Assembly: GCA_027340875.1 (NCBI GenBank)
Contig: DAIENX010000072.1
Location: 1-50,344, forward strand
Source of the DNA: Elusimicrobiota bacterium
GTDB lineage: Bacteria > Elusimicrobiota > Elusimicrobia > Elusimicrobiales > UBA9959
Length of the DNA: 50,344 nt
Reading direction: 5' to 3'
The notes beneath the pieces were generated by a model. That model was given only the letters and a program-made list of their open reading frames with translations, was not told the DNA's origin and did no database searches. How positions within the stretch are numbered: the stretch's first letter is position 1; every line of letters begins with the position of its first letter. Of the stretch, positions 1 through 50,344 are shown piece by piece. Made by a program: the position numbers and the translations under genes.

Positions 1-2
1 GG

Positions 3-215
3 GCGCCGCTGGAAGGCGTGGCCGTGGCCGAGGCGTACGACGGAAAAAAGGACGCCTGCTTCGGCAGGGCGGCCGCCTGGACCCCCGTGCGGCTCGGGCC
101 GGGAGAGCTGGCCGTGTTCTGGCCGGAAGACGCCCACGCGCCGCGGCTGGCCGCCGGCGCGCCGGGGCCCGTGGTGAAAGTGGTGGTGAAAATTTCGCTG
201 GAGGCGGGTCTATGA
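3..215 (+). CDS. YhcH/YjgK/YiaL-family protein, 5'-truncated by the window edge
   Basis: Frame is open from the window start; C-terminal pattern YDGKKD..F..LGPGELAVFWPEDAHAP..VVKVVVKI is typical of the family. Confidence 0.8.
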   Translation, partial: APLEGVAVAEAYDGKKDACFGRAAAWTPVRLGPGELAVFWPEDAHAPRLAAGAPGPVVKVVVKISLEAGL

Positions 216-595
216 CGCTTAAAGAACTTATCAGGTCCGCGATCTGCGGCGAGATGGAGGACATCTCCGCCTGCGAGACCGACGGCGAGGCCTTCCCGGC
301 GGCGGCCGCCTTCTACGGCAAGCTGGCGGACGAGAAACGGGAGAGGCTGCCGGAGCTGGGGCGCATCTTCAAGGAGGGCACCGGCTTCCGGCAGCGCCGC
401 ATAGAGCCTTCCAGGTCGCTGGAGGCCTCGCTGCGGGCGCGCGCGGCCAGGGCGTCCGAGGCGGCCTCTGTCTACGCCGCGCTGGTCAGGCAGATGAACA
501 AGCCGGAATATAAGGAAGCGCTGAAGGCTTTCGGCGACAGGGAGCTGATAATACTGGGCGAGGTGCGGGCTTTCAAGGCGGGGCTCGGGAAATAG
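212..595 (+). CDS. Ferritin-like/rubrerythrin-like helical protein with degenerate metal ligands
   Basis: ATGA overlap with upstream gene; two helix-pair repeats (LIRSAICGE..FYGKLADE; EAASVYAAL..KEALKAFGDRE) but no ExxH motifs. Confidence 0.5.
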   Translation: MTLKELIRSAICGEMEDISACETDGEAFPAAAAFYGKLADEKRERLPELGRIFKEGTGFRQRRIEPSRSLEASLRARAARASEAASVYAALVRQMNKPEYKEALKAFGDRELIILGEVRAFKAGLGK

Positions 596-621
596 GTCTC
601 GCGAAAGCGTCCCATGGCCGG

Positions 622-2337
622 TCAGCGCGACCGGCCTTTTTTTATTTCCTCGGCCCTCGCCAGGTTGTCCGCCGCGCTACGCATGCCGGGGGCTATGCCG
701 AGCGCTTTCCTGAAGAGCCTTTCAGCTCCGTCGATATCTCCCCGGCGGGCCAGCAGTATGCCGTAATCGTTAAGGGCCTCGGTGTCGGCAGGGTCGGCCG
801 CGAGCACGCGGCGGTACAGGCCTTCGGCCTCCGCCGCGCGTCCGACCGCGGCCTCGGACCGGGCCAGCACCAGCAGCGCCGGCGCGTAGTCCGGGTGCAG
901 CCTGAGAAGGTCCATCAGCGCGGCGGCGGCTTCCTTGTCCATGCCGGAACCCCGGAGAACGGTGTAGCGGTTGAAGAGGGTTTCCGTGTCTCCGGGCTTC
1001 AGCGCCAGCGCGGCGTCCAGCGCCTTTAGCGCTCCGGGCGCGTCGCCGTCCTTCCAGCGCGCCAGCGCCAGCCCGTCGAGGTAGGACGGCTCATCCGGCG
1101 CTTCCGCGGCTATGCGCTCCAGCAGCAGCCTGCTTTTCCGGAAGCGCCCGCGCAGATAATACTCCCGCGCCAGGTTGTAGAGCATCGGCTTGGACGCCGA
1201 GCTCAGCGCCGCGTGCTCGTAGATCTTCAGGTCGGTGTCGCGCTTCGGGATGTTGAGCGCCGAGGCCAGAACGAATACCGCCGCCGCGGCGGCCAGCGCG
1301 CGCCTGCCCGCCGTTTTGCCCGCCAGCTTGTCCGAAACCCAGAGGAACAGCCCGGCGTTGGAAAGGTAGGCCCAGTGGTCGAGCATCAGGTCGTTGGCCG
1401 CCAGCAGCGGGAACTTCGGGGCCAGGTTCAGCAGGTACCAGCCGGCGCAGAAGGCGGCGCCGCGGCCGCCCTTCCTCCAGATAAGCGCCGCCGCGGCCGC
1501 CAGCGCCGGCAGCGCCGTCCAATTAAGGACGGCCAGCTGCGGCTGCATCCGGTGCGAGTGCATGTCGAAGGGCAGCGCGGCCTCCTTCAGATAGACCAGC
1601 ACGGCCTGCGGCACCTTAAGGAACAGTCCGGCCGCTACCGGCCCCGCGCCGCGCGAGAACAGCCCCATGCCCAGCGCTCCGTGGCGCAGCAGCAGGTAGA
1701 CCGGGACGAAGGCCAGGAAAGGGAGCAGCTTGCGGTACTCGGAGCGGGGGCGGCGCAGGTACCAAAGGCAGAGGGCTGCCAGCGTCGGGGTTATCACGCC
1801 GTTCTCCTTGAAGCCGCAGGCGGCCAGGAACAGCAGGAAGGACCAGGCGGCGCGGCCGCGCAGGAACAGCAGCAGCGACGCGGCGACGCACGCGCCGGAG
1901 GCCAGCTCCGCGCGCCCGGCTATCACCAGCATCTGCTCTACGGCCGCCGGGTGCGCCGCCAGCAGTACCGCCGCCCAGAAGGAGGCGTCCCTGCCGAAAC
2001 CCAGCTCCAGCGCCAGGAGGAAGAACAGCAGCGCCGCCGCTGCGTGGAAGGCGAAATTGGTGAGATGATACCCGAACGGCCTCAGGCCCCACAGGGAGAA
2101 GTCGGCCATGTTGCTGACCGTCTGCAGCGGCCTGTAGTAGTTGAGCCCCTGGTCGAACGGGTCTCCCCTGAAAGCGCGGACCAGGTTGGCGGCGCTCATC
2201 GAGATATGCGGGTTGCTCTCTATCATGCGGTGGTCGTCCCACAGGAAGCCCACCCGCAGCGTCAGGCCGAAGGCCAGCAGCGCCGCGAGCAGTATGCCCG
2301 CCGCCGCCGGCAGCCTTTTGTCGGAGTCCTTCAGCAC
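622..2337 (-). CDS. TMTC-like GT-C membrane glycosyltransferase with C-terminal TPRs
   Basis: FLWDD loop motif, YYRPL, GYHLTN, KE motif, many TM segments, TPR repeats (EALNDYGILLAR); GTG start 6 nt after TATAAT. Confidence 0.8.
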   Translation of the reverse strand: MLKDSDKRLPAAAGILLAALLAFGLTLRVGFLWDDHRMIESNPHISMSAANLVRAFRGDPFDQGLNYYRPLQTVSNMADFSLWGLRPFGYHLTNFAFHAAAALLFFLLALELGFGRDASFWAAVLLAAHPAAVEQMLVIAGRAELASGACVAASLLLFLRGRAAWSFLLFLAACGFKENGVITPTLAALCLWYLRRPRSEYRKLLPFLAFVPVYLLLRHGALGMGLFSRGAGPVAAGLFLKVPQAVLVYLKEAALPFDMHSHRMQPQLAVLNWTALPALAAAAALIWRKGGRGAAFCAGWYLLNLAPKFPLLAANDLMLDHWAYLSNAGLFLWVSDKLAGKTAGRRALAAAAAVFVLASALNIPKRDTDLKIYEHAALSSASKPMLYNLAREYYLRGRFRKSRLLLERIAAEAPDEPSYLDGLALARWKDGDAPGALKALDAALALKPGDTETLFNRYTVLRGSGMDKEAAAALMDLLRLHPDYAPALLVLARSEAAVGRAAEAEGLYRRVLAADPADTEALNDYGILLARRGDIDGAERLFRKALGIAPGMRSAADNLARAEEIKKGRSR

Positions 2338-2396
2338 GAGGAGATTATAGCAAGTACTCCGGGCGGGACCGCCCCGGAAAAAGATAGAATATGTGC

Positions 2397-3188
2397 ATGA
2401 GCAGGATAGCCGACGGCTCCGAGGTGTACTGGGACGGCGGGCAGTACGACGCCTTCAACACGCCGTACGAGGACGACCTCCCCTTCTACCTGGCCGAGGC
2501 CCGCAAGGCGCGCGGCCCGGTGCTGGAGCTCGCCTGCGGCACGGGCAGGCTCTCCCTGCCGCTGAAAAAAGCGGGCGTGGACATGACCGGCCTGGACTTC
2601 TCCGGGCCTATGCTGGCCCGCGCGAAGGCCAAGGCGAAAGAGGCCGGGCTGGACCTGCCGCTTGTCAGGGGCGACGCGAGGAAATTCGCTTTCGGCCGCA
2701 GGTTCAAGCTGGTCTTCATGGCCTTCAACTCCATGCAGCACCTGGGGCGCAGGGAGGACCTGGCGGGTCTCTTTTCCTCGGTGCGGAAGGCGCTGGCCCC
2801 GGGCGGCCGCTTCATTTTCGACGTCTTCAGCCCCGATCCCCGCTACCTTTCCAGGGACCCGGAGGAGCTGCTGCCGGTGGCCTATTATGACGACCCGGCC
2901 GGTACCGGCAAGATGCTGGTGAACGAGCAGTACAGCTACGACAAGGCCGCCCAGGTCTCCAGGATAGTCTGGCATTACCGGCGCGAAAAAGACGGTCATA
3001 CGGTTAAAAAATCCTTGAATCTCCGCTGTTTCTTCCCGGAGGAGCTGCTGGCGCTGGTGCATTACAACGGCTTCAGGGTGCTGGGCCGCTACGGCGACTT
3101 CTCCCGCGCCCCGTTCACCGCCGCCTCGGGGAAGCAGATAGTCATCTGCGCCCCGCGCGCCGCCGGCCGGCGTTCCCCGGGCCGGTAG
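2397..3188 (+). CDS. Class I SAM-dependent methyltransferase
   Basis: VLELACGTGR motif I, GLDFSGPML, GDAR; ATG 2397 lies 6 nt after TAGAAT (alternative start 2391). Confidence 0.9.
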   Translation: MSRIADGSEVYWDGGQYDAFNTPYEDDLPFYLAEARKARGPVLELACGTGRLSLPLKKAGVDMTGLDFSGPMLARAKAKAKEAGLDLPLVRGDARKFAFGRRFKLVFMAFNSMQHLGRREDLAGLFSSVRKALAPGGRFIFDVFSPDPRYLSRDPEELLPVAYYDDPAGTGKMLVNEQYSYDKAAQVSRIVWHYRREKDGHTVKKSLNLRCFFPEELLALVHYNGFRVLGRYGDFSRAPFTAASGKQIVICAPRAAGRRSPGR

Positions 3189-3208
3189 ACGCTCCCCGGG
3201 GGGTCTCC

Positions 3209-3237
3209 TTGTAAACCATCCCCGCATTTGCTATCAT
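3209..3237 (+). promoter_or_regulatory. sigma70-type promoter of the rpsF operon
   Basis: TTGTAA (3209-3214), 17-bp spacer, TG-c-TATCAT (3232-3237); ATG follows 9 nt later with no Shine-Dalgarno. Confidence 0.65.
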
Positions 3238-3246
3238 TAACCTACT

Positions 3247-3552
3247 ATGAATACCTATGAGTTAATGCTGATAATCAACCCCCAGCTTACGGACGCCGAA
3301 GTAGGGGAAGCGATCGAGAAGGCCAAGAAGACCCTGACCGACGAGAAGGGCGAGGTCCTCTCCGAGGACCGCATCGGCCGCAAGAAATTCGCGCATGCTG
3401 TCGGCAAGAACCGCGACGGCTATTACGTCTACATGAAGGTGAAGGCCTCTCCGGAGAGCGTGAAGGCCATCAACCACGGCCTGAAGCTGCAGGAGACCGT
3501 GCTGCGCGCCATGATGATGAAGGCGTCCGCGGAGCCCGTGAAGAAGGCCTGA
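3247..3552 (+). CDS. rpsF: 30S ribosomal protein S6
   Basis: MNTYELMLIINP..GRKKFAH..DGYY; rpsF-ssb-rpsR-rplI synteny. Confidence 0.95.
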   Translation: MNTYELMLIINPQLTDAEVGEAIEKAKKTLTDEKGEVLSEDRIGRKKFAHAVGKNRDGYYVYMKVKASPESVKAINHGLKLQETVLRAMMMKASAEPVKKA

Positions 3553-3564
3553 GCTCAGCCCGAC

Positions 3565-4014
3565 ATGGACATACGCGTACCGGAACTTAACCAGGTCATG
3601 ATAGCGGGGCGCCTCACGCGCGACCCCGAGCTGCGCTTCACCCAGAAGCAGCAGGGCGTCGTGTCCCTGTCGGTGGCGGTGAACCGCCGCTACCAGGACC
3701 AGGCCTCCGGCGAATGGAAGGACGACACTACTTTCGTGCCGGTCACCGTCTGGGGCCCGGCCGCGGAGCGCTGCAAGGAGAAGATGCGCAAGGGCAGCCC
3801 GGTGCTGGTGGAGGGCCGCCTGACGGCGTCCGAGTACACCGACAAGGCCGGCCAGAAGCGCAAGGAGCTGAAGATCACGGCCCGCCGCGTGCAGCTGATG
3901 ACCTTCGGGGCCGCCGAGGCGGGAGAGGGCGGCTCTAAAGAGGCGGCGGAAGAGATACAGGCGGACGCGGAGCCCAAGGGCGACTCGTCCGGCATAGAGG
4001 AAGTCCCGTTCTAA
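3565..4014 (+). CDS. ssb: Single-stranded DNA-binding protein
   Basis: LNQVMIAGRLTRDPELRFT; acidic tail EEVPF. Confidence 0.97.
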   Translation: MDIRVPELNQVMIAGRLTRDPELRFTQKQQGVVSLSVAVNRRYQDQASGEWKDDTTFVPVTVWGPAAERCKEKMRKGSPVLVEGRLTASEYTDKAGQKRKELKITARRVQLMTFGAAEAGEGGSKEAAEEIQADAEPKGDSSGIEEVPF

Positions 4015-4109
4015 CCCTTTAAAGCCCGGAACGGCCAGCCCGGCAGGCGCCGGGCGCAAGAAGGCTTTGCCGGATACGATCCAACAGGAATAGATACTAG
4101 GAGCGAATT

Positions 4110-4415
4110 ATGGAGAACAAAGAAACCACCCCGAAGCCGGCCGAGGCCGCGCCCGCCGCCGCCCCGAGGCCCTATGCCGGCCCGCGCCGCCCCGGCGGCC
4201 GCAGGTTCGCGCCGCGCCGCAAGGTGTGCAGGCTGTGCGCCGAGAAGATCGAGCTGGTGGACTACAAGCAGACCCAGATAGTCAAGAGCTTCTGCACCGA
4301 CACCGGCAAGATACTTTCCCGCCGCATCACCGGCGCGTGCGCCAGGCACCAGCGCCAGATCATGAGGGCGGTCAAGATCAACCGCAACCTGTCCATCATG
4401 CCCTACAACGGCTAA
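4110..4415 (+). CDS. rpsR: 30S ribosomal protein S18 (zinc-binding form)
   Basis: RRKVCRLC..VDYK..GKILSRRITGACARHQR; SD AGGAG. Confidence 0.97.
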   Translation: MENKETTPKPAEAAPAAAPRPYAGPRRPGGRRFAPRRKVCRLCAEKIELVDYKQTQIVKSFCTDTGKILSRRITGACARHQRQIMRAVKINRNLSIMPYNG

Positions 4416-4427
4416 CGGAGCTAAATC

Positions 4428-4877
4428 ATGAAAGTGATACTCAAGAAAGACGTGTACAAGGTCGGCCGGTCCGGCGAGATCAAGAACGTTAAGGACGGCT
4501 ACGCCCGCAACTTCCTGATGCCCCGCGGCCTCGCGGAGACCGCCACTCCCGGCGCGCTGCGCGCCTGGAAGAACTCCGCCGAGAAGCGCGCCAAGCGCGT
4601 CGCGGCCGAGGACGCCGCGCTGAACGAGCTGGCCAAGCGCCTCGGCTCGATAACGCTCTCCTTCTCGCGCCCCGTTTCCGAAGAGGGCGTGATGTTCGGT
4701 TCCGTGGCCAAGAGCGACATCATCAAGAACCTGGCCGCCGCCGACATCGAGATACACAAGGACATGATACGCCTGCCGGCCTCGATAAAGGCCGTCGGGA
4801 CCTTCGAGGTGGAGATAGCCCTTAAGCCGCATATCGCCGCCAAGATCAAGGTAGCGGTCTCAGCCCAGAGCAAGTAA
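4428..4877 (+). CDS. rplI: 50S ribosomal protein L9
   Basis: [30 protein letters not shown]. Confidence 0.97.
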
Positions 4878-4885
4878 GCAACGCA

Positions 4886-4935
4886 ACCCGCCGGGCCCCC
4901 GCACTCAGTCTGCGTTGGCTCGGCGGGTCGTTTTT
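4886..4935 (+). terminator. Putative intrinsic terminator/attenuator between rplI and dnaB
   Basis: ACCCGCCGGGCC (4886-4897) pairs with GGCTCGGCGGGT (4917-4928), followed by CGTTTTT. Confidence 0.55.
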
Positions 4936-4983
4936 CCGGCGGCGTCCCCCCGGGGGCGCCAGATCCAGACGGGGTCCACCATC

Positions 4984-6369
4984 ATGAGCTATAACAAGGT
5001 TCCTCCGCATTCCACCGAGGCGGAAATGGCCGTGCTCGGCGCTCTGCTCATAGATAAGGACGTGCTCGAGAGCGTAGTCGAGATCCTCCAGCCCAAGCAT
5101 TTTTACAGCGACGTGCACCGCCGCATCTACGAGTCCATACTGGAGCTGCACCAACGCCATATGCCGGTGGACGTGGTCACGCTGACCGAGGAGCTCAAGA
5201 AGACCCATCGTCTGGAGGAGCTGGGCGGGCAGAAGTACCTGGCCGACCTTATGGAGAAGGTCTCCACGTCGGCCCACACGCAGGCCTACGCCAACATCGT
5301 CAGGGAGAAGGCCCTGATGCGCGAGCTGATCCGCGTCTCCACCACGATAGTGGAGAAGACCCAGGAGGGCTCCGAGCCGGTGGACAAGATCATCGACTAC
5401 GCGGAGCAGCAGGTGCTGCAGGTGGCCCAGACCAACACCGACCACGGCTTCGCCTCGGCGGACTCGCTGGCCGCGCAGACGCTGGAGCGCATGGAAAAGC
5501 TGTTCTCGCAGCGCTCGCCTCTGACCGGCGTGCCGAGCGGCTTCCTGAAGCTCGACGGCATGACCGGCGGCTTCCAGAAGTCGGACCTGATAATACTCGC
5601 GGCCAGGCCCTCGATGGGCAAGACCGCGCTGGCGCTCAACGTCGCCTACCACGCCTGCGTCGAGAAGAAGGTGCCGACCGCCATCTTCTCGATGGAGATG
5701 GACAAGCACTCCATCATGCAGCGCATGATCTGCAGCGCCGCCCGCGCCAACATCGGCGCGGTGCGCAAAGGCCTGCTGTCCAGGTCGGTCTGGCCTCAGT
5801 TGACCCGCGTCACGCAGACCGTCTCCGAGTCCCCGCTCTTTATCGACGACACGCCCGGCCTCAACATCCTCGACATCCGCAACCGCACGCGCAAGCTGAT
5901 GACCCAGCTGAGGAACGAGGGCAAGGAGCTGGGGCTCGTCATCATCGACTACCTGCAGCTTATCCGCGGCGCCGGCAAGACCGAAAGCCGGCAGCAGGAG
6001 GTCTCCGAGATCTCCCGCCTGCTGAAGGACCTGGCGCGCAGCCTGAAGCTCCCGGTCATAGCGCTGGCGCAGCTGAACCGCCGCACCGAGGACAAGGGCC
6101 GCACCGACAACAAGCCGATGCTCTCCGATCTGCGCGATTCCGGCTCCATAGAGCAGGACGCCGACCTGGTGGCCATGATACACCGCGACGAGTATTACAA
6201 GCGCGAGGACCCCACGGTGAAGAACCAGGCCACGCTGATACTAGCCAAGCACCGCAACGGCGAGGTCGGCATAGTCGACCTGGCCTTATTCAGCGAGTAC
6301 ACCAAGTTCGAGAACCCGGCCGTTAAGGCTATAGAGGAAGAGCCGCTGCCGGAGTCCACGGTCTTCTGA
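4984..6369 (+). CDS. dnaB: Replicative DNA helicase
   Basis: VPPHSTEAEMAVLG, ARPSMGKT Walker A, IDYLQL, DLRDSGSIEQDAD; ATG 4984 fits the family N-terminus better than TTG 4915; no intein. Confidence 0.97.
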   Translation: MSYNKVPPHSTEAEMAVLGALLIDKDVLESVVEILQPKHFYSDVHRRIYESILELHQRHMPVDVVTLTEELKKTHRLEELGGQKYLADLMEKVSTSAHTQAYANIVREKALMRELIRVSTTIVEKTQEGSEPVDKIIDYAEQQVLQVAQTNTDHGFASADSLAAQTLERMEKLFSQRSPLTGVPSGFLKLDGMTGGFQKSDLIILAARPSMGKTALALNVAYHACVEKKVPTAIFSMEMDKHSIMQRMICSAARANIGAVRKGLLSRSVWPQLTRVTQTVSESPLFIDDTPGLNILDIRNRTRKLMTQLRNEGKELGLVIIDYLQLIRGAGKTESRQQEVSEISRLLKDLARSLKLPVIALAQLNRRTEDKGRTDNKPMLSDLRDSGSIEQDADLVAMIHRDEYYKREDPTVKNQATLILAKHRNGEVGIVDLALFSEYTKFENPAVKAIEEEPLPESTVF

Positions 6370-6377
6370 GCCCGGCC

Positions 6378-7478
6378 ATGCCCCCCATGCTGCGACCGAC
6401 CCGCGCGGAGATCAGTCTCGGGGCCGTCCGCGGCAATCTGGAAAAACTCGGCCGGACGGCCGCTCCCGCCAGGCTGCTCTTTGTCGTCAAAGCGAACGCC
6501 TACGGCCACGGCGCGGTCGCGCTCGCCCGCCTGGCGGAGAGGGAGAAGCTGGCCTGGGGCTTCGGCGTTTCCTGTGTGGAGGAGGGGCTCGCGCTGCGCG
6601 AAGCCGGCGTAAGGAGCCCGGTGCTGGTCCTGGGCAGTCTGTACCCTTTCGAGAGCTTCGTGGAAGCCATCAATGCCGGCATGATGGTGACGATCGCCAG
6701 CCTCGACGCGGCGCGCCAGGTCATAGAGGCCTCCCGCCGCCTCGGCCGGAAGGCGGGGTGCCACATAAAGCTCGAGACCGGCATGGGGCGCATCGGGGCC
6801 CGCAGGCCCTCCGTGTTGAAGATCTACGAAGAACTCTCGTCCTCCGGGGCCGTTGAGGTGTCGGGACTTTACACCCATCTCTCCAGCGCCGATACCGACC
6901 CTGACTACACCGGCCAGCAGCTTTCCATCTTCAGCGAGACCGTCTCCGACCTGGAGCGGCGCGGGGCGAAGGACCTTATGCTCCACGCGGCCAACTCCGC
7001 GGCCACGCTGCGCTACCCGGTCAGCCGCATGGACATGGTGCGCTGCGGCATCGCCGCCTACGGGCTGGCGGAGGGCTTCGAGCCGGTCATGCAGCTCAAG
7101 ACCAGCGTGGTCTTCATAAAGAACGTGCGCGAGGGGGCCTTCATCAGCTACAATAAGTCGTTCAGGGCCGACCGCGCGATGAAGATAGCCACTATACCGG
7201 CCGGCTACGGGGACGGCTATATCAGGCGCTTCTCCAACAGGGCCGACGTGCTGATAGGCGGAAAGCGCTGCAGGGTGCTGGGGAACGTCACTATGGACAT
7301 GACGATGGTCGACGTGACCGGCGTGAAGGACGCCGCGGTCGGCTCCGAGGCGGTGCTGCTGGGCCGGCAGGGCGGAGAGGAGATAACCGCGGCCGAGCTG
7401 GCCGATATCGCGGGCACCATCACCTACGAGATAGTGACGCTGGTGACGGGCCGGGTGCCGCGGGTGTGCGTGGAATGA
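6378..7478 (+). CDS. alr: Alanine racemase
   Basis: VVKANAYGHG PLP-lysine motif, HAANS, GYGDG, VTMDM; start may be 6387. Confidence 0.96.
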   Translation: MPPMLRPTRAEISLGAVRGNLEKLGRTAAPARLLFVVKANAYGHGAVALARLAEREKLAWGFGVSCVEEGLALREAGVRSPVLVLGSLYPFESFVEAINAGMMVTIASLDAARQVIEASRRLGRKAGCHIKLETGMGRIGARRPSVLKIYEELSSSGAVEVSGLYTHLSSADTDPDYTGQQLSIFSETVSDLERRGAKDLMLHAANSAATLRYPVSRMDMVRCGIAAYGLAEGFEPVMQLKTSVVFIKNVREGAFISYNKSFRADRAMKIATIPAGYGDGYIRRFSNRADVLIGGKRCRVLGNVTMDMTMVDVTGVKDAAVGSEAVLLGRQGGEEITAAELADIAGTITYEIVTLVTGRVPRVCVE

Positions 7479-8263
7479 AACACTACGTTACCGAGAAGAT
7501 AGGACGCGAGGCGATCGCGCTCGCCGAGGCGCTGGGGGCCGGCGCGCTGATGTTCAAGTCCGTGGTCTTCTGGCTGTTCCGCTCCAGGCTCGAGGTCTCG
7601 GAGACCGTGAAGCAGTCGGTCAAGATAGGAGTGAACTCGCTGACCGTGGTGGCCCTGACCAGCTTCTTCACCGGCATGGTGCTGTCCCTGCAGACGGGGC
7701 ATTCCTCGCAGAACCTCTTCAACGAGCCGCTTTACATCGGCACGATGGTGGCCTTCTCGATGCTGAAGGAACTGGGCCCGGTCCTTACCTCCATCGTCGT
7801 GGCGGGCCGAGCCGGGGCGGTGGTCACCGCCGAGATAGGGACGATGCGGGTCACCGAGCAGATAGACGCGCTCTATACGCTCGGCACCAACCCCACCCGC
7901 TACCTGCTGGTTCCGCGCTACATCGCCTTCATGATCATGCTGCCGCTGCTGACGGTGTTCGCTGATTTTCTCGGCATCATAGGCGGCGCTCTCGTCGGGG
8001 TGGTCAGGCTGGACATCCCGACCAGCGTGTTCATGAACGACATCTACACCTACGTGGACGTCAAGGACTTCATGCACGGCTTCCTGAAGACCTTCTTCTT
8101 CGCGTTCATGATCTCCACGGTCTCCTGCTACAAGGGGCTCAGCACCACCGGCGGGGCCGAGGGCGTGGGTAAGTCCACCACGGAGGCCGTGGTGACCAGC
8201 ATGGTGCTGGTGATGGTGCTGGACTATTTCATCAGCGCGCTGCTCGTGGCGGTAGGAGTATGA
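7475..8263 (+). CDS. mlaE: MlaE-family ABC permease
   Basis: KELGPVLTSIVVAGRAGA..AEIGTMRVTEQIDAL; GAEGVGKSTT; ATGA overlap with alr. Confidence 0.95.
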   Translation: MKHYVTEKIGREAIALAEALGAGALMFKSVVFWLFRSRLEVSETVKQSVKIGVNSLTVVALTSFFTGMVLSLQTGHSSQNLFNEPLYIGTMVAFSMLKELGPVLTSIVVAGRAGAVVTAEIGTMRVTEQIDALYTLGTNPTRYLLVPRYIAFMIMLPLLTVFADFLGIIGGALVGVVRLDIPTSVFMNDIYTYVDVKDFMHGFLKTFFFAFMISTVSCYKGLSTTGGAEGVGKSTTEAVVTSMVLVMVLDYFISALLVAVGV

Positions 8264-8269
8264 TTACAG

Positions 8270-8431
8270 TGCCGGGACGGCTTGGGCCAGGAGGGCCGTC
8301 GCGGACCGAAGCCGCTTGCGCAGCGCGGCGAGGGAGTGACGAGGGGCGAGCACGGTGTGCGAGACCCCGTGCCCGACGGGCCCAAGCCGCCCCGGCAACG
8401 CGCGCCGCGGGACACATCTCCCGTACGGCGC
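8270..8431. repeat. Structured intergenic insert: long inverted repeat with internal hairpins (MITE/REP-like)
   Basis: TGCCGGGACGGCTTGGGCC (8270-8288) pairs with GGCCCAAGCCGCCCCGGCA (8379-8397) at 18/19 positions; second hairpin 8402-8431; GTATGAT at 8258-8264 and 8452-8458. Confidence 0.65.
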
Positions 8432-8453
8432 ACCAGGGCTTGAATTTGAAGGT

Positions 8454-9203
8454 ATGATCGAAATAAGGAATTTGAACAAGGCTTTCGGGGAGCACAAGGT
8501 GCTCAAGGACATCTCCGTCGATATCAAGGAGGGGGACCTGTTCAGCGTGATAGGCCCCTCCGGCATCGGCAAGAGCACCTTCATCAAGTGCGTCATCCGC
8601 CTGCTGCGCCCCGACAGCGGCCGCATAATCGTGGACGGCCAGGACATCGGCTCCACCGGCAGCGAGTTCACGTTGGCCAAGGTGCGCCGCAGTTTCGCCT
8701 ACCTGTTCCAGGAGGGGGCGCTGTTCGACTCGCTCACCGTCTTCGAGAACGTCTCGTTCGGGCTCAAGTACCTGACCGACAAACCGAGGAGCGAGTACCG
8801 CCGCATCGTGAAGGAGAAGCTCGCGCTGGTGGGCCTCAAGGACGTGGAGGACCTGAAGCCGGCGGAGCTGTCGGTCGGCATGAAGAAGCGCGTGTCTCTG
8901 GCTCGCTCCATAGCGGCCGAACCCAAGTACATCCTCTACGACGAACCCACCACCGGCCTTGACCCCGTCACCACCGGCATGGTAAAGGACCTGATCACCG
9001 ATATGCGCGCCAAGCTGGGCATCACCTCCGTGGTCGTCACGCACGACATGAAGCTCGCGCTCGAGATCTCCAGCCGGGTCGCTATGCTCTACGGCGGCGA
9101 ATTCGCCGAGGTGGCCGAACCGGCCGCGTTCTGCAAGTCCCCTCATAAAGGCGTGCAGGAGTTCATGAGGATATCCGGCCTTTCTTCGGAGTGTAAGTCC
9201 TGA
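8454..9203 (+). CDS. mlaF: MlaF/Ttg2A-family ABC ATPase
   Basis: MIEIRNLNKAFG start, GPSGIGKST, FQEGALFDSL, LSVGMKKR, LYDEPTTGLDP, VTHD. Confidence 0.95.
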   Translation: MIEIRNLNKAFGEHKVLKDISVDIKEGDLFSVIGPSGIGKSTFIKCVIRLLRPDSGRIIVDGQDIGSTGSEFTLAKVRRSFAYLFQEGALFDSLTVFENVSFGLKYLTDKPRSEYRRIVKEKLALVGLKDVEDLKPAELSVGMKKRVSLARSIAAEPKYILYDEPTTGLDPVTTGMVKDLITDMRAKLGITSVVVTHDMKLALEISSRVAMLYGGEFAEVAEPAAFCKSPHKGVQEFMRISGLSSECKS

Positions 9204-9224
9204 AGCGGTCCGGCCAGGCGGTCG

Positions 9225-9252
9225 AACGCGGCCAACCCGGCCGCGTTTTTTT
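9225..9252 (+). terminator. Intrinsic terminator after mlaF
   Basis: AACGCGGCC-aaccc-GGCCGCGTT followed by a T run. Confidence 0.75.
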
Positions 9253-9307
9253 ATATAATGGATATCGTATATAGATATCATTCGGCCGCGGTCGCGGAAG
9301 GGGTTCC

Positions 9308-10600
9308 ATGAACGGCGAGATAAAGGTCGGTTTTTTCGTGCTGGTCGGTTCCGTGCTTTTCGGTACCGCCGTCTTCCTGCTCGGCGACTATTCCTTCCAG
9401 AAGTTCTATTCCCTCAACGTTGAGTTCTCCGACGTTGCCGGCCTCCCCGATAAGGCCACCGTCAAACTGTCCGGAGTCTCCGTCGGCAAGATAAAGCGCA
9501 TCTACATCCAGGACGACAAGGTCATCGTGCAGCTGGCCATCCGCGCCGGCGTCAAGATATACCGCGACTCCCGCTTCCTCGTGGGGGCCACCAGCATGAT
9601 AGGCTCCAAGTTCATGCAGATAGACCAGGGACACCCTGCCGCCGGCAAGCTGAAGGCGGACGAGACCGTCAGGGGGGACGATTCTCTGCCGCTGGACCGC
9701 GCGATCTCCAGGGCCGTCGGCAGCCTGCAGAAGATGGTGGAGGAGATCAACGGCGAGGGGCGCCTGGCGCGCGACCTCAACGAGATAATGAGGAACCTGC
9801 GGGAGATAACGGCCAACGTGAACGAGCTGGTCTCCAACAGCCAGCCGCACGCCGAGAAGATCGCGCAGCGCCTGGACACCATCACCGCGAAGCTCGACGC
9901 GATGCTGGACAAGACCAACGCAATAGTCGACAAGGTCAACAACGGCGAGGGCGTCGCCGGCGCGCTGGTCAGCGACCAGAAGATGAAGGCGGACGTGGCC
10001 GAGGCCGTCAATAACATAAAGGACGCCAGCGTCTCGGTCAAGGACGCGCTGGGGCGCGTGACCGGCTTTCGCACCTACCTGAAGTGGGACTATAAGTACG
10101 AGCCGCTGGCCCGCTCCTCCAAGAACGATTTCGGCGTGAAGATCTACCCGCGCGAGGGCCGCTATTACTATCTCGGCGCGGCCAACACGGTCAACAGGAA
10201 GGACAAGGCCAAGGGCACGGACTACGAGGTTATGAACACCGTGGACGCGCAGCTCGGCTGGGAAGTGGGCGAGTTCGAGCTTTACGCCGGAGTCCTGCAC
10301 GGCTCCGGCGGGGCCGGCGCCCGCTGGCGGCCCTTCATGAACTCCAAGTGGGACCGCATAGCCCTGCTGGCCGAAGGCACGGAATTCAGCCGCAATCGGA
10401 CCATCAAGGGCAGGGATTTCAACAAGCCGCGCTACGACGTGGGCGTGGATCTGAAGCTGAACAAGTACGTTGCGGCCGGGGTGCGCCTGAACGACCTGGC
10501 GGAGACCAGGCGCGTCAACTATACCACGCGCGTGCTGTTCGAGGACAAGGACATAGCCTACCTGTTCGGCTTCGCCTCGCTGGGGGCGATGAAGAAATAG
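9308..10600 (+). CDS. mlaD: MCE/MlaD-family protein with long helical region and C-terminal beta-rich domain
   Basis: EIKVGFFV TM anchor, FSDVAGL..VKLSGVSVGKI MCE domain, helical middle (NNGEGVAGALVSD), amphipathic strands at the C-terminus; follows mlaE/mlaF. Confidence 0.9.
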   Translation: MNGEIKVGFFVLVGSVLFGTAVFLLGDYSFQKFYSLNVEFSDVAGLPDKATVKLSGVSVGKIKRIYIQDDKVIVQLAIRAGVKIYRDSRFLVGATSMIGSKFMQIDQGHPAAGKLKADETVRGDDSLPLDRAISRAVGSLQKMVEEINGEGRLARDLNEIMRNLREITANVNELVSNSQPHAEKIAQRLDTITAKLDAMLDKTNAIVDKVNNGEGVAGALVSDQKMKADVAEAVNNIKDASVSVKDALGRVTGFRTYLKWDYKYEPLARSSKNDFGVKIYPREGRYYYLGAANTVNRKDKAKGTDYEVMNTVDAQLGWEVGEFELYAGVLHGSGGAGARWRPFMNSKWDRIALLAEGTEFSRNRTIKGRDFNKPRYDVGVDLKLNKYVAAGVRLNDLAETRRVNYTTRVLFEDKDIAYLFGFASLGAMKK

Positions 10601-10601
10601 C

Positions 10602-12023
10602 ATGAAGCTCAAGACCGTCTACCGCTGCCAGCAATGCGGACAGTCCTCCCCCAAGTGGGCGGGGCAGTGTTCCGGGTGCGGCGGCTGGAACACGCTGGTC
10701 GAGGAGGCCGAGGAGATCGTGTCGAAGGCGGCTTCCAAGGCCCGCGGGCTTACCGATTTTTCCGAGCCGCCGGTGAAACTGTCCGAGGCCCGGGCCATGA
10801 AGGCCGAGCACGCGTCCACCGGGATCTCGGAGCTGGACCGAGCGCTGGGCGGCGGCCTGGTGAGGGGGCAGGTGGTGCTGCTGGCCGGCCCGCCCGGGAT
10901 CGGCAAGAGCACGCTGACGCTGGAGAGCTGCGCCGCGCTCGCTTCCGGGGCGTACAAGGCCGGAAAGGTCCTTTACGTTTCCGGCGAGGAGTCCCTCGCG
11001 CAGGTAGGTTCCCGCGCCGAGCGCCTGGGCGCGAAGTGCGACAACGTCTATCTGATGAGCGAGACCAACCTCGCCCGCGTGATAGAGGAGTTCCGCAAGA
11101 TCAAGCCCTCCTTCCTCGTCATAGATTCCATCCAGACCGTCTATCATCCGGATTTCGTCGGCTCGCCCGGTTCGGTGGGTCAGATCCGCGAGTGCGCCGC
11201 GGAGCTGCTGAAGATCGCCAAGTCCGCCGGTGTGCCGCTCTTCCTGCTCGGCCACGTCACCAAGGAGGGCTCGCTCGCGGGCCCCAAGGTGCTCGAGCAC
11301 ATAGTGGACACCGTGCTCTATTTCGACGCGGAGAAGAGCAACGTCTTCCGCGTGCTGCGGCCGCACAAGAACCGCTTCGGGGCCGTGGACGACGCGGGCA
11401 TCTTCGAAATGACCGCCAGGGGCCTGCGCCCCGTGGCGGACGCCGGCCTGATGCTGGGCGAGACCGACCGGGACAGGGCCCTGGCCGGCCGCGCCTTCGC
11501 GGTGGCCTTCGAGGGCTCCCGCCCGATGCTGGCCGAGCTGCAGGCACTGGCCACGAAGTCCTATCTGCCGTACCCGCGCCGCACCGTCACCGGCATGGAC
11601 CTCAACCGCGCACAGATGCTGATAGCCGCGCTCGAGAAGAGCGTGGGACTGCGCTTCGACGAGATGGACGTCTTCGCCTCCCTGCAGGGGGGCATCAAGC
11701 TGAAGGACCCGGCGTTGGACCTGGCCTTCTGCGCGGCGCTGATCAGCGCCGCCCGCGATATCCCGCTGCCTCCGGACTGCGTGTTCCTGGGCGAGGTCGG
11801 GATACTGGCCCAGACCGCGAGCCCCGGTTTCATGGACCGCCGCCTCGCCGAGGCAGAGCGCCTCGGCTTCAGGACAGCTTTCGTGCCCCGCCAGCCGAGA
11901 AAGGACGAGGGAAGGTTCAAGTCCCTGCGGCTGGAGGTAGTACGGGACACGGGCGCGCTTTACGCCGCCCTCGCTAAATTAACGCCCGCCAGAACGGGCA
12001 AGTCGGATAAGGAGCAATCATGA
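10602..12023 (+). CDS. radA: DNA repair protein RadA/Sms
   Basis: CQQC..CSGC zinc finger, GPPGIGKST, IDSIQT, KNRFG. Confidence 0.96.
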   Translation: MKLKTVYRCQQCGQSSPKWAGQCSGCGGWNTLVEEAEEIVSKAASKARGLTDFSEPPVKLSEARAMKAEHASTGISELDRALGGGLVRGQVVLLAGPPGIGKSTLTLESCAALASGAYKAGKVLYVSGEESLAQVGSRAERLGAKCDNVYLMSETNLARVIEEFRKIKPSFLVIDSIQTVYHPDFVGSPGSVGQIRECAAELLKIAKSAGVPLFLLGHVTKEGSLAGPKVLEHIVDTVLYFDAEKSNVFRVLRPHKNRFGAVDDAGIFEMTARGLRPVADAGLMLGETDRDRALAGRAFAVAFEGSRPMLAELQALATKSYLPYPRRTVTGMDLNRAQMLIAALEKSVGLRFDEMDVFASLQGGIKLKDPALDLAFCAALISAARDIPLPPDCVFLGEVGILAQTASPGFMDRRLAEAERLGFRTAFVPRQPRKDEGRFKSLRLEVVRDTGALYAALAKLTPARTGKSDKEQS

Positions 12024-13027
12024 TAGTATGGATCTTCAGGGCGGTGGCCCTGCTCGGCACCCCGGTGTTGACCTGGTTGACCGTTTCCAAGGACCTCAAG
12101 GGCCTGGCCTTCGGAGTGCTGATAGGCCTGGTGATAATCGGCATAGAGTACGTCTTCGAGAACGTCAGCCTGTTCTCGCTGATCATCGGCATCATCGGCG
12201 CGGTGGTCGGAGTGATCATCTCGAAGCTGCTGGATTACACCGTGTTCCAGATAGACAACGACGCGTTCAGCAACCTGTGGCTGCGCTACAACATCATAGT
12301 CCGCTACGCGCTGGCGCTGCTCGGCATGATCATCAGTATCAAGAAGATCCCGGAGCTGGACGACCTGGACAAGAACATCCTGTCTCTCCGCCGCAAGGGC
12401 GGCAAGAACATGAAGGTGCTGGACCTGTCCGCGATAGTCGACGGCCGCGTGCTCGACATCTGCGACACGCATTTCATCACCGGCGGCATCATCACGCCTC
12501 GCTTCATAGTGCAGGAGCTGCACGAGCTGGCCGAGTCGCAGGACCATATCGAGCGCGCGAAGGGCCGCCGCGGCCTAGATATCCTGGCCCGCCTGCAGGA
12601 GTCGCGCGACATCCCGTTCCGCGTGATAGACAGGGACATCCGCGAGGTGCAGGACAACCAGATGAAGCTGGTGACAATAGCCAAGGAGCTGGGCGCCGCT
12701 CTCATAACGATAGACTTCAATATAAACAAGCTGGCCGCGCTAGAGAACGTGACCGTGCTGAACATCAACGACCTCACTATCGCCCTCAAGCCGGTCGTGT
12801 TGCCAGGAGAGGACATGAGCGTCTTCGTGATGAAGGAAGGCAAGGAGAAGACGCAGGGCGTCGGCTACCTGGACGACGGCACGATGATCGTCATCGAGGA
12901 CGGCAAAGAATACATCGGCAAGAAGGTGGAAGCCGTAGTGCAGTCCATCCTGCAGACCTCGCAGGGCCGGATAATCTTCACCCGGGTCAAGGGCAAAGCG
13001 GTCCAGCAGGGGCCGAAGCAGCCGTAA
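12020..13027 (+). CDS. PIN/TRAM-domain membrane protein (YacL-like)
   Basis: N-terminal TMs, KVLDLSAIVDGR, GRRGLDIL, QGVGYLDDGTMIVIE; radA-yacL-ispDF-cysS synteny. Confidence 0.92.
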   Translation: MIVWIFRAVALLGTPVLTWLTVSKDLKGLAFGVLIGLVIIGIEYVFENVSLFSLIIGIIGAVVGVIISKLLDYTVFQIDNDAFSNLWLRYNIIVRYALALLGMIISIKKIPELDDLDKNILSLRRKGGKNMKVLDLSAIVDGRVLDICDTHFITGGIITPRFIVQELHELAESQDHIERAKGRRGLDILARLQESRDIPFRVIDRDIREVQDNQMKLVTIAKELGAALITIDFNINKLAALENVTVLNINDLTIALKPVVLPGEDMSVFVMKEGKEKTQGVGYLDDGTMIVIEDGKEYIGKKVEAVVQSILQTSQGRIIFTRVKGKAVQQGPKQP

Positions 13028-13033
13028 TACGGC

Positions 13034-14221
13034 ATGAGCAGCGCCAGGAAGCCAGCCGGGACGGCCGAGGCTATAATACTGGCCGGCGGCGCCGGCACGC
13101 GGATGGGCAGGGAGAAGCAGTACCTGCCGCTGCCCGGCCGGCCGATGATAGAGTGGACCGTGGAGGCTTTCGTCTCCAGCGGGCTGTTCTCTAAGGTCAT
13201 ATTGGCGCTGGGCCCGGAGAACCTTGACAAATACGGCCCGGAGTGGGAGAAAGCCGGCGTGAAGACTGCGCCGGCCGGCGGCACCCGTACCGATTCCCTG
13301 CGCAACGCTTTCAAGCTGGTCAGCCCGGACGCGGGGCTGGTGGCGGTGCACGACGGCGCCCGGCCGCTGGTCACGCGGGAGCTGATAAAGGCCTGCCTGG
13401 AGGGCGCCGAAGAGGCCGGAGCGGCCGTGCCGGCCGTGCCGCTGAAGGACACCGTGAAGACGGTCTCCGGGGACGGCAGGGTGTTCGAGAGCACGCCGCC
13501 GCGCGCCTCCATGATGGCGGCGCAGACGCCTCAATGCTACCGCCGCGAAGTCCTGGCGGACCTGCTGGCGGCGGCCGAAAAGAAGGATTACAGCGACGAG
13601 TCGCAGGTTCTGGAGCAGCTCGGGATCAAGGCCGCCGTAGTGCGGTCGGATTACCGTAACATCAAGATCACCACTCCGGAAGACATAGCTATAGCGGAGG
13701 TTTTCATGAAAGACGCGAAACAGACAACTTCCCGTTCCAATATCGCCGTGTCCCGCGCGGGTTTCGGCTACGATATCCACCGCCTGGTGGAGGGCCGTCC
13801 GCTGATACTGGGCGGCGTGAAGATAGAGCACCCGCGGGGCCTGCTGGGCCATTCCGACGGGGACGTGGTGCTGCACTCCATCTGCGACGCGCTGCTCGGG
13901 GCGATATCGGCCGGCGAGATAGGCGTCTATTTTCCGCCTACAGACCTCACCATCATGGGCATCTCCAGCGACGCGATAGCCGAGAAAACGCTGGAGGTCC
14001 TGGCCTCGAAGAAGGCGCGCATCATCAACGTCGACGCCACCATTGTGGCCGAGGAGCCCAAGCTCAAGCCTCACTACGAGGCCATCCGCGACTCCGTGGC
14101 CAGGATACTGAAGCTGGACAAGAACGACGTCAGCATCAAGGCCAAGAGCCGGGAAGGCCTGGGCGAAGTCGGCCACGGCGACGCCATAGTCTGCTACGCC
14201 ACGGCGAGCGTGCTTAAATGA
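13034..14221 (+). CDS. ispDF: Bifunctional IspD/IspF (MEP pathway)
   Basis: IspD motifs LAGGAGTRMG..KQY, VHDGARP, NIKITTPED; IspF motifs GFGYDIHRL, GHSDGDVVLH. Confidence 0.95.
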   Translation: MSSARKPAGTAEAIILAGGAGTRMGREKQYLPLPGRPMIEWTVEAFVSSGLFSKVILALGPENLDKYGPEWEKAGVKTAPAGGTRTDSLRNAFKLVSPDAGLVAVHDGARPLVTRELIKACLEGAEEAGAAVPAVPLKDTVKTVSGDGRVFESTPPRASMMAAQTPQCYRREVLADLLAAAEKKDYSDESQVLEQLGIKAAVVRSDYRNIKITTPEDIAIAEVFMKDAKQTTSRSNIAVSRAGFGYDIHRLVEGRPLILGGVKIEHPRGLLGHSDGDVVLHSICDALLGAISAGEIGVYFPPTDLTIMGISSDAIAEKTLEVLASKKARIINVDATIVAEEPKLKPHYEAIRDSVARILKLDKNDVSIKAKSREGLGEVGHGDAIVCYATASVLK

Positions 14222-14646
14222 AATCCGGCCTCGCGGCTCTGATGCTGGCGGCTGCTCTGCTCTCCGCCTGCTCTCATTCCAGGCAGGCCCTGCCGGGCGA
14301 GCAGGTCCCGTCCGGCCCCGGCGCGGCCGCCGTCTTCGAGAAGCGCACCTTCGCGCTGGTGAAGGTCCCCGATCCGGACCTGGAGATGGCGCTGGAGGGG
14401 ATATTGTCCGACAGCCACGCCGCGGCCGTGCGCCGTTACGCGGGAGATTCGCCGATGGACATAGGCTTCACCTATTCCATGGCTCCGCACGGGGCGGTCT
14501 ATCCGTTCTCCGAGATAGAGGTCTCCTGCATCATGCAGCAGAAATACGCTAAGCGCAAGGGGCCGGAGCTCTGCTCCGATTTCTTCTCCGAACTCGATGC
14601 CAGGATAAAAAAGGCGCTCGCCGCCAGACAGCAGGTCACGCCATGA
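14218..14646 (+). CDS. Hypothetical lipoprotein
   Basis: Lipobox LSAC after a hydrophobic leader; ATGA overlaps at both ends. Confidence 0.7.
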   Translation: MKSGLAALMLAAALLSACSHSRQALPGEQVPSGPGAAAVFEKRTFALVKVPDPDLEMALEGILSDSHAAAVRRYAGDSPMDIGFTYSMAPHGAVYPFSEIEVSCIMQQKYAKRKGPELCSDFFSELDARIKKALAARQQVTP

Positions 14647-16052
14647 ACTTCAGGATCTACAACACTATGACGCGGCAGAAGGAGCTCTTTAAGCCGCTGA
14701 AAGAGTGGGAGGCCGGGATCTACACCTGCGGGCCCACCGTCTACCATTACGCCCATATCGGGAACATGCGCAGCTACATCGCCGAGGACGGCCTGGTGCG
14801 CTCGCTGCGCTTCCTCGGCTGGAAGGTAAAGCGCGTGATGAACATCACGGACGTCGGCCACCTCGTCTCCGACGCCGATTCCGGGGAAGACAAGATGGAG
14901 GTCGGCGCTCGCCGCGAGGGCAAGAGCGCCTGGGACATAGCCAAGTTCTATACCGAGGCTTTCTTCCGGGACTACTACGCCCTCGGCTGCGCCAAGCCGG
15001 ACGTCACCTGCCCGGCGACCGACTACATCCAGGAGATGATAGACCTGGGCGCGGCCCTGGAGAGGAAGGGCTTCACCTACCCGATAGCCGGCGACGGCGT
15101 CTATTTCGACATCTCCAGGCTGCCTGACTACGGCAAGCTGGCCGGGAAAGCTCATATCGACGGCATCAGGGAGGGCGCGCGCGTAGAGGCCGTGGCCGGC
15201 AAGCGCCATCCGGCCGATTTCGCCATCTGGAAGTTCGCAGCTATCGGCGAGAAGCGCCAGATGGAATGGGACTCCCCGTGGGGCCGCGGTTTCCCCGGCT
15301 GGCACATGGAGTGCTCGGCCATGGCGATGAAGCACCTGGGCGACACCATCGATATCCACTGCGGAGGCGAGGACCACGTGGCCGTCCACCATACCAACGA
15401 GATCGCGCAGTCCGAGGGCGCGACCGGCAAGACCTTCTCCAACTACTGGATGCACGTGCGCTTCCTGGTCACCGGCGACGAGGGCAAGATGTCCAAGTCG
15501 GCCGGCGAGTTCCTCACGCTCGAGTCCGTCACCAGGCGCGGTTACGACCCGCTGGCCTACCGCTACTACTGCCTGCAGACGCATTACCGCAAACAGCTGG
15601 AATTCTCCTGGGACGGCGTCGAGGCTTCGGCCCGCGGCCTGGATTCGCTCCGGACCCTCGCCCGCAAGGTGCAGGCCGAGGCCGGCGCCCCTGCGGCGCT
15701 GGACAAGGGATCCAGGCCGTATACGGACTTCGCTGCGGCCCTGTCTGACGACGTCAACCTGCCGGCCGCCCTGGCCGTGCTGTGGGAGACGCTCAGGGAC
15801 AATTCTATCCCTGCCGCGCAGCGCCTGGTTTTCGCGCAGGCGGCGGAAGAGGTGACCGCGCTGGACCTCTTCAGGGTGAAGGAGTCCGGCGAGCTGGCCT
15901 CGGAGCTGATGGCCATGATCAAGGACCGCGAGGCCGCCCGCAAGGCGAAGGACTGGAAGAAGTCCGACGAGCTGCGCAAGGCGCTTTCCGACAAAGGCGT
16001 GCTTATAGAGGATACCCCGTCAGGCACCAAATGGAAGCTCACCCGCGGATGA
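14643..16052 (+). CDS. cysS: Cysteine--tRNA ligase
   Basis: CGPTVY, HIGN, PGWHMECS, KMSKS. Confidence 0.97.
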   Translation: MNFRIYNTMTRQKELFKPLKEWEAGIYTCGPTVYHYAHIGNMRSYIAEDGLVRSLRFLGWKVKRVMNITDVGHLVSDADSGEDKMEVGARREGKSAWDIAKFYTEAFFRDYYALGCAKPDVTCPATDYIQEMIDLGAALERKGFTYPIAGDGVYFDISRLPDYGKLAGKAHIDGIREGARVEAVAGKRHPADFAIWKFAAIGEKRQMEWDSPWGRGFPGWHMECSAMAMKHLGDTIDIHCGGEDHVAVHHTNEIAQSEGATGKTFSNYWMHVRFLVTGDEGKMSKSAGEFLTLESVTRRGYDPLAYRYYCLQTHYRKQLEFSWDGVEASARGLDSLRTLARKVQAEAGAPAALDKGSRPYTDFAAALSDDVNLPAALAVLWETLRDNSIPAAQRLVFAQAAEEVTALDLFRVKESGELASELMAMIKDREAARKAKDWKKSDELRKALSDKGVLIEDTPSGTKWKLTRG

Positions 16053-17011
16053 AGAACCTCCTGGCCGCCCTGCTGCTGCTCGCCCCGGTCCTCTCCTCGC
16101 CGCTCAGCGCGGCCGATGCCCCGTCAAGGACCTATACGCTGAAGGACGGCTCCGCCCTGGAGTATTCCAGGCCGGGGCTATGGCATACCATAGGCTCCGG
16201 CCCGTCGGACTGGCGGACCTTTCTCAAAGACAGCTTCAGGAAGGAGAACCTGCCCTGGTTCGCCGCCATCGGCGCCTCCACGCTGTTCCTGATAGAGTAC
16301 GACCAGAAGATCTACGTTAATACCAGGCGCGCCGGCAGGAAGCTCGGCATCTCCAGCGCGGACAAGACAAAGACCTACCTGAAAGTGGGCGGCGTCTCCA
16401 TCTTTCGCGGCCCGAGCGATCTTGGGTCCGCTTTCTATTTTATCGGCGACGGTTGGCTGAACCTCGGCCTGTTCGGTTATTTCGAGATAGCCGGCCGCCT
16501 GAAGGACGACTGGCGCGCCCTGCAGACCGGCCACCAGCTGGCCGAGGGCCTTATAGTCACCGGCTTCACCACGCAGGTCATGAAGCGCATAAGCGGCCGG
16601 GAAACGCCGCGCGCCGCCACCGCCCCCCGGGGGGTGTGGCGGATGTTCCCTTCCTTCAAGGACTTCCAGTCCCACCGCACGCGTTACGACGCCTTCCCGT
16701 CAGGTCACCTCGCCACCTGCATGATGACGCTCACCGTCATAGCCGAGAACTATCCGGACAGGAAATATATCAAGCCGCTAGGCTACTCGCTGCTGGGCGC
16801 GCTCAGCTTTCAGATGGTGAACAACGGCGTGCATTGGGCCAGCGACTACCCGCTGGGGCTGGCCGTGGGATACGGGATAGGCAAGGCCATAGCCTCGCAC
16901 GGCCGCACGGCCGCGAGGCGGACAGCCGCGCCAGCGCCTTCCGCCCTGAGACTGGAGCCGTACTTCGGGCCCGAAGGCGCTGCCGGAGCCGCGCTGGCGT
17001 ACAGGTTTTAA
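16049..17011 (+). CDS. Exported PAP2-family phosphatase
   Basis: Signal peptide MKNLLAALLLL; KRISGRETP, FPSGH, HWASD motifs; ATGA overlap with cysS. Confidence 0.85.
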   Translation: MKNLLAALLLLAPVLSSPLSAADAPSRTYTLKDGSALEYSRPGLWHTIGSGPSDWRTFLKDSFRKENLPWFAAIGASTLFLIEYDQKIYVNTRRAGRKLGISSADKTKTYLKVGGVSIFRGPSDLGSAFYFIGDGWLNLGLFGYFEIAGRLKDDWRALQTGHQLAEGLIVTGFTTQVMKRISGRETPRAATAPRGVWRMFPSFKDFQSHRTRYDAFPSGHLATCMMTLTVIAENYPDRKYIKPLGYSLLGALSFQMVNNGVHWASDYPLGLAVGYGIGKAIASHGRTAARRTAAPAPSALRLEPYFGPEGAAGAALAYRF

Positions 17012-17056
17012 AAGAAGCGTCTTTTTTGCTAAAATATCCGGGTAGTACAACCGAAC

Positions 17057-17130
17057 GCGGGCGTGGTTCAATGGTAGAACGGGACCTTGCCAAGGTTCAG
17101 ACGAGGGTTCGATTCCCTTCGCCCGCTCCA
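17057..17130 (+). tRNA. tRNA-Gly(GCC)
   Basis: Cloverleaf GCGGGCG-TG-GTTC AATGGTA GAAC-G-GGACC TTGCCAA GGTTC-AGAC-GAGGG TTCGATT CCCTT-CGCCCGC-T-CCA; encoded CCA, U73. Confidence 0.97.
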
Positions 17131-17428
17131 AATTTTAAAACCGGCTTATTTATGCCGGTTTTTAAATTTGTCGCGGGCTCGGGAATGTTCTTATAGGGAA
17201 GCTCGCTGACGCTCGCTGTCGCCCGCTCCAAAAACTTAAAGACCGGCTTATTTATGCCGGTTTTTAAATTTGTCGCGGGCTCGGGAATGTTCTTATAGGG
17301 AAGCTCGCTGACGCTCGCTGTCGCCCGCTCCAGGTATTAAACCAACATAGGGCGTTGTTATCTGATCCGGGGCGAAGGGAATATTCCTTACGAAGAACGG
17401 TCGCTGGCGCTCCCTGTCGCCCGCTTCA
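17131..17428 (+). repeat. tRNA-linked tandem repeat, three ~100-bp units each ending in the tRNA 3' end
   Basis: Units 17131-17230 and 17231-17332 are near-identical; 17333-17428 is diverged; ends are TCGCCCGCTCCA, TCGCCCGCTCCA, TCGCCCGCTTCA. Confidence 0.9.
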
Positions 17429-17454
17429 TATCTCTAACCCATCCTGTTCCCGCG

Positions 17455-17547
17455 TGGGTCTTTGGGCTCAGACGGTCATGGGCCAAAAAAACCTGCTCCT
17501 TTTGGGTATTTTGCCTTATGCGTAGGCGGCCGGCTAATTTGTAGCCT
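17455..17547 (+). promoter_or_regulatory. Phased operator-like 14-mers plus putative -10 box upstream of a secreted-protein gene
   Basis: TGGG at 17455, 17479, 17503 (24-bp period); TAGCCT at 17542-17547. Confidence 0.5.
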
Positions 17548-17589
17548 AGTCTTTTGAGAAGACACGGATAGCCCGTTCAAGGAGAGAGA

Positions 17590-18237
17590 ATGAGATCACT
17601 TGTCGCCGTTATACTGATAGCCGCCGCTGCGCCGGCCATCGCCGCCGGCCCCGCCCCCCAGCTCCCGCATATCGACGCGGGTTCCATCTGGGCGCAGATA
17701 AACAACCAGCATAACCCCTTCCCGCAGCCGCAGCAGACCACCCTGGACTACTGCACACTCACCGACATGAAGAACAACAAGTGGTACTTCAAGTGCAAGA
17801 GCGGCGCCGTGCTGATAGAGCCGGCCGTGAAGCCGGATTTCCCGGCCGGGGAGCCGGCGGGCCCCTGCGCCACCATGATCATCCGCCCCATGCCGGCCGG
17901 CACCCTGCCGACCAAGGCCGCTGCGAACTGGACCGATGCCGCCAAGGCGGCTTTCGAGAAGGCCCTGGACGAGGGAGGGCTGACCGACTATGCCGAGACC
18001 AGCGAAACGCCTCCCGGCGTCCGCCGCCAGCTCGAGCAGGAGCTTAATTCGCTGCCCCAGGGACCCGGCAACGAGGCCGAAGTTTATAAGATGATGGTCA
18101 ACGGCCGCACCGCCTTCGTCGTCCAGAGCTATATCCACGACGATTCGATGCGCGTCCACCTCTTCAACGCCGCCGGGGTAAAGGTGGCCTACGGCGAGGG
18201 CAGCGTGGATAAGGACTTCGCCTGGCTGCCTCTGTAA
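17590..18237 (+). CDS. Hypothetical secreted protein
   Basis: SD AAGGAG; signal peptide MRSLVAVILIAAAAPAIA; genome-like codon bias; terminator follows. Confidence 0.8.
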   Translation: MRSLVAVILIAAAAPAIAAGPAPQLPHIDAGSIWAQINNQHNPFPQPQQTTLDYCTLTDMKNNKWYFKCKSGAVLIEPAVKPDFPAGEPAGPCATMIIRPMPAGTLPTKAAANWTDAAKAAFEKALDEGGLTDYAETSETPPGVRRQLEQELNSLPQGPGNEAEVYKMMVNGRTAFVVQSYIHDDSMRVHLFNAAGVKVAYGEGSVDKDFAWLPL

Positions 18238-18244
18238 GCTTCGC

Positions 18245-18289
18245 CCGAAGGACAAAGGCCCGGGTTCTCCCCGGGCTTTTGTCCTTCGG
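18245..18289 (+). terminator. Long hairpin/terminator after the secreted-protein gene
   Basis: CCGAAGGACAAAGGCCCGGG-ttctc-CCCGGGCTTTTGTCCTTCGG, 20-bp stem with one G-U pair. Confidence 0.7.
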
Positions 18290-18574
18290 ATAGCGCGGCC
18301 TGCCGTATTTTTTCTGCGGCAGGCCTTCGTTTTAGCCTGAATCCCGCAGTTGGAGGTGGTTTCCATGGTAAATCAGGCGGACAGAAATATTCTGCAGGAT
18401 TCCCCGCGAAGCGGGCGGAGGGTCCAGCGCTATGCGCGCCTGGCCCGACGAGGTGTATGCTTCCCGTAGGGCGCCCGCTATGCGGGCGGAAAACTTCAAC
18501 TGAAGTTTTCATGTCAGGCTTTTACGTATAGCGGAAGATCGTTCAGGCAGGAACAGGGCCGGCCGGCGCGGGTC

Positions 18575-19015
18575 CTACGGCAGGGCGGAGACCGAGGTCC
18601 AGTATTTTCCCACCCGGCGCATCATTTCCCTGAACCCCTCGAAATTGGCCGGCTTGGTCAGGAAGGACGCGGCCCCGTGCTCGTAGCTGCGGCGTATGTC
18701 CGTAGCGGAGGAGGAAGTGGTCAGCATTATGACGGGGATCTTCCTGAGCCTCTGATCGGCTTTTATCTCGCGCAGCAGGCTGAATCCGTCCATTCCGGGC
18801 ATGTTGATGTCCAGCAGCAGGAGGTCGGGCGGCACGGGCTTCCTGCCTGAGTAGCTGCCGGCGCAGCGCAGGTAATCCAGGGCGGCTGCGGCGTTCGACA
18901 GGGTCGCCAGGTTGTGCGGGAAGGCCAGGCGGGAGAATACCGCCTTGGCCAGCAGTACGTCGTCCTCGCTGTCGTCCACCAGCAGGATATTCAGGGTACG
19001 CGGGGGGACATCCAT
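18575..19015 (-). CDS. Single-domain response regulator (Rcp1/CheY-like)
   Basis: ILLVDDSEDD, PDLLLLDINMPGMDG, PVIMLTTS, FLTKP; SD GGAGG. Confidence 0.92.
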   Translation of the reverse strand: MDVPPRTLNILLVDDSEDDVLLAKAVFSRLAFPHNLATLSNAAAALDYLRCAGSYSGRKPVPPDLLLLDINMPGMDGFSLLREIKADQRLRKIPVIMLTTSSSATDIRRSYEHGAASFLTKPANFEGFREMMRRVGKYWTSVSALP

Positions 19016-19102
19016 AAAGGCCTCCTTGGCCGCGCATTAACGACAACTGCAGCCGAACGAGCAGGGCGCTCCTGTCGTTCTGGCCGTTATCCCTATCGAA
19101 AT

Positions 19103-19161
19103 AGTCTAGCAGGGGTATATATTACCGGCAATGTGACTGAATATACATGTATATAAAGTCA
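19103..19161 (-). promoter_or_regulatory. Promoter of the response-regulator gene with an upstream 28-bp palindrome
   Basis: Minus strand TTGCCG (19131-19126), 17-bp spacer, TAGACT (19108-19103); palindrome TGACT-ga-ATATACATGTATAT-aa-AGTCA at 19134-19161. Confidence 0.55.
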
Positions 19162-19167
19162 ATTTCG

Positions 19168-19303
19168 CGTTTTTAAGTCCCAGGCCGCGGGGCCGAAGGT
19201 CCCAGGCCGTGGCGCGCGTGTGGTCCTAGCTCGGCATGGGTAGAAAATCCGGGATCCGCTGGGTACTTGGCCTCTGCCGTCCCGGCGCCGATTCCGGTAG
19301 ACT
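19168..19303 (+). promoter_or_regulatory. Phased operator-like 14-mers plus -10 box upstream of the large secreted-protein gene
   Basis: 14-mers at 19168, 19190, 19214, 19238, 19261; TAGACT at 19298-19303, 7 nt before the ATG. Confidence 0.55.
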
Positions 19304-19310
19304 ATTAGCA

Positions 19311-21614
19311 ATGAAAAACCTTAAAGAGACCATCACCAGAACGGCGGCAGCGGTATTCGCCCTGGCCTTCGCCTTCCAGGCCCGGGCTTACTCGGCGGAG
19401 GACCTCTCCTCCTATTTCGAGGGTTCCCGGCAGGGTTCCATGTCCGACCTTGTGCGCGGACTGCACTCCACCAATGGCGGAGTTCCCGCCCCCAAGACCC
19501 CGGAGGCTCAGCCCGGCCAGTCGCCAAAGCCCGGCAACAACGAGCTGCTGCACTTCTGGGAGGACCTGAAGAGCGACGTTTTCGATGATATCTGCAAGGG
19601 CGTGGAGATACCGCTGGACCAGAGTCTGGACCTCGCGCAGGTGGGCGTCCTCAAGGGTGAGTTCAAGCGCTACATGAAGCAGTTCCCCGACAATAAGATA
19701 GCCGTGATAGACGAGGTGGGCGTGAAGCTGAACGCCGCTCACACCTTCAGCGACGTCCTGAACGTGGGCGGCAACGCCTTCAACATCGGCTTCGGCGGCG
19801 CGCTGGAAGGCAAGTCCGTGGTGGTGCGCAAGACCAACGAGGACAAGTACTGCAAGAACCTGCTTACCATGGTCGACCTGCGCAAGGTGAAGACCATCCT
19901 CCCCATAAACGAGAAGCGCATCAGCGGGATGGGCGTCAACGAGATCTGGAAGTTCCCCGCGGTGCTGCGCATGAACGTCGGCGGCGGCATCGGCTACCCC
20001 GCGGCGCCCTGGTTGAACATTTCTTTCTCCCTCGGCAGCTCCAAGGAGCTGAAGCCCTCGGTGACCCTCTTCAGGATGAGCGAGGACAAGCTGCGCCTCC
20101 GCATCCGCCTGGACCGCATCAACGTGCAGAGCGCCGGAACCTCGGTGGGCACCTCGTTCGACGCCGGGCTGATAGGCCTGCCCGCGGCGGAGAACTTCCT
20201 GGTCAAGCTGCTGGACCGGAACCTGGCCAGCGAGTTCAATAAGTACATAGCGTTCAGGTTCGGCCTTTCCACCAGCCGAGCGCAGGGCAAGAAGATACTG
20301 CTCGAGTTCATCATCGACCCCCGCGACCCTGAGCAGGTGGCCAGGCTGGTCGACTTCCTGAAGGGCGACCTGGGCATCATCAAGAAGCTGATACAGATGG
20401 GCATCCAGTTCAACGATTATTCCTCTTCGGACGACAGCGCCGCCGGGGCACAGGCCCTGCAGAACGTGGACAACGTGGCCCAGCAGGGGCTCGGCCTGAA
20501 CTCCACCTTCGCGGGCGCCAACCACTTCAACAGCACGTCGCACGCGATGAACATCGTGCTGCCGGTAGTGCTCGACCGGCAGACCAGCACCACGCAGCGC
20601 TACGACCGCTACCAGGCCGCCGGCGCGGACCAGGTGCTGCACGTCAACACGGTGGCCAAGAACGAATCGGTCAGCAACATCAACGTGCCGTTCGTGGGCA
20701 AGATCTTCAAGCATAACACCAACCAGAACTTCTACGTGGTCAACTACGAGGACAAGGCCGGCACGGTGTCCGACGCGGCCGTGGTCTACCAGCGCTACGA
20801 GGGTTACATCAAGCACGACGAGCGCGACGCCCGCGGCATGGTGAAGGACATGAACGAGATCCTGAAGTACGCCGGCACTCACGGCGACGGCACCAACGGC
20901 GAATTCGTAGTGGACGTGGACGCCATGTTCCCCAGGCTGACCGCAGAGGAGAAGGACCCTACCTGCACCGGCGGCGACGGCGACCCGGTCCCCTGCACGA
21001 AGAGCTACAAGTCGGCCGTCATGTCGTTCTCGCTGGTGTTCACGCAGAAGGCCGTTCGCGACATCGTGAACGCGCAGTCCTCTCTGATCATGAAGGCCGT
21101 GCTGAACGTGATGGAGGGCCTGGACCGCGAGATACTCTCCAAGGTCTACCACCTCTTCAATATGGACGGCGAGGGCAAGGTGAAGTACGACTGGAAGGCC
21201 GCCCGCAAGCTCCTGGCCTCCTACGAGCGGGACGGCGAGAACGCCTTCGACCCGCTTTCCGTGGTGAACTCGTTCTGCACCAACGTGGCCCACATAGTCT
21301 CCGACATCGCTTCCGTCCGCGACACCGCTGACCAGAAGGAGAAGTCGAAGCGCCTCTCCGAGGTGCTGGCCGGCAAGGGTAAGAGCCGGCTGGGCTATGA
21401 GAACCTGCTGCAGGTGGTCATACAGCTGGTGGACGTCAAGGACATCTACGCCAAGCTGGACATCAGCACCGACAAGCGCATCAAGGGAGAGGAGAACGTC
21501 AACTCCACGTACAACCTCTACAACAACGACCTGCAGGCCGGCTACAATCAGCAGCTCAACGCGGCGAACTCGCTGCGCGACAGGTTCTCCGACCCGACCG
21601 AGCTCAGCGACTGA
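19311..21614 (+). CDS. Large hypothetical secreted protein (767 aa)
   Basis: Signal peptide MKNLKETITRTAAAVFALAFAFQARA; strong GC3 codon bias; ATG 19311 preferred over 19236. Confidence 0.85.
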   Translation: MKNLKETITRTAAAVFALAFAFQARAYSAEDLSSYFEGSRQGSMSDLVRGLHSTNGGVPAPKTPEAQPGQSPKPGNNELLHFWEDLKSDVFDDICKGVEIPLDQSLDLAQVGVLKGEFKRYMKQFPDNKIAVIDEVGVKLNAAHTFSDVLNVGGNAFNIGFGGALEGKSVVVRKTNEDKYCKNLLTMVDLRKVKTILPINEKRISGMGVNEIWKFPAVLRMNVGGGIGYPAAPWLNISFSLGSSKELKPSVTLFRMSEDKLRLRIRLDRINVQSAGTSVGTSFDAGLIGLPAAENFLVKLLDRNLASEFNKYIAFRFGLSTSRAQGKKILLEFIIDPRDPEQVARLVDFLKGDLGIIKKLIQMGIQFNDYSSSDDSAAGAQALQNVDNVAQQGLGLNSTFAGANHFNSTSHAMNIVLPVVLDRQTSTTQRYDRYQAAGADQVLHVNTVAKNESVSNINVPFVGKIFKHNTNQNFYVVNYEDKAGTVSDAAVVYQRYEGYIKHDERDARGMVKDMNEILKYAGTHGDGTNGEFVVDVDAMFPRLTAEEKDPTCTGGDGDPVPCTKSYKSAVMSFSLVFTQKAVRDIVNAQSSLIMKAVLNVMEGLDREILSKVYHLFNMDGEGKVKYDWKAARKLLASYERDGENAFDPLSVVNSFCTNVAHIVSDIASVRDTADQKEKSKRLSEVLAGKGKSRLGYENLLQVVIQLVDVKDIYAKLDISTDKRIKGEENVNSTYNLYNNDLQAGYNQQLNAANSLRDRFSDPTELSD

Positions 21615-21629
21615 GCCCGCTGGCCCGTA

Positions 21630-21666
21630 AAAGAAAAGCCCCCGGCTGACCGGGGGCTTTTTCTTT
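21630..21666. terminator. Bidirectional intrinsic terminator
   Basis: AAAGCCCCCGG-ctga-CCGGGGGCTTT with A and T tracts, between convergent genes. Confidence 0.85.
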
Positions 21667-21680
21667 CCTCCGCGGCAGGG

Positions 21681-22742
21681 TCAGCGGATCTTGCCGTCCA
21701 CCCCGAAGATGTAGGCTATCAGCGCGGCGCGGGCCCACATGCCGTTGCGCTCCTGTCGCCAGAAGACGGCGCGCGGGTCGTCGTCCACCGTGACCTCTAT
21801 TTCGTGGCGGCGCGGCAGCGGGTGCATGATCACGCAGCCCTTCTTGATCAGCTTCAGGTGCTCGGACTTGAAGTAGAACGGCGAGTAGTCCACGGACTTG
21901 GACTCGCCGGCCTTGTCGTGCTCGTCCTGGATGCGCGTCATGTAGATGGCGTCGGCCGTCTTCATAACGCCCTTGAAGTCCTCGGTCTCCTCGTACGGGA
22001 TGTTGTGCCTCTTGAGGAACTCCAGTATGTCGGGCTCCATCCTGAACTGCTTCGGGGAGACGAAGGAGAGCTTTATCTTGTTGTAGTTCTTCATCAGGTA
22101 GGACAGCGAGCGCACGGTGCGGCCGCGCTTGAGGTCGCCCACCATCACTATGTGCTTGTTGTCGATGTCGCCGTTGAAGCTGCGGTAGAGCGTGTAGACG
22201 TCCAGCAGCGCCTGGGTAGGGTGCTGGTCCTTGCCGGAGCCGCCGTTGACCACCGGGACCGGGCGGCCGGTGCGGGTCATCAGCCAGGCGGTCTTCTCGA
22301 CGAAGCCGGGCGTGGGGTGGCGCATGATGATCATGTCCACGTAGCTGGAGAACGTGCGGACGGTGTCCTCGGGGGTCTCGCCCTTGACCTCCGAGGAGGT
22401 GCTGGTGTCGCGAACTTCGCTGGTCTTGACGCCCATGACGTGGCATGCGTTCAGGAACGACATGAACGTGCGGGTGGAGGGCTGGGCGAAATAGAGCATC
22501 GCGCGCTTGTCGGAGAGCAGGCCGGAGACGTAGTCCGCGCCGTCCTTATGCTGCGTGACCTCGCGCAGGCGGTCCGCCGTGCGGAACAGCAGTGTGAGCA
22601 GGTCGCGGTTGAACTGCTGGGCGAACAGGCAGTCGTAGACGCGGCCGTCCTTATTGAAGAAAGGGACCCTCTCCGAGATGGGGCGGGGGAGGAAGTTCTC
22701 CCAGTCCGGCTGCACGCTGGTCATTTCCTGTGTTCTCTGCAT
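21681..22742 (-). CDS. pyrB: Aspartate carbamoyltransferase catalytic subunit
   Basis: PSTRT, SEVKGET..DT, HPTQALLD, GDLKRGRTVRSL, MTRIQDE, MHPLPR. Confidence 0.95.
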   Translation of the reverse strand: MQRTQEMTSVQPDWENFLPRPISERVPFFNKDGRVYDCLFAQQFNRDLLTLLFRTADRLREVTQHKDGADYVSGLLSDKRAMLYFAQPSTRTFMSFLNACHVMGVKTSEVRDTSTSSEVKGETPEDTVRTFSSYVDMIIMRHPTPGFVEKTAWLMTRTGRPVPVVNGGSGKDQHPTQALLDVYTLYRSFNGDIDNKHIVMVGDLKRGRTVRSLSYLMKNYNKIKLSFVSPKQFRMEPDILEFLKRHNIPYEETEDFKGVMKTADAIYMTRIQDEHDKAGESKSVDYSPFYFKSEHLKLIKKGCVIMHPLPRRHEIEVTVDDDPRAVFWRQERNGMWARAALIAYIFGVDGKIR

Positions 22743-22827
22743 GGCGTCTCCTTTTGTCGCATATGGCGAACCACCCGGGGCGATTCGCGCGGCGGGCGGT
22801 CAATGGCGTGTGAACGCCGCCGGGTGC

Positions 22828-23337
22828 CTAGACCTTCTTTACGAGGTCGAGCAGGACCAGCCTGCGGCCGCTGCCTATCTTGACCTTCGCCAGTACGGAA
22901 GTCCCGCTGTGCAGGTCCTTTCGCGGGTCGTTCTCGTTCAGGAAAAATTTCTCGATGCCGTACTTCACCGCGTTGCCGCCCCAGGAGTACTGGAGGGAGC
23001 CGGCGGCCCAGCCCTGCTCCTGCGGCGAGTTGCGTCTGCAGTCGGTGGCCTCGTAGACCTGCACTTTGCCGGTCTCGGTACGGGCGGTCTTGCCCTTGTG
23101 TTCGAGCTTGACGTAAACTGGGCCATAAGCGGCCCGCGAGGAGCAGTCCCCTATCCCGGGCCGGGAGATATCGTAGTTGAGCGCCACGTAGGTGCCGCTG
23201 AGGATGTCCCGGGGGTCCACCGGCGCGGTCTCCAGGTAGAACTCCGGAGAGTCGGAGTCGCGCGAGGAGAACAGGTAGCTGGCCCATCCCATGAAGAAGA
23301 GGAGCTGCAGCAAGAGGATGACGCGCAGTCTGCTCAT
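22828..23337 (-). CDS. GDYXXLXY-domain membrane-anchored protein
   Basis: LETAPVDPRDILSGTYVALNY, KYGIEKFF; coupled to a DUF2157 gene as is typical. Confidence 0.9.
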   Translation of the reverse strand: MSRLRVILLLQLLFFMGWASYLFSSRDSDSPEFYLETAPVDPRDILSGTYVALNYDISRPGIGDCSSRAAYGPVYVKLEHKGKTARTETGKVQVYEATDCRRNSPQEQGWAAGSLQYSWGGNAVKYGIEKFFLNENDPRKDLHSGTSVLAKVKIGSGRRLVLLDLVKKV

Positions 23338-24662
23338 TTCCTCACCGTCTCTATGAGGACCTTGCGCCCCCTGTTGATGCCGTAGGCCAGTCCGGCGAAC
23401 AGCAGGCCGGTGCCCAGGAAGCCGAAACCGCTTTTAAGCAGCGTGCCGAAAATGTCGAAGAAGCGGGTCAGGACCAGCAAGGCGATGAAGAGGACGCCCG
23501 TGTTGATGCGCTTCTCCAGGTTCTCCTGCGCGCCGTTGATGATAAGGCCGGCGCCGGCGGCGATTATCGTAAGGTTGGCCAGCACCGCTATGGCCTTGGC
23601 GCCATCCTCGGTGGCCCCGAACAGCATGAAGGCCGAAAACATCGGCACTATCAGGGCCGCGCGGAAGGCCATGCGCCAGCGGTCGCCGAGGCCCGGGACC
23701 AGCGGCCTGAGCATGGCGGAAGCGACGGCGGCACCGAACATCAGCCAGATCAGGGCCCCGCCGGCGGAGCTGCCTGGGTCGCGCTCCAGGCTGGGCGTGT
23801 AATGCCAGAAGAAGGTCATGCCGTATACCGTGGCGAGCCAGGCCATGTGGGGCAGGCGGCTCTCCAGCCGCTCCTCATCCGGGGTCCAGACTATCCAGAG
23901 GGCCACGGCTGAAGTGGCCGCCAGCAGCAGCAGCGCCGGGCTTTTTACCTGCAGCGGCGTAGAGGCGACGACCAGCCCCAGGACCCAGACCAGCGAGGCG
24001 CCTAGCACCCGCAACATCGGGTGGCAGCGGCGATAAAGGGCGGTAGCGGCCCCGGCGCCTATCACCGCGAGGGCCAGCGGCCAATGCCACCAGAGCGGCA
24101 TGGCGGCCGCTTCGGCCAGCCTGTTGGCGTAGGTAAGGGAGATGATATTATCGCGCCCGAAAGCGCCCATGAAGACGCAGAGGAACAGCAGCGCGCTGGT
24201 CAGTGTCGCCGTCATGGTCCGCTTCAGCAGCAGCGCCTGCGGCAGCACGAGAGCCGCCCAGACCAGGTAGGGTTTCACCGGATCGCCGCTGAGGTTGAAG
24301 ATCTGCGCGTAGAGGCCTATGCCGATGACCGGCATGAAGAACCAGATCATCTCCGCCGGGACAGCTACCGGCGCCTTTTCTTCGTAGGAGAGCGCGGTGA
24401 AGCCCGCCGCTCCGAAAAGTATCAGGAAGCCGGCTATCTTGGAGACGGCCCCGAACTTGTCCCAGTTGTGGGCTATGATCAGCAGCAGGCCTATGGCTAT
24501 GAAGATGCCGGCGAAGGCGGCTATCAGATACGTGGCCTTCCAGCCGGCCGTAACGCGGCGCGCGTATATCCTGTCCCAGACTCCGGAGGCCTGTTCGGAC
24601 GTGATAAGTCCGGCGGCCGCGGCTTCAGCCAGGTCGTTCTTTAGTCTGGTGTAATAGGACAT
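23334..24662 (-). CDS. DUF2157-family membrane protein
   Basis: AAAGLITSEQA..IAHNWD..GLYAQIFNL; many TMs; ATG 24662. Confidence 0.85.
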   Translation of the reverse strand: MSYYTRLKNDLAEAAAAGLITSEQASGVWDRIYARRVTAGWKATYLIAAFAGIFIAIGLLLIIAHNWDKFGAVSKIAGFLILFGAAGFTALSYEEKAPVAVPAEMIWFFMPVIGIGLYAQIFNLSGDPVKPYLVWAALVLPQALLLKRTMTATLTSALLFLCVFMGAFGRDNIISLTYANRLAEAAAMPLWWHWPLALAVIGAGAATALYRRCHPMLRVLGASLVWVLGLVVASTPLQVKSPALLLLAATSAVALWIVWTPDEERLESRLPHMAWLATVYGMTFFWHYTPSLERDPGSSAGGALIWLMFGAAVASAMLRPLVPGLGDRWRMAFRAALIVPMFSAFMLFGATEDGAKAIAVLANLTIIAAGAGLIINGAQENLEKRINTGVLFIALLVLTRFFDIFGTLLKSGFGFLGTGLLFAGLAYGINRGRKVLIETVRK

Positions 24663-24781
24663 GTACTTTAAAACTACCCCGGGAAGATTATACGATAACC
24701 GCGAACGCGAACACAAAGCGCCGTCGGCGCGAGCCCGGGGGCCTCGTCCGTAAGATTTTGTATCATAACCGGGGCAGGAAC

Positions 24782-26695
24782 GTGGAAAAGAAAAGCGAAG
24801 CCGGCGCGGCGGCTGGAAAGACCGCGCAGCTCTACCGCTCCGTGACGGGCATGACGGAGCGCTCCTTCCTTGTTATGCTGCTGGCCATCGCAGCGGCCGG
24901 GGCGGCGGGCCTCCATTCCCGTTATTACGTCGGCTTCTTCAACGACGACGCCAACTTCATCCTGCTGGCGCGCTCGCTCTGGCAGCACCTCGGCTCTCTC
25001 TCCGGCGGGTTCGGCGGCGCTTTCTCCCATTTCCTGCCGGGCTACCCGCTGTTCCTGATGCCCTTCGCGGCGGCCTTCGAGCCGCACTGGTCCTGGCTGC
25101 GCTGGACCACGGCCGGGGTCTCCCTGCTAACGGTATACGCCTTCTGGAAGCTGCTGGAGGGCTGGCTGGGCGAGGAGGAGCGCCGCTGGGCCTCGCTGCT
25201 GTATGCAGCGCACCCGCTTTTCGCCCTCTGTTCCGGCATGGTGATGGCCGACCCGCTGCTGGCCTGCCTTTTCGTGCTCGGCCTGCTGGGATTCCGCCGC
25301 TCTCTCGAGGGAAAAGGCGCCCCTGCGACGGTGCTGATGATAGGCGCGTGCATATTCGCCACTGCCGTGAAGCCGATCGGCCTGCTGCTTCCGCTGGCGC
25401 TGACCGCGGCCCTGCCGGCCGCCGGCGCCAGGCGCCAGCTGCGCCTGCTCGGCCTGCTGTTCTGGCTTCCCTGCATTGCCGCCGCGGCCTACGCGGCCTT
25501 TTCCCGGCACAATCCCACCGATTATATTACGTACATGCTGCAGGGCCTGGCCTGGCTTTCCGGGCAGCCGCCGCTGCAGCGCCTCTATACGCTGCTGCAT
25601 TCGTTCGTGCTGGTCTGCGGCCTGGGCTGGTTCTGGCCTCGCGGCGGTATGTGGGACCTTTCAGGCTCCTTGCTTATAGCGGGCGTGCTCTATCTCTGTG
25701 CTCGCGGCGCCGCGGCGCTTCTTTCCGGCGCGGACAGGTCTCGTTACGCTGCTGCCGCGGCCTGCGGCCTGCTGCTGGGCCAGGGGATAGTTATGTCCCT
25801 CTGGACGGTGTACTCGGAGCGCTACGCCCTGCCGATGCTGCCATTGGCGCTGCTGTTCTTCTCGGCAGGGGCCACGGCCGCCTGGCGCGGCCGCCCGTGG
25901 GCGGCCAGGGCGCTGCTCGGGGCGCTGGCGGCCGGCTTCATGCTGCATACGGTGCAGCTGGCGCTGGTCACCAACTCCGAGCGGGCCCCGATGGACGGCA
26001 GGTTGTGCGCGCGCACCCTGGAGTGGATAAGGAGGGAGACGCCGCCGGAAAGCCGCTTCGTGGGGAGCTCTCCGCTGGTAGCGCTGTACACCGGCCGCGC
26101 CGGAGACGGCCTGTTCGGCGCCAGGGATTTCGACCTGTTCCTCACCGCGCTGTCCCGTTCCGGCATCACGCACGCCCTGGTCACCGACCTGCCGGTCCTT
26201 TCCGCCAGAGGCTCCTACGCCAACGACCATGCACTACAGAAGCGGATGGAACGGGCCTGGATAACCGGGCATCCAAAATATTTCAGCAGGCTTTTCTCGG
26301 ACGCCGCTGAACATACGGCGGTGTATTCGGTCAGCATCCCGCCCGGGTGGGGAGAGGCCGCCGGCCTCTACGCGGCCGCGCTGGCGGAAGTGCGGACGGG
26401 CAGGCTGGCCGAAGGCGAGCGCGACTTGCGTCTCGCGCTGGAAGCCGTGCCGGATTTTCCGTCAGCGCTGACGGCGCTGGCGGCGGTCAAGATGATCTCC
26501 GGGAAGGACATGTCCGGCGCCGAGAAGCTGCTGCGCAGAACGCTGGAGCTGGAGCCCGACTTCCCCAGGGCCTCGCGCATGCTTTTCGCCCTGCTCGAAC
26601 GCGGCGGGCGCAAGACCGAGGCCGCGAAGGTCAGGGAGGCCGCCCTGACCTCCCGTTCCGCGGTCCCTTTCGAGGTTCCAGAAGGCTCTAATTAG
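24782..26695 (+). CDS. GT-C (ArnT/PMT-like) membrane glycosyltransferase with C-terminal TPRs
   Basis: FNDDANFILLARSL, PGYPL, many TMs, ERYALP, TPR-like tail; start uncertain (24758, 24782 or 24851). Confidence 0.75.
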   Translation: MEKKSEAGAAAGKTAQLYRSVTGMTERSFLVMLLAIAAAGAAGLHSRYYVGFFNDDANFILLARSLWQHLGSLSGGFGGAFSHFLPGYPLFLMPFAAAFEPHWSWLRWTTAGVSLLTVYAFWKLLEGWLGEEERRWASLLYAAHPLFALCSGMVMADPLLACLFVLGLLGFRRSLEGKGAPATVLMIGACIFATAVKPIGLLLPLALTAALPAAGARRQLRLLGLLFWLPCIAAAAYAAFSRHNPTDYITYMLQGLAWLSGQPPLQRLYTLLHSFVLVCGLGWFWPRGGMWDLSGSLLIAGVLYLCARGAAALLSGADRSRYAAAAACGLLLGQGIVMSLWTVYSERYALPMLPLALLFFSAGATAAWRGRPWAARALLGALAAGFMLHTVQLALVTNSERAPMDGRLCARTLEWIRRETPPESRFVGSSPLVALYTGRAGDGLFGARDFDLFLTALSRSGITHALVTDLPVLSARGSYANDHALQKRMERAWITGHPKYFSRLFSDAAEHTAVYSVSIPPGWGEAAGLYAAALAEVRTGRLAEGERDLRLALEAVPDFPSALTALAAVKMISGKDMSGAEKLLRRTLELEPDFPRASRMLFALLERGGRKTEAAKVREAALTSRSAVPFEVPEGSN

Positions 26696-28112
26696 AACCC
26701 AGTACGAAGGAAAGCAGGAAGGCCGCGCTGACCACGTACATCAGCGGGTGTATCTCCGCGAACCTGCGGCGGGCCAGCTTTATCGCCGTGTAGGTGATGA
26801 AGCCGAAGCCTATGCCGTAGCTGATGTTGTAGGTCAGCGGTATGCCTATCATCGTCAGGAAGGCGGGCAGAGCCTCGTCGAAACGGTCCCACTCTATCTC
26901 CCTGGCGGTCTTCATCAGCAGCGAACCCACTATGATCAGCGCCCCGGCCGTTATCGGGTAGACGAAGTAGTCCCCGCAGCCAGGCGGAATGACGTCGGCC
27001 GGCGGCGTGAAGCCGCTGTTCACGAGAAGGCAGTAATGCTTGGCGTTCGGCAGGCGGTAGCCGCCGCCTATCATCTGGATCAGCGGCGAGAAGAACGCGC
27101 AGAGCGCGAACAGCAGGCCGGTGACCACGGCGGAGAGACCTGTGCGGCCGCCTTCCGCCACGCCCGCCGCGGACTCGATGTAGGTGGTGATGGAGCTGGC
27201 TCCGAAAAGCCCGCCGGCCACGGCGGCCGCCGAGTCCACCATCAGTATCTTCTTTATGTCCCTGACGGAGCCGTCCGGGTTCACGAAGCCGGCCTGCTCG
27301 CCCACCGCCACCACGGTGCCCATCGTGTCGAAGAAGTCCGTCAGCATGATCGCGAATATCGTGAAGGCCAGCGCGGGGCTTAGCGCGCCGAGCAGCGCCA
27401 GCTTCCCGTCCACCCGCTGGAAAGGGGCGAAGAACGTGGAGAAGTCAGGAGCGCCGAAGGCCGAATGCGGCACGGCGGTCACGCCGAGCAGCAATGCCGC
27501 GGCCGTGGCGGCCAGTATGCCCCAGAGCAGGTCGCCCTTCACTTTGGCTGCCATCAGGAAGGCGGCGGAGAAGAAGCCGATCAGCGTCACCCAGACGTAG
27601 GGCTGGGAGAAATCCCCCAGGGAAACGAGAGTTATCGGGGCCGGGCGTATTATGCCTCCCTCGTTGAGGCCTATCACCGTTATGAAAAGACCGATCCCGA
27701 CTCCTATGGCCCGCTTCAGGTTCAGCGGGATGGCGTCCATCACGGCCTCGCGGAACCCGGTCACTACAAGCCCGAGTATCAGCGCGCCTTCCACGAAGAT
27801 GACGGACATGCCGACCTGCCACGGGACGTTGGCCTGCTGGAAGCCTATCACGGAGAAGGTCAGCACCGCGTTGATGCCCATGCCGCTCGCCAGGGCCAGC
27901 GGCCTGTTGGCGACGAGGCCCATTATAATGCTCATCAGCGCCGCGCCCACCGCCGTGGCCGTCACCGCGCCGGCGAACGGCACCCCGGCGGCGGACAATA
28001 TGCCCGGGTTGACGAAGATGATATAGGCCATCGTCAGGAAGGTGGCGGTGCCGGAGAGGAGCTCCGTCCTCATGGAGGTGCCCCGCTCGGCGAACTTAAA
28101 GAGTTTTTCCAT
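26688..28112 (-). CDS. NCS2-family (AzgA/PbuG-like) purine permease
   Basis: TFLTMAYIIFVNP, LASGMG, DFFDTMGT, YIESAAGVAEGGRTGL. Confidence 0.93.
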   Translation of the reverse strand: MEKLFKFAERGTSMRTELLSGTATFLTMAYIIFVNPGILSAAGVPFAGAVTATAVGAALMSIIMGLVANRPLALASGMGINAVLTFSVIGFQQANVPWQVGMSVIFVEGALILGLVVTGFREAVMDAIPLNLKRAIGVGIGLFITVIGLNEGGIIRPAPITLVSLGDFSQPYVWVTLIGFFSAAFLMAAKVKGDLLWGILAATAAALLLGVTAVPHSAFGAPDFSTFFAPFQRVDGKLALLGALSPALAFTIFAIMLTDFFDTMGTVVAVGEQAGFVNPDGSVRDIKKILMVDSAAAVAGGLFGASSITTYIESAAGVAEGGRTGLSAVVTGLLFALCAFFSPLIQMIGGGYRLPNAKHYCLLVNSGFTPPADVIPPGCGDYFVYPITAGALIIVGSLLMKTAREIEWDRFDEALPAFLTMIGIPLTYNISYGIGFGFITYTAIKLARRRFAEIHPLMYVVSAAFLLSFVLGSN

Positions 28113-28168
28113 GCCGATAATTTAGCATTTTCCGCGGAAAGCGGCCGCCTATTTTATAGAATTGACCA

Positions 28169-29908
28169 ATGGCACGAGGCAGGGCGCTTGATATGCTCGG
28201 CTGGGCGGCTTTCGCCCTGGCCTGCTCCGTCTTCGTCCTGCCCGTGGTGAACCCGGACATCTACTGGCACCTCTCCGCCGGCCGCTACACGGTGGCGCAC
28301 TTCGCCCCGCCCAGGACGGACTTCCTCTCATGGCCGCTTTACGGCAGGGAATGGGTGGACTTCGAATGGCTGCCGCAGGTGTTCTATTACCTGCTGCACC
28401 TGGCCGGCGGCTTCAGGGCGCTGCAGGTCTTCAAGGCGCTGCTGCTGGCCGGCGTCCTGCTGACCTTCCGCTCGACGCTGCTGCTCTACGGCCGGCGCGC
28501 CGCGCTGCCGCTGCTGCTGCCTTTCTTCGCTCTGGGGCTGATGTCGAACTGCGACCTGCGCCCCGAGAACTTCACGCTGCTCTTCTTCGCGCTGACGCTG
28601 CTGGCGCTGGAGAAGGCCCGCCTCGGCGGAAAGCTCCCCGGTCTGCCGGCTGCGGCGGCCTTCTTCGCCCTCTGGGCGAACCTGCACGCCGGCTTCGCCT
28701 ACGGCCTGGCCCTGACGGGACTTTATGCCGCGGGCGAGGCCTTCTCCGAACAGCTTCCTTATATTTACGGCCGGGGCCCTCTGGCCAGGCCGGGCCGCAG
28801 CGTGGACTATCTCAAGGCTCTGGGCGCCGGGCTGGCGGCCAGCCTGGTCAACCCTTACGGCTGGAAGATCTACCCGGTGATGCTGGACCACCAGCGGCAC
28901 ATGGCGGAGCTGCAGGCGCACATGCAGGAATGGGGGAGGGTGACTTTCTCCACGCCGTACCAGTGGCCTTTCGCGCTGGCGCTCGCCGGGGCTTTCGGCT
29001 CGGCGGCATATTTCCTGCTGAAGCGCAGGCACGTGGTCTATCAGCACGCCGCGGCCCTTATGTTCTTCGCGCTGGCCGCTTCGGGCCACGCCCGGCATAT
29101 CCCGTTCTTCATGATGACGGCCTGCGTCTTCACGGCGGCGCTGCCCTGGAAGGAGGCGGGTTCCCGCGCGCGGCGCGCCCCTGCCGCCGCCGCGGCGCTG
29201 GTGCTGGCCGGCATGGCCTGGTTCTTTCCGGCCAGGGTCTGGCCCAACTATTCGGCCGAGCCGCGCGTTCACCGCTGGCGCTCCGAGGGGCTGTCCGCTT
29301 TCCTCGCGGCTAACAGGACCGAACTGGCCGGACTGAAGCTCTTCAACAGCTGGGGCTGGGGGGGCTGGATAGGCTGGGAGCTCGGCCCGGACTACAGGCC
29401 CTTCGTGGACGGGCGCTATCTTTTTCATGACCGCATAGGCGATATGGCGGGTTTGCAGCTGGACGCGCGTAACTGGGACGGGCTCTTCTCCCGCTACGGT
29501 TTCGGCCTGGCCCTGCTGACGAACGACAGTCCGCTGGTGCCGGTGAGGCAGGTGGTGCCCGGCGCGGGCGAGCGCGTGCTGTGGCGGCCCGCCTACCTGT
29601 TCTATATGCCGAACAGGGACTGGGCCGTGGTCTACTGGGACCGCGACATCATAGCGCTGGCGCGGCGCGACGCGGTGCCGGCCGGCTGGCTGAAGGAGCA
29701 CGAGTTCCGCTGGCTGCGCCCCGGGGACATCATGAACGTCACGCTGCCGCTGGTGGGCGGCAAGCTGCCGCTTTCGGTGCTGAGAGGCGAAGCCGAAAGA
29801 TACGAGAAATACTGCGGCGGCCGCGGCCCCAAGCCGTACAACGCGGCCCTGCTGCAGAGCCGGCTGGAGGAGCTGTGCTCGCGGAAGGGGGTAAAATGCG
29901 CGCGGTGA
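28169..29908 (+). CDS. Multi-pass membrane protein, GT-C-like
   Basis: NPDIYWHLSAGRY, EWL, LRPE, LWANLH, NPYG, FVDGR motifs of a recurring GT-C-like family. Confidence 0.7.
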   Translation: MARGRALDMLGWAAFALACSVFVLPVVNPDIYWHLSAGRYTVAHFAPPRTDFLSWPLYGREWVDFEWLPQVFYYLLHLAGGFRALQVFKALLLAGVLLTFRSTLLLYGRRAALPLLLPFFALGLMSNCDLRPENFTLLFFALTLLALEKARLGGKLPGLPAAAAFFALWANLHAGFAYGLALTGLYAAGEAFSEQLPYIYGRGPLARPGRSVDYLKALGAGLAASLVNPYGWKIYPVMLDHQRHMAELQAHMQEWGRVTFSTPYQWPFALALAGAFGSAAYFLLKRRHVVYQHAAALMFFALAASGHARHIPFFMMTACVFTAALPWKEAGSRARRAPAAAAALVLAGMAWFFPARVWPNYSAEPRVHRWRSEGLSAFLAANRTELAGLKLFNSWGWGGWIGWELGPDYRPFVDGRYLFHDRIGDMAGLQLDARNWDGLFSRYGFGLALLTNDSPLVPVRQVVPGAGERVLWRPAYLFYMPNRDWAVVYWDRDIIALARRDAVPAGWLKEHEFRWLRPGDIMNVTLPLVGGKLPLSVLRGEAERYEKYCGGRGPKPYNAALLQSRLEELCSRKGVKCAR

Positions 29909-31125
29909 AGGAACAGATGTCCTCCCATCCGCTGGCGCTTTTTCCGGACTTCCGGCGCATGTTCGCCGGGCGCGTGGTGTCGGCGGTAGGGGACAAGTTC
30001 TTTTCGATAGCCATAGCCTGGTGGGTGCTCTCCTCCGGCGGAGAGAATTCCAAGCTGCACCTGGGGCTGGTGATGGCCATGAATGTCGTGCCCGTGGTGC
30101 TGTTCGGGCCGCTGCTGGGCACCCTGTCCGACCGTTCCGACAAGCGCCGCGTGATGCTGGCGGCCGACGGCGCCCGCGCGGCGCTCGTGCTCATGCTGGT
30201 GGTCCTGCTCTGGGGCGGCAGGCTCACTCTGCCGGCGCTTTACGCGCTCTGCTTCTGCATCTCCGGCTTCGGGCCGCTGTTCGAGTCGGCCGAGGCGGCG
30301 TCCATACTGCGGCTGACCTCGGAGGAGCAGATGCCGCAGGCGGTGGCCGCGGACTCCTCCATACTGCAGCTGTCCAACGTGGTGGGCTCGGCGCTCGGCA
30401 GCGTGCTGATGGCGGCCGCCGGCGTGGCCGGGGCCTTCCTGTTCAACGCCGCCGGCTACCTGCTCTCTTTCGCCGCCATCTGGGGCATCAGGACGGAGCT
30501 GAAACCGGAGGCCCGCACGGAGAGCTCCTTCATCGCGGAGTTCCGCGAGGGGCTGGCCTACATACTGGGCAACAGGCCCATCCTGGCCCTGATACTGACG
30601 TTCGCCTTCTTCAATTTCTTCGTCGGGCCGATACTGATACTTATACCGATGATAGTGAAGTTCACGCTGGGGGAATCGGTAACCTGGCTGGCCGTCTTCG
30701 AGACGTTCTTCGCGGCCGGCTCCGCCGCTCTGGCCGTGGCCCTGAGCTTCAAGAAGTCGTACGGCGGCATCTACGGCTGGTTCTTCGCGTCGGTGCTGGG
30801 GGTGGGGCTCTCGTTCGGCGGGCTGTATCTCGTCTCTAACAAGTACGCGATCTGCGCGCTGCTGTTCGCCGCCGGCGCGGCGCTCGGGGCGGGCAACGCC
30901 GTGGTGCTGACGCTGTTCCAATCCGTGGTGCCGGACGCGATGAAGGGCCGCTTCTTCTCGGTGCTGACCACGCTGGCCTACGCCGTGCTGCCTATCACCT
31001 TCATGGTCAACGGCATGCTGGCGGAGAAGTACTCCGTGGGCTTCTGTATAGCCATGAACGCCTCGGCGGTCCTCCTCCTCTCCTTCCTGGTGCTGCTGCT
31101 TCCACGGGCCGAATACAAGGCGTAA
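29896..31125 (+). CDS. MFS transporter (DHA3/MefA-like)
   Basis: About 12 TMs, GTLSDRSDKRRVM motif A, VPDAMKGR; start 29896 or 29917. Confidence 0.9.
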   Translation: MRAVKEQMSSHPLALFPDFRRMFAGRVVSAVGDKFFSIAIAWWVLSSGGENSKLHLGLVMAMNVVPVVLFGPLLGTLSDRSDKRRVMLAADGARAALVLMLVVLLWGGRLTLPALYALCFCISGFGPLFESAEAASILRLTSEEQMPQAVAADSSILQLSNVVGSALGSVLMAAAGVAGAFLFNAAGYLLSFAAIWGIRTELKPEARTESSFIAEFREGLAYILGNRPILALILTFAFFNFFVGPILILIPMIVKFTLGESVTWLAVFETFFAAGSAALAVALSFKKSYGGIYGWFFASVLGVGLSFGGLYLVSNKYAICALLFAAGAALGAGNAVVLTLFQSVVPDAMKGRFFSVLTTLAYAVLPITFMVNGMLAEKYSVGFCIAMNASAVLLLSFLVLLLPRAEYKA

Positions 31126-31151
31126 AAAACCCGCGGCTTCCCGCGGGTTTT
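31126..31151. terminator. Bidirectional intrinsic terminator
   Basis: AAAACCCGCGG-cttc-CCGCGGGTTTT between convergent genes. Confidence 0.85.
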
Positions 31152-31175
31152 CTCCATTCCGGCCATGAGGCTGCG

Positions 31176-31931
31176 TCAGGACGGGTTGGGGATGTCTATG
31201 AACTCCGTCTTCACCCTGAACTTCTTTTCAAGGACCCCGGCCAGGGCCTGCACGCCGGGCTTTTCGGTATTATAGTGCCCGGCGGCTATGAAATTGCAGC
31301 GCGCCTCTCTCGCGTATTCCTGCACGGGCTCGCCGGTCTCGCCGGTGATGTAGAGGTCCAGGCCGGCCTCCGCCGCCTGGTCGAACATGCGGGCCGCGCC
31401 GCCGCTGACCGCGCCTATAGTGCGTATCTTCTCGGTGCCGAAGCGGAAGCAGAGCGGCTCGGCGTCCAGCTTTATGGCCAGCGCGGCCGCGATGTCGCCG
31501 AGGGATAGCGCCTTCGGCAGGGTCCCGCGGAAGCCGATGTATTGCCCGTCATAATGGCCGAACGGCCTGAGGGACTTCGCCCCCAGCATCTCCAGCAGGC
31601 GGGCGTTATTGCCGGCCTTCGGGTGCGCGTCCAGCGGCAAATGCCAGGCGCAGAGCGACATGCCGCTGCGGAACAGCGTCTCCAGCTTGCGCTTGAGCGG
31701 GCCGGTGAAGGTCTGCGGGCGGCCCCAGAGCAGGCCGTGGTGCGTTATCAGCATGTCGGCGCCGCCGCCGGCGGCGCGCTTTATGCATTCGAGGGAGGCG
31801 GAGACGCCGAAGGCTATCTTGCGCACCTCGGGGCGCCCCTCGGCCTGCAGGCCGTTCTGGGAGGAATCCCTGAAATCCCTGGACGAAAGGTATTCGTCGA
31901 CGAAAGAAACTATCTTGTCCCTGTCTGCCAT
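31176..31931 (-). CDS. Nif3/YbgI-like dinuclear metal protein
   Basis: NGLQ, THHGL, HLPLDAHP..GNN, AGHYNTE. Confidence 0.93.
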   Translation of the reverse strand: MADRDKIVSFVDEYLSSRDFRDSSQNGLQAEGRPEVRKIAFGVSASLECIKRAAGGGADMLITHHGLLWGRPQTFTGPLKRKLETLFRSGMSLCAWHLPLDAHPKAGNNARLLEMLGAKSLRPFGHYDGQYIGFRGTLPKALSLGDIAAALAIKLDAEPLCFRFGTEKIRTIGAVSGGAARMFDQAAEAGLDLYITGETGEPVQEYAREARCNFIAAGHYNTEKPGVQALAGVLEKKFRVKTEFIDIPNPS

Positions 31932-31971
31932 AACCCCTCCCTTTGTCGCACCCCGCGCGGAGCGCTCCGGA

Positions 31972-33660
31972 CTACTGCCTGCCGGGGCGGAACGCGTAGA
32001 TATAGCCGTTGGAAATGTCTTCCGCTATATAATCCGCGATGGCGTAGCCTCCGTCCTTGGGAGCCAGCAGCAGCGCGGCGTAGCTCCAGAGCGACGGGGT
32101 GCCCCTCAGCGCCCCGGGCGGCAGCGCGGCACGTATCCAGCCGTCCCTGACGGAGACCTTGTACTGGCCGAAGCTGCGCGGGCCCTCGGGCGTTATCTTG
32201 TAAAGCGAAGCGCCTTCGGAAGAGACTTCGAGCGCGTATTCCCACGCGCTGTCCGGGTAGATGCGCAGCGGACGGCCCTCCAGCGGGTGGCCCACTCCGG
32301 CGCGGGCCCTGTGGTTCACGTCCATATAGAGGTCCAGGCGGATGCGGCCGAAGCCCGACGGGGAAGGGACGGACTGGTCTATGGCTCCGGGCCGGAATTC
32401 GAAGAGCGAACCGGCCGTGCTGACCGACACGCGCAGCGCCTCGAGCTTCCAGTAAGGGGCGTCCTCCGCCGGCGCCGGCGAGCCGTCGGGAGCCGGCGGC
32501 ATGACGGGGTCGCGCCGGACGTTGGTCAGCTCGAAGCCCCCGGGGATGTCGGTCACCGAGATCTTGTCGTCCTGCGCCGTGGTCGAGGCCGCGTCGGCCA
32601 GGCTGGAGAAAGCCCAGGGCGGCGGGGGCTTATTCATCAGCCTGTAGGCGTTGGCCAGCGTGTTCCGCAGGTCCAGCTCGGCTTCCCCGGCCGCGTCGGT
32701 GGAGGCCAGGACCAGCAGGCCGGGTCCGTTCTCGGCGGAGAAATACTCCCGGAAAGCCGGCTCCGCCTGCGTGAAATTGCCCTGCTCGGAATTGAGGTAG
32801 GACATCAGGTCCGCCCGGGTCCGGCGCAGCGCCGAGAGCGCTCCGGCCTGCAGGGGGGCGGAGGCCCAGCGGCTGTAATCCCCGCTCCATGGCCTGAAGG
32901 CCGCCGCGATCTCGGACGGGGCGGCCTGGGTGGAGACGGCCTTCTCCAGCTCCGCGGATACGGTGGCCAGATCGCCCGTGCCGGCCGCGGTCAGCAGGCG
33001 CTCGAGCTCCGCGCGCGCGGCCGCCGGGTCCGGGGCGGTAGTCTCGTCGAAGACCACGAACCGCTCGCCGGCGGCGGAGAAAGAGGAAGTATAGGCCGCG
33101 AAAGGCACCGCGTAGACCCCGCCGTACTGCATCAGGGGCGTTCCGGTGGAGACCGCCGGGCCGCAGGCTATCCATTTCACCCCGAGGGCGCCGGCCAGCG
33201 GGAAATAGTCGGGGACCAGTCCGCCGGGAGGGGAGACCAGGCCGGCCGGGGCCTTGCCGTAGGCCGCCGCGGCTTCGTCCCGGGACATTCCCAGCCTGAG
33301 CGAGAGGAAATACGAGGCCGCGTCCGGGTTCTGCAGCCCTTCGGGCTTGCCTTCCCACGCCACTACGGGCTCGCCGGCGTAGTAAAGGAGGGGCAGTGGC
33401 GGGTCGCCGGCCGGCCGCCGCGCCAGCTCCAGCCTGCCTTCATCCGCCAGCTTCCTGACGCGCCCCTCAAGTCCTTTGACCGGCAGCGGCAGCGCGGCCG
33501 TCAGGCGGGCGTCCTTGTTGTTCTCCAGCAGGCCCAGCACCTCGGGGAGCGCGGAGTTGCCGTCGGGCACCCAGAGCAGGGCCCGGCCGGCGCCCAGCGC
33601 GGGGCTGGCCAGGAGAATAGCGGCGGACAGCGCCGCGGAGAGCTTGTTCGGTAGGCTCAT
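31972..33660 (-). CDS. Exported protein with a glucodextranase-C (DOMON-like) C-terminal domain
   Basis: Signal peptide from ATG 33660 (MSLPNKLSAALSAAILLASPALG), overlapping the upstream stop; RLDLYMD..AG..PLEGR..AWEYALEV pattern. Confidence 0.65.
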   Translation of the reverse strand: MSLPNKLSAALSAAILLASPALGAGRALLWVPDGNSALPEVLGLLENNKDARLTAALPLPVKGLEGRVRKLADEGRLELARRPAGDPPLPLLYYAGEPVVAWEGKPEGLQNPDAASYFLSLRLGMSRDEAAAAYGKAPAGLVSPPGGLVPDYFPLAGALGVKWIACGPAVSTGTPLMQYGGVYAVPFAAYTSSFSAAGERFVVFDETTAPDPAAARAELERLLTAAGTGDLATVSAELEKAVSTQAAPSEIAAAFRPWSGDYSRWASAPLQAGALSALRRTRADLMSYLNSEQGNFTQAEPAFREYFSAENGPGLLVLASTDAAGEAELDLRNTLANAYRLMNKPPPPWAFSSLADAASTTAQDDKISVTDIPGGFELTNVRRDPVMPPAPDGSPAPAEDAPYWKLEALRVSVSTAGSLFEFRPGAIDQSVPSPSGFGRIRLDLYMDVNHRARAGVGHPLEGRPLRIYPDSAWEYALEVSSEGASLYKITPEGPRSFGQYKVSVRDGWIRAALPPGALRGTPSLWSYAALLLAPKDGGYAIADYIAEDISNGYIYAFRPGRQ

Positions 33661-34121
33661 TTTACCGTTATCACCGAGACCTTCCGGCCGCCCTCCGTGT
33701 CCGTGTCGGGGTTGAGCGGGTCCAGCACTTCCTGTCCGTCTATGCGGCAGATATACTTGTAGCGCCCCGGCGGCAGCGGCAGCATGGCCTCCCAGGTCTT
33801 GGCGTCCTTCTTCACCAGTACCAGAGAATCGGGGTTCCACTTGTTGAAATCCCCGGCTATCCGCACGTCCTTGGCCCCGGCTATCTTTATCGTGAAGCGG
33901 ACGAAGCGCAGTTCCGGCTGCGGCGCCTCCACCGGCCGGTCCGGGCGGGGGTGCATCAGCGGCATAGCGGTGGTGCGGGTGGGCTTCACGGTAGCCACGT
34001 TCCACTGCCCGACGAAGCTGAAGTACTTCTTTATGGCGTTGTTGAACAGCACGCTGGGAACGCTGACCAGCGCGAAGACTATCGCGGCCAGCAGCAGGAG
34101 CATGGATTTTCGCTCCATCAT
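33657..34121 (-). CDS. Membrane-anchored CBM48/AMPK-beta-type glycogen-binding protein
   Basis: N-terminal TM; AKDVRIAGDFNKW..WEAMLPLPPGRYKY..DG..DPLNP. Confidence 0.85.
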   Translation of the reverse strand: MMERKSMLLLLAAIVFALVSVPSVLFNNAIKKYFSFVGQWNVATVKPTRTTAMPLMHPRPDRPVEAPQPELRFVRFTIKIAGAKDVRIAGDFNKWNPDSLVLVKKDAKTWEAMLPLPPGRYKYICRIDGQEVLDPLNPDTDTEGGRKVSVITVK

Positions 34122-34771
34122 CGGCCGGCCTCCTCTTCTAGGACCGGGCGGATCCTGACGTCGGCGCCGAGGGCGCCGGCCAGTTCCCTGAACTTCGCCA
34201 GGTCGACGCCGGGCGCCTCCACCGCGGTGGCCGCCACCTCCGGCAGCAGCATCACCGCTTCCCTGATGAACTCCTTCACCTTCTCGAAGCCGCCGGCCCG
34301 CCAGGGCTCCATCGGCCTCATGCGCTCCAGCCACTGCTGCGGGTCGGCCGTGTTCAGGCTGACGTGCACTGAATCTATCAGTCCCTTCATCTCGGGGACC
34401 ACGTTGCGGCCCCAGACCGCGTTGGCCAGGCCGTTCGTGTTAAGGCGTATCCTGAGGGCGGCCGGTATGGGGGCGGCCCTCCCTGAGCGCACTATCCGTG
34501 CGCAGGTCAGCATGGCCTCCAGGCGCATCGTGGGCTCGCCGTAGCCGCAGAAGACCAGCTCGGAGAAGGGGGCCGCCGCCCATTCCGCCTTGGCCAGCGA
34601 AAGCACATCGGCCGGCGACGGCTCGGCGCCGCCCAGATCGAGGTTGCTGCCGCGGTAGTCCATCTTCCACGAGGCCTTGACGCAGAAAACGCAGGCGGTA
34701 GGACAGCTGTTGGTGAGGTTGACGTACAGGGCGTCGCGGTAGCGGTAGACTATCTTAGGAGTAGCGTCCAT
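34118..34771 (-). CDS. TatD-associated-type radical SAM protein
   Basis: LYVNLTNSCPTACVFC (CxxxCxxC), VFCGYGEPT, RLNTNG. Confidence 0.9.
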   Translation of the reverse strand: MDATPKIVYRYRDALYVNLTNSCPTACVFCVKASWKMDYRGSNLDLGGAEPSPADVLSLAKAEWAAAPFSELVFCGYGEPTMRLEAMLTCARIVRSGRAAPIPAALRIRLNTNGLANAVWGRNVVPEMKGLIDSVHVSLNTADPQQWLERMRPMEPWRAGGFEKVKEFIREAVMLLPEVAATAVEAPGVDLAKFRELAGALGADVRIRPVLEEEAGR

Positions 34772-34815
34772 ATGAAGTATTTTTCTGCTTCCCGCTATTA
34801 TTCTATCATTTAGAA

Positions 34816-35928
34816 ATGAGGATTTTGATAGCCCCCAACGCCTTCAAAGGAACTCTTACCGCGCGCGAGGCCGGAGAGGCGGCGGCCCTGGCCGTTAAAG
34901 AGGCGCTGCCGTCGGCGCGGACGGAGGTGCTGCCGATAGCCGACGGCGGGGACGGTCTGCTCGAAGCGCTGCGCCCTGTTCTGGGCGGCAGGCTGGTGAC
35001 CAGCCGGGTAGAGGGCCCTCTGGGCGGGAGGCTGAACGCGCGCTGGCTGCTGGCCGGGCGTACCGCGGTCATAGAGATGTCGGAGGCGGCCGGGCTGAGG
35101 AGAATGCGGGGCGTTCTCAGGCCCATGGACGCCACCACGGCCGGGGTCGGCAGCCTGATGCTCGAGGCGGTGAAGCGCGGCGCGAAGGAGCTGGTGATAG
35201 GGCTGGGCGGCAGCGCCTCCAACGACGGCGGCGCCGGCTGCGCCGGGGCTTTCGGCTTCTCGCTGCTGGACGCGGCCGGCAGGCCGATACGGCCCGGGGC
35301 CGCCGGCGCCGGGCTCCTGAGTAAGGTGCTGCCCGGCGGCACGGCGCTGCTGCTGCGCGGCGTGAAGGTCACCGGACTGGCTGACGTCAGGAACCCGCTT
35401 TGCGGCCGGCTGGGGTCCGCCCGGGTCTTCGGCCCTCAGAAAGGAGCGGGTCCGCGCGAGGTGGCCGAGATGGAGCGGGCCCTGAAGTCCTATGCCGCGG
35501 CCATAAGGCGGGAACTGGGCGTGAGCATCTCGACGCTGCCCGGCGGCGCCGCCGCCGGCGGGCTCGGGGCGGGCCTCGCGGCCTTCTTCGGCGCCTCGCT
35601 GGAGGACGGCTCCTCCTTCGTGCTGTCGCGGCTTGGCTTCCAGCGGAAGCTGGCCTCCTCCGACCTGCTGATAACCGGGGAGGGCCGCTTCGACGAGCAG
35701 ACCTTTTACGGCAAGGCCCCCGGCGCGGCCCTGGCGGCCGCGAAACGCCTCGGCCGGCCGGCCGTGGTGGTCTGCGGCAGGTCCCTGCTGCGCGGAAAGA
35801 CCCTGCTGCTGCGGCGCGGCGTCTCGCTGATCGTAGAGGCCGGGGCGTCAAGGGACGAGGCGGGAGCGGTGCGCCGCGCGCTTGCCGCGGCTCTGCCCGG
35901 TTTCCTGCGCAGCCTCTCCGGCTGTTGA
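34816..35928 (+). CDS. Glycerate kinase (GlxK/GarK family)
   Basis: APNAFKG, PIADGGDG, GLGGSASNDGG, VFGPQKGA, ITGEGRFD. Confidence 0.93.
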   Translation: MRILIAPNAFKGTLTAREAGEAAALAVKEALPSARTEVLPIADGGDGLLEALRPVLGGRLVTSRVEGPLGGRLNARWLLAGRTAVIEMSEAAGLRRMRGVLRPMDATTAGVGSLMLEAVKRGAKELVIGLGGSASNDGGAGCAGAFGFSLLDAAGRPIRPGAAGAGLLSKVLPGGTALLLRGVKVTGLADVRNPLCGRLGSARVFGPQKGAGPREVAEMERALKSYAAAIRRELGVSISTLPGGAAAGGLGAGLAAFFGASLEDGSSFVLSRLGFQRKLASSDLLITGEGRFDEQTFYGKAPGAALAAAKRLGRPAVVVCGRSLLRGKTLLLRRGVSLIVEAGASRDEAGAVRRALAAALPGFLRSLSGC

Positions 35929-36012
35929 GGGCGCTCCATTATTTATTTATAATATCAATCCTGTTTTGCCGGCCGGTGCCGGTACCGGAATACGCGCGAT
36001 AGAGAGGTTAAA

Positions 36013-37422
36013 ATGAGCTCGCACCAGGCAAATCATATTTCTTTCGGCACGGACGGCTTCAGGGGCGTGATAGCTAAAGACTTCACCTATGACGTGGTCA
36101 GGAAGACCGCCCAGGGGATGGCCGACTATATAGCCTACAAGTACATGCGCATGGAGAAGCCGACCATAGCAGTGGGTTACGACCGCAGGTTCATGTCCGA
36201 CCGCTTCGCCCGCACGCTTGCCGAGGTGCTGGCCGCCAACGGCCTCAACGTAACGCTCAGCGCCACCCCGCTGCCCACCCCCGCCGTCAGCCTGCTTACG
36301 GCCAAGGGCTACGGCATGGGCGTAGTGATAACGGCCAGCCACAACCCGCACAACTACAACGGGATAAAGGTCAAGCAGAACGGCCGTTCGGCGCCGCCGG
36401 CCGTCACGGCCGACATAGAGAATTACGTGGCCAAGGCCGTGCCGGTGAAGCCCGGGGAGGTGCAGGTGGCGGTGAAGGATTTCCGCCAGGCCTACACGGA
36501 CTACCTCGGCTCCCGCGTCAACGCCGCCAAGGTGCTGGCCAGGCTGCCGGGGCCGGTGGTGGTGGATTTCATGCACGGCTCCGGAGCGGATACCTCCGAC
36601 ATCTTCAAGTCGAAGAACGTGATAAAGATACGCGACAGGCACGACCCGCTGTTCGGCGGCGTGGCTCCGGAGCCGGTGGAGAAGAACCTGCAGCCGCTGA
36701 TCGAGGCCGTCAAGAAGAACAAGGCGCTCTTCGGCGTGGCGCTGGACGGGGACGCCGACCGTTTCGCGCTGGTCTCCGACAAGGGGATTTACATGACGCC
36801 CTGCCAGACCGCCCCGCTGCTGCTGGAATACTTGCTGACCACCGGCAAGTACAAGGGCAAAGTGGCGCAGGCCGTGTCGATGGGCTACCTGACCAAGCGC
36901 ATAGCGCGCGCGGCCGGCCTGCCTTTCGAGGAGACACTGGTCGGCTTCAAGTACATAGCCGAGAAGATGCTGTCCGAGGACGTGACCTTCGGGGTCGAGG
37001 AATCCGGCGGCTATACCTGGAAGGGGAACCTGCCGGAGCGGGACGGCTCCCTCACCGCGCTCTTCATGATGGAGATGGTGATAAAGACCGACAAGCCGAT
37101 CTCGTCCCTGTACGCGCAGATAGAGAAGAAGTACGGGCGCTCCGCCTTCGTCCGCACCGATTTCGCGCTGGAAAAAGCCATCCCCAACAAGCATTCCTTC
37201 GCGGTCAAGATAAAGAAGAAGCTGCCCAAGCTGCTCATGGGGCGCAAGATCACCGAGACCAACACGATAGACGGCCTTAAGATAGTGCTCGACAACGACT
37301 GGTGGGTGCTGATGCGCCCGTCCGGCACCGAGCCGCTCTTGCGCACGTACGCGGAGACCGAGACCCCGGAGAACACGAAGAAGTTCCTGGACCTGGCCCG
37401 CAAGCTGATAGAGCAGAAATAA
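36013..37422 (+). CDS. Phosphoglucomutase/phosphomannomutase
   Basis: FGTDGFRG, TASHNP, DGDADR, EESGG, RPSGTEP. Confidence 0.95.
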   Translation: MSSHQANHISFGTDGFRGVIAKDFTYDVVRKTAQGMADYIAYKYMRMEKPTIAVGYDRRFMSDRFARTLAEVLAANGLNVTLSATPLPTPAVSLLTAKGYGMGVVITASHNPHNYNGIKVKQNGRSAPPAVTADIENYVAKAVPVKPGEVQVAVKDFRQAYTDYLGSRVNAAKVLARLPGPVVVDFMHGSGADTSDIFKSKNVIKIRDRHDPLFGGVAPEPVEKNLQPLIEAVKKNKALFGVALDGDADRFALVSDKGIYMTPCQTAPLLLEYLLTTGKYKGKVAQAVSMGYLTKRIARAAGLPFEETLVGFKYIAEKMLSEDVTFGVEESGGYTWKGNLPERDGSLTALFMMEMVIKTDKPISSLYAQIEKKYGRSAFVRTDFALEKAIPNKHSFAVKIKKKLPKLLMGRKITETNTIDGLKIVLDNDWWVLMRPSGTEPLLRTYAETETPENTKKFLDLARKLIEQK

Positions 37423-37485
37423 GGCCCGCCGTTAAGGTCAAAATTGCTATAATTTACCAATAGAAATACAGGGAGGAGAGCGATC

Positions 37486-38688
37486 ATGAACTGCAAAGGC
37501 AAGAGGTTCTTTACATCCGAATCGGTGACCGAGGGTCACCCCGACAAGGTTTGCGACCAGATCTCTGACGCGGTGCTGGACGAGATCATGAAGAAGGATC
37601 CGGCCGGCCGCGTGGCCTGCGAGACCTTCATAACCCGCGGCATGGTGGTAGTGGGCGGAGAGATAACCACGAAGACCTTCGTGGACGTGGACGAGCTCGC
37701 CCGCCGCGTCATCCGCGAGATAGGCTATACTCATTCCAAGTACGGCTTCAACTACGAGACCTGCGCGGTGGTGAACGTGATCGGCCGCCAGAGCCCGGAC
37801 ATCGCCCAGGGCGTGGACACCGGCGGCGCCGGAGACCAGGGCCTGATGGTCGGCTACGCCTGCGACGAGACCCCGGAGCTGATGCCGCTGCCGCTGCAGC
37901 TGGCCCAGCGCCTGTCGATGAGGCTTTCCGAGGTCCGCAAGAAGGGGATACTCCCGTATCTCGGCCCCGACGGCAAGAGCCAGGTGACCGTTGAATATCA
38001 CGACGGACGCCCGGTGCGCATAGAGACCATCGTGATCTCGTCCCAGCACACCGAGGACATCCTGGACAAGACCGGCCACCAGATCACCGAGAAGTCCCGC
38101 AAAGAGATCTACGATAAGGTCATCGCGCCCGTCATCGACAAGCGCATGATCGACAAGAACACCAAGGTCTTCATCAACCCGACCGGCAAGTTCGTGGTCG
38201 GCGGCCCGCAGTCCGACACCGGCGTGACCGGCCGCAAGATCATCGTCGACACCTACGGCGGCATGGCTCCGCACGGCGGCGGCGCGTTCAGCGGCAAGGA
38301 CTCCACCAAGGTGGACCGCAGCGCGGCCTACATGGCCCGCTACCTGGCCAAGAACATAGTGGCCGCCAAGCTCGCGAAGGAATGCACGGTGCAGTTGGCC
38401 TACGCGATAGGCGTGGCCGAGCCCGTGGGCCTCTACGTCGATACGCACGGCACCGGCCGGGTGGCCGACGAGAAGCTGGCCCAGCTGGTGAAGACCTCCT
38501 TCAACCTGACGCCGCGCGGCATCATCAACGCGTTGAAGCTGCGCGCGCCGGTGTTCCGCAAGACCGCGGCCTACGGGCATTTCGGCCGCGCCGGCTTCGC
38601 CCGGGAAAAGACCGACGCCGCGGCCATGCTCGCCAAGAAGGCCGCCGGTTCGGTGAAGGCCCAGGCCGAGTGCGCCTGCTGCTGCTGA
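37486..38688 (+). CDS. metK: S-adenosylmethionine synthetase
   Basis: [39 protein letters not shown]; upstream TG-c-TATAAT. Confidence 0.98.
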
Positions 38689-38758
38689 AGGCCCGGACGC
38701 GCCGGAGAGGACTCTTTAGGGGGTGCTCCGGCGCGGTTTTTTCTCGTCAGGGGGACAG

Positions 38759-39112
38759 ATGAGAGTATTGCTGGTAGAAGATAACGCCCTTACCCGGTAC
38801 ACGATACGGGCGCTGCTGGAAAAGCTGGGACACGAGGTCGTGGGCGAGGCCGAGGACGGCGCCGCCGCGGTGAAGGGCTATACGGAGTCCAGGCCCGACA
38901 TCGTCTTTCTCGATCTCATACTGCCGGGCAAGTCCGGCCTCGAGATACTGGAGGACCTGCGGGCGCTGGACCCGGACGCGCGGGTGGTCGTGGTGACCGC
39001 GGTGGAGCAGGACGAGATAGACCGCAGCCTTAACGACAAGGGCGTCACCGCCATACTCCGGAAGCCGTTCTCGTTCGACGATTTCAAGGCCCTGATGAGC
39101 GGTCTGCGCTGA
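38759..39112 (+). CDS. CheY-like single-domain response regulator
   Basis: VLLVED, PDIVFLDLILP, VVVTA, KPF. Confidence 0.9.
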   Translation: MRVLLVEDNALTRYTIRALLEKLGHEVVGEAEDGAAAVKGYTESRPDIVFLDLILPGKSGLEILEDLRALDPDARVVVVTAVEQDEIDRSLNDKGVTAILRKPFSFDDFKALMSGLR

Positions 39113-39115
39113 ACC

Positions 39116-39706
39116 ATGCAAGAGAAGGCGGCCAAAGCGTTGGGGGAGATAGCGGCCGAGAGCCTGGAGAAGTGCGTCTCCAGGCTCTCACGCGTCTCGT
39201 CGGGGCGCTGGCGCGTGGCCGGCTCCGCGGTCTCCTGCCGCAGTATGGCAGAGGCCGTCAAGGAGCATTCCGTCCGGGCCGCCGGAGAGAGCGCCGGCGT
39301 CTATTTCGATATTTCCGGGGATTTTCCGTTCTCGTCGATGGTCATGTTCAAGACCGAGGATGCCGAGATCTACTCCAGGGGTTTCCTTGGAGCGTCGTTC
39401 GAGCGGTTCCGGAACCTCGGCCAGGCCCAGGAGCTGCTGTTCTCCGAGCTCGGCAATATAATACTCAATTCGCTGGCGGCGGCCATGTCGAAAGCGACCG
39501 GCCGGCCGTTGATCCCGTCGGTGCCCAAGTGCGTGCGCGGCGAGACGCAGTTCCTCCTCGAGGCGCTGTGGTCCTCGATGGGCGCTCCGGGTAAGCGCAA
39601 TATGCTCACGGTGACGCTGGACCTGAGCTGCTGCGGTTCGGTCACGCAGGCCGAGCTCATAGTGCTGATCCCGGAGGCCCTGGAGGCCGCGCTTTCAGGC
39701 GAGTGA
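39116..39706 (+). CDS. CheC-like phosphatase-family protein
   Basis: ELGNIILN (ExxN motif), PSVP; adjacent to the CheY-like gene. Confidence 0.7.
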   Translation: MQEKAAKALGEIAAESLEKCVSRLSRVSSGRWRVAGSAVSCRSMAEAVKEHSVRAAGESAGVYFDISGDFPFSSMVMFKTEDAEIYSRGFLGASFERFRNLGQAQELLFSELGNIILNSLAAAMSKATGRPLIPSVPKCVRGETQFLLEALWSSMGAPGKRNMLTVTLDLSCCGSVTQAELIVLIPEALEAALSGE

Positions 39707-39728
39707 CGGCCCCGTACAAGGAGTTTTC

Positions 39729-40256
39729 ATGAAGAACAAGCTGTTTCGGGCCATAGCCATCCTGCTGCTGGCCGCGGCGCCTGCCGCGGCTTCGCAGGTC
39801 TCTATAACCGGCATCAGTTGGGAACTCTCCCGGCTGATCGGCAAGAAGCGCTCGCCCTATGCGCCGGTAAGCGCCCTGAAGGCGGCTTCCGGGACCCCGT
39901 TCACCGACGCCCTCCGCGCGGTGGTCTCTCTGAGCAACTCTTCGGACAGGCCGGCCGAAGGGCTGGTGCTGCGTTACGCTCTCAGCCTGCGTCTTCAGCG
40001 AGCCGGCGAACAGCCGGAAAAGGCCTTCTGGGCCGTGCCGTTCTTCGTGGAGGAGGTCCGCGTCTCTAAAATAGACCCGGTCTCCCAGCGCCAGGCGCGC
40101 GTCATACGTTTCGAGCTGCAGAGCCAGCTCAACAAGCTGAAGAACAGCGGCTTCGAACCCGCCGCGCTCAAGCTGGAGGTGATGCTCTCCCCGCGCAGCG
40201 GAGACGAGCCCTCCGAGATAATCCGCGAAGCCGTCATAGAGATATCCAAGCCGTAG
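39729..40256 (+). CDS. Hypothetical secreted protein
   Basis: SD AAGGAG; signal peptide MKNKLFRAIAILLLAAAPAAA. Confidence 0.75.
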   Translation: MKNKLFRAIAILLLAAAPAAASQVSITGISWELSRLIGKKRSPYAPVSALKAASGTPFTDALRAVVSLSNSSDRPAEGLVLRYALSLRLQRAGEQPEKAFWAVPFFVEEVRVSKIDPVSQRQARVIRFELQSQLNKLKNSGFEPAALKLEVMLSPRSGDEPSEIIREAVIEISKP

Positions 40257-40288
40257 GCCGCGTCCCGCGGCCAGCGAACGGAGCCAAC

Positions 40289-41557
40289 ATGCTGGACATA
40301 AACCTTATCAGGACCGACGCGGAGAAGGTCAGGAAAGCCCTGCTGAAGCGCATGGATTCCGTCGACCTGGACCCCGTCGTGTCGCTGGACAGGCGCCGCC
40401 GGGAGCTGCTCACCGAGAGCGAGGCGCTCAAGATGAAGAAGAACGCCGCCTCCGCCGGCGTGAAGAAGCTGGACAAGGACGCCCAGCAGGCCGTTTTCGC
40501 CGAGATGAAGGAGATAGCGGCGCGCATAAAGGCCATCGACGCCGAGGTGGCGGCCGCCGAGGCGCAGCTCTCCGAGCTGATGGCCGGCCTGCCGAACATG
40601 CCGGCCGAAGACGTCGTCGCAGGCGGCAAGGAGAACAACGCCGTGGTGCGCGAATGGGGGAAGAGGCCGGAGTTCGGCTTCACCGCCAAGGGCCACCTGG
40701 AGCTTTCGAAGGACCTGGGTCTGATAGACTACGAGCGCGGCGCGAAGCTGGGCGGCGCCGGTTTCTGGGTATACCGCGACATGGGCGCGCGGCTGGAGTG
40801 GGCGCTGCTGAACTTCTTCGTGCAGACGCATCTGGCCGCCGGCTACTCCTTCACGCTGCCGCCGCATATCCTGAACTACGAGTGCGGCTACACCGCGGGG
40901 CAGTTCCCCAAGTTCAAGGACGACGTGTTCCTGCTGGCCGGCACCGGCGACAAGACGCAGTTCCTGCTGCCGACGGCCGAGACCGCGCTGATCAGCCTGC
41001 ACCGCGACGAGATCCTGAAAGAGGACGAGCTGCCGAGGAAGTATTTCGCCTACACCCCCTGCTACCGCAAGGAGGCCGGCGGCTACGGCGCCAACGAGCG
41101 CGGCATGATACGCGGCCACCAGTTCAACAAGGTGGAGCTGATACAGTTCGCGAAGCCCGAGCAGTCGGCCGCCGCCTTCGACGAGATGGTCGGCCAGGTG
41201 GAGGGCGTAATGCAGAAGCTGGGCCTGCATTACCGGCTGGTCAAGCTGGCCGCGCAGGACTGCAGCGCCTCGATGGCCCGCACCTACGATATAGAGGTCT
41301 GGATACCGAGCATGAAGACCTATAAGGAGGTCAGCTCGGTCTCGAACGCGCACGATTACCAGGCGCGCCGGGGAGCGATGCGCTTCAAACGCGCCGCCAC
41401 CGGCAAGAACGAATTCCTGCACACGCTCAACGGCTCCTGCCTGGCCACCAGCCGGCTGTTCCCGGCCATTCTGGAGCAGTTCCAGCAGGCTGACGGCTCG
41501 GTGCTGGTACCCGAGGTCCTGCGCGCCTCCGTAGGGGCCGACAGGATAACGATATGA
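40289..41557 (+). CDS. serS: Serine--tRNA ligase
   Basis: MLDINLIR, LPTAE, YRKEAG, HQFNKVE, YKEVSS, HTLNGS. Confidence 0.97.
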   Translation: MLDINLIRTDAEKVRKALLKRMDSVDLDPVVSLDRRRRELLTESEALKMKKNAASAGVKKLDKDAQQAVFAEMKEIAARIKAIDAEVAAAEAQLSELMAGLPNMPAEDVVAGGKENNAVVREWGKRPEFGFTAKGHLELSKDLGLIDYERGAKLGGAGFWVYRDMGARLEWALLNFFVQTHLAAGYSFTLPPHILNYECGYTAGQFPKFKDDVFLLAGTGDKTQFLLPTAETALISLHRDEILKEDELPRKYFAYTPCYRKEAGGYGANERGMIRGHQFNKVELIQFAKPEQSAAAFDEMVGQVEGVMQKLGLHYRLVKLAAQDCSASMARTYDIEVWIPSMKTYKEVSSVSNAHDYQARRGAMRFKRAATGKNEFLHTLNGSCLATSRLFPAILEQFQQADGSVLVPEVLRASVGADRITI

Positions 41558-42753
41558 GGAAACTCGCGCTTTCCGCCCTGTTGCTCTCTTTCTGCGCCGC
41601 GGCCGCTCCGGCGAAGAAGGCCGAGCTGGAACCGCTCCCCGAGGACCTTAAGGTGCTGGCCAAGAACGGCCTGGACTCCATCTACGCGGTGGATATCCCG
41701 GCCGCGGAGAAGTACTTCAGCGAGGCCCTGAAGAAATATCCCGACCACCCGATCCCCTACTTCGGGATGGCTATGTCCAAGTGGGCCGAGCTGGAGTATC
41801 TCGAGGATGAATCCGATCCGGGGCTGGAGAAGCAGTACGGGGAGCTTACGGACAAGGCCCTCGAAGTGGGCCGTGCCTGGATAAAGAAGCATCCCGGCGA
41901 CGCCAACGCCTATCTGGTGCTGGGCGGCATGTACGGACTGCGCGCGCGCCTGGGCGTGCTGCAGCATCACTGGGTGGACGCTTTCCTGACCGGGAAGAAG
42001 GCGCTGTCGGCCACGCGCAGATCGCTCAAAATAGACCCCGAGCTGTACGACGCCTACCTGGGCCTCGGCATGTACGAGTACTACTCCGGCACGCTGTCGG
42101 GCGTGGTCAAGCTGCTGGCCGCTATCGTGATGCGGGGGGACGCGAAAAAGGGCCTCGAGTATCTGAACCTCTGCCGCGAGAAGGGCTATTTCAACGCGCT
42201 GGCCGCCAAGCTGATGCTGATAGAGATCTACACCACCACCGGCAGCCCTTACAAGGACCCGGCCACGGCCGTTAAATGGGCCAGGGAGCTGCGCGCGCAG
42301 TATCCGAACCACCCGCAGATGCATTTCGTCGAGATAGTCTCGCTGTACGAGAACAAGGAGTACGACGAGTCCCGCAAGGAGGCCCTGGACTATCTCAAGA
42401 AGGTGGAGGACGGCGTGGTACCCTACCGCCGCCGCTACCTTCCGCGGGTGCTGACCGCGATAGGGACCACCTACCTGGTGGAGAAAAAGTACGACGAGGC
42501 GGCCGAGTATTTCAAGCGCGCGGCCGACACCCTCAAGGAAGACCCCAAGACCCACCCGGCCCGCTGGGGCGTCTGGGCCATAGTGCGGCTCGGCAATGTC
42601 AGCGATCTGAAAGGCCTGCGCGACAAGGCGCTCGAGTATTATAAGCAGGCACAGGCCTACAGGGACGACTGGGGTTTCTCCGAGTCGATAGAGAAATACC
42701 TGAAGTCGCCGTTCTCGGCCGCGGCGCTCCCCGGCCAGCTGCCCCCTCCCTGA
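41554..42753 (+). CDS. Exported TPR-repeat protein
   Basis: Signal peptide; TPR-like helices (DAYLGLGMYEY, AIGTTYL..YDEAAEYF). Confidence 0.8.
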   Translation: MRKLALSALLLSFCAAAAPAKKAELEPLPEDLKVLAKNGLDSIYAVDIPAAEKYFSEALKKYPDHPIPYFGMAMSKWAELEYLEDESDPGLEKQYGELTDKALEVGRAWIKKHPGDANAYLVLGGMYGLRARLGVLQHHWVDAFLTGKKALSATRRSLKIDPELYDAYLGLGMYEYYSGTLSGVVKLLAAIVMRGDAKKGLEYLNLCREKGYFNALAAKLMLIEIYTTTGSPYKDPATAVKWARELRAQYPNHPQMHFVEIVSLYENKEYDESRKEALDYLKKVEDGVVPYRRRYLPRVLTAIGTTYLVEKKYDEAAEYFKRAADTLKEDPKTHPARWGVWAIVRLGNVSDLKGLRDKALEYYKQAQAYRDDWGFSESIEKYLKSPFSAAALPGQLPPP

Positions 42754-42755
42754 CG

Positions 42756-43184
42756 ATGAGCGGCGAGACTGTCATCTTCCTGGTCCTGGCCATACTGGGC
42801 TTCGGGCTCGGCGCTTTCTTCGATAAGATCAGTCTCAGGCACCTGGACCCGGCCGGCGCCTTCTTCGCGCGCCTGCTGGTGATGGTGGTCCTGTTCGTGC
42901 CGGTGCTCATCTGGAAGTCCCCGCAGACCAAGCAGGCCCTGCTGGGCTCCGACCGGCTGGGCCCGGTGTTCGTGGGCCTGAGCGTGATAGTCTCGATGTC
43001 CGCGGTCCTGTTCTTCCTCAAGGCGCTTTCGGAAGGTCAGGCCACCAGGATAGTGCCGCTCAGCTCCACTTACCCGTTCGTCACTTTCGTGCTGGCTCTG
43101 GCCTTCCTCGGCGAGAGCTTCACGCTGAACAAATTCCTGGGCACGCTGCTGCTGTCGGGCGGGGTGTACTTCATCTCCAGGTGA
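42756..43184 (+). CDS. EamA/DMT-family small transporter
   Basis: 5 TMs, ALSEGQATRIVPL..YP..LGE. Confidence 0.85.
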   Translation: MSGETVIFLVLAILGFGLGAFFDKISLRHLDPAGAFFARLLVMVVLFVPVLIWKSPQTKQALLGSDRLGPVFVGLSVIVSMSAVLFFLKALSEGQATRIVPLSSTYPFVTFVLALAFLGESFTLNKFLGTLLLSGGVYFISR

Positions 43185-43216
43185 ACCGTGGCCTGCGCCG
43201 CCCGGGGTTCTGACCT

Positions 43217-43573
43217 ATGACCCCTGAAGAATTCGAAGCCGCCGTGGAGCGGGCCATAAAGGGCCTGCCGCGCGTTTTCCGCTCCAGGCTGCGGAACGTG
43301 GCCGTGATCATCAGGGTCAGGCCCACCGCGGAGCAGCGCCGGCGCTTCGGCCCGGGCCTGCTCGGGCTTTACGAGGGCGTGCCTGCCACCGAACGCGGAG
43401 CGGCCGACGGCGGGCTGATGCCGGACAAGATAACGCTTTTCAGGGAGAACCTGCAGGCCGGGGCGCGGGACGGGGCGGAGACCGAGGAGCGGGTGCGTCA
43501 CACCCTGATGCACGAGATAGCCCACCACTTCGGCATGGACGACGACGAGCTCAGGGAGAAAGGGCTTTACTGA
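43217..43573 (+). CDS. Zincin-like minimal metallopeptidase
   Basis: LLGLYEG, PDKITLF, HEIAHHFG (HExxH). Confidence 0.9.
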   Translation: MTPEEFEAAVERAIKGLPRVFRSRLRNVAVIIRVRPTAEQRRRFGPGLLGLYEGVPATERGAADGGLMPDKITLFRENLQAGARDGAETEERVRHTLMHEIAHHFGMDDDELREKGLY

Positions 43574-43606
43574 CGCCGGTACTTTGCGCTACTTAAAGGA
43601 GGAGCT

Positions 43607-43870
43607 ATGGACAGGGCCGTATGGCTGAAATTGTTCGCGAAGCGTTTTAAGGTGATACAGGACAGTATGGACTCGTTGCCCGGAGAGGTCACCTACCACA
43701 TCCCGGAGAAGCAGGTAGTGGTTATAATAGGCTCGTCCACTCCGGCAGGCGCCCTCAGGGCCGAATCGCTGACCGATACCGAGGAGTGCCTGATCGTAAA
43801 CCGCGGCCAGGGCAAGCGCTCCTTCGTTGACTGGGATAAGATAGACGCCATCTGCACGGCCGAGACCTGA
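43607..43870 (+). CDS. Small hypothetical protein
   Basis: Strong SD AAAGGAGG; 87-aa ORF filling an intergenic gap. Confidence 0.7.
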   Translation: MDRAVWLKLFAKRFKVIQDSMDSLPGEVTYHIPEKQVVVIIGSSTPAGALRAESLTDTEECLIVNRGQGKRSFVDWDKIDAICTAET

Positions 43871-43889
43871 GGCCGCAGGCGGGTCCGAT

Positions 43890-45185
43890 TCAGACGAGCT
43901 CGGCGCGCCGCAGATAGCCCTCGGCGCTGGTGATCCTCGCCTTCACGAAATCTCCGGCCTTGAGCTTCGCTCCGGGAGGCGGCGCGACCTCCACCCGGCC
44001 GTCTATTTCGGGCGCATCCCGGTAGGTGCGCCCGAAATAGGGAGAATCCATCAGCAGGTCCAGGGTCTTTCCCCTCAGCTTAGCGTTTATCGCGTCCACC
44101 ACCCCGCTCTGGGCGCGTACCAGCGCCTCAACCCTCTCCGTCTTGGTGCGTTCTTCCACCTGCTCCGGGAAGCCGGCGGCCGAGGTGCCGGGTTCGCGCG
44201 AATAGGGGAATACCCCGAGGTTGTCGAACCTGGCTTCCTTGACGAAGGAGACCAGCTTCCTGAAATCGGCGGCGGTCTCCCCCGGAAAGCCTGCTATGAA
44301 ATTGGTGCGGATGGCGAGTCCCGGCATCGCGCGGCGCAGCTCGGCTATTTTGGACTTGATGGTCGCCGCGGTGGAAGAGCGGTTCATCCTGCGGAGCACC
44401 GGGTCCGAGATGTGCTGCAGAGGCATGTCCAGATAGCGGGCCACGCTCTTGTTGGCCTTCATCACGGCTATCAGTTCCTTGGTAACGCGCTCCGGGTAGA
44501 CGTACATCAGGCGCCACCAGCGGACGCTTTTTATCTTCACCAGCTCCTTCAGCAGCTCGGCCAGCCGCGGCTTGCCGTAGATGTCCGCGCCGTAGGAGGT
44601 GGTGTCCTGGGCTATCAGCGAGATCTCCACCGCCCCGCTGGCTGCCAGGCGCGAGGCCTCCTCCAGCACCGATTCGAACGGCTTGGAGCGGAACTGGCCG
44701 CGTATCGAAGGGATAAGACAGTAGGCGCAGCGGTTGTCGCAGCCGTCGGCTATCTTGAGGTAGGCGCTGTGCCGGGCCGTGAGCCGGGCCTTCAGGTGGG
44801 GGGAGTCCAGTCCCGCGGCGGGGGCGATGAACGTCCCGCCTTCCTTCACCGCTTCCGCGGCCCTGGCCAGGGCGTTGATGCCGACCAGGACGTCTATATC
44901 GGGGAACTTCTGCAGCAGGGCGTTCTTCTCGCGCTCCACCAGGCAGCCGGAAACTATCACCTTGGAGAGCTTCCCGCGCGCCTTGAGGCGCAGCAGACGG
45001 CGTATCTCGCCCTCCGACTCCTCCACGGCCGAGCCCAGGAAGGCGCAGGTGTTTATCATCGCGGCGTCCGCGCCTTCCTCTTTCTGCGTCAGCTCCCAGC
45101 CGGCGGCGGCCAGCTCCCCGGCCATGACCTCGGCGTCCGTGAGGTTCTTGGGGCAGCCGAGGGAGACGATGAAGAGTTTTGGCAT
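43890..45185 (-). CDS. rimO: Ribosomal protein S12 methylthiotransferase
   Basis: SLGCPKN, NTCAF, SGCL, KIADGCDNRCAYC, DAPEIDG. Confidence 0.95.
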   Translation of the reverse strand: MPKLFIVSLGCPKNLTDAEVMAGELAAAGWELTQKEEGADAAMINTCAFLGSAVEESEGEIRRLLRLKARGKLSKVIVSGCLVEREKNALLQKFPDIDVLVGINALARAAEAVKEGGTFIAPAAGLDSPHLKARLTARHSAYLKIADGCDNRCAYCLIPSIRGQFRSKPFESVLEEASRLAASGAVEISLIAQDTTSYGADIYGKPRLAELLKELVKIKSVRWWRLMYVYPERVTKELIAVMKANKSVARYLDMPLQHISDPVLRRMNRSSTAATIKSKIAELRRAMPGLAIRTNFIAGFPGETAADFRKLVSFVKEARFDNLGVFPYSREPGTSAAGFPEQVEERTKTERVEALVRAQSGVVDAINAKLRGKTLDLLMDSPYFGRTYRDAPEIDGRVEVAPPPGAKLKAGDFVKARITSAEGYLRRAELV

Positions 45186-45219
45186 GGTGCGGGAGGGGGC
45201 GGCGGGTACCCGGGCCAGC

Positions 45220-46146
45220 TCAGTGGCGCTCGAAGCGCTTGATCAGGAAATAGGTTATCCAGGCGATCAGCAGCATGATCGCCATGAAGAGCGGATAGGC
45301 TATCTTCGGGTCGTGTATGCCCGTTATGGCGTAGAGCTCCGACATGCCGCCCACCCCGGCGAAGAAGCTCGGTATTGCCACGGCTATGACTACGGCGTTG
45401 AGGTTCTTCATCAGGATATTCAGGTTGTTGCTGACGATGGAGGCGCGGGCGCCTACCATCGAGGCGAAGATGTTCGAGTAGATGGAGGCCTGGCGGTAGC
45501 ACTGCAGGTTCTCGATCATTATGTCGTCGATGAACTCGATGCTGCGCTCGCTGAAGCCCGCCTTCTCCGCGCCGTGCTTGAGCCGCTCGATCACGCTGGT
45601 GTTGGAGGTGATCGCGTTCACGTAGTAGACCAGGCTCTTCTCCAAAGTGAACATGTTGATCAGGTGCCGGTTCTCCATCGAGTAGGTGATCTTTGTCTCC
45701 AGCTCGTCGGCGATCATGTTGATCACCTTCAGGTGCTCCATGAAGTGGAAGATCGAGCTGTAGATCAGCTTCAGGAAGATCTCGCGGATGCCCGTGACCT
45801 GCTTGAAGTACTTGCCGGAGAACATGTTGATGTCCTCGGAGAGGGCCAGCAGCAGCTTGTCCTTGAACAGGAAGAGACCCATCGAGGAGACCTTGAACAT
45901 GAAGTGGTCCTTCGACGAGTAGTTCTTGGGCCGCTTGAAGATCAGGGCCAGGTGGTCCGGTTCCGTCTCCATGCGGGCCGGCTCCTCGGGGTCGAACGCC
46001 GAGCTGAAGGTGTGCTCGTCGAGATCGAAATTCTCTACGAGCCACTTTTTCTCGTCCTCGCTGGGGCTGATGGCGACCCAGATCTGCGGGGTCTCGGCCT
46101 CCACCTGCCTCAGCTGGCGGTCATCTATCCTGTAGCGTTTGATCAT
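45220..46146 (-). CDS. CorA-family divalent cation transporter
   Basis: DPEEPAR, LEKSLVYY, ASIVSNNLN, two C-terminal TMs with GMS in place of GMN. Confidence 0.88.
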   Translation of the reverse strand: MIKRYRIDDRQLRQVEAETPQIWVAISPSEDEKKWLVENFDLDEHTFSSAFDPEEPARMETEPDHLALIFKRPKNYSSKDHFMFKVSSMGLFLFKDKLLLALSEDINMFSGKYFKQVTGIREIFLKLIYSSIFHFMEHLKVINMIADELETKITYSMENRHLINMFTLEKSLVYYVNAITSNTSVIERLKHGAEKAGFSERSIEFIDDIMIENLQCYRQASIYSNIFASMVGARASIVSNNLNILMKNLNAVVIAVAIPSFFAGVGGMSELYAITGIHDPKIAYPLFMAIMLLIAWITYFLIKRFERH

Positions 46147-46186
46147 TGAATCGGGAAGGGCGCCCCTAAGCGCGGCGCCCGTTCGG

Positions 46187-47101
46187 TCAGCGGCCGGCCT
46201 TCTCCTTCGCGGGAGCGGGCTTCAGCTTAGCGGCTACGGCAGCCCCGATCCCGGAGAGGTTGTCCACCACGGTGGCGCCGGCCTTCTTCAGCGCCTCCAC
46301 CTTGGAGGCGTGGGTGCCGGAACCGCCCTCGACTATGGCGCCGGCGTGGCCCATGCGTCGTCCGGGGGGGGCGGTCTTGCCGGCCACGAAGCAGAACACC
46401 GGCTTGGTCATGTGCTCCTTGATGTAGCGGGCCGCATCCTCCTCGGCGGAGCCGCCGATCTCGCCTATCATGATGACGGCCTCGGTCTGCTTGTCGGCCT
46501 GGAAGAGCTTCAGCGCGTCCACGAAGTTCATGCCCTGAACCGGGTCGCCGCCTATGCCCACGACGCTGCTCTGGCCCAGGCCCTGGCAGGTGACCTGCCA
46601 GACCGCCTCGTAGGTCAGCGTGCCGGAGCGGGAGACCACGCCCACGGAGCCCTTCTTGTGGATATAGCCGGGCATGATGCCGGCCTTGCACTCCTCCGGG
46701 GTTATCACGCCGGGGCAGTTGGGACCGACCAGCGTGACGTCGCGGCCCGCGGCCCGCATCGCGCTCAGGCGCTTCTTGACGCCGACCATGTCCATCACCG
46801 GGATGCCCTCGGTGATGCAGATGATGACCGGTATGCCGCCGTCGGCCGCCTCGAGTATCGAGTCGGCGGCGTACGGCGGAGGCACGAAGATCAGCGACGC
46901 GTTCGCGCCGGTGGCCTTCACGGCGTCGCGGACGGTGTTGAAGACCGGCTTGCCGAGATGCTCGGTGCCGCCCTTGCCGGGGGTTATGCCGCCCACCACG
47001 TTGGAGCCGTACTCAATGCACTGCTGGGCGTGGAAGGAGCCCTGCGCGCCGGTGAGGCCGTGGACGAGAAGCTTGGTGTTCTTGTTCAGAAGTATGGACA
47101 T
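46187..47101 (-). CDS. sucD: Succinyl-CoA ligase alpha subunit
   Basis: [10 protein letters not shown] start with [29 protein letters not shown]. Confidence 0.97.
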
Positions 47102-47134
47102 ATGTTCTGTCTCCTGTGAAAATAATCGTTCCCT

Positions 47135-47251
47135 GTTCCCCGGGGCGGACCTGCCTGAACCCGGGTTCACTGCAGGGGAACCGTTGCGCGGTTCCCCCCC
47201 GAAGCGGGGCCCCCCTTCCCCAACGGGTCCAGGCAGGTCCGCTCCGGGAAC
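47135..47251. repeat. Structured intergenic insert: 25-bp inverted repeat enclosing two hairpins
   Basis: 47139-47163 pairs with 47224-47248 at 23/25 positions; inner hairpins GGGGAACCG-ttgcg-CGGTTCCCC and CCCCG-aag-CGGGG. Confidence 0.7.
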
Positions 47252-47257
47252 CTTTCC

Positions 47258-48418
<1,161 letters not shown>

Positions 48419-48536
48419 CTAGTGGTCCTCCAGGCCTGAATGGGCGGGCTGCGGCCGACCGCGAGCTCGTCGGGCGGGCGCAAACGCGTCCCGGACGCCC
48501 GCCGCTGTCGCCGCGCGGCGCGTCCCGGGCGCGGGT

Positions 48537-48572
48537 TTGAACCCCGGTTATATAATTTGTAGTATAATTTGT
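48537..48572. promoter_or_regulatory. AT-rich divergent promoter region sucC/korA with a direct repeat
   Basis: TATAATTTGT at 48551-48560 and 48563-48572; TTGAAC-17 bp-TAGTAT on the + strand. Confidence 0.55.
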
Positions 48573-48632
48573 GATAGCAAGTCCAGCCCCGCAGACGGCA
48601 ATCTCACAGTCAAACATACAGAGGTTATCCAA

Positions 48633-50344
<1,712 letters not shown>

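What the first reader, a model, noticed from the sequence alone, without database searches (positions are those of the whole stretch)
17112..17428. tRNA-Gly is followed by a tandem array that regenerates and also antisense-pairs the tRNA 3' end
Seen: after the tRNA come three units of 100, 102 and 96 bp. Each has four parts: a variable AT-rich segment, an inverted copy of the tRNA T-arm/acceptor 3' strand, a GCTCGCTGACGCTCGCTG-type motif, and a direct copy of the tRNA 3' end (TCGCCCGCTCCA). In unit 3, GGGCGAAGGGAAT (17370-17382) is the exact reverse complement of tRNA 17112-17124; units 1-2 carry the variant GCGGGCTCGGGAAT. Units 1-2 share a hairpin (AAAACCGGC-ttatttat-GCCGGTTTT in unit 1), while unit 3 has unrelated sequence in that slot, giving a repeat/spacer-like layout. 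In unit 1 the hairpin extends to a stem of about 30 bp (17112-17186) that would sequester the tRNA's last 19 nt. Known: integrative elements duplicate tRNA 3' ends, and tRNA-linked repeats exist (e.g. E. coli tyrT). Inference: a non-autonomous tRNA-targeting mini-element that inserts repeatedly and restores its target, or a device controlling tRNA maturation. No recombinase is encoded in the window.
Basis: partly seen in the sequence, partly recalled or inferred. Interest (0 to 1): 0.8.

Follow-up and report, generated by a model that had tools for sequence, protein, structure and literature searches.

The report
Mobile DNA hairpin behind tRNA genes
Behind a glycine tRNA gene lie three copies of a ~35-base hairpin core, each framed by an inverted and a direct copy of the tRNA's own tail; in related bacteria the same core also sits at non-tRNA sites between fresh duplications of local DNA, so it is likely a tiny gene-less mobile element, built like the unexplained "tRNA-linked repeats" of E. 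coli, and the enzyme that would move it is still unknown.

Summary
The array is real. Each unit has four parts: the tRNA trailer, an inverted copy of tRNA positions 58 to about 69, a conserved ~35-bp core, and a direct copy of positions 65-76. The supposed 'spacer' is the ordinary terminator-like trailer.

The core occurs in 55 of 79 genomes of this Elusimicrobiota family and in 0 of 143 sampled outside it, behind Gly, Thr, Trp and Cys tRNAs, at 0-3 units per tRNA-Gly(GCC). The arms follow the host tRNA (direct arm 133 of 133). The core also sits at 13 or more non-tRNA sites, several between 23-37-bp direct duplications, with empty orthologues, in both orientations. Its antisense strand carries a covarying tandem-GA, GCGNNAGC DNA mini-hairpin; a 14-base match lies in E. 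coli rtT repeats.

Best reading: a non-autonomous single-stranded-DNA hairpin element, likely inserting by nick and template switch. The enzyme is unidentified; a tRNA-adjacent UPF0213 GIY-YIG nuclease is a weak lead. The scan has noted this class before on other DNA (31 notes, at least 29 genomes). New variant of a known, unexplained kind.

The parts
17057..17130 (+). tRNA-Gly(GCC), intact, CCA encoded; position 58 = 17112, position 65 = 17119
17007..17035 (+). sigma-70-like promoter match upstream of the tRNA (consensus match only)
17137..17163 (+). Unit 1 trailer: terminator-like hairpin (9-bp stem, 8-nt loop, T run); the same hairpin follows the tRNA alone at an empty site in a relative. 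The tool's terminator scan did not list it on the + strand.
   Evidence: sequence; L161
17173..17186 (+). Unit 1 inverted arm (reverse complement of tRNA positions 58-72, with a 2-for-3 loop that reads GA opposite GAA on the minus strand)
17187..17218 (-). Unit 1 core: TTC/GAA-type hairpin part, tandem-GA mini-hairpin at 17201-17216 (folds on the minus strand), and the constant G before the direct copy
17219..17230 (+). Unit 1 direct copy of tRNA positions 65-76
17231..17274 (+). Unit 2 trailer, a near copy of the unit 1 trailer with its hairpin (17242-17261)
17275..17288 (+). Unit 2 inverted arm
17289..17320 (-). Unit 2 core, GA mini-hairpin at 17303-17318
17321..17332 (+). Unit 2 direct copy of tRNA positions 65-76
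17333..17369 (+). Unit 3 trailer, unrelated to units 1-2
   Evidence: sequence
17370..17382 (+). Unit 3 inverted arm, exact reverse complement of 17112-17124
17383..17416 (-). Unit 3 core, variant GA mini-hairpin at 17399-17414 with a compensatory C-G to G-C change
17417..17428 (+). Unit 3 direct copy of tRNA positions 65-76, one mismatch (CCA lost)

Best explanation
The array is three copies of a ~35-bp gene-less hairpin core framed by copies of the tRNA's own 3' end, and the core is likely a non-autonomous mobile element that acts as folded single-stranded DNA and likely inserts by a nick followed by template switching, re-copying local DNA as it lands. Shown: the anatomy, host tracking of the arms, variable unit number, and filled and empty non-tRNA sites with direct duplications. 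Inferred steps: (1) the minus-strand GA mini-hairpin is the recognised part; (2) the core is joined to the first base of the 3' strand of a GC-rich stem (tRNA position 65, or a terminator's 3' strand); (3) resumed synthesis re-copies about 20-60 bp of target as a direct duplication, so the tRNA or gene end stays whole; (4) an inverted arm forms when the growing end snaps back on the stem, or is brought along from a tRNA-Gly donor whose arm then biases landing towards tRNAs with a similar T-stem; (5) arrays grow and shrink by slippage or unequal exchange between the direct copies (units 1 and 2), and the arms are rewritten from the host by conversion. The nicking enzyme is not identified; the tRNA-adjacent UPF0213 GIY-YIG nuclease is my leading candidate at about 0.25.
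For: Mobility: 9 of 16 model hits in genome G006 lie at 7 non-tRNA sites. Clean direct duplications of 36 bp (L503), 37 bp (L506), about 35 bp (L504) and 23-25 bp (L225) flank the core. The orthologous sites of the window's own genome carry neither core nor second copy. One in-frame insertion in a coding region is exactly 51 nt longer than 6 empty homologues and carries a tRNA-Gly-type arm. One terminator carries the core with an arm in 4 loci and without one in 2. Host tracking: direct arm best matches the host in 133 of 133 first units, inverted arm in 111 of 133. On a tree of the neighbouring gene, host position 67 changes at least 3 times (7 on the best tree); the direct arm follows in 30 of 30 and the inverted arm in 29 of 30. 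DNA strand: the inner pair beside the GA tandem changes on both sides in 7 of 69 rows; the loop is G..A in 184 of 186 units but GNRA in only 3. GCGTTAGC melts at 69.5 C as DNA, while r(GCGAAAGC) melts at 39 C (PMC13037366, passages). The core lies sense to flanking genes at some off-target sites and antisense at others. In haloarchaea, Omnitrophota and E. coli the same hairpin is on the other strand relative to the tRNA.
Against: No enzyme is linked to this core: none lies beside the filled sites I read, and no RT, IS110 or Ssn-type gene was found in the own genome (92% complete). The empty sites come from other species at 65-85% identity, not from near-identical strains. The loop census is biased, because most loci were found with patterns that fix those loop letters. 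ViennaRNA gives the isolated units no significant folding on either strand (z from +1.0 to -1.2); such models are said to miss mini-hairpins. Trailers fold better on the transcribed strand in 94 of 126 units, which fits RNA-level selection as well as mutation bias. Kin are not independent in any count. No match was found in viral contigs or phages, so no vehicle for horizontal spread was seen.
Confidence: 0.6

Rival explanations
1. An RNA-level device: read-through transcripts let the inverted arm capture the tRNA 3' strand and slow maturation, or units are cut out as small RNAs like E. coli RttR or RrB.
For: A transcript that runs past the arm is predicted to lose the cloverleaf (acceptor pair probability 0.999 when it ends at 17165, 0.001 at 17190). 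No terminator-like hairpin lies before the arm in most non-GCC hosts, so those arms are probably transcribed. Trailers fold better on the sense strand (94 of 126). Three E. coli TLRs are transcribed, processed and bind Hfq and CsrA (PMC8144298, passages).
Against: The forced cloverleaf costs only 2.8-8.3 kcal/mol. At hosts of the window's sequence type a terminator-like hairpin precedes the arm in 18 of 18. CCA is kept in only 22 of 57 copies. 10 of 26 tRNA-Gly(GCC) loci have no unit. The core occurs antisense to genes and at non-tRNA sites.
Confidence: 0.12
2. Scars of tyrosine- or serine-integrase islands: each unit is a collapsed attL/attR pair and the core is a conserved arm-binding site.
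For: Integrative elements duplicate tRNA 3' ends (established knowledge). Islands and insertion sequences follow tRNA-Gly(GCC) in some relatives. Serine recombinase genes abut tRNAs in the own genome.
Against: The direct copy starts at position 65 and lacks the T-loop. Off-target duplications of 23-37 bp at unrelated gene ends share no common core site. The inverted arm is copied from local DNA, including terminator loops. No unit that I read enclosed an integrase, and none was found in viral contigs.
Confidence: 0.08
3. Retro-mobility: a group II intron reverse transcriptase copies read-through RNA of the unit at a nick, which gives variable-length duplications and occasional inversions.
For: Variable long duplications and inversions are typical of target-primed reverse transcription (established knowledge). 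Group II intron ends sit just before the arm in relatives (L513 by Rfam RF00029; L514, L174 and L164 by resemblance only).
Against: No RT was found in the own genome, nor an m1A58 methyltransferase that could explain a stop at A58. The conserved fold is a DNA-type mini-hairpin on the strand that is not transcribed at tRNA loci.
Confidence: 0.1
4. A host-selected DNA structure (for example a protein-loading or fork-protection site at heavily transcribed genes), spread only by replication slippage and conversion with no dedicated enzyme.
For: The core is kept in 39 of 42 congeners. Mini-hairpins occur at phage priming and promoter sites (PMC13037366, passages). Template switching at short inverted repeats makes hairpin-capped inverted duplications in yeast (PMC11507740, passages).
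Against: Patchy, lineage-specific landings at arbitrary gene ends (7 sites in G006, none in the own genome) look selfish. Many orthologous tRNA loci are empty.
Confidence: 0.1

Closest known systems
E. coli tRNA-linked repeats (TLRs; tyrT 178-bp repeats, RtT RF00391). PMC8144298, passages seen; Egan and Landy 1978 and Rudd 1999 not seen, known only through that paper
   Same: Tandem units behind a tRNA gene, each ending in a copy of that tRNA's 3' end; function unknown. In the tyrT locus (L404) each unit also holds a 10-nt inverted arm of the T-stem/acceptor strand and the hairpin CGAGCGYCAGCGAG, a 14-base match to this core.
   Different: The direct copy is 12 nt from position 65, not 18-19 nt. 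The core is ~35 bp and on the opposite strand. No RtT match in this genome. Dispersed non-tRNA copies with duplications are seen here; the passages I read report none for TLRs.
Ssn nucleases with NTS/SRM repeats (Chenal et al. 2025, PMC11893778; Results parts 1-2, section 10 and Discussion read)
   Same: A strand-specific ssDNA hairpin and a small single-domain GIY-YIG protein. The same 16-mer caps hairpins with an SRM-like tag in up to 18 of 80 GTDB-wide loci, on the tagged strand (loose one-mismatch tag, and the search pattern favoured such hits).
   Different: No CGTC tag; 5 copies rather than hundreds; the nuclease here matches UPF0213 structures and is not flanked by this core; SRMs are not described there as copying their target.
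REP/REPIN elements with RAYT, and IS200/IS605 (recalled; also discussed in PMC11893778)
   Same: A short non-autonomous ssDNA hairpin moved in trans.
   Different: The genome's one Y1 gene is flanked by another palindrome. These systems are not known for 20-60-bp target duplications or target-copied inverted arms (recalled).
tRNA-targeting integrative elements (attL/attR; recalled)
   Same: The tRNA is restored and a displaced 3' fragment lies downstream.
   Different: No integrase or cargo, an inverted arm, and unrelated off-target sites.

Membership tests
E. coli TLR | Located directly behind a tRNA or rRNA gene, 1-5 per locus | tested here: met
   0-3 units at tRNA-Gly(GCC) loci; up to 4 matches in metagenome loci
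E. coli TLR | Unit ends in 18-19 bp identical to the upstream RNA's 3' end | tested here: not met
   Direct copy covers positions 65-76 (12 nt) after a constant G in 131 of 133 units; positions 58-64 occur only inverted
E. coli TLR | Match to Rfam RtT (RF00391) | tested here: not met
   0 matches in the own genome, control rings in E. coli; none in the window
E. coli TLR | Inverted arm plus GA hairpin as in the tyrT unit (my comparison, not a published criterion) | tested here: met
   model R1 scores the E. coli core only 15.5 bits, E 0.17, so homology of whole units is not shown
E. coli TLR | Transcribed and processed to a small RNA | not testable with these tools
   No RNA run was available to lay
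Ssn/NTS (SRM) | CGTC-tagged ATTCC...GGAAT hairpin | tested here: not met
   The palindrome comes from the tRNA T-arm; no tag on either strand
Ssn/NTS (SRM) | cd10448 GIY-YIG gene flanked by the repeat | tested here: not met
   Small GIY-YIG genes match UPF0213 structures 1zg2 and 1ywl and are not flanked by this core; CDD itself could not be searched
Ssn/NTS (SRM) | Strand-specific ssDNA cleavage near the hairpin | not testable with these tools
   Needs an in vitro assay
REP/RAYT | Y1 transposase gene flanked by the repeat | tested here: not met
   The single Y1 gene (C111) is flanked by a different palindrome
Integrase attachment scar | Displaced fragment includes the T-loop or anticodon crossover core, with integrase or cargo between the copies | tested here: not met
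CRISPR-like repeat/spacer array | Constant repeats with unique acquired spacers | tested here: not met
   The variable part is the local trailer or terminator and is often repeated identically
MITE | Own terminal inverted repeats and short fixed target duplication | tested here: not met
   No fixed ends; duplications of 23-61 bp; arms are target-derived

The most novel reading that the evidence does not exclude
tRNA-linked repeats, from E. coli rtT to these units, are one widespread class of transposase-free mobile DNA: a ~35-base GA mini-hairpin that a small UPF0213 GIY-YIG nuclease nicks as single-stranded DNA and host repair synthesis pastes in, writing direct and inverted copies of the target, with the captured inverted arm then serving as a base-pairing guide to the next tRNA.
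Probability: 0.25. Interest if true: 0.85.

Novelty: new variant of a known kind. Interest (0 to 1): 0.58.

Why it matters
E. coli's tRNA-linked repeats have been known since 1978 with no known function (PMC8144298). This family gives that class evidence of mobility: filled and empty non-tRNA sites with long target duplications, arms rewritten from the local target, and a shared DNA mini-hairpin. That turns the question into simple tests of oligonucleotide cleavage and insertion. If the small GIY-YIG nuclease is the mover, it would give the UPF0213 family a function and define a very small mobile element that needs no transposase.

Tried and rejected
A fixed 7-nt staggered cut (arm ends at 58, direct copy starts at 65) fits tRNA sites and one terminator but is not general: one off-target arm is 25 nt and several sites have none.

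An RT stop at m1A58: no GCD14-family methylase and no RT found in the own genome (92% complete).

An aminoacylated minihelix: CCA kept in 22 of 57, and the arm is the complement of the 3' strand, not a copy of the tRNA 5' strands.

IS110: none found. IS91: the search rang nowhere, not even in controls, so it is uninformative.

Viral vehicle: 0 matches in viral contigs with two patterns; phage records gave only a 22-nt tRNA match.

The 12-mer GAGCGNNAGCGA across the phylum was near its reversed control in most genomes and was not used.

The bare 16-mer is not diagnostic: the script flagged 13 of 80 GTDB-wide loci as near a tRNA; 24 of 120 metagenome loci were insertion-sequence ends. In one search, 8 of 141 rows were dropped for arm matches under 8 of 11; five rows had false hosts from that insertion-sequence gene.

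Expression: no RNA holder listed.

A GA-for-TC excess in diverged arms (24 of 38 against 14 of 57) is noted but not relied on: GG is enriched too and kin are not independent.

Literature: ten searches found no description of this family, of TLR mobility, or of YhbQ/UPF0213 with such repeats. Subscription papers (Rudd 1999, Egan and Landy 1978) and all supplements were not seen and may bear on novelty. A paper on elements at tmRNA genes that I recalled was not held.

Full report
1. Observation. The window is contig C20 of a 2.8-Mb, 92% complete genome; titled GTDB records with the same loci are Elusimicrobiota. tRNA-Gly(GCC) lies at 17057-17130. Behind it are three units spaced 100, 102 and 96 bp; units 1 and 2 are 97% identical; the unit 3 arm is the exact reverse complement of 17112-17124. 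The fold-back 17112-17186 is far beyond chance (z -8.7). Contigs of three runs that may be the source of the assembly show about double depth on the stretch shared by units 1 and 2 and cross their junction; one run shows an ambiguous 102-nt skip.

2. Anatomy. In tRNA numbering, a unit is: trailer, inverted copy from position 58 outwards, a core of about 35 bp, zero to three bases ending in G, then a direct copy from position 65. The own genome has five units: three here, one behind tRNA-Gly(CCC) and one behind tRNA-Thr(GGT). The hairpin taken for a spacer is the tRNA trailer. It follows the tRNA alone in L161 and follows the last unit in L163 and L164. A group II intron end lies directly before the arm in L513 (Rfam); that such introns insert behind terminators is recalled.

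3. Distribution. A covariance model from 69 units matches 55 of 79 genomes of the family, 39 of 42 in the genus, and 0 of 143 sampled genomes of other families. Of the 30 best tRNA-Gly(GCC) loci, 4 lack downstream DNA; of the other 26, 10 have no unit, 10 have one, 4 have two and 2 have three (cut-off 28 bits). Hosts are Gly (GCC, CCC, TCC), Thr (GGT), Trp and Cys, all with similar T-stem 3' strands.

4. The arms are written from the host. Of 141 distinct first units, 133 have a recognisable arm. The host is the unique best match for the direct copy in 133 of 133 and for the inverted arm in 111 of 133; at position 67 the direct copy agrees in 114 of 114 Gly units. On a tree of the gene behind tRNA-Gly(CCC) (30 rows, most found through the core, so occupancy is biased) the host base changes at least 3 times, 7 on the best tree; the direct copy follows in 30 of 30 and the inverted arm in 29 of 30. 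Either insertion recurs or conversion keeps rewriting the arms; I cannot separate the two.

5. The core moves without a tRNA. This is the main addition. In G006, 9 of 16 model hits lie at 7 non-tRNA sites. Over all loci read I count at least 13 distinct non-tRNA sites, orthologues grouped. At L503, L506, L504 and L225 the core sits between direct duplications of 36, 37, about 35 and 23-25 bp with no clear arm; at L496 there is a 25-nt inverted arm of local DNA; at L502, L010 and L222 a short snap-back palindrome. The own genome's orthologous sites lack both core and second copy for all seven tested and for those, at 65-85% identity. The insertion in L222 and L233 keeps the reading frame, is 51 nt longer than the homologues in the own genome and five relatives, and carries a tRNA-Gly-type arm, so a donor arm can travel. 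One terminator holds the core in six loci, with an arm matching that locus's own loop in four and without an arm in two, always joined at the foot of the 3' strand. Many landings duplicate a gene end, so the gene stays whole. Orientation is sense to the flanking genes at L501, L503, L504, L493, L225 and L222 and antisense at L506, L496, L193 and L010 (L193 read by eye).

6. The signal is on the antisense strand and looks like DNA. On the minus strand the 16-mer reads GCGAGC-GTCA-GCGAGC: two pairs, a GA/GA tandem, two pairs and a G..A loop. One pair changes on both sides in 7 of 69 rows, and unit 3 of the window carries that change. In 186 distinct units the loop is G..A in 184 and GNRA in 3 (biased by my search patterns). 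GCGNNAGC is the known extra-stable DNA mini-hairpin: GCGTTAGC melts at 69.5 C, r(GCGAAAGC) at 39 C, and standard models do not predict it (PMC13037366, abstract and passages). The two mismatches in the unit 1 fold-back also read GA opposite GA or GAA on the minus strand. Against this: isolated units show no significant folding in ViennaRNA, and trailers fold better on the sense strand in 94 of 126 cases.

7. Enzyme. Nothing mobile is encoded in the window among the families searched (36 ORFs scanned, not all). The genome's Y1 gene has its own palindrome. No RT or IS110 was found. An 83-aa GIY-YIG protein of UPF0213 type occurs in 59 of 79 family genomes. It lies within 450 nt behind tRNA-Gln(TTG) in 23 of 30 genus loci and behind a tRNA of four kinds in 8 of 28 loci from other genera. 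In 10 of 29 genus loci a different hairpin module ending in a tRNA-Gly-like tail precedes it, against 2.4% of random windows. By genus, core and nuclease are both found in six, both missing in five, and the nuclease alone is in two. Against: the five double-negative genera have small genomes; genus g12 has modules (L171, L177) without a detected nuclease; six core-bearing genomes lack a hit; the gene never flanks this core. It is a lead only, and the idea came partly from earlier scan notes.

8. Mechanism. Shown: sections 1-5 and the covariation in 6. Inferred: recognition as ssDNA; a nick; joining of the core to the foot of a stem's 3' strand; resumed synthesis that re-copies 20-60 bp; optional snap-back that makes the arm; array turnover by slippage. 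Template switching at short inverted repeats with hairpin-capped intermediates is documented in yeast (PMC11507740, abstract and passages); I use it as an analogy only. RNA consequence: a transcript ending at the first terminator-like hairpin keeps the cloverleaf, while longer ones are predicted to lose it by 2.8-8.3 kcal/mol. This may be a cost more than a function.

9. Comparison. E. coli TLRs are 22 repeats behind tRNA and rRNA genes, ending in 18-19 bp of the upstream RNA, with no known function (PMC8144298, passages). The tyrT units also hold an inverted arm and a 14-base match to this hairpin, on the sense strand. Haloarchaeal and Omnitrophota loci show the same plan with the hairpin flipped. 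So this works like a TLR but fails the 18-19-bp and RtT tests, and whole-unit homology is not shown. It resembles Ssn/NTS (PMC11893778, outline and named sections) in its hairpin tip but is not a member.

10. Novelty. The class is known and unexplained, and this scan has noted it often (31 notes in at least 29 genomes), including in Elusimicrobiota and including target-duplicating hairpins in archaea; these are unchecked AI notes, not support. Ten literature searches found no description of this family or of TLR mobility; subscription papers and supplements were not seen. Gene labels for off-target sites and the group IIC label are recalled from translations and come from no call. Verdict: new variant of a known kind; interest 0.58.

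Noticed in passing
own genome C39:7251-9160 (L252): A 497-aa serine recombinase gene reads into the antisense 3' end of a tRNA-His; a second tRNA-His, about 150 nt of the gene's end and the flanking gene are repeated in inverted, diverged form on the other side. A real inversion-duplication or a chimera of two strains. Similar recombinase tails follow tRNA-Ser (C46), Glu (C22) and Asp (C44).
   Followed up: partly
own genome, behind tRNA-Arg C1, Val C44 and C65, Gln C62 and C73, Ala C5 and C106, Leu C111, Ser C27: At least three other hairpin-module families follow these tRNAs, most ending in a copy of the local tRNA end; GA hairpins lie on the sense strand in some and on the antisense strand in others.
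   Followed up: partly
L307, L354 and 22 more metagenome loci: The exact 16-mer overlaps the stop codon of a small ORF of no Pfam family near a conserved element end, after which the flanks vary; ISL3 transposase domains were confirmed beside it in L307.
   Followed up: partly
L513:39-117, L514, L174, L164: Group II intron ends or relics lie directly behind the terminator-like hairpins of these units in several relatives; only L513 was confirmed by Rfam.
   Followed up: partly
L196, L217, L494, L507-L509; own genome C69 near 6600 and C104: A conserved structured leader with a strong terminator, present at two loci per genome, has no Rfam match and is a repeated landing site of the core.
   Followed up: no
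own genome C111:16347-16682 (L034): A Y1/RAYT-like transposase gene flanked by several copies of a GGTACC-centred palindrome, which also occurs behind tRNA-Val(GAC).
   Followed up: no
L167, L173: The whole tRNA-Gly(GCC) gene is duplicated in tandem in two relatives; in L167 the junction lies at an inverted arm.
   Followed up: no
L446 (G210): The only one of 45 genomes of a neighbouring family with the small nuclease has it directly behind tRNA-Ser and a hairpin module ending in the tRNA's tail.
   Followed up: partly
own genome C73 and C108; C24 and C35: Duplicated loci (the two nuclease copies are 90% identical) suggest that the bin holds some DNA of a sister strain (5.5% contamination).
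   Followed up: no
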